A stretch of 32,000 nt of DNA from positions 1,080,001 to 1,112,000 of the forward strand of contig NC_014205.1 of NCBI RefSeq assembly GCF_000092465.1, in the 5' to 3' direction. This DNA comes from Staphylothermus hellenicus DSM 12710 (GTDB lineage Archaea > Thermoproteota > Thermoprotei_A > Sulfolobales > Desulfurococcaceae). Shown in pieces: positions 1 through 32,000 of the stretch (positions are counted from its first letter, which is position 1; each line of letters starts with the position of its first letter). A program made the position numbers and the translations under genes. The notes below the pieces were generated by a model. The model was not told the DNA's origin. It was given only the letters and a program-made list of their open reading frames with translations, and ran no database searches.

Positions 1-42
1 AAAAGATATTGATTATAAATTATCTTTTACCTAAAATAATCT

Positions 43-1743
43 TTATCTCCTTCTTGCGTAGTAGTACCATACTCCTATTATTATGATTATGATTATTGTT
101 ATTATTACTCCCCACGTTGTCGCACTTATACCTCCACCTGCAGCTACCGGTGTTGTAGTTGTTGTAGTAGTTGGTGGAACAGTTGTTGTCGTTGTAGTAG
201 TCGTTGTGCTTGTTGTTGTTGGGGATGTTATGGTTGGTGAAGGTAGTGATGAAGTAGTTGTAGTCGTGGCCGTTGTTGTGGTAGTAGTTTTAGTCGTAGT
301 AGGTGTAGTGGTGGTAGTAGTCGTAGTTGATGGTGGAGTGGTCATTGTAGTAGTTGAGGTGGTAGTTGTTGCTGTGGTTGTTGTGGTTGGTGGCAAGGTC
401 GTAGTTGTTGTAGTTGTAGTTGGTGGTACTGTTGTTGTGGTTGTAGTTGTAGTAGTCGTGGTCGTAGTAGTTGGTGGAACAGTTGTAGTAGTAGTGGTCG
501 TGGTAGTAGTCGTAGTCGTGGTAGGTGATGGAGTAGTAGTGGTGGTTGGTGGAACAGTTGTAGTAGTTGTCGTGGTCGTGGTAGTGGTGGTAGTTGTAGT
601 TGGAGGCGGAGTAGTCGTTGTAGTTGTAGATGGTGGAGAGGTTGTAGTGGTTGTGGTTGTCGTGGCCGTTGTTGTTGTAGTTGTTGTAGTAGTTGGTGGA
701 ACAGTTGTTGTCGTTGTAGTAGTCGTTGTGCTTGTTGTTGTTGGGGATGTTGTTGTCGTGGTGGTCGTAGTGGTTGTGGTAGTGGTAGTGGTTGGTGTTG
801 GTGTTATTAGTTCTCCGGTTGATAGTTTTATGCCGCTGACTGTGGCCATTGAGTTGGCGGCTGCATCATAGCTTGACAGCATGTTGTATTGGTCTTGCGC
901 TGTTGGTGCCAGAAGATCAATTATCATCGGCTGCACACCAGCATTAATCGCTTCAGGATCCCCGCCGCCGAACTCCCACTCACTTGGGTCTCCAGCTTTT
1001 ATGCTTCTCACCTTGTAGGGTGCGTATCCATCGTATCCTGCTAGTGCTACAACGAATACCCAATCCTTAATATTGCCTACATCCGCGAGCAAGGACTTGC
1101 TTACATTGGCCACTATAGTGTTATTGTCTGATGGATCAAGATAGACATCTATTGTGTTGTTGAGTGTTTCAACTGCTAGTAGTTTCCCTGTTGCATCATA
1201 TAGTGCTGATAATTGTCCCTTTGGTACTGGGGCAGTATCCCAGCCTGGCACCATTAATAATACATAGTTCCATCCATGCCAGATCTCAACGTTTAAGCCA
1301 ATGGTAGAGGTGTTCTTCGGTAATGTATCATCTGTTGTCAACATATAGATCTGTATGTGTTGTAGACAGAACCCATTAGGGCCATTCCACGGATTATCAC
1401 CAAGATTCTTAACAGTAACCTTGAAGTAAACATTATCGGAATCCTCATATACTCCAAACTTTAACATGTCAAAGACTCCGGGCTGGAACACTTCGTTGGT
1501 TGGATATGTTATGTTTCCATAACCATTATCGTCACCCTCAGGATCAGCTAGTTCTCCTACAAGTGTAAGCCCTGGAGCAACAGGCCTAGCGTTAAAGGAA
1601 AACCATGTTATCATATCTGCAACAAGTTTCTTCATGGTATTCTGGGTATTAGCTGTTGTGTTTTTGATTCCGATTGTTGAGGGGGTTAGTATGGATAATA
1701 CTAGTATGGCCAATAGTATGAGTGATACATATTTATAATTCAT
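43..1743 (-). CDS. Cell-surface protein: signal peptide, glucodextranase-C/SLH-like surface domain, ~250-aa poly-Thr stalk, C-terminal TM anchor
   Basis: 566-aa ORF. It has an N-terminal hydrophobic signal-like segment (YVSLILLAILVLSILTPSTIG). The motif DPEGDDNGYGNITYPT...GVFDMLKFGVYED resembles, from memory, the glucodextranase C-terminal surface-binding module. A stalk of almost pure Thr follows, punctuated by VPP/PP/SP. The C-terminus is GISATTWGVIITIIIIIIIGVWYYYARRR (TM plus basic tail). Confidence 0.8.
   Translation of the reverse strand: MNYKYVSLILLAILVLSILTPSTIGIKNTTANTQNTMKKLVADMITWFSFNARPVAPGLTLVGELADPEGDDNGYGNITYPTNEVFQPGVFDMLKFGVYEDSDNVYFKVTVKNLGDNPWNGPNGFCLQHIQIYMLTTDDTLPKNTSTIGLNVEIWHGWNYVLLMVPGWDTAPVPKGQLSALYDATGKLLAVETLNNTIDVYLDPSDNNTIVANVSKSLLADVGNIKDWVFVVALAGYDGYAPYKVRSIKAGDPSEWEFGGGDPEAINAGVQPMIIDLLAPTAQDQYNMLSSYDAAANSMATVSGIKLSTGELITPTPTTTTTTTTTTTTTTTSPTTTSTTTTTTTTTVPPTTTTTTTTTATTTTTTTTSPPSTTTTTTPPPTTTTTTTTTTTTTTTVPPTTTTTPSPTTTTTTTTTTTTTTVPPTTTTTTTTTTTTTTVPPTTTTTTTTLPPTTTTTATTTTSTTTMTTPPSTTTTTTTTPTTTKTTTTTTATTTTTSSLPSPTITSPTTTSTTTTTTTTTVPPTTTTTTTPVAAGGGISATTWGVIITIIIIIIIGVWYYYARRR
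151..229. repeat. 79-bp perfect direct repeat, copy A, inside the poly-Thr stalk coding region
   Basis: Compared base by base, 151-229 is identical to 673-751. The offset is 522 bp (in frame, 174 codons). Both copies encode SPTTTSTTTTTTTTTVPPTTTTTTT on the minus strand. Confidence 0.95.
401..522. repeat. Thr-stalk cassette shared with the neighbouring gene (matches 2365-2483)
   Basis: 401-490 is identical to 2365-2454 (90 bp). A single 3-nt (one codon) indel follows. Then 494-522 is identical to 2455-2483. Confidence 0.95.
673..751. repeat. 79-bp perfect direct repeat, copy B
   Basis: Identical to 151-229. The flanking bases differ on both sides. Confidence 0.95.
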
Positions 1744-2100
1744 ATTAGCTTCACCCTACACCATAACATATTAATCGATAAATAATATAGCACCAAGTTA
1801 TTTATTAATTCATTGGTTTGACTACGAGATACAATCAATGTATCCTATAGGCTATTTAAGGGAATGGTTTAATTTTAACAAACGCATATATTTTAATTGA
1901 AGTAAGATAAGATTAATAGTGCATCTAAGAGGTAAATATGATTTCCTAATGTATACAAACATGTAATCTATTACAACAAATACTAGGCAGCTCACTAATC
2001 CCAGCTACTATGACATCTCCGCTGTTAACAGCTGGTTCACCTACTATTACAGCTCCATCGACTACTACGGGACAAGTACAAGTAAGCTATATTGGTCTCT

Positions 2101-2161
2101 CGGAATCCTCATATACTCCAAACTTTAACATGTCAAAGACTCCGGGCTGAAACACTGCGTT
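2101..2161. repeat. Intergenic 61-bp copy of an internal fragment of the 43-1743 gene
   Basis: 2101-2161 matches 1437-1497 with 2 mismatches (1486 g vs 2150 a; 1493 t vs 2157 g). The first 49 nt are identical and the orientation is the same. The flanks are unrelated. Confidence 0.95.
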
Positions 2162-2255
2162 AGGAGGAGAAAATGAATAGGTTTAAATAATAAATGATGG
2201 TTTTCCGAGAGAAAAAAATAAAATATTTTTTAGTATTTATCTCTTGATTATTTGT

Positions 2256-5200
2256 TTATCTCTTTTTTGCGTAGTAGTACCATGCTACTACTCCTATTAT
2301 TATGATCACGATTATTGTTGTTATTATTCCCCAAGTTGTCGCACTTATACCTGCTGCTGGTGCAGTAGTTGTTGTAGTTGTAGTTGGTGGTACTGTTGTT
2401 GTGGTTGTAGTTGTAGTAGTCGTGGTCGTAGTAGTTGGTGGAACAGTTGTAGTAGTGGTCGTGGTAGTAGTCGTAGTCGTGGTTGTAGTTGTTGCTGGAG
2501 GTGTTGTGGTTGTTGTTGTAGTTGTTGTAGTCGTAGTAGTTGTTGTGGTAGTTGTTGTAGTTGGAGGTGCTGTAATAACTGTTAATTCTAGTGATCTTAC
2601 TATTGCTGTTCCAGATTCTGGATGCTGAATTACTATGACAAGGTAATATGTTCCTGACTCGCTGAAGAACTGTGATACTAGTTCGTTGCTGAAGCTGATC
2701 TTGTAAACACCGCCGCCCTGGTCAACTATGACATCTTCTGGGACATCACCTATCTTAACTGTTCCGTTCTCCGTTGGTTTATAAATAGATGCCAATATGA
2801 TGAAGCCTGTTGGTGTTAACTCCTGATATTGTGGAGCTATCTGTACAAGCTTTAATGTCGCTTGTACATCGAATGCGCCAATAACTATTTCAGGAACCGA
2901 TATGTCTACTAGCTGTGGTACTACCAGTTTGAACTTATTGGTCCAATATCCCTTCGGATATACATTGTCATATGGCTTGAAGTATTTCATTACTAGCTCA
3001 TAAGTGGATGGACTGTAAGATTCTACGTAGAATGGCCCATTGCTGATCATTGCATGGCCATGGGTGTTTATGAAGTTGATTGCATCTGTGTATCTTGTTG
3101 ATGCATCATTGACTGTTAGTCCTGGAAATGTTGATATGTATGGTGGTATAAAGTTCTCTGTTTGCAGAGTTTGTAATGCCTCCTTCACTTTTGAGGCATG
3201 CCCTGGATCAATGAAGCTTATGCCAACACTTTCTCCTTCACGATCAGTCCATCCAAATGGATAGGATGAGCCTGGAGGTGTTATTTTGTTCACGATTAAA
3301 TGCTCTGCAGCAGCCATCACGTGCCATGGTACATCAGGCCATAATGCAATCTGATATGCAACCAATACTTTATATACGTCATCGTATGGTGTATAGATTT
3401 CAATAGTGGTGCTGTTTAGTACCTTAATACCATAAATAGTGCCCATAATCCATGACATGGCGGAATCTATTTCTGGATCATAGTATGGATCAGTTTCATT
3501 AGTGACTTGTGAATCATCAAAGCTCCATTCCCAGTAGAATCCATACCAGTACAGGACATCTGCCATTGTTATATCTGATCCATCATGCCATTTACCAAAC
3601 TTATAGTTTAATATAAGCTTTACAGGTGCTGATGTAGGCTTACCGCCATAGAAGTAGTCGGCTGCCTGATCATTCATATTCTGCGTGTTAACCCACTTGT
3701 CCTGCACAGGATCATATACGTAGGCATCGTTTGGTATTGTGAAGTTTCCACGTTTAACATCGAAGCTTTGTACACGTACTGGCTCTGGCATGCCTGTATC
3801 GGGTCTGGGGTAAAATGCGAAGTCTCTTATTTGCCTACCCATTAACTCGCTGTACACATCAGTAAATCCTAGCACCGTGTTCCATGCACTCATGAATAAT
3901 GCTCCAGATGATGAAAACTCGACTATCCTCAGTTTTCCATCAGTTGTCGTCAATGTTCTTATAGCCCATGGTGTCCAGAATCCAGTAGCCTTACCTGGAA
4001 TTAGAGAAACTACTCTATCCTTATTGGCAGCTGTGTATTCCCAGTTCTCTGTTACGAATATTCTTATTGACTGCTCAACACCTGCTTTAAGCATCCATGC
4101 GATCTCATCGAATAATTGGTCTACGGTTTCCTCGGTATATGTACCATAATATAGATCTACTCCTTTTTCATACATTGTTCTGTTAAACCAGTACCACCAA
4201 GCACTTACACGGTGGTTTGGACCATATCCTCTTAGTGGTGCATAGAAGAATGCTGTATCATATCTTGCCCATACATCGATGTCCTCACCCATGCTCACCC
4301 ATCCTTCAGTATACATGCTCCATACTACTCCGCCTAATGCAGTACTTGTCGTTACCGGGTTGGTTCCATATATTACTGGTGTTACAACGCTTCTCTCTTT
4401 CTCTATTCTGTTAACTTTTATGTAGAAGTATTTCTCGATCCAATCAGCGATTTGTCTACCGGTATATAATCTCTCATCTTCTACACGTATTACGAAATGG
4501 ACTGTGACAATTTCTTCGCTGCCATCTGGTTTTACAAAGTATAACCATTTGCCTCCGGGCGCGTCAGAGGCATCTCTTAACTGAAGATCCATTCCGTATT
4601 GCTGATAGATCTTCTTAACTTTTTGTAGTGCATTCAAGAAGATTTGTTGTGCTTTTTGTTTGTCGCCAGTTGGTGTTAATCCTAGTTGTTCATATATTTG
4701 TTTAGCGTGGTCATACCATGGATGGCTAGGCCTTATTGCTCCTAATGCAGGTGTAGCGCTTCCACCATAGATCTTTCTAACAATTAGGTCTCTGTCTATT
4801 AGGAATTCTAGAGCAAACCTCATTTCGCGAATGCCCCATGGGTTAAAGTGTACTTTGCTCCAAGGAATATTCGTTCCAAGATCTGTCCAGTTTACCCAGT
4901 TTGTTGGTGGATCCCATACGAGTAGTCCGGGTATTTGTCTTCCTGTCAAGTTCTCATCAGCTAGCTCCACAATACCCTCTGCATTAGGGTCAATCACGTT
5001 AGCAGCAGGGTTTAATGCTATGTCAACATATGTGGTTGTTGATCTAATTAGTTTTAGGTTTTGACGATACTGTGGATCAATCGCATCATATCTGTATAGT
5101 GGCGTTGACCAAGCAAATACATCAGCTTTTCCCTGTGCAACCTGCAATATTGCAGGTTCTTCCTGTGTTGATGTTGTCCAATCAATCTCAGTTACTGGTT

Positions 5201-5297
5201 GTCCTTGAGTTTGAGCCATTGTAATTGGAGGAGTAAATGATAATACTAGTATGGTTAACGCCAAGATTCCAATTAATAGTTTATAATTCACAATCAT
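2256..5297 (-). CDS. ABC transporter substrate-binding protein, family 5 (oligopeptide/dipeptide type), with poly-Thr stalk and C-terminal TM anchor
   Basis: 1013-aa ORF with an N-terminal signal-like segment (LLIGILALTILVLSFTPPITMAQ). A large alpha/beta domain has the general look of Opp/Dpp-type binding proteins. Opp/Dpp-type ATPase genes lie 0.9 kb upstream on the same strand. The C-terminus has ~75 aa of Thr with VPP/PPA interruptions, then GISATTWGIITTIIVIIIIGVVAWYYYAKKR. Confidence 0.7.
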   Translation of the reverse strand: MIVNYKLLIGILALTILVLSFTPPITMAQTQGQPVTEIDWTTSTQEEPAILQVAQGKADVFAWSTPLYRYDAIDPQYRQNLKLIRSTTTYVDIALNPAANVIDPNAEGIVELADENLTGRQIPGLLVWDPPTNWVNWTDLGTNIPWSKVHFNPWGIREMRFALEFLIDRDLIVRKIYGGSATPALGAIRPSHPWYDHAKQIYEQLGLTPTGDKQKAQQIFLNALQKVKKIYQQYGMDLQLRDASDAPGGKWLYFVKPDGSEEIVTVHFVIRVEDERLYTGRQIADWIEKYFYIKVNRIEKERSVVTPVIYGTNPVTTSTALGGVVWSMYTEGWVSMGEDIDVWARYDTAFFYAPLRGYGPNHRVSAWWYWFNRTMYEKGVDLYYGTYTEETVDQLFDEIAWMLKAGVEQSIRIFVTENWEYTAANKDRVVSLIPGKATGFWTPWAIRTLTTTDGKLRIVEFSSSGALFMSAWNTVLGFTDVYSELMGRQIRDFAFYPRPDTGMPEPVRVQSFDVKRGNFTIPNDAYVYDPVQDKWVNTQNMNDQAADYFYGGKPTSAPVKLILNYKFGKWHDGSDITMADVLYWYGFYWEWSFDDSQVTNETDPYYDPEIDSAMSWIMGTIYGIKVLNSTTIEIYTPYDDVYKVLVAYQIALWPDVPWHVMAAAEHLIVNKITPPGSSYPFGWTDREGESVGISFIDPGHASKVKEALQTLQTENFIPPYISTFPGLTVNDASTRYTDAINFINTHGHAMISNGPFYVESYSPSTYELVMKYFKPYDNVYPKGYWTNKFKLVVPQLVDISVPEIVIGAFDVQATLKLVQIAPQYQELTPTGFIILASIYKPTENGTVKIGDVPEDVIVDQGGGVYKISFSNELVSQFFSESGTYYLVIVIQHPESGTAIVRSLELTVITAPPTTTTTTTTTTTTTTTTTTTTPPATTTTTTTTTTTTTTTTVPPTTTTTTTTTTTTTTVPPTTTTTTTAPAAGISATTWGIITTIIVIIIIGVVAWYYYAKKR
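2365..2483. repeat. Thr-stalk cassette shared with the 43-1743 gene
   Basis: See 401-522. It is identical except for one codon indel. Confidence 0.95.
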
Positions 5298-5368
5298 ACA
5301 CCCCGTTTGAAATGAGATTAGTTGTCCTACTGATATTCAATTACACAGTAATTCCTTAAAAAAGTTTT

Positions 5369-5444
5369 TATAGGAATATATGTTCAATATTTTGATTCAT
5401 ATATGGGCAAAATATTTGGCTATGAATATATAGGAAAATATGTT
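5369..5444. promoter_or_regulatory. Two copies of TATAGGAA(T/A)ATATGTT upstream of the binding-protein gene (candidate operator)
   Basis: 5369-5384 is tataggaatatatgtt and 5429-5444 is tataggaaaatatgtt (15/16 identical, 60 bp apart). They lie 72-147 nt upstream of the minus-strand start at 5297. The core GAATATATGTT recurs at 8450-8460. Confidence 0.3.
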
Positions 5445-5683
5445 ATGCTCCCTAAAAATGGGATTGTATATCGATAAATATAACTTGTCATTATTTAGAA
5501 ATTCTAAGGATTAGGAGAAGTATAAAACAATATAGGGTGGAATTTGAAATATAAAGAGGATTATGAGGAAGACTGTAGAAGAGGACAGAAGAATATTATC
5601 AAGTATGAAATAGCGAATATTATTGTAAAGGATAATTATCAAAAGCATATTTAAAAATATAATAAGTTTAGAGGGAGACATAA

Positions 5684-6181
5684 ATGGAACAGGATGTTAA
5701 GAGATTGATGAAAAAGGAGATATTAATAGCAGTTATCGGTGGGATCCTTGCTATTTCAGCTCTATTTTTGGTCTACATAAGTGATCTATATGTATTAGCT
5801 AATCCTATATATTGTGAAGAAAAACTTATTGATAAAAACTTCACACAGATACCTATGAATTCGACTGTATTATATTTCTACCCAAATAGTTCATCTTATA
5901 GAACGAAGTTATCTATTACAGGTGATCACGGAGTCATAGTTCTTGGTAGTCGTGTATATAATTTAACGCTTTTAAAGAAAATAAATAAAAACTTAATAGG
6001 AATAGCACGGTTTAATGTTACATACGTTGAAGGAAATATTTCTTATTCTTACATTATTGAAAGAATATATAAGCCATATAATTTCTTGGCTCTTCCAGCG
6101 TTTTTCCTTGCTATGATTGGTAATGTTGCTGTAATAATTAGCTTGTACAGGATTATCATGCTTAGAGCACGTATACAGTAA
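5684..6181 (+). CDS. Hypothetical membrane-anchored protein (N- and C-terminal TM segments, several N-x-S/T sequons)
   Basis: 165-aa ORF. GGAG lies 8 nt before the ATG (tttagagggagacataaATG). TM-like segments are ILIAVIGGILAISALFLVYI and LALPAFFLAMIGNVAVIISLY. I recognise no family. Confidence 0.55.
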   Translation: MEQDVKRLMKKEILIAVIGGILAISALFLVYISDLYVLANPIYCEEKLIDKNFTQIPMNSTVLYFYPNSSSYRTKLSITGDHGVIVLGSRVYNLTLLKKINKNLIGIARFNVTYVEGNISYSYIIERIYKPYNFLALPAFFLAMIGNVAVIISLYRIIMLRARIQ

Positions 6182-6193
6182 AAAAGGCTTAGG

Positions 6194-7360
6194 CTATTTT
6201 CTTATCATTTTAATTATTTCCTCTGGGTTTCCGTAGAGCCAGCATGAGACCCAGTGATTCTTCTCGATCTCGATTAATGGTGGCTCAACTGATCTACAGT
6301 ATTTCTGCAGTTCTGGATGCTGATCGTAACTTACACATCTTGGATGGAATCTGCAGCCAGGAGGTATATTAATTGCACTTGGGACTTCACCCTTTATAGG
6401 TACCTCTCTTATTTTTTCCCTATTCTTAGGGTCTGGTTCAGGTATTGCCTTGATTAATGCTTTTGTGTATGGATGCATTGGGTTTTCAAGTATTGTGCGT
6501 GTTTCTCCCATTTCTACTATTTTTCCTAGATACATTATTGCTAATTTGTTTGTAATATATCTCGCAACTGCTAGGTCGTGTGTTATGAAGATATATGTGA
6601 GATTCATCTTTTTCTTTAATTCCATCATTAACTCGAGTATTTCTGCTCTAATAGACACATCTAGCATTGATACAGGCTCATCTGCAACTATGAATCTTGG
6701 TTGTAGAATTAGAGCTCTCGCAATACCTACACGTTGTCTCTGACCACCAGACAACATATGGGGGTAACGATACATGAAGTCTTCGGGAGGGGTGAGCTTG
6801 ACTTCTTCAAGTGCTCTAGCAACAATATCTATTCTTTCATCCTTAGTTACTCCAACACGGTGTATAATTAGCGGTTCCTCAAGGATCTTATAAATTGTTG
6901 CCCTAGGGTTCAAGCTTCCATAAGGGTCTTGGAATATCATTTGCATTTCTTTTCTAAGCGGTTTCAGATACTTTGAAGGGACCTTGGCAATGTCTATATC
7001 GCCATATTTATCAATAACCGGGGGCTCATAACCTAGTTCTTTCCATTCATCAAGTAATCTCTTTCTAGGACGATACCCTATAATACCCGAGGTTGGATCT
7101 ACAAGTCTTAGAATAGTCTTGCCGGTTGTTGTTTTACCACAGCCCGATTCTCCAGCTAATCCGAAAACATCTCCGTCTTCAATCTTAAACGATACCCCGT
7201 CTACTGCGTGAACATATCTCCTAGGAGCTCTTTTTATAACTTCTGTGAAGCTTCTACGTATTGGAAACCATGTTCTCAAATTATCGACAAATAGTACTGT
7301 GTTATCATCTGGAACAGGCCTGTATACATTTATAGATGTAGTTTCAGCCATGTATTTCAC
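6194..7360 (-). CDS. ABC transporter ATP-binding protein, OppF/DppF-like
   Basis: Walker [10 protein letters not shown], signature LSGGQRQR and Walker B FIVADEPVSMLD are present. The C-terminal Opp-type extension carries Cys residues (PPGCRFHPRC...C). The start overlaps the upstream ATPase stop by 4 nt (7357-7360). Confidence 0.9.
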   Translation of the reverse strand: MKYMAETTSINVYRPVPDDNTVLFVDNLRTWFPIRRSFTEVIKRAPRRYVHAVDGVSFKIEDGDVFGLAGESGCGKTTTGKTILRLVDPTSGIIGYRPRKRLLDEWKELGYEPPVIDKYGDIDIAKVPSKYLKPLRKEMQMIFQDPYGSLNPRATIYKILEEPLIIHRVGVTKDERIDIVARALEEVKLTPPEDFMYRYPHMLSGGQRQRVGIARALILQPRFIVADEPVSMLDVSIRAEILELMMELKKKMNLTYIFITHDLAVARYITNKLAIMYLGKIVEMGETRTILENPMHPYTKALIKAIPEPDPKNREKIREVPIKGEVPSAINIPPGCRFHPRCVSYDQHPELQKYCRSVEPPLIEIEKNHWVSCWLYGNPEEIIKMIRK

Positions 7361-8343
7361 CCTTCAGACTTTTTTGCGTGAAGCCAACATGAAACATAAT
7401 GTCCTGGCTCGACTTCAATTATTGGTGGTTCTTCTTTCCTACAAATATCCATTACATATTTGCATCTCGGAGCAAATCTACAGCCTGGAGGAGGAGCTGA
7501 TAAGTCTGGTGGTGTTCCCGGGATCCATTCCAGCTTTGATATTTCTCCTTTTATTCTAGGAATGCTTCGCAGTAATCCCTGTGTATATGGGTGTTGTGGA
7601 TTATAATAGATTTGCTCGGCTTTTCCATACTCAACTATTTTTCCAGCATACATGACTGCAACTTTATCAGCTATTTCCGCAATTAGGCTTAAATCGTGCG
7701 TGATAAGTATAATTGACATTTTTTGTTCTCTCTGCAGCTTCTTCAATAAATTCATTATTTGTGCTTGAACTACAACGTCTAATGCTGTTGTCGGCTCATC
7801 AGCTATTACTAGGGGTGGCCGTAGTGCTAGAGCCATAGCTATCATTACACGTTGCTTCATACCTCCAGATAACTCGTGAGGATAACTCCGAGCCCTTCTA
7901 CGATTGATCCCAACCATTTCCAATAACTTATATACCTCCTCCATAGCCTCCTTCTTGGTTAATCCTTTATGAAGCATCAATACCTCGGCTATTTGGTCGC
8001 CAACAGTAAATACGGGATTTAAAGCGTTCATTGCTCCCTGAAAGACCATACTGATCTTTTTCCACCTGATCTTTTTCCTGAACGCGTCATCGCTTAGTTT
8101 TAAAATGTTTTCTCCTTCAAAAATTATTTCGCCTGAAACAATTCTCCCAGGCGGAGGTACTAGTCTTATCAATGAATAAGCTGTCGTGCTCTTGCCACAG
8201 CCAGATTCTCCAGCTATACCTAATACCTCTCCCTTATTGAGCTCAAAAGATACGTCGTCAACAGCTTTAACAATACCCTTTGTTGTGTAAAAGTATGTTT
8301 TCAGGTGGCGGACCTCTAGTAGTTTTTCAGCCAAAACATACAC
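7357..8343 (-). CDS. ABC transporter ATP-binding protein, OppD/DppD-like
   Basis: Walker [10 protein letters not shown], signature LSGGMKQR and Walker [13 protein letters not shown] are present. The C-terminal [10 protein letters not shown] motif is typical of oligopeptide/dipeptide-type ATPases. Confidence 0.9.
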
Positions 8344-8449
8344 CTCAGCCAGTAGACACCACTATTTAACAATGTCGATACATTCATAGATAACTTGCTC
8401 TCTAGCATTTATATTTTCCCATGCTTAAAAATATTAATGAAGATGTAGC

Positions 8450-8460
8450 GAATATATGTT
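8450..8460. promoter_or_regulatory. GAATATATGTT motif upstream of the ATPase pair (shared with 5374-5384)
   Basis: An exact 11-mer (GAATATATGTTnAA over 14 nt) lies 107-117 nt upstream of the 8343 start. It has the same orientation relative to the gene as the copies upstream of 5297. Confidence 0.25.
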
Positions 8461-8617
8461 TAACTTTAGGATAACCTATTCACTTAGTTATTTACGTATA
8501 TTTAAAGCCTGACCATTAAGGTAGATTTAGGGTTTAAGTATAAAGGTAAAAAATTGTTTTTAAAATGTTTGAATTAAGCTGTTATGCTGAAAACCTGGAT
8601 TTTATATGGTGTTTTAA

Positions 8618-9166
8618 TTGGGTAGGGTACCATATATTCCAAGCTCTTATACAGCTGTTAGAAACGCTATGGAGTTAGCAAGGGTTGGTCCAGGGGATAT
8701 ATTGTATGATTTGGGTGCTGGTGATGGAAGAGTGGTGGTTGAAGCAGCAAAAAGAGGAGCATTAGCGGTAGCTGTTGAAATTGATCCTTCATTTTCAGCA
8801 TTAATACGTTTGAGAGCCAGGGAGGCTGGGCTGGATGATAAGATTATAGTTTTAGAAGATGATTTCTTCAATACCTATCTAGGATTTGCAACTGTTATTT
8901 ATCAGTATCTTTATCCCAGCATATCTAGAGAGCTAGCGTTGAAGTATAGTAGAGAATTAAGAAAAGGAACACGTATTATAGCTTATAATCTTCCAATCCC
9001 CGGTTGGATACCTGTTAAAATCTATAGGTTTATAGATGAGAACGGGGCTATCACGACACATTATCTGTATGTAAAGGGTATAAGTGATCCAAGTTCGTGG
9101 ATTCTTAGGCACGAAACTCTACCTCCCATCAATATTGAATATGTGATGAATATTGTTGGAGATTAA
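8618..9166 (+). CDS. Class I SAM-dependent methyltransferase, resembles the crenarchaeal protein-lysine methyltransferase (aKMT) family
   Basis: 182 aa with a TTG start (an upstream in-frame ATG at 8606 runs into TAA). Motif I is ILYDLGAGDGRVVVEAA. The overall pattern (VPYIP...DLGxGDGR...AVEI...GTRII...IPGW...HYLY) matches my memory of Sulfolobus aKMT. This is unverified. Confidence 0.6.
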   Translation: MGRVPYIPSSYTAVRNAMELARVGPGDILYDLGAGDGRVVVEAAKRGALAVAVEIDPSFSALIRLRAREAGLDDKIIVLEDDFFNTYLGFATVIYQYLYPSISRELALKYSRELRKGTRIIAYNLPIPGWIPVKIYRFIDENGAITTHYLYVKGISDPSSWILRHETLPPINIEYVMNIVGD

Positions 9167-9167
9167 T

Positions 9168-10196
9168 ATGATCGGAATAGTTTGGGGTAATAGACCATTA
9201 TACTTTGTTAATGGAGCACCTCTATATGGATATATTGGTTTTGGAGTAATTGATAGAGGAACAAATGTTTTACAAGTTCGACCCACAACTCTGTGCCCAT
9301 TAAACTGTATCTTCTGCAGTGTAGATGCTGGGCCGCATAGTAGGAATAGACAAGCGGAATTCATGGTTGATCCTGATTCCATATATGAAGCAACTCTTGA
9401 AATTGCTAGATTTAAAGGAGGCGGGGTAGAAGCATTAATTGATACTGTAGGAGATCCGTTGACATATCCTTATATAACCTATCTAGTTAAGAAACTGAAA
9501 AGAAACCCCTACATTTCAAGCATAGCCCTCGAAACACATGGAGCCCTCTTATCCCATAGACTCATAGATGAGTTAGATGAGGCCGGCCTAGACCGTATAA
9601 ACCTAAGTATAGATACACTAGATAATAATAAAGCAAAAATATTGCAGGGAACGAAATGGTTCAATATTGATAAAGTTAAAAAGCTTGCAGAGTACATCGT
9701 TAAGGAAACAAATATAGATCTACATGTAACACCTGTGTGGATACCGGGTATTAACGATGACGATGTTATAGAAGTTGTTAAGTGGGCATATCGAATTGGT
9801 GCCGGCAAAAAATGGCCTCCAGCAACAATTCAGAGATACAATATACATAAGTATGGAAGAAAAGTTGCAGGAGTAAAACCTCTAAAATGGAGCGTGTTCT
9901 GGAGGAAAATTAGAGAAATAGAGAAAACTACCGGTCTCCGAGTATCTTGGGAAATGCATGAATGGAAAATGGAGAAGAGGAAACGTTACCCATGTCCTTA
10001 TAGAAAAAACAATGTTGCTGCTGTAAAAATTATATCTCCAGGTCTTTTCAGGGGAGAATACATAGGTGTAGTAGCTAAGAAAGAATGGCTCATAACAGTC
10101 TACGGTGGAAGAAAAGAGATCGGTCACACATATTATGTTAAAATAATAAATGATAAGGATTGCTTACTAATAGGCAAGATTATGGGAGAAATATGA
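9168..10196 (+). CDS. Radical SAM protein with a C-terminal beta-rich (TRAM/PUA-like) extension
   Basis: CPLNCIFCS is a CxxxCxxC cluster motif. GDPLTYP is the glycine-rich SAM motif. I prefer the ATG at 9168 (GGAG 8 nt upstream, 1 nt after the upstream TAA) over the track's TTG at 9153. Confidence 0.8.
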   Translation: MIGIVWGNRPLYFVNGAPLYGYIGFGVIDRGTNVLQVRPTTLCPLNCIFCSVDAGPHSRNRQAEFMVDPDSIYEATLEIARFKGGGVEALIDTVGDPLTYPYITYLVKKLKRNPYISSIALETHGALLSHRLIDELDEAGLDRINLSIDTLDNNKAKILQGTKWFNIDKVKKLAEYIVKETNIDLHVTPVWIPGINDDDVIEVVKWAYRIGAGKKWPPATIQRYNIHKYGRKVAGVKPLKWSVFWRKIREIEKTTGLRVSWEMHEWKMEKRKRYPCPYRKNNVAAVKIISPGLFRGEYIGVVAKKEWLITVYGGRKEIGHTYYVKIINDKDCLLIGKIMGEI

Positions 10197-10210
10197 ATAA
10201 AACGATAAGA

Positions 10211-10218
10211 TTTAATAA
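10211..10218 (+). promoter_or_regulatory. TATA-like box for the tRNA 3'-half transcript
   Basis: TTTAATAA is centred about 29 nt upstream of the first G of the leader (10244). That spacing is typical for archaeal TATA-to-start distance. Confidence 0.35.
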
Positions 10219-10243
10219 TCAATAAGAATAATTCCACAAAATA

Positions 10244-10308
10244 GGGGGGCCAGCCGATAGCCGAGGCTCTTAACCCGTAGGTCCCGGGTTCAAATCCCGG
10301 CGGGCCCG
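10244..10308 (+). tRNA. tRNA-Lys(CUU) 3' half (leader 10244-10264/5, exon 10265/6-10308)
   Basis: The exon covers tRNA positions 30/31-73. It contains the anticodon loop CTCTTAA (anticodon CTT at 10269-10271), anticodon-stem 3' strand CCCGT and variable loop AGGTC. It also contains the T arm CCGGG-TTCAAAT-CCCGG, acceptor 3' strand CGGGCCC and discriminator G. No CCA is encoded. No acceptor 5' strand or D arm lies upstream. Instead there is a GC-rich leader GGGGGGCCAGCCGATA that is complementary to 15078-15093. Confidence 0.9.
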
Positions 10309-10375
10309 CTTCTACAATTTTCTATAGTCTTCTAAACATTTTTGAATACAAGTTTATTCGGCGGTGTCTCTATAA

Positions 10376-11275
10376 ATGGTAATGAGGCCCTTATTTAGTG
10401 GAGAAGATATTGATCTCCATATTGTTTTAGGAACTCCTATTCTTTATTCCAGAAGTTATGACATGATTATTTTCTCAGATGTACATTTAGGTTTCGAGGA
10501 ATCGGTGGCTAGGGGTTTAGATTATAGTAGTCGTAGAGTTTCAACACGATATACTGGAATGTTTATTCCGAAGATCCAGTTAAGAAATACATTGAAGAAA
10601 TTAGGCTTTGTATTTAAATATTTGAAGCCCAAACGTGTAATAATAAATGGAGATCTCAAGCATGCATTCGATAGGCTTCTCCGACAGGAAAGAGAAGAAG
10701 TTAAGAAACTCCTTAATTATCTAATATCTAATGGTGTTAAGGAAATAATAGTTGTGAGAGGAAATCATGATAATTTCTTACCGATTATTTTAAGAGAGTA
10801 TGGAATAGAATTAGTGAGAGAATACGAATTATATTTTAACAACTATAAAACACTCTTCATTCATGGACATTTAGAAAAAGATATATCCAAATACGATCTA
10901 GTAGTAATTGGCCATGAACATCCAAGTCTAAGATGTTTTAATACATATAAATTCCCGGCTTTCTTAATAGTACCTACTATACTTGGAAACAGAATAGTTG
11001 TGCTACCGGCAATGAGTGCTTATCATCCGGGAACATCTATTTCTCTTGACCCCGAAAACTATTTATCACCGCTAATTAAGAAATACGGCATCTTAAATAA
11101 GGCAAGAGTTATTGTTTGGGTGGAATATGAAACAGTTGAAGATATCGAGTTTGGTATTGAGAGTACTGTTTCGGAGGATCTAGTAATTATTGATAATTAT
11201 CAATTAGATAATAGAGGAATTTCAGTTATAGAGTTTAAAGATATAGAAACTGCTCTATTAACGTGTGGATTATAA
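10376..11275 (+). CDS. Metallophosphoesterase (calcineurin-like, ICC/SbcD-like)
   Basis: Motifs appear in order: FSDVHLG, NGDLKH, VRGNHDN, IHGH, GHEHP. Confidence 0.8.
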   Translation: MVMRPLFSGEDIDLHIVLGTPILYSRSYDMIIFSDVHLGFEESVARGLDYSSRRVSTRYTGMFIPKIQLRNTLKKLGFVFKYLKPKRVIINGDLKHAFDRLLRQEREEVKKLLNYLISNGVKEIIVVRGNHDNFLPIILREYGIELVREYELYFNNYKTLFIHGHLEKDISKYDLVVIGHEHPSLRCFNTYKFPAFLIVPTILGNRIVVLPAMSAYHPGTSISLDPENYLSPLIKKYGILNKARVIVWVEYETVEDIEFGIESTVSEDLVIIDNYQLDNRGISVIEFKDIETALLTCGL

Positions 11276-11282
11276 TAGTAGC

Positions 11283-12299
11283 TTATTTTACTGATAAATC
11301 CCTTGATACTTTTACGGCATCGAATCCGTGGCGGACTATTACAGATACTTTTTTAACATTTACATTACTTTTTCCTAATACCTCTTTAATTAGTTCTACT
11401 ATGCTATTAGCCAGACTTATCATTTTTTGTCTTTTACGTGTAAGGCCTAATCGAGTCACTATAACTTCTAATAAAATTTTTTCTTTATCTCCTCTAATTA
11501 TTGCTTGGGGTATATTTACTTGGTTTTTGAATGCGTGTTTAATTATTCTCTCATTGAGCTCCAATATTGATTGATCAATAGATATTGCCTCTTTTATCTT
11601 AACAGGTTGAAAATCTTTTTCCTCAGTTATCTCTTGTTTATTTTCCCTTGTTAAACCTAGAGATGCGAGAACTTGTGGCGGTAGAAATTGTCTTGCTAAT
11701 TCACTTGGTATTGGAGCTGTTTTAGATGTTGAAGTTTCAACTGGTATGGTGGTGGCTGGAGCTATTTCTTTGGGCTCAATTATTTTACCAACTTCTTTGA
11801 ATCTTCTAGTTTTTAAAAGGGTTTTCTTAGATGTAGGTTTTTCTAATGACTCCGTGGAGACAATATTATCGATATTGATACCTAGTCTTTTCTTGATAAA
11901 GTCTAATGATACCTCTGTTATCTCGATTACCCCAGCTACGTAGATGTTTTTGTTTATTCTACTAGTTATTTCTTCTAATAGTCTTGTACCTGATAACTTC
12001 TCATCATCTACTTCTCCCGAGGCAGCTATTGCTATACCATTACATACAAGTATACTGAGCTCATCCCATGTTCCAGTTTCTTTTCGTAAACTGATCCTGC
12101 TGTATATGCATTTTCTACGACTCTTACTAATTAACTCTTTAAAAACACCCGCTATGTCTTCTCCTATTACCCTTATAACGCCTTGAAATACTCCCTCCAA
12201 AGTTATATATGCTTCAAAAGCACTGCTTCTTATCTTTTCGCTGATATTATCTATTCCTTCATATAATTCGAGCTCAACCGCTTTAGGCTCCTTAGCCAA
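11283..12299 (-). CDS. Hypothetical protein (two globular regions joined by a Pro/Thr/Ser/Lys linker)
   Basis: 338-aa ORF. The start codon is TTG at 12299 (read directly). The only internal Met is near the C-terminus. I recognise no family. Confidence 0.6.
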   Translation of the reverse strand: MAKEPKAVELELYEGIDNISEKIRSSAFEAYITLEGVFQGVIRVIGEDIAGVFKELISKSRRKCIYSRISLRKETGTWDELSILVCNGIAIAASGEVDDEKLSGTRLLEEITSRINKNIYVAGVIEITEVSLDFIKKRLGINIDNIVSTESLEKPTSKKTLLKTRRFKEVGKIIEPKEIAPATTIPVETSTSKTAPIPSELARQFLPPQVLASLGLTRENKQEITEEKDFQPVKIKEAISIDQSILELNERIIKHAFKNQVNIPQAIIRGDKEKILLEVIVTRLGLTRKRQKMISLANSIVELIKEVLGKSNVNVKKVSVIVRHGFDAVKVSRDLSVK

Positions 12300-12551
12300 T
12301 ATGTTTGCACCCTATGATGTAAAATACCCACGTCGATATTGTTCTTCAGGCAATCGACCCTTCTTCATCCCCCTATATAAGGGGTTAGGCTATGTCGGCC
12401 TCAACATCAACTATATATAATCTCAGTTAATACCCTTAATATTCTTATATTGGCACTAATTGGTAATAATATAAATAATAGCGATGTTAATGTGAGATTT
12501 TATACGGGTCTATAGATTATCATGGAATAATAGAATAAAAGTACGGGGCGT

Positions 12552-13661
12552 GTGATCATGATATGGTGGTTTTATGATCCCCTAGTTATCATCGCGATGC
12601 TCCTAGCATATATAATAGGATTTATAACGCTTAACATTATTGCTTCCTTAATTGCCCCTAGAGTTGCTAGAAAATTATCGAATAAGTTTTCATTTTATAC
12701 ATCAATGTATGTTGCGGGAGCGATAGTTTTCATAGGAGGATTTACAGCAATTTATATTCTATGGTTAATTATTGAAAACTTGGGATACAGTATATTATTC
12801 ACAGACTTAATTATTTTCGTTATAATAATGAATATTGTAATGTATATTATTTCTCCAATAATCATCAATGTATCTTATGGAGCACGCCATGATCCAGAGC
12901 TACAAATGCTTGTCGACGAAGCTGCTAGGAGGGCGGGTATGAAGCCTCCTAAAGCCATCGTTGTTAATGGTCCTCCCAATGCTTTCGCATATGGTAACTC
13001 GTTAACCGGCAAATATGTCGCAGTAACCACGGGCATGTTAGGCATTGTTGATAAAAACGAGTTGTTAGGAGTAATAGGTCATGAGCTCGGACATCATAAA
13101 CACAGAGATAACTTCATAATGTTGTTTATGGGGATTATTCCAAGCATAATATATTATCTAGGCCTACTATTTATGAGAACAGGTCTTGCAGGAGGATACG
13201 GTAGGGAGAGAGAAGAAGGGAATCCATTACTATTATTGCTTATAGGTATTGGAGCTATTCTATTAAGCTTAATAATACAAGTGTTCATTCTAGCTTTTAG
13301 TAGATTAAGAGAATACTATGCAGACGCTCATGGAGCATATGTTGCTGGAAACAAGGAGATGCAACGAGCATTAGCTAAGCTACACATGTATTATTCATAT
13401 AACAAAGAAATGCGTGAACACATAGACTCTAGTAAGCTAAGGACACTCTTCATTTACGCATTAACAGAGGCAGTCGCAAATCCATTCTACCCATATAATT
13501 ATAGAAGAAGTATAAGTTATGGAGATGTTGACAAATTAATAGAGAAAATAAAGAATTTACCAGTTGATCCAGCAAGAGAAATTCTCAGCAGCCATCCACC
13601 CATACCGAAAAGGTTGAGATTCCTTGACAACATATTGTTAAACAACGAAAGAATAAGATGA
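12552..13661 (+). CDS. htpX: Membrane zinc metalloprotease, M48/HtpX-like
   Basis: Several N-terminal TM segments are present. The zinc motif is HELGHHKHRD (HExxH), with a downstream third-ligand region REYYADAH and a C-terminal SSHPPIPKRL. The start is GTG at 12552 (alternative ATG at 12558). Confidence 0.85.
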   Translation: MIMIWWFYDPLVIIAMLLAYIIGFITLNIIASLIAPRVARKLSNKFSFYTSMYVAGAIVFIGGFTAIYILWLIIENLGYSILFTDLIIFVIIMNIVMYIISPIIINVSYGARHDPELQMLVDEAARRAGMKPPKAIVVNGPPNAFAYGNSLTGKYVAVTTGMLGIVDKNELLGVIGHELGHHKHRDNFIMLFMGIIPSIIYYLGLLFMRTGLAGGYGREREEGNPLLLLLIGIGAILLSLIIQVFILAFSRLREYYADAHGAYVAGNKEMQRALAKLHMYYSYNKEMREHIDSSKLRTLFIYALTEAVANPFYPYNYRRSISYGDVDKLIEKIKNLPVDPAREILSSHPPIPKRLRFLDNILLNNERIR

Positions 13662-14104
13662 AAACCTTGTTTGTTGAAGGAATAATTATAGTCTTAGATC
13701 TGGACCGTTTCGAGGAATACACAATTAAATACGGCCTCGACCAATATAAGCCCAATACCATAACAGGTATGTTAACAAGTCTCGTTGAAAACTTTATAAG
13801 AAAATGGAGAGCAGTTGTAGTGTATGGACTAGACTATGAAAGAGGTACAGAAGAAACGATAATCGAGATCCCATACGGATTTGAACAAATAGATGAAATC
13901 GTTAAGGATCTAAAGGCTATAAAAGACGAAATTAATAAGGCAGGTGCATTAATAACCATTGTAGTCGTTAAAGACTATGTTTTAGGAAGAAAAGCTAGAA
14001 ATAGGAAAGAAGCATATCATGGAACACCAGGCAGAAGAAGAGCTATTCGCGTGTTAAGAAAAGCTAAAAGAGCCGGTGGCAATAAATTGGTTGTGCTTAT
14101 ATAG
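13658..14104 (+). CDS. Small protein with GGDEF/cyclase-palm-like motif pattern and a basic tail (hypothetical)
   Basis: 148 aa. The ATG overlaps the protease TGA (ATGA at 13658-13661). IIIVLDLDRFEEY is followed about 50 residues later by VVVYGLDYERGTEETIIEI, then a helix, then ALITIVVV. The tail is Arg/Lys-rich (GRKARNRK...GRRRAIRVLRKAKRAG). Confidence 0.6.
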   Translation: MKTLFVEGIIIVLDLDRFEEYTIKYGLDQYKPNTITGMLTSLVENFIRKWRAVVVYGLDYERGTEETIIEIPYGFEQIDEIVKDLKAIKDEINKAGALITIVVVKDYVLGRKARNRKEAYHGTPGRRRAIRVLRKAKRAGGNKLVVLI

Positions 14105-14202
14105 ATTATAAGAATAAGTAGTTCTCTCTGAAAAATTACTTGTTAAAAAGTATAATTTCGCACCAAAAAGAAATAAGTTGATAGATATTATTAGGGAAAC
14201 CA

Positions 14203-14268
14203 ATTCAGTGTGAGACTAGGGTCTTCATCCCTACAATACGGGTCCTAGGCTGCCCACGTCATCATTCA
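14203..14268 (-). ncRNA. Candidate C/D-box sRNA (2'-O-methylation guide)
   Basis: Minus strand: C box aATGATGA (14266-14259), 12-nt guide CGTGGGCAGCCT, D'-like AGGA (14246-14243). A CCC-gtattgta-GGG mini-hairpin follows, then C' ATGAAGA (14228-14222) and a 13-nt guide CCCTAGTCTCACA. The D box CTGA is at 14208-14205. It is a GC-rich island in AT-rich spacer. A palindromic TTATATAA (14288-14295) lies about 26 nt upstream. The D'-C' spacer is longer than usual. Confidence 0.45.
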
Positions 14269-14314
14269 GGGCTGTATAATGTTTTAATTATATAATATTT
14301 TTAACTATACCCGA

Positions 14315-14914
14315 TCACCAACTTCTCTTCGGCAATAAACAGTCTAGATCTAGTAGTTTCTTAGCAATATTTCTAACCGCCATTTCTACTTCGCTTTCCT
14401 CCTTTGCACCAGTAATAACCATTTTTCCACTACTGAAAATTAATAGGACAACCCGTGGCTCCCTCATACGATGAATAAGTCCGGGAAACTGTTCAGGCTC
14501 ATACATGCTATCTTCTAATAAATAAGCTGCTCTCTCCAAATTAATATATGCATTAATATCTCCAGATGCTACAATATTTTGGATCTGTATACGGGGCTTT
14601 GAAACTATTTTAATACCATATTTTCTCAGCAACTTAATTATTTTCTTAACAGCATCTATTAGTTGCTGAGTACTTTTAGCGCCTGTTACAACCATTTTGC
14701 CGGATTTAAATATTAATGCAGTTGTTTTTGGTTTTTCCAGTCTTAATATTAAACCTGGAAACTGATCAGGTTGGTAGCTAACATTTGGGACACGGCTCTC
14801 GATAAGGTTGAGATCAAGGGATTGATCAATAATGACTGTGGCAACTATGTTTTCGATCTTCGTTGTAGGTCTTAAATCTATTTCCCTCTTCACATCGGTA
14901 ACCAAATTTATCAC
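14315..14914 (-). CDS. tbp: TATA-box binding protein
   Basis: Two tandem TBP repeats are present (IENIVATV...[28 protein letters not shown] and IQNIVASG...[28 protein letters not shown]). The start is GTG. Confidence 0.95.
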
Positions 14915-15012
14915 CCGCTTATCAATAGTTTAAAAGACTATTATGGAATTTAAATATAATCTCTGCACCTAATATTATTTAAAACTAGTTATTCGGTAAA
15001 ATTTAAAAGCTG

Positions 15013-15020
15013 ATTTATAC
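15013..15020 (+). promoter_or_regulatory. TATA-like box for the tRNA 5'-half transcript
   Basis: ATTTATAC lies 26-33 nt upstream of G1 of the tRNA (15046). Confidence 0.35.
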
Positions 15021-15045
15021 AAGAAATAGTTGGACAAGAGAAAAA

Positions 15046-15093
15046 GGGCCCGTAGCTCAGCCTGGTAGAGCGGCGGATAACGGCTGGCCCCCC
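15046..15093 (+). tRNA. tRNA-Lys(CUU) 5' half (exon 15046-15075/6, trailer to 15093)
   Basis: GGGCCCG-TA-GCTC-AGCCTGGTA-GAGC-G-GCGG gives the acceptor 5' strand (a perfect complement of 10301-10307), the D arm, position 26 and anticodon-stem positions 27-30. No anticodon loop or T arm follows. Instead A plus TAACGGCTGGCCCCCC (15078-15093) follows. That trailer is the reverse complement of 10244-10259 with one A.A mismatch. Confidence 0.9.
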
Positions 15094-15145
15094 TCCTTGC
15101 ATCTACTCATACATTTACTGTTATTCATAGAAATAATTCAACAAA

Positions 15146-16795
15146 TCATATGATAAACAATTCCTTAATCAAGAAGAGAACAAATGGTGTGAGCAAGATA
15201 TATGACCATACTAATATAAGGGATAGTTTGAAAGGCTTATGAACAAGTTCTAATAGTTTCCAAGCAGTATTTTTCATTAGTTTTGTCTTTATACTGAGTT
15301 TTTTGTATTTAAGGTCTTTTTTGAATTCTTTTCCCAATAGATCCTTGTATCCTTCTAGAATGGCTGTTAATAGCTTATCGTTATATTGGACTGGAATGTA
15401 TATTGTTGATGCATATATGCCCGTTTCTGTGTGTTCATCGTTTGTAAATACTTCGATGCTTTTTTGATCAATCCCATATTTTTCGCTGAGAACTTTTCTT
15501 ATTTTTTCTCTTAATCCAGGCTCCATATTGTTTCCAGAGATATATATTAGTGATAAGAGTTTTTCCGGTTTATCTCCTAATTGTATAAGTATTATATTTG
15601 ATCCTATTACTCCCGGTGATCGAATCTTGATGGTCTTTGCTCTATAGATAAGCGTTTTTTCATTATTATCAGCCTTGATCTCGCTTATCCTATCTATGGC
15701 TTTGTCTAGTAGTTTTCTCAAAGCATCTATGTTAGGCTTAGATTCTAACTCATGGTTATGGCAATCAATAAGAATGAGGTCTCCTAAACCTGCTTGAGCA
15801 GCTTTTAGCTCGTATTCTTTTTGTAATTCATAGGGAAGATCATCTATGCCTTCGCTTCTCGAAACAAATATCATTGATAATTTGTTAAACACTAGAAGCA
15901 ATAGATCCCATTCTCCATCCGAGATCCTTTCATAACCATGAAACTTTATATGCTCGCTATTTGTATCATCGATATTCTTAATAATATAGTCTATGAACCG
16001 AATTGTTTCTTTAAAAGTAGATATGTTTCGATCATGTGAACCCATGCCATGTAATACCACGACTGAACTGTATTTGTTCTTTAATTTCTCATATAGAAGA
16101 GTGGGCAACATACTACTACCTGTATTTGAGAAGGGGCCATAATGTATATCCGAGTATAGCATGAATAATTCATTATCATTATAAATTATTCTGGGATTAA
16201 CAATTTCTTCCTCTCCAAGATCTTCGAAGACTTTCTCAATATCTCTCTTTCTTTCAAGTATGTTCCTTACAAACATTGAGCCAATATCTGGAGCAGGATA
16301 TCTACCTATCTTATGAGTAGACATTATTTTATAAATAATATAATCTAGGAGTATTGGAACCAGTAGTAGCAGAATATAGTTGTACATATTGAAAACAAGT
16401 AGAACTAGTAATGGAGGTATTATTGATAATATATATTTTCTAATACTTGTTCCATCCACACCTAGTAGGCCGATAATAATCATTACAGTTGAAGAAACAA
16501 TACCTAATCCTACATCAAAGAATCCTATTATAAAAGCATATGTTTCAGTCATTAATGCTAGGAATAAAGATCTCTTTAAACGTTTATATGGTGAATTACT
16601 AAGTAAGCCATAAACTGATACTGTTAGAAACACTAAAATAAAATATATGATATAAATAAGTATATTATATCCAATATGAACAAAGAAAAGAAGATTAACT
16701 GATATAATTAATAATATGACTACATAATAACCCGGCAACCTAAAAATAAATGAATAATATTTTGATAGTTCACTATTTGGCTTAAATATTCTCAA
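15146..16795 (-). CDS. Polytopic membrane protein with a large soluble C-terminal domain (possibly the archaeal DUF2070 family, from memory)
   Basis: 549-aa ORF. About 5-6 N-terminal TM segments and one C-terminal TM are present. AGGTGG lies upstream of the start. Confidence 0.6.
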   Translation of the reverse strand: MRIFKPNSELSKYYSFIFRLPGYYVVILLIISVNLLFFVHIGYNILIYIIYFILVFLTVSVYGLLSNSPYKRLKRSLFLALMTETYAFIIGFFDVGLGIVSSTVMIIIGLLGVDGTSIRKYILSIIPPLLVLLVFNMYNYILLLLVPILLDYIIYKIMSTHKIGRYPAPDIGSMFVRNILERKRDIEKVFEDLGEEEIVNPRIIYNDNELFMLYSDIHYGPFSNTGSSMLPTLLYEKLKNKYSSVVVLHGMGSHDRNISTFKETIRFIDYIIKNIDDTNSEHIKFHGYERISDGEWDLLLLVFNKLSMIFVSRSEGIDDLPYELQKEYELKAAQAGLGDLILIDCHNHELESKPNIDALRKLLDKAIDRISEIKADNNEKTLIYRAKTIKIRSPGVIGSNIILIQLGDKPEKLLSLIYISGNNMEPGLREKIRKVLSEKYGIDQKSIEVFTNDEHTETGIYASTIYIPVQYNDKLLTAILEGYKDLLGKEFKKDLKYKKLSIKTKLMKNTAWKLLELVHKPFKLSLILVWSYILLTPFVLFLIKELFII

Positions 16796-16898
16796 TTCTC
16801 ACTAACCACCTTGTCACCGGAAATTATGGTGTTTTCATAGATATTGGCTGTGCCAGCTTTACTATTATTTTTGTCTGTGAAGATATTACTTTGCATAA

Positions 16899-17399
16899 CT
16901 ACTTCTTAAACTTCACGGCTAGTACCAGGACTAGTAAAACAATAGTAATTAATAATGCTATCATCGGAGATATAAACGCTAGTAATCCCAGATAAACCAT
17001 AGCAGTTCCAGCCAGAATTACTATGAGCGAAATAATTTTCTCCGATAATAAATAAGAGATCCCAATAGCTATTATAACGGTTAATAATAGTAATCCAATA
17101 TTATCCATGAAGCCAAACAAGCTCGCTATCACTACACCTATAGTTATACCGCTGATAATCGATAATGCTAGTTTAATAATAAACCATCCTATAAAGAATC
17201 CTATAATGAAACCTAATACCCCTAAAATTGTTGCAGCCAATAATCCTCCATGTATTAACATGACAAGTTTAACTATTAGATAAGCTAGTAATCCTCCAGA
17301 CGCTACACCTACCACAAGTCTTAATAAGAATTTACCGGCTAATGCCGTTATTATTCCTCCTATAATCAATAATATAGACGTTAAAGTTCCAAATGCCAC
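16899..17399 (-). CDS. Small polytopic membrane protein (Gly/Ile/Leu-rich), hypothetical
   Basis: 166 aa and almost entirely TM helices. The start is GTG with AGGTGG 5 nt upstream. Confidence 0.6.
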   Translation of the reverse strand: MAFGTLTSILLIIGGIITALAGKFLLRLVVGVASGGLLAYLIVKLVMLIHGGLLAATILGVLGFIIGFFIGWFIIKLALSIISGITIGVVIASLFGFMDNIGLLLLTVIIAIGISYLLSEKIISLIVILAGTAMVYLGLLAFISPMIALLITIVLLVLVLAVKFKK

Positions 17400-17481
17400 A
17401 TAACCACCTTACACCAAGACACCCTCTAGTTATCGCGAAATACAGATAAAAGAGTGTCGACTCCAAGTATTTACGCAGAAA

Positions 17482-18253
17482 TCATGTGAGATCCCCGCAT
17501 GTGCAGAAAGCCTCATGAACTAGATAGTGTAAATCCTCCATTGTATTAGTGTTTCTAGCAGAAACCATTACCGGTCTATAAGCACCCTTAGTTTTAAGAG
17601 CAATGCTTAAAAGTTCAGGTACAACCTCAGATAATAATCCTTCTTCACTATAATGCTTAGCCATCTCCGCTAATTTCTCAGGCTCCTCAACGATCAGCCC
17701 TGCAAATTCACTATTACCAGCAATATCAATCTTATTAATTACTGGGACAACAGTTAATCCGAGTTTCGCTTGAGTCAGAACTCCTAAGAACCATAATGTT
17801 ACGGCATCTGATAATGTTTCTATTGCTGAGGCATCAATAACAAACACTATAACGGGATTAGACATCTTTGTTAACATGTTGAAGAAAACTGTACTTACAG
17901 GTCTAAAATGAAAGCCTCCATTTGACCAAGGGTATCTATAAGGATCATATCCCATTTTGTAATATTGTTAAATGGTTGATATTTAAAGAGGTCGTTTATT
18001 TTCGAAACAAGCATTTCAGATGCTTTAAGAAAAGCTCCATTGGGGCCTAACCCATACTTCCGCATAATAGTACGTAATGTAAACCATTCACAAAATATCA
18101 AATAATGGTTCATAAGGTAACTCTCAACGCCGGGATCAAGATTAACTATTGCTACACGCATAAATAATGTTCTTCTAAGCCATTCAGCATGGCTTTTTAC
18201 AAGACTTGTTTTCCCGAACCAGCTGGGCCAACAAATACAGCAATTATCGGCAT
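17482..18253 (-). pseudogene. GPN-loop GTPase (PAB0955/XAB1 family) interrupted by two -1 homopolymer frameshifts
   Basis: Frame A (18253-18197) reads MPIIAVFVGPAGSGKQVL*. The P-loop is cut at GSGK(T). Frame B (to 17895) reads SLVKSHAEW...VAIVNLDPG...YGLGPNGA...DTLGQMEAFILDL*. Frame C (to 17482) reads FRPVSTVFF...VIDAS...INKIDI...FCTCGDLT. Adding one A to the AAAA run (forward T4 at 18209-18212) restores one continuous ~257-aa protein when combined with adding one T to the TTTT run (forward A4 at 17905-17908). Confidence 0.85.
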
Positions 18254-18312
18254 CTATACTTACCTCTGTTCTTCCCTGTTTTGAATAGGCAAGCTAGATT
18301 ATTTTGTATAGG

Positions 18313-20148
18313 TTATTCAGATAGTTTCTTTAATTGTCTTTTATACATTTCTAGAAGTTCTTGACTAGTAGTAGCATCTTCCGGTCCCTTATCTGGTCTC
18401 CACCGTATGAATCTGGGGAATCTAATAGATATTCCGACACCAGGTTTTATCGCGTCTAGGCAACACGTGTGGAGAGGTGATAAAGTTAGTTCTGCACCTA
18501 TGATCTCAGCTACTAATGCGGGTGTAACCCATATATCAGGCTTCATGCGTGCTACTACTCTTGGATGCTTATGCTCTATTATGTATGGTTTCAGCATTTC
18601 CGGCAACTTATCTATATCCTCATCTTTGAACCCGCTACCCACCTTGCAAACTGATTCAAAAACATCTTTATCAGGATTATAAGAAGCCATTAATAGTGCA
18701 CCGTATTTTCCGCCTCTACGGCCTCTACCATAGAATGCCCCAATAATAACTAAGTCTACGGTATCGATCATTTCGCTCTTATAATCTCTCTTATACTTTA
18801 TCCAAAGCCATCCACGAGTTCCAGCTTGGTAAATAGCGTTTTTATGCAGAGCTTTAATCATTACGCCTTCGGCACCATCCTCTATTGCTTTGAAAAAGAA
18901 CTTTTCCAGCTCGTCTGGATCATTGGTTCTAATATATTCTGCGATCTGGAAAGTTTCTGTTTGCTCTATTATTTCCTCGAGCTTAGCGCGTCTCTCGGGT
19001 AAAGGTTTTAGAGTATAATCTTCTCCATCAACATATAATAGATCAAACAAGAACACTTTTACAGGGACCTCTTTTATAGCAATGTGTATGTCATGTTTTC
19101 TTTTTCTATGCATTAATTCCTGAAAGGGCCTAAGCTCTCCCGTATCCGGATCATATGCTACGATTTCGCCTTCAACAATTGCTTCATCTGCCTTAATATA
19201 TTTTCTCGCATAATCGACTACGTCGGGGTATTGATGAGTGATATTTTCTAATCTACGCGAATAAATCCATATTTTATCTCCCAATTTATGGATCTGTGCT
19301 CTTTCACCATCGTATTTATACTCTACAAAAGAGTCTCCACCAACTTTTTTCAGTATCTCGACTGGATTATTCAGTCTCTCAGCAAGCATAGGCCTAATAG
19401 GTATTCCTACCTGTGGCTTAATACCTTTCAGGGCTTCTAAGCCTTGAGTTGCAAGTATTTTTGCAATATGTCCTAGGTCGGCTCTGAGATTATAAGCTCT
19501 CTCAACAATAGGTCTAGCATGTGCTCCTCCGCCATAGACTATTGCTAATGCATCCATTATAGTAGCGTCTCCAATACCAAGCCTTAAACGGCCTTCAACA
19601 AATCTGATAATATATTTTGCCTCCTTAGGAGAAGCATCCGATAAGAGGCCGGCTAATAGTTTTAATTTAATATCCCTACTACCCTCTCCAGTAGCTAATG
19701 CTACACGTGATAATGTTTCATAGACTTGACCCACTGTTAATTCTTTCTTAGCAGGCACAAACGCCAGAATAGACATAGCGCCTTTCTTTAACTTTTCTTC
19801 ATATTTAGCTTTAAGCTTTTCAGCCGCTTTCCCTAGATCGCCGAGTGATTTATAGAGGGATTCAACCTCTGACTCCCTACTCTGCGTAGCAAGGGCTATA
19901 GCCTTAACCAGCATTTTCTCTCCAACACCAAGCTCCGGCAAGCCTTTCCAGTCCGGCCATAATCTACCCTGTAATAAATAAACTACTTTATCAATTATTT
20001 CTGGAGGAGTCTTCTTAAACAAGTTAACAAGTAATACAGTCATTTGTGTTCTTGACGTGATTACCTCTATTCTTTCAAAAGTATCTGCTAGTTCTCTGAA
20101 TGGCATGTCTTTTTCATATCTAGGCTGTTCATTCTGCTGTGTAGTCAT
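18313..20148 (-). CDS. lig: ATP-dependent DNA ligase
   Basis: The adenylation motif is [12 protein letters not shown] (KxDG). Downstream ligase motifs (EGVMIK, WLWIKYK) are present. The preferred start is ATG at 20148 (MTTQQNEQ) with GGAGG 7 nt upstream. The track's extra 48 N-terminal codons look like read-through of the promoter region. Confidence 0.95.
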
Positions 20149-20329
20149 AGTTGGTCCTCCTCCCCCTAATACAGTATGTTTATAGTATTTAATAAATAGT
20201 CGATCATAAATGATTATAATAAGTATAAAGAGCTGTAAAAGCATATGTATATTTTGAATGATGATACCCGGCAAATATGAGCTGTTCCGCAATGATTAAT
20301 CAGTGTTACTCTGAGGTGTTATTTTAGAA

Positions 20330-22132
20330 GTGAAAATCAATAACACAATAAAGATAGTTGCTTCTGTATTTTTGTTACTACTCATATTGTCTCAAACATC
20401 TATTATAGCTGACTCGGCCAGCAAATATCTTGTTTCCTCAACTAATATCTACTTATTAGCAGTTACTAATAGTAATATGGGCATTGTGGTAAATGTAACA
20501 TTACAAGCTTATTTTCCGGGAGAGGGAAAAATAGAAATTATAGAAAAGAATGGCGTTGTTGAAGAAGATACTTTGTATTCGATATATTATTCTCTTCGAC
20601 TAGCCTCACTAGTGACAGGTATAGATTACAGATCATATGACTACAAAATAATTTTTCCCGAGGAAATTTATATGAAAGGAACAAGTGCTACGCTAGCCTT
20701 TACACTAGGATTCATTGGATTATTAAAGAATATAAGACATTCTCCAAAAGTTGGAGCAACAGGTGTTGTGGCACCAGATCTTATCGTTGGAAATGTATCC
20801 GGTATTGATGCTAAATACTATGCTGCACTCAGATACGGTCTAGACTATGTTATAGGCCCTCCCCAGTTTTTCAGGCATGGTTTCAGGTATAGCTCAGGAA
20901 AGTATATTTATGCTATCGATGTATTTAATGCATACAATTATTATAGCGGTAATAGTATCCTACCTAGCATACATGTTATGGGAAAGCCTTTCATTAAATA
21001 CTTAGTAAATGCTTTCAACTACTCATATATTAATTTGAAGAAAAGCATAGATCAATATCTGCAAAGACAGGGTTTAAATATATCCAGCATTAATGGTTCA
21101 ACATATTATTTTCTAGCTAACAAATACTACTCAATAGGAGATTATTATACTGCGGCATCATATATGTTTAGAGCATACATAAATATTTACACAAGTATTT
21201 TAGCAAGAAAAGCCTTAAGAGACCCAAGAATTACAGCATTGTTAATGGAATGGGTTCAGCATAATTTAACAAAAACAAAAGACTTGATCAGGAATTATGA
21301 AACTTTATTCTTAAATAAAGATTATAATATATGGAACTTTGACGTATTCCTCAATGCATACATAAGATATAGTCAGTCAAAATACTATTACTACGCTGGC
21401 AACAATATTACGAGTCCAACTCAAAAAACAGAATACTATGTCCTTAGTCTAGCTAGGATTCAAACAGTTAAGCATTGGTTAAAACTATTCATTAATAAAT
21501 CGGATCCAGATTTCCTAGACAATGTTAATAATAATTATGATCGAATAATTGATTACATCAATATTTCTCTTATTTATCTAAAATCAATGAACTATATTGG
21601 AAACCAAACTGTTAAATATTTTAAATCCATAGTCAACAGTAATCAGAGTAGTTTGGAGAAAACATTATATCTGGGATACTATTTCTATACATTAAACCAA
21701 AACTTGTCTGCAATGAGAGGATTATTTGATCTATTCATTTCTCCCAAAACAGTAATTGATCTTAATAAAACAATCAATGGGCTAGGATACCTAATAGGTT
21801 TGGAGACAGGCTACTTAACACCAACCATGCTAACAACAGTCGAGCTTGTAAACGACTATCTCGTGGAGGGAGAAAAAACATATAATCTAGGAATGCTCAT
21901 GTCCATGAACCTAGCAATTCTAGTTTTCGAACTAATGATTACAAGACAATATATGAGATTGTCTGCTGAGAAAATAGCTTATACTCAGATCGTATCTTCG
22001 CATGAATTAAGATATGATGTCTTACCTGCTATTATAGCATTGATTATAGGATCGTTCCTTATAGGGTATCTAATTGGAAGGATAAAAAGCAAGCCCTTTA
22101 CTTTAGAAAATCAAGTATGGTCCTATACTTAG
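20330..22132 (+). CDS. Membrane-anchored protein with an N-terminal Lon-type (S16) Ser-Lys protease domain and a long Tyr/Asn-rich helical domain
   Basis: 600 aa with a GTG start. An N-terminal signal/TM segment and two C-terminal TM segments are present. KGTSATLAFTLGFIGLL...VGATGVVAPDLIVGNVSGIDAKYYAALRYGLDYVIGP parallels Lon GPSAG...AMTGE...GG..EK..AA. The Ser-to-Lys spacing is 43 residues. Many N-x-S/T sequons occur. Confidence 0.7.
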   Translation: MKINNTIKIVASVFLLLLILSQTSIIADSASKYLVSSTNIYLLAVTNSNMGIVVNVTLQAYFPGEGKIEIIEKNGVVEEDTLYSIYYSLRLASLVTGIDYRSYDYKIIFPEEIYMKGTSATLAFTLGFIGLLKNIRHSPKVGATGVVAPDLIVGNVSGIDAKYYAALRYGLDYVIGPPQFFRHGFRYSSGKYIYAIDVFNAYNYYSGNSILPSIHVMGKPFIKYLVNAFNYSYINLKKSIDQYLQRQGLNISSINGSTYYFLANKYYSIGDYYTAASYMFRAYINIYTSILARKALRDPRITALLMEWVQHNLTKTKDLIRNYETLFLNKDYNIWNFDVFLNAYIRYSQSKYYYYAGNNITSPTQKTEYYVLSLARIQTVKHWLKLFINKSDPDFLDNVNNNYDRIIDYINISLIYLKSMNYIGNQTVKYFKSIVNSNQSSLEKTLYLGYYFYTLNQNLSAMRGLFDLFISPKTVIDLNKTINGLGYLIGLETGYLTPTMLTTVELVNDYLVEGEKTYNLGMLMSMNLAILVFELMITRQYMRLSAEKIAYTQIVSSHELRYDVLPAIIALIIGSFLIGYLIGRIKSKPFTLENQVWSYT

Positions 22133-22736
22133 TTGTAGACTTTCCATGAATACCATGTATAAGACTCTCGAGAACACGGAAATCATTTTCTAAATCAGGA
22201 CGAAGCTTGGGCGAATACAGAGCAGCCGCTGGATGATAAGTAGCCATAATTTTTACTTCGACACCATCTATTCTTGCAGAGAATACTTTTCCATGCATTC
22301 TCCTCATATTAGACCATTTTAAACCTGCTCTAGAAAACAAAAATCTTGCTGAATGTCTTCCCAACGCAACAATTATTTTTGGTTTTATAATTTTTATCTG
22401 CCTTATCAGATACGGTGAACAAGCTTCTATTTCCTCAGGAGTTGGATCACGGTTATTCGGCGGCCTACACTTTACAACATTAGTGATATAAACATCTGAT
22501 CTCTTCAACCCTATAAGCTCCAGCAACTGCATTAAGAGCTTACCTGCAGCACCAACAAAGGGTCTACCGGTTTCATCTTCTTTACTGCCGGGGGCTTCGC
22601 CAACAAACATTACATCAGCATTACAGGGCCCCTCACCTGGAACAGCGTTTTTCCTACTTAAGTACAACGTGCATTTTCGACACTTCTTTATTTCTTCAGC
22701 AAGCCTAGCTAGTTCGTTGCAGTTATTAGATCCCAT
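22098..22736 (-). CDS. udg: Uracil-DNA glycosylase, family 4 (Fe-S type)
   Basis: CRKCTLY...VPGEGPCNADVMFVGEAPGSKEDETGRPFVGAAGKLL and YHPAAALY are present. The preferred start is ATG at 22736 with GGAGG 7 nt upstream (the track starts at 22772). The 3' end overlaps the convergent gene by 35 nt. Confidence 0.9.
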   Translation of the reverse strand: MGSNNCNELARLAEEIKKCRKCTLYLSRKNAVPGEGPCNADVMFVGEAPGSKEDETGRPFVGAAGKLLMQLLELIGLKRSDVYITNVVKCRPPNNRDPTPEEIEACSPYLIRQIKIIKPKIIVALGRHSARFLFSRAGLKWSNMRRMHGKVFSARIDGVEVKIMATYHPAAALYSPKLRPDLENDFRVLESLIHGIHGKSTTKYRTILDFLK

Positions 22737-22883
22737 GTTTTTTCCTCCCAGTTCGTTGCTTCTTATCCACACTATATGTAGTGTATTACTAAATCATTAA
22801 ATTTATGAGTAGGCATAATATTGTATAGTATTATATAGATGATAGATGTATTAGGACCATACGATAGATACTAGTGATCATTA

Positions 22884-23783
22884 ATGAAAAAATACAAACT
22901 ATTAACGATCAAAACAAAAGTGGGCGATAAACTAGGCTATAGAAGCGATAATAGTGTGGAAATAAACGAGATCATTAGCCGAGCTAGAGAGATTGATGGA
23001 GATAAAATAATCATTATTCCAGATATTCTTTATCCATATAAAGACGAAATATTAAATATTGCTAAGAAATATGAAAACACCGATTTAGTTATAATAGTTG
23101 GGAAAAACAAATCGTTCATCGCACGTTTATTCGGTCGATTAATACATAACCCCTTAGCGTCTTTAACCAAGAATAAACTGAGCATTACCGCTATTATTTC
23201 AAAGAATATATTAATGGATGAGAGAATAAGGTCTTTCAACGATATAGTAGATAAAGCCAAACACGTGGTTGAAATCGTATATGATGTTCCATTACATGTA
23301 TATACTTATATGTTATATGGTAGACTACCCAGCAAAATATTGTTGGCTGTTTTAGAGCCTGTTCGGATAATAAAGTTTGGATTAGTAGGATTATCTGGAT
23401 TCTTCATAAATTATTTATCTGTTGCCTACGTGCTTGGCCTTCTAACAACGTATAATATTTTATATCAGACAACAACTCATTTCTTAGCTTCAATTATAGG
23501 CTTCGAGACAAGTCTTACATGGAATTTCATACTCCATGAATTATGGACTTTCAGAGACCTAAAACTAAGCAAGAGATTGTTTGCACGTATTAAACGGTGG
23601 CTTAAATATCACGTTGCATCGATTGGAAGCTTTATAACACAAACAACATCTGTAACAATATTATCAGGTATCATGGGTGCTCCTCTACTATGTTCTGTTG
23701 CTACAGGTGTAATGTTTGGATTCATTGTGAATTATATGATCGGGAGATTCTATACGTGGAGCGAAAACGAAACAACAAGGTAA
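22884..23783 (+). CDS. GtrA-like membrane protein with an N-terminal degenerate glycosyltransferase-2-like remnant
   Basis: The C-terminal ~140 aa has four TM helices with a GtrA-like pattern (GLSGFFINYLSVAYVL...WNFILHELWTF...GFIVNYMIGRFYTW). The N-terminal GDKIIIIPDILYPYKDEILNIAKKYENTDLVIIVG resembles the second half of a GT2 domain. PDI replaces the DxD. Confidence 0.6.
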   Translation: MKKYKLLTIKTKVGDKLGYRSDNSVEINEIISRAREIDGDKIIIIPDILYPYKDEILNIAKKYENTDLVIIVGKNKSFIARLFGRLIHNPLASLTKNKLSITAIISKNILMDERIRSFNDIVDKAKHVVEIVYDVPLHVYTYMLYGRLPSKILLAVLEPVRIIKFGLVGLSGFFINYLSVAYVLGLLTTYNILYQTTTHFLASIIGFETSLTWNFILHELWTFRDLKLSKRLFARIKRWLKYHVASIGSFITQTTSVTILSGIMGAPLLCSVATGVMFGFIVNYMIGRFYTWSENETTR

Positions 23784-23845
23784 AAAACCCATTTTGAACT
23801 AGGTAAAATATATATGTGCAAACACTATGAAGAGGTGCTAAAATA

Positions 23846-24088
23846 ATGGGGTTGAAGCACGGCAAGTACATATATGTTGAGAGAAAAGATGGTTGGTATG
23901 TTAAGGTAAGAGTCTTAAATATTAGATTAAAGAAGAAAGGCAAGAAGGAGAAATATAGTTTTGACATTAATGATCCCGAAAAATACCTGGTATTACAGGT
24001 TAAAACAAAGAAACCACCATTTAAAGCACAAATTATGAAAGAAGATGATATTCCAGACGAAGTCAAAAAAGCATTATACCAGATGTGA
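23846..24088 (+). CDS. Small Lys-rich basic protein, hypothetical
   Basis: 80 aa. GAGGTG lies 9 nt upstream of the ATG, and the TATA-like aaaatatatat lies ~35 nt upstream. It is immediately followed by the GC-rich structured region. Confidence 0.6.
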   Translation: MGLKHGKYIYVERKDGWYVKVRVLNIRLKKKGKKEKYSFDINDPEKYLVLQVKTKKPPFKAQIMKEDDIPDEVKKALYQM

Positions 24089-24091
24089 ACT

Positions 24092-24247
24092 GCTCCCTGC
24101 GTAAGCGGGGGGCTTCTCCCGTTCCACCCGCCTTCACGGCTTAGGGTTTCATCTGGGAGTTCGGGGGGGTTCACAGCTCCCCCATCCCATGCCTCACATT
24201 AAGGCATGAGCTATATTGATTGCAGCCTCCAAATTTCCCTACGGGAA
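24092..24247 (+). ncRNA. Unclassified structured RNA candidate (five consecutive GC-rich hairpins)
   Basis: Hairpin 1 (24092-24113): 9 bp with GTAA (GNRA) loop and two G.U pairs. Hairpin 2 (24116-24159): CTCCC/GGGAG outer stem, ACCCGCC/GGC-tta-GGGT inner stem. Hairpin 3 (24163-24183): 7 bp including one G.U, loop TTCACAG. Hairpin 4 (24188-24208): 7 bp, loop CACATTA. Hairpin 5 (24235-24247): TTCCC-tac-GGGAA. The G.U pairs become A.C mismatches on the other strand, so the plus strand is favoured. Confidence 0.45.
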
Positions 24248-24289
24248 CATCCCAGAAACCCTTTTAGTTTATATGTGTATCTAAAGTTT

Positions 24290-24353
24290 TTCCCTCCCGC
24301 TACCCCTCATGTATCCCCTCCCCCCACGGAAGGGGTCTTACAAGCGATGGGAA
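24290..24353. ncRNA. Second GC-rich stem element with a C-rich apical loop (candidate RNA or DNA structure)
   Basis: The stems are TTCCC/GGGAA (24290-94 with 24349-53), CGC/GCG (24298-300 with 24344-46) and ACCCC/GGGGT (24302-06 with 24332-36). They enclose the loop tcatgtatcccctccccccacggaa. An AT-rich hairpin/TATA-like stretch (24261-24289) separates it from the upstream element. Confidence 0.25.
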
Positions 24354-24398
24354 GATAAACTCAGATATTTTTATACTGATGCATCAATTTAAATACTA

Positions 24399-24719
24399 TT
24401 GAATAATATTGTGGTAAGGTTCTCGGAATTGACTATAGAACAACTTGTTGAGAAACTAAGAAACATATATGGAAAAATAATTAAGGAAAATCAAGGCTAT
24501 TATTATTCATTAATCATCTACGAGAAAAATAAGCCTAAATATCTGCTATGCATTAAAACTACAAACGGGATCATATATGGAAAAATAAGTTTGTTCGACA
24601 AAATCAGTAGTTTGGTTTGCGAAGACCTATTATACGATCCGAATGGACTATACGTTTTCGCTAGATCAATAGATGAACTTGTAGGGAAAACACAGGATAA
24701 AACAAAGTATCTGGTGTGA
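24399..24719 (+). CDS. Hypothetical protein
   Basis: 106-aa ORF with a TTG start. I recognise no motif. It is directly followed (4 nt) by the HAD hydrolase gene. Confidence 0.45.
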   Translation: MNNIVVRFSELTIEQLVEKLRNIYGKIIKENQGYYYSLIIYEKNKPKYLLCIKTTNGIIYGKISLFDKISSLVCEDLLYDPNGLYVFARSIDELVGKTQDKTKYLV

Positions 24720-24723
24720 AAAA

Positions 24724-25512
24724 TTGTATAGAGGAGTTATTATTGATTTAGACGGAGTTGTTTGGCGAGGTGAGAAACCTCTAAAAAATAATATTGAAGC
24801 TATAAAGAAGCTTGAAAAATCAGGGATAAAAATAATTTATTTATCAAATAATGCAACAAGATCACGTATGGAATACGTTTACAGAATTAGAAGATATGGA
24901 TTAAAAGCAAGCGAGGAAAACGTTATCAATACAGCATTCGCCGCTGCCCAATATATAGTTGAGAAGGGTGGTTCAAAAGTATTTATTGTAGGAGAGGCGG
25001 GATTATATTATGAATGCATAAAGGCTGGATTATTACCGGTAACTATTGGAACTCCCGTTGATTATGTTCTAGTTGGTTTAGATAGATTTGTCACATATAA
25101 TAAATTATCATATGCAACTGAATTAATACGCAATGGTGCTAATTTCATAGCTGCTAACACCGATAAAACATTTCCAGTAGAAAACAGGCTTGATCCAGGG
25201 GCTGGCAGTATTGTAGCATTCCTAGAGGCTTCAACAGGTAGGAAACCAGATGCGATTATAGGAAAACCTAATCCATGGATTCTCGATCTAGCATTGAAGA
25301 TGAATGGTTTAAGTAGAAAAGATGTTTTAATAGTTGGCGATAGACTGGATACCGATATTTTACTTGGTATAAACTCCGGCGTTGACACCTTATTAGTATT
25401 AACGGGTGTGAATTCTCTAGAAGATATAGAGAAAACAGGTATTAATCCTAAATATGCTGCTAAAGATCTTCTTGGCTTCATAAATGATTATCCCGAATTA
25501 TTTGGAATATAA
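24724..25512 (+). CDS. HAD-superfamily hydrolase, subfamily IIA (NagD-like sugar-phosphate/phosphoglycolate phosphatase)
   Basis: Motif I is IIDLDGVVW, motif II is LSNN, then GKPNP, and motif IV is VGDRLDTDI. The start is TTG. Confidence 0.85.
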   Translation: MYRGVIIDLDGVVWRGEKPLKNNIEAIKKLEKSGIKIIYLSNNATRSRMEYVYRIRRYGLKASEENVINTAFAAAQYIVEKGGSKVFIVGEAGLYYECIKAGLLPVTIGTPVDYVLVGLDRFVTYNKLSYATELIRNGANFIAANTDKTFPVENRLDPGAGSIVAFLEASTGRKPDAIIGKPNPWILDLALKMNGLSRKDVLIVGDRLDTDILLGINSGVDTLLVLTGVNSLEDIEKTGINPKYAAKDLLGFINDYPELFGI

Positions 25513-26193
25513 GAAATTGTTTATCCAAACATTTACGGTGCTATCACTAATATTTGCAATACCATAGTATCCCATCATGAAAGGCCCTGGATTAACTACA
25601 ATAGTTCCATTAACGATCTTGTACCCGCTGTATTCGTGTAAATGGCCTGTAACCCAGAGTAATGCTCCATGATCGTTGAGGAACTTTCTCAAAACACTTG
25701 ATCCAACATTTTCTCCACCAACAATATCCATAACTCCATATATCGGTACATGTGTAACCATTATCAATTTCTTACTATCTACATCTATCACCATACTAAC
25801 AAATCTTTCAATTTCTTCTTCGCCCCACTCAATAAGGGTATTAAATGGTGTAAAGTTGCTCCCACCTATACCATAAATTACATAGTCTTTAATGATTCGT
25901 TTTCTACCATGTATATTGTATATTCTACGTTCCTTTAACTCATCAATATCGAGTAATCTAGGATCGTCACAGTTTCCAGGAACAAAATATATAGGTTTAT
26001 CTAGTTTAACCGCGAATTCCTCCAATATTTTTATAGCATGTTCCGCTCTACGAAAATATGTAAGATCCCCCGCTATTATTACAGCATCTATAGATATATT
26101 TTTATCCTGCGCATCCTTAACTAATTTATCCGCATACCTTATTCTATCATGAATATCTGTTACCAACAGCAATGTAAGCGGCACATATATCAC
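25498..26193 (-). CDS. Metallophosphoesterase (calcineurin-like)
   Basis: Motifs are VTDIHD, AGDLT, PGNCD, THVP and GHLHE. The track start is GTG at 26193. An alternative GTG at 26184 lies 5 nt after AAGGTGA. Confidence 0.85.
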   Translation of the reverse strand: MIYVPLTLLLVTDIHDRIRYADKLVKDAQDKNISIDAVIIAGDLTYFRRAEHAIKILEEFAVKLDKPIYFVPGNCDDPRLLDIDELKERRIYNIHGRKRIIKDYVIYGIGGSNFTPFNTLIEWGEEEIERFVSMVIDVDSKKLIMVTHVPIYGVMDIVGGENVGSSVLRKFLNDHGALLWVTGHLHEYSGYKIVNGTIVVNPGPFMMGYYGIANISDSTVNVWINNFLYSK

Positions 26194-26487
26194 CTTATTT
26201 CTCAGAATTGTGAGATGATACTATTAGTATCAGTAGAGAATATGTGGTTACCCATACATTAATTTTACATAGACTCCCTATTCTTGGATTTAGTTTTTCA
26301 TCCTCCCCTCGAGAAGAACCATAGAGGCTTCACATAAATTACCATAGAGATCCCTGTATATATTTTTAAAACATGTATACTCCATTTAATAAATGAATTA
26401 TTTTAAATTATTTGAAAAATATTTAGGGTATGAAGAACTCCTAGTTTAAAACCAGTATTTAGTATTACTTAGAACCTGGATTAATTA

Positions 26488-27315
26488 CTATATTTCCTTT
26501 ATAGCTTCTTTAACCCATGGAAAACTAGGTGTTGGCGGAGGCTGTCTTTTATGTCTGGTTCTTCTATGCATTTCCAATATCTTAGCAACTATGGATGGAT
26601 CTACCCCCGTATATTCAGGTACTTTTTCTTGTGCAATGTTTTTATCGAATAATGCATAGAGAACTAGGTCTATTGTTTCATATTTTATTCCAAGTTCTTC
26701 TTCTGCTTTATGGCCTGGCCATAAGGCTGGACTGCTGGGTTTAGATGTGATCCTTTCAGGTAATCCTAAATATTCACCCATTTTTCTAACTTGGGTCTTA
26801 TAGAGAGAACCTATGGGTAAAATATCGACACCGCCATCTCCGAACTTGGTGAAGTATCCGATTAATATTTCGCTTCTATCCCCTGTTCCTACTACTAGGT
26901 AGTTATGTAGATTAGCATAGTAGTATAATATGTTCATCCGTATTCGTGCACGAAGATTTCCAGTTGGTATATTATAGTTTATATTAAAGAAGGGCATTAC
27001 ACTATATGAGTCAACTATATCATCAATTCTTATAACATAGTATTTGATACCATATTTTTTAACAAGCCACAATGCATCCTCCATATCTCTTTTCGGTGTA
27101 GCTCTTGTATCAGGCATGAACATAGCGGTAACTTTTTCAGGCCCAACTGCTTTCAGGGCCAATAATAGTGTAACTGAAGAATCTACTCCACCGCTTAAAC
27201 CTATTACTGCACCTTTTAGATTAGCTTCTTCGATCTTGTTCTTAATAAATTCTGTTATTATTTCTTCGGCTTTATCATATGGTATATTTAATAAGTCTTT
27301 AATTGTAATCACCAT
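26488..27315 (-). CDS. nadE: NH3-dependent NAD+ synthetase
   Basis: The PP-loop GLSGGVDSSV is present. The length (275 aa) and downstream motifs (VVGTGDRSE, FTKFGDGG) are NadE-like. Confidence 0.9.
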   Translation of the reverse strand: MVITIKDLLNIPYDKAEEIITEFIKNKIEEANLKGAVIGLSGGVDSSVTLLLALKAVGPEKVTAMFMPDTRATPKRDMEDALWLVKKYGIKYYVIRIDDIVDSYSVMPFFNINYNIPTGNLRARIRMNILYYYANLHNYLVVGTGDRSEILIGYFTKFGDGGVDILPIGSLYKTQVRKMGEYLGLPERITSKPSSPALWPGHKAEEELGIKYETIDLVLYALFDKNIAQEKVPEYTGVDPSIVAKILEMHRRTRHKRQPPPTPSFPWVKEAIKEI

Positions 27316-27424
27316 TATATCCCACCTATAGCATGAGAAGTCGTTTATACAGTGATCTAATTAATAGTTAATAACGTTGATTAACGATCGATTACTCTTA
27401 TTCTATTTTGAGTATTTCCTGCTT

Positions 27425-28105
27425 TTATCTGTTCATTCTTCTACATGTTTCTTGGTATTCTCTGATCATATCTCTCTCAAATATTTCGCCGCGTGGAAGC
27501 TTTTCGCGGAATGCTCTACCTTCATATGTATATATATGAACCGAGGGATCTAGCCAGCAATCAGGATGTAATCCAGCTTTAATACATGTTTCTGCTAGAA
27601 AAGTTTCTTCATCCCAACAATACTCTATAGGGACAACAGGTAATAGTGTGCCTTTAAACCAGCCTTTCTCTACTACAAGTCCGTGCTTACCTATTTTTAT
27701 CAGTTTTGGAAGATCCCATCTATTACGAACTATTATTTCCTCAGGTTCCGATAATACTGTTACCTCAAATATGATATTATCTAATTCTTCAGGTCTCAGG
27801 GGAGGGAATCTGGGATCGTTAAATGCTGCCTCTAATGCAGACTTAATAGTTGATACTACTAAGCTATATATAGGTGCTAGAAACCCTATGCATCCTCTAA
27901 GAGTTGTTTTTCCTCCTGGATGCAATGTCTCGATCGTTGTAAAAGTCATGCCGGGCCTTAAGAATATTTCAGGCAGATCTCTGGGTGGTTCAATATTTAT
28001 TCCTCGAAGAATTTTTTCCTCAACAGCTTTACGAGCAAGCTTAACGAGAAAGACGCCATCATTAATGCTTAACTCTGATGGATGAACAGGTTTCTTATCT
28101 GACAA
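27425..28105 (-). CDS. AMMECR1 domain protein
   Basis: The LRGCIG motif is present, followed by DPRFPPL. Length is 226 aa. Confidence 0.85.
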
Positions 28106-28631
28106 TTTTTCTCCCCATACTTCTTTTTATAGCTTCATATTTTTTTCTTGCCTCAGACAATATTTCTTCAATTTTTCTCCAGTGTGATCCAATCCAATAT
28201 ATTTTTCCACAACGCGTACAGATCCAGAAATCGTCATGTAATAAGTATACTTTTCTGGGAACCTTGCCTTCTACCTCCTTTTTCTTAGCCTTTCTTAATT
28301 CGCCGTTACATATTGGGCAACGTGACTTATCCATATCTATATGTAGTCTTATACCTGCAACGTAGGCTATATATGCTAGTCTCTCAGACATCTCATCCAT
28401 GTCTAAATAGATACTTTTAATTCCATTATTTAGTGCACGATGATGAAGCCCCCTATCCCTTGTAATAATTATTCTTCCCTCTCTTCTTGCAATATCTAGT
28501 ATTTTCCAATCCTCATATTTTCGATCATATAAGGTATCGTATCCTAGCATTCGAAGCCATCTAGCTACGTTGCCCAGCATTGTGTCAACAATAAATTTTG
28601 GTTCATCATTCTCGTTTTTGTCGCGTTCCAT
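28095..28631 (-). CDS. Mut7-C/PIN-like RNase domain protein with C-terminal zinc ribbon
   Basis: [21 protein letters not shown] is followed by RIIITRD, and then by CPICNG...[14 protein letters not shown]. The 3' end overlaps the AMMECR1 gene start by 11 nt. Confidence 0.8.
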
Positions 28632-28674
28632 AATTTAAGAACCTTTGGAGAAATTAGTAAAATATATAATATGT

Positions 28675-29523
28675 CTAGCTTAGCTCCTCTATTAATTCCT
28701 TTTTATTGGTATATATATGTTTCAATATAATATGAGGTGTTACAACACCCGCTATCCTGCCGATCTCGTCTACAATAACTGCTCCTCTACTATTCTTCTT
28801 CATAATACTTATAACGGCTTCTGAAACAGTATTCATAATTCTCAGTTTCGGCGGCCTAAACCTCATCACATCCTCTACTATTAGATGAGATATTCTCTCC
28901 TTCCTATACTTAGCAGGCACGATATCTTGGAATCTCATTAGTGAATATGCTACTTCATATACTGTTATATATCCTACTAGCTCATCGTTTTCATCTACTA
29001 CTGGCATAAAGCTTATATCATTATTAAGCATGTCTTGTCTTATTTTCAGAATTCTATCAGTGGTTCTAGCGATTAACGGGTTTGTATCCATTATATGTCT
29101 TATTTCTGTATCGTCTTTTTCAGCTACTCTAAGAAGCGAATCTCTGAGAATCCCTCCTACAATGCTTCCCTCCTCATCTAGAACGGGAAGTACACCGTAG
29201 CCTTTGTCAACCATTAGCTTGAAGACATCATGTATACTCGAGTTAACAGTTATGAATGCTGGATTTATACTCATAAAACTTGAAACATGTAGTTTACCAG
29301 GAGTTGTTTGCCTCATTCTTTGTGTAGCAATTTTTTGAACTATATCCCTACTAGTTAGTATTCCTGCTAATTCCTTTACTTCTTTCCCCGGCTCCAATAC
29401 TCTATTCTCAGTTACTATTATCTTATCTATGCCGGTTTTCTCTACTAGTTTAAATGCATGATATAATGAATCATTTTTATCAACAATAGGTATATCTTCT
29501 CTTATTAGAGAGCTAAGCTTCAA
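28675..29523 (-). CDS. CBS-domain protein (two CBS pairs)
   Basis: Repeated CBS-like units are present (e.g. GILTSRDIV, GGILRDSLL, GYITVYEVA, GVVTPHIIL). The start is TTG. Confidence 0.8.
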   Translation of the reverse strand: MKLSSLIREDIPIVDKNDSLYHAFKLVEKTGIDKIIVTENRVLEPGKEVKELAGILTSRDIVQKIATQRMRQTTPGKLHVSSFMSINPAFITVNSSIHDVFKLMVDKGYGVLPVLDEEGSIVGGILRDSLLRVAEKDDTEIRHIMDTNPLIARTTDRILKIRQDMLNNDISFMPVVDENDELVGYITVYEVAYSLMRFQDIVPAKYRKERISHLIVEDVMRFRPPKLRIMNTVSEAVISIMKKNSRGAVIVDEIGRIAGVVTPHIILKHIYTNKKELIEELS

Positions 29524-29545
29524 CGTTTACATCACCTATATGTAT

Positions 29546-30496
29546 TTACTTCTTTATTGATAATGCATAAAGTATGTCACGTTCTGTTACTATACCTAAA
29601 AGCTCCATTTTATCATTAACTACAAGAGCAGAACCAACATTTTTCTCTGCCATCTTATGCGCTACTAGCCCTAGATCATCATCGGGTTTTACAACAACAA
29701 GCTCTCTAACCATGATATCGTCTACCGGGATCCTTAATGCTTCCCTTATATCTCCACTAACTGTGTTCTTAAATGCTTCATGTGTGCCGAAATATCTTAC
29801 TATATCCATTGCAGTTATTATTCCTAAAACAACGTTTTCGCCGACAACAGGGATTCTCCTGAACCCATACTTTATTATTTTCTCCATTGCTTCCTTAATG
29901 GATTTTCCAGTCTCTATTGCTACTACTGGGCTACTCATAACATCTGCTACTTTAACACCTATTGATACACTATATGATAAATACTTTATAAGATCATGCT
30001 CTGTTATGACCCCGTAAACTCTACCATCTCGTAGAACTACTGGTACAATGCCTATCTCATTCATAACCATTTTCTCGAGTATATTCGATAGTTTCTCATC
30101 AATATAAGCTACAATAGGGTTCTTTTCCATAATTGTCTCTACTGGTTCTTGAAGAGCAGAATATATGTTGTAGCCATATCTTTCCGCAACTATTTTGAAG
30201 TATTCTCCCCCACCCAAATAGTTTATGACGTGCGTTAACAATAATAGCCCCGCGATCTTATTAGAAACAGTGATGATTAAGCTTCTATATCCTTTCGCCA
30301 TTTCTTCAACCGCTTCGAGTAAGGGCGTTGAAGGACTTGCTTGTTTAACTGGTCTTTTAGCTATTATCTCCAGTTCCTCAGTACTCTTATAGATCCTGTC
30401 CTCGAAATTCGGTGTACCATCACTTCTTAGCCAACGATGCTTTTCTATTCTTCTAGGAGCACCAATTGATCGTCTTACAGGACTCCTCCTAGCCAT
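29546..30496 (-). CDS. CBS-domain protein (two CBS pairs) with a basic N-terminal extension
   Basis: CBS-like units are present (GLLLLTHVI, GVITEHDLI, GIITAMDIV, GIVTERDIL). The preferred start is ATG at 30496 with AGGTGG 6 nt upstream. The track starts at TTG 30517. Confidence 0.8.
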   Translation of the reverse strand: MARRSPVRRSIGAPRRIEKHRWLRSDGTPNFEDRIYKSTEELEIIAKRPVKQASPSTPLLEAVEEMAKGYRSLIITVSNKIAGLLLLTHVINYLGGGEYFKIVAERYGYNIYSALQEPVETIMEKNPIVAYIDEKLSNILEKMVMNEIGIVPVVLRDGRVYGVITEHDLIKYLSYSVSIGVKVADVMSSPVVAIETGKSIKEAMEKIIKYGFRRIPVVGENVVLGIITAMDIVRYFGTHEAFKNTVSGDIREALRIPVDDIMVRELVVVKPDDDLGLVAHKMAEKNVGSALVVNDKMELLGIVTERDILYALSIKK

Positions 30497-30720
30497 ATAG
30501 TCCACCTTATACCTCAACTACTAAAAAATTCTTATAATTCTGTTTAAAATACATATTGATTCGACGAGAACCTAATAATATAAGAATATATCATACATGA
30601 ATGATAATAGTAGATTTTATCATTCTATGCCTGTTCACTACTGGTGTGCTTGAATAAATAGTCTTCTATGCATTATATTAGCTTTATTTATGGATATTCC
30701 GGATATAATGAATGATAATG

Positions 30721-31164
30721 TTATTTTTTAATCTTCCTAGCATTTACGATCTCTATAACGTCTCTGAAAACTTCTAATAGATCCGTATCACTTATCATAC
30801 CTATTAGTTTATCACCTTCTCTGACAGGTAGGTGTGATATATTGTTTCTAATCATTAAATCCAGTATTTGGACTATGTCACTGTTAGAATCAATCATTAT
30901 TAATGGAGTGCTCATTATTTTTTCAACAGGTTCTTTTTCGGGATCTCTTTTCTCGAATAGTACTCCCCATATAATGTCTCTCTTAGTTACAATTCCTATG
31001 GGTCCTTCTTGATCAACTACTATTAATGCCCCAATACCCTCATTTATCATTCTTAATGCAGCTTCTTTAATAGAGGAATTTTTATCTATGAATCTTATTT
31101 CCGGCGTCATTATATCATATGCTTTGAGCAAGTATTCCTCTGACAAAGCACTACACCTATCCAA
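30721..31164 (-). CDS. CBS-pair protein
   Basis: 147 aa with two CBS units (GIVTKRDII, GMISDTDLL). The TTG start overlaps the Sm-like gene stop by 8 nt. Confidence 0.8.
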   Translation of the reverse strand: MDRCSALSEEYLLKAYDIMTPEIRFIDKNSSIKEAALRMINEGIGALIVVDQEGPIGIVTKRDIIWGVLFEKRDPEKEPVEKIMSTPLIMIDSNSDIVQILDLMIRNNISHLPVREGDKLIGMISDTDLLEVFRDVIEIVNARKIKK

Positions 31165-31432
31165 CAGCTATTTCTGGAGCTACTTGTCCATAGTTTATGC
31201 TTATAAATACTATGTGGCTTCCTCGAATAAGCACTTTTCCATATCTAGCAGTAGGTTTTCCATTGTCTCCGTATTCTTGACAATTACTTAATACAACGTT
31301 CATCGTGTGATCAACCATATCTAGTGTTCCTATATACTCGTGTCCATCCTTGATCTTGACTAGTACTATTTGGTTTATAGCACTCTTCAAGTATTTGAGC
31401 GGAGTAGCTGTCTTAGGTTTTGGCACTGACAT
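31157..31432 (-). CDS. Sm-like archaeal protein (LSm/SmAP)
   Basis: The Sm1 motif is VLVKIKDGHEYIGTLDMVDHTMNVVLSNCQEY and the Sm2 motif is GKVLIRGSHIVFI. The preferred start is ATG at 31432 (MSVPKPK). The track's 29 upstream codons are hydrophobic or low-information. Confidence 0.85.
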   Translation of the reverse strand: MSVPKPKTATPLKYLKSAINQIVLVKIKDGHEYIGTLDMVDHTMNVVLSNCQEYGDNGKPTARYGKVLIRGSHIVFISINYGQVAPEIAVG

Positions 31433-31536
31433 GGTTATTCCCACGCCTAATACTGTGTTATTTTCTTTTCGTAAATCAATAACCAAATAGCTAATATAAA
31501 GACTTTGCTGAATAAACATTTTGACAAGTTCCAGCT

Positions 31537-32000
31537 TTAGCTACGTTTTTTATATATGTAGAAATCATCTATTTTGGAACCAACATATTTAAATTCATTA
31601 TTAAGATCGGGTGGTGAGCTCTGCCTATTATATGTCTTATTTCTAGGTATAGTTGTAATTATAGCATATCCATTCTTTGTAAGGAGATTCTTGATCTTAT
31701 CCAATATACTTTCTTTATTTGTTTCAGGTATATTATTCCATACTGTGAACATGAAGATCGAATTTATTGATTGATTTGTTAAAGCTAGATCTTCAGCATA
31801 TGATAGAACATATATTATTCTTGGATCACTATGTTTATCTATAGCGTTTTTCAACATTTCAATACTTGGATCAACACATAAGTATCTATGAAATAGATCT
31901 AGTTTTTTAGATAACAAGTATTCGATTAATAACCCAGTTCCACATCCTATATCGAGGACGTTTTTGCCTGGTATTAGTCTAAGCTCTTCAAAGACATAGT
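31537..32000 (-). CDS. Class I SAM-dependent methyltransferase (5' end runs off the window)
   Basis: Translating upstream of the track's TTG at 31917 stays open to the window edge. It gives ...YVFEELRLIPGKNVLDIGCGTGLLIEYLLSKKL..., where VLDIGCGTG is motif I. Confidence 0.75.
   Translation of the reverse strand, partial: YVFEELRLIPGKNVLDIGCGTGLLIEYLLSKKLDLFHRYLCVDPSIEMLKNAIDKHSDPRIIYVLSYAEDLALTNQSINSIFMFTVWNNIPETNKESILDKIKNLLTKNGYAIITTIPRNKTYNRQSSPPDLNNEFKYVGSKIDDFYIYKKRS

Follow-up and report, generated by a model that had tools for sequence, protein, structure and literature searches.

Two partial tRNA sequences lie on the forward strand of a 32,000-nt stretch of Staphylothermus hellenicus DSM 12710 (NC_014205.1, positions 1,080,001 to 1,112,000; hereafter the window), separated by 4.78 kb (Table 1). 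The 5′ half, GGGCCCGTAGCTCAGCCTGGTAGAGCGGCGG, is 31 nt long and covers tRNA positions 1-30 with an insertion at 17a. The 3′ half, GCTCTTAACCCGTAGGTCCCGGGTTCAAATCCCGGCGGGCCCG, is 43 nt long, covers positions 31-73 and lies upstream of the 5′ half. When the two are joined, the resulting 74-mer (31 + 43 nt) is called tRNA-Lys(ctt) by ARAGORN with all four stems present: the acceptor stem has 7/7 pairs, the D and T stems are perfect and the anticodon stem contains one G·U pair. The G+C content of the joined tRNA is 70%, as compared to 36% for the window. CCA is not encoded in the 3′ half, which is directly followed by CTT, and must therefore be added post-transcriptionally.

In the intact window ARAGORN found no tRNA, and Rfam at E ≤ 1 returned nothing but T-arm fragments at 10247-10307. 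Half-genes are expected to escape these tools, so their silence is not evidence against a split tRNA. A first-pass annotation of this DNA had proposed that neither locus is a complete tRNA, had given the sequence and coordinates of each half, and had held that the halves join into a canonical cloverleaf which standard finders miss; each of these points agrees with the window sequence and with the searches above. Between the halves we find five protein-coding genes, including an HtpX gene whose product is 100% identical to an S. hellenicus protein in a homolog search. As these five genes lie on both strands and the 3′ half is upstream, an ordinary intron-containing gene is ruled out.

Table 1. 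Features of the two half-gene loci, in window coordinates
Feature	Position	Strand	Details
A/T-rich TATA-like box of the 3′-half gene	10211-10218	+	TTTAATAA; putative promoter
Leader strand of the intermolecular helix	10244-10256	+	GGGGGGCCAGCCG; exact reverse complement of 15081-15093
ATA	10257-10259	+	A·A mismatch and two A-U pairs, base of helix h′; checked pair by pair
GCCG	10260-10263	+	3′ strand of the central 4-bp BHB helix; pairs with C25 G26 G27 C28 at 15071-15074
3′ splice bulge	10264-10266	+	AG↓G31; predicted cleavage between 10265 and 10266 (hBHBh′ geometry)
3′ exon	10266-10308	+	Anticodon CUU, variable loop, T arm, acceptor 3′ strand, discriminator G
Pyrimidine/T-rich tract	10309-10325	+	cttctacaattttctat; likely 3′-half terminator; similar tracts after orthologous 3′ halves
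Five protein genes	10376-14914	both	Metallophosphoesterase (+), 338-aa (-), HtpX (+), 148-aa (+), TBP (-)
Two A/T-rich boxes upstream of the 5′ half	15002-15020	+	TTTAAAAG (15002-15009) and TTTATAC (15014-15020); candidate promoter boxes
5′ exon	15046-15076	+	Acceptor 5′ strand, D arm, anticodon-stem positions 27-30
5′ splice bulge	15075-15077	+	G29 G30↓A; predicted cleavage between 15076 and 15077 (hBHBh′ geometry)
Trailer	15078-15093	+	UA, A (mismatch), then CGGCUGGCCCCCC, strand of the intermolecular helix

The sequences flanking the two halves are complementary to one another. The trailer segment CGGCTGGCCCCCC is the exact reverse complement of the leader segment, giving a G/C-rich helix of 13 bp; the window has no second copy of this complement, for which base composition predicts 2e-5 occurrences. 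The first-pass annotation had described 16 bp with one A·A mismatch and had likened the arrangement to the complementary flanks of other split tRNAs, which is correct: the strands run U-A, A-U, A·A and then 13 exact pairs, so that two more pairs lie past the mismatch. That annotation did not include the GCCGAG between the helix and the 3′ exon, which is part of the splice motif rather than a spacer. Together with the end of the 5′ exon it gives a bulge GG↓A, a helix CGGC/GCCG and a bulge AG↓G, in which all pairs are standard, placing the junction at 30/31, the ligation site published for S. hellenicus tRNA-Lys(CUU) (Chan, Cozen and Lowe 2011, PMC3218864). We evaluated an explicit structure combining the hBHBh′ motif with acceptor stem and T arm, in which every pair is standard and the energy is -65.1 kcal/mol; the 13-bp trans-helix survives in an unconstrained cofold, as do acceptor stem and T arm. 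In place of the 3-nt staggered bulges, MFE folding favours two 2-nt internal loops, in a register shifted by a few bases; our BHB register thus follows the motif rule and is not an energy prediction. The same shift is seen in relatives carrying a cis intron.

The idea that two G/C-rich segments look like parts of a tRNA by chance has nothing in its favour beyond the failure of the standard finders, and is refuted by the full cloverleaf, by the unique 13-bp complement at 2e-5 expected occurrences, by the conservation and covariation in other genomes reported below, and by prior publication. The S. hellenicus split tRNA-Lys(CUU) is indeed already known, having been published in 2011. Table 1 of that paper places its 5′ half at 1095046(+) and its 3′ half at 1090266(+), with ligation at 30/31 (PMC3218864), and window positions 15046 and 10266 become exactly these values on addition of 1,080,000. 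The first-pass annotation had pointed to the report of Chan, Cozen and Lowe and suspected that this was the known locus or an ortholog; the reference is correct, and the equal coordinates, together with the 100% identical HtpX protein, identify the locus itself. The published precursor and mature sizes are ~48/31 and ~65/43 (PMC3218864), and we measure precursors of 48 nt (5′ exon and 17-nt trailer) and 65 nt (22-nt leader and 3′ exon). Compared with the Staphylothermus split tRNA-Lys(CUU) described there (Genome Biol 12:R38), the coordinates, the 30/31 junction, the 13-nt trans-pairing and the precursor sizes are the same, with no difference at the locus. The sole difference reported for S. 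marinus, G·U in place of G-C in the helix, is present in our locus L123.

Each half carries its own conserved A/T-rich box. A TTTAATAATCC-type box precedes most split 3′ halves; measured in five loci (the window, L040, L047, L052 and L126), the distance from its end to the first base of the leader helix is 25-26 nt. In the eight orthologous 5′ halves measured, 29-36 nt separate G1 from the end of a TTTAAAA-type box. Strong promoter matches have been reported (Chan, Cozen and Lowe 2011, PMC3218864), and the position of these boxes suggests that they may act as independent promoters. The order of the halves also brings to mind a permuted tRNA gene, in which one transcript would span both halves and the 4.8 kb between them, 3′ half first, form the BHB in cis and be ligated into a circle from which end processing frees the tRNA. 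Permuted tRNAs are known in Thermofilum pendens (PMC3218864), and wherever both halves share a contig, which is the case in six genomes, the 3′ half lies upstream on the same strand, 3.6-7.3 kb away. However, although the order is permuted, the pieces do not form one short unit: the 4.78-kb gap holds five genes on both strands, two of them opposed to the halves, whereas the pieces of the permuted genes in the 2011 Table 1 start 18-24 bp apart (PMC3218864). A T-rich tract comes after the 3′ half, and a conserved A/T box of its own precedes the 5′ half; in L127, L128 and L130, the 10 kb upstream of the 5′ half contain no 3′ half. We therefore regard a permuted gene as very improbable.

In each of the six genomes whose halves share a contig there is a trans-helix of 13-22 bp, of differing sequence. 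In an alignment of six genomes (A1), 98.5% of trans-helix cells pair and five pairs have changed on both sides; slid controls were 31-54% paired, and the covariation score was reached in 0/500 shuffles. At the base of helix h′, columns 14/75 are paired in 6/6 genomes and columns 15/74 in 5/6. The central BHB helix with its GCCG strand is kept in all six, with G-C replaced by G·U in two, as are both bulges. Nine other genomes have an identical 31-nt 5′ exon, which in 7/9 occupies the syntenic TBP/DUF2070 spacer, and this identity holds where HtpX identity falls to 57% and where the trailers and flanks differ. Because the search for 3′ halves in relatives required an exact match to 35 nt of the exon, identity over this segment is by construction. 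At least about 16 assemblies, rather than two, carry a split tRNA-Lys(CUU); the loci reached via P0022 and P0018 were non-syntenic and lacked the halves.

These data bear on the reading that a rearrangement broke a tRNA-Lys(CUU) gene and left the halves as dead remnants, with AAG read through wobble by tRNA-Lys(UUU). Among the matches listed, four relatives with a split CUU 3′ half also show an intact tRNA-Lys(UUU) in the same assembly, and wherever captured the intact tRNA-Lys(UUU) of relatives matches the window exons outside position 34; likewise the 3′ part of S. marinus tRNA-Lys(UUU) is reported to be nearly identical (PMC3218864). No RNA evidence for either Staphylothermus species was found in the literature searched. 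Dead remnants would decay, however, whereas ten genomes share an identical 5′ exon with HtpX identity dropping as far as 57%, the changes in trailer and leader compensate each other, the 4-bp BHB helix is preserved along with the two bulges, and each half retains an A/T box at fixed spacing. An intact CUU gene was seen in 0/4 of the relatives having a split CUU 3′ half, among the matches listed, and S. marinus is reported to have no other tRNA-Lys(CUU) gene (Chan, Cozen and Lowe 2011, PMC3218864). We give decayed remnants very little credence; on these comparisons, the exons, the splice motif and the trans-helix remain under selection across the clade.

The locus is very probably a functional split (trans-spliced) tRNA-Lys(CUU) gene of S. 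hellenicus. By analogy with the work on Nanoarchaeum and Caldivirga cited in PMC3218864, we infer separate transcription, cleavage, ligation and use in translation. Two short RNAs would be made from separate promoters, one of about 48 nt plus a short 5′ leader (5′ exon and 17-nt trailer) and one of about 65 nt (22-nt leader and 3′ exon). Their trailer and leader would anneal through the 13-bp G/C-rich helix, placing the exon ends in an hBHBh′ motif in which h is formed by A21-G24 with C32-U35, H by C25-C28 with the leader GCCG, and the bulges by GG↓A and AG↓G. The crenarchaeal splicing endonuclease, a broad-specificity heterotetramer (alpha2 beta2) in this group (PMC3218864), would then cut after G30 and before G31, and an RNA ligase would join the two; neither enzyme is encoded in the window. 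The molecule would refold into the cloverleaf, and after end trimming and CCA addition the product would read AAG codons. The RT-PCR and northern blots of the 2011 paper cover only Aeropyrum pernix tRNA-Asp (PMC3218864).

The same isoacceptor is split in N. equitans (Randau et al. 2005, cited in PMC3218864), and the two systems share the 30/31 junction and an hBHBh′ motif followed by a G/C-rich trans-helix. Seven nucleotides differ between the mature tRNA-Lys(CUU) of N. equitans and Staphylothermus (PMC3218864). N. equitans has six split tRNAs with halves far apart on opposite strands (PMC3218864, Table 1), in contrast to the one split tRNA here, with halves 4.8 kb apart on one strand. In Caldivirga maquilingensis, which has split and tri-split tRNAs (Fujishima et al. 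2009, as cited in later work), the leaders of split genes are reported to resemble same-position introns of related species; similarly, the window leader GCCGAG matches the ends of most 30/31 cis introns of relatives. The Caldivirga cases involve other isoacceptors and junctions and halves shared between tRNAs, whereas no sharing is seen here.

A further comparison is with cis-spliced tRNA-Lys(CUU) genes bearing a noncanonical 30/31 intron, which we found in Desulfurococcales/Sulfolobales MAGs; these genes have the same exons, splice bulges and GCCG strand. Relatives with this intron carry the same 3′ splice motif, and most such introns end in GCCGAG. The MAG introns are contiguous, 13-35 nt long, with a distal helix that is a hairpin, whereas the window helix forms between two RNAs. 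In one nested lineage, the 35-nt cis intron reads as trailer, 3-nt loop and leader. The split gene's 3′ half occupies the ancestral site of the gene, upstream of the metallophosphoesterase gene.

Relatives in which this chromosomal site holds an intact or cis-intron gene point to a split that is late and derived. We tentatively propose, as a possibility we consider less likely than its negation, that the split state is ancestral to the whole clade (at least about 16 assemblies) and no recent peculiarity of two species, that the 5′ exon of a 30/31-intron gene left the metallophosphoesterase-upstream site for the TBP/DUF2070 spacer, and that the 35-nt-intron lineage is a re-fused split gene. Backbone support inside the split clade is weak in our tree (18-41%), and the direction of change proposed here between the split and 35-nt-intron states is accordingly tentative.

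Split tRNA genes are a rarity, with 29 trans-spliced tRNA genes in seven archaeal genomes listed by a review of 2014, and the debate on whether tRNA originated as two half-molecules or was broken later centres on them. As the locus is the published S. hellenicus case, it adds nothing new in itself and serves mainly as a positive control: such an element can be found by reading the sequence unaided, and ARAGORN and Rfam miss it. New relative to the 2011 paper are the at least about 16 assemblies with the split, the cis-intron relatives and an identifiable ancestral site. These comparative data, comprising the selection across the clade and the intact or cis-intron genes of relatives at the same site, bear on the debate over tRNA origin and, if correct, re-fusion in the 35-nt-intron lineage would make tRNA gene splitting reversible.

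The two half-tRNA segments lie on the same strand, 4.78 kb apart, exactly where the first-pass annotation had placed them (see table). The 5' half spends 31 nt on positions 1-30 because its D loop carries a 17a insertion, and CCA is absent from the encoded 3' half. Joined, the halves are read by ARAGORN as a 74-nt tRNA-Lys(ctt) with the canonical cloverleaf anticipated in that annotation: the acceptor stem has 7 bp, the D and T stems are perfect, and the anticodon stem includes a single G.U pair. Standard finders do miss the element, as had been claimed. ARAGORN called no tRNA across the whole window, and a permissive Rfam scan returned the T arm alone, as weak tmRNA- and mascRNA-like fragments at 10247-10307. 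Chance resemblance to tRNA parts was excluded.

The split tRNA-Lys(CUU) is the locus published in 2011 and is already known. Table 1 of Chan, Cozen and Lowe (2011; PMC3218864) places the 5' half of the S. hellenicus gene at 1095046(+) and the 3' half at 1090266(+), with ligation at 30/31 and precursor/mature sizes of ~48/31 and ~65/43. Adding 1,080,000 to the window coordinates gives both of these starts, and the precursor lengths agree. The HtpX-type protease encoded between the halves matches an S. hellenicus protein at 100% identity. The first-pass annotation had cited this report correctly, and its 'that locus or an ortholog' can be narrowed to the published locus itself. The same paper describes a canonical hBHBh' motif (three helices separated by two bulges) with perfect 13-nt trans-pairing for split tRNA-Lys(CUU), terms the split 'relatively recent' and expects further examples; reviews of 2014 and 2015 repeat the species list unchanged. 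Its RT-PCR and northern work was on A. pernix, and the literature searched yielded neither RNA-level evidence for the Staphylothermus halves nor a later paper listing the additional split and intron relatives. In two independent short-read S. hellenicus assemblies (L121, L122; L-numbers denote loci fetched from other genomes or assemblies), position 1 corresponds to window ~10285, a break inside the 3'-half T arm. This fits collapse of the assembly graph at a repeat shared with tRNA-Lys(UUU).

Features of the split tRNA-Lys(CUU) locus and of the 35-nt intron in relatives (window positions, or locus and position within it)
Feature	Position	Strand	Detail
5' half	15046-15076	+	31 nt, tRNA positions 1-30
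Trailer	15081-15093		CGGCTGGCCCCCC
3' half	10266-10308	+	43 nt, tRNA positions 31-73
Leader	10244-10256		GGGGGGCCAGCCG
HtpX-type protease gene	12552-13661		between the halves
Outer helix h	15067-15070 with 10267-10270	+	A21-G24 with C32-U35; explicit structure
Central helix H	15071-15074 with 10260-10263	+	C25-C28 with GCCG, 4 bp; explicit structure
Bulges		+	G29 G30/A and A G/G31; explicit structure
Outer helix h'		+	past the bulges: U-A, A-U, A.A mismatch, 13-bp helix; explicit structure
35-nt cis intron at 30/31	L020 1786; L024 4669; L090 5184		ACACCACCAACCAG-ATC-TGGTTGGTGGAGGCTGAA

Trailer and leader are exact reverse complements, and the 13-mer complement occurs at a single site in the window versus 2e-5 occurrences expected from composition. 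The complementary flanks described in the first-pass annotation are thus borne out as an exact 13-bp match that continues toward the bulges with an A.A mismatch, an A-U pair and a U-A pair. GCCGAG, the six bases leading from the leader helix to the 3' exon, completes the hBHBh' motif. In an explicit structure of this motif all pairs are standard; its energy, the acceptor and T stems included, is -65.1 kcal/mol. An unconstrained cofold reached -77.2 kcal/mol and retained the acceptor stem, T arm and 13-bp helix, but shifted the junction register; the bulge register therefore follows the motif rule, together with the ligation site published in 2011, rather than energy.

Syntenic loci were collected through HtpX orthologs and by scanning species-representative genomes with the 3' exon. 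Six genomes carry both halves on a single contig: the window, S. marinus (L123), Staphylothermus sp. AUK105 (L040), a JGI metagenome contig (L126) and the MAGs S144_56 (L104) and SS_W3_Bin002 (L131). The trailer/leader helix spans 13-22 bp and its sequence varies among them. On an alignment of the six junction regions, 98.5% of the cells of the hBHBh' motif are paired, versus 31-54% when the partners are slid by 1-3 columns. Five pairs show double-sided changes and two show one-sided changes, with a further central-helix G-C to G.U change in two of the six genomes; none of 500 shuffles reached the covariation score. All ten genomes that yielded the 31-nt 5' exon carry it in identical form, although HtpX identity to S. 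hellenicus falls as low as 57%. In the five split 3' halves measured, a TTTAATAATCC-type box ends 25-26 nt ahead of the leader helix, and in 5' halves a TTTAAAA-type box ends 29-36 nt ahead of G1. Pyrimidine- or T-rich tracts lie 3' of both halves. Exon identity, covariation and conserved putative promoter boxes argue strongly against decayed fragments, and we reject the reading of the halves as dead remnants.

In all six two-half genomes the order is permuted: the halves share a strand, and the 3' half is the upstream one, at a distance of 3.6-7.3 kb. This constancy suggests one long permuted transcript covering both halves, but such a transcript is unlikely given that five genes on both strands intervene, a T-rich tract follows the 3' half, a separate box precedes the 5' half, and three genomes have no 3' half within 10 kb. 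Together these sequence data support two independently transcribed half-genes under selection.

The states of tRNA-Lys(CUU) in relatives were compiled from a genome scan (at least 120 loci) and synteny lookups, and all counts are lower bounds. Split-like 3' halves number at least 15 (L049 and L131 are one contig). Including 5' halves found by synteny, at least about 16 distinct assemblies bear the split, at least about 14 of them beyond the two published Staphylothermus species; these additional assemblies supply 3' halves (L025, L040, L047, L049/L131, L052, L056, L067, L088, L104) and 5' halves (L125, L126, L127, L128, L130). Wherever context is visible, the 5' half sits in the TBP/DUF2070 spacer. 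A cis intron of 13-35 nt lies at exactly 30/31 in at least 31 loci from Desulfurococcales/Sulfolobales MAGs (e.g. L011 3626, L016, L018, L033, L070); nearly all of these introns end in GCCGAG, the central-helix strand and bulge of the window's leader, and the short ones of 13-23 nt start with A. At least 23 genes are intact. Two further loci (L045 6079, L053 2701) hold Lys(CUU) 3' portions that encode CCA, have another leader (ending CCGCCGAG) and sit in another gene context; neither locus contains a 5' half, and they could represent independent splits or very long introns.

Relatives that have an intact gene or the 35-nt intron carry the whole gene immediately upstream of the metallophosphoesterase ortholog, at the site that the 3' half occupies in the window. 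L060 (1533-7998) has the window's gene order with an intact tRNA and a TBP/DUF2070 spacer without a 5' half, and other intact genes lie directly upstream of that ortholog in L019, L023, L055, L057, L064, L068, L071, L077, L084, L095, L114 and L115. The 3' half therefore stayed at the ancestral site, and it was the 5' exon that was displaced. In two MAGs (L036 1883, L096 2319) the Lys gene upstream of this ortholog carries UUU as its anticodon instead of CUU; at the ancestral site, either the anticodon could have switched or the gene could have been replaced.

A neighbour-joining tree of three flanking proteins groups the split lineages with the 35-nt-intron lineage (86% bootstrap), separate from the intact-gene lineages, and places the intron lineage inside the split clade, where its sister is the split locus L025 (100%); backbone support is weak (18-41%). 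The intron forms a 10-bp hairpin capped by a 4-nt loop (z = -4.96). Its layout is that of trailer, loop and leader, with a 3' arm similar to the leader of L025. It may represent either a pre-split state that was retained or a split gene that re-fused.

Elsewhere in the window, a GPN-loop GTPase gene (PF03029; 17482-18290, - strand) is broken in S. hellenicus. Compared with its 257-aa ortholog in S. marinus, it has three 1-nt indels and a degenerate P-loop (WPSWFGKT versus GPAGSGKT), and it lacks a start codon at the orthologous position. The independent read assembly L121 carries the same broken sequence, which makes this a real pseudogene and not a sequencing error. Two large minus-strand ORFs, one for a 566-aa protein that has a Glucodextran_C SLH-like module and one for a 1013-aa solute-binding protein, contain imperfect GTT/GTA-rich tandem repeats (253-805 and 2364-2563), which probably form low-complexity linkers of surface proteins.

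By analogy with Nanoarchaeum and Caldivirga, as cited in PMC3218864, the halves would be transcribed separately and then anneal, a heterotetrameric splicing endonuclease would cut both bulges, and G30 would be ligated to G31 before the 5' and 3' ends are trimmed and CCA is added. Directly seen parts of this pathway are the exons, the cloverleaf, the trans-helix, the splice motif with its covariation and the conserved upstream boxes; no splicing enzyme gene is encoded within the window. The split tRNA-Lys(CUU) is real, rare and almost certainly functional, and the comparative results are a modest extension of the known case.
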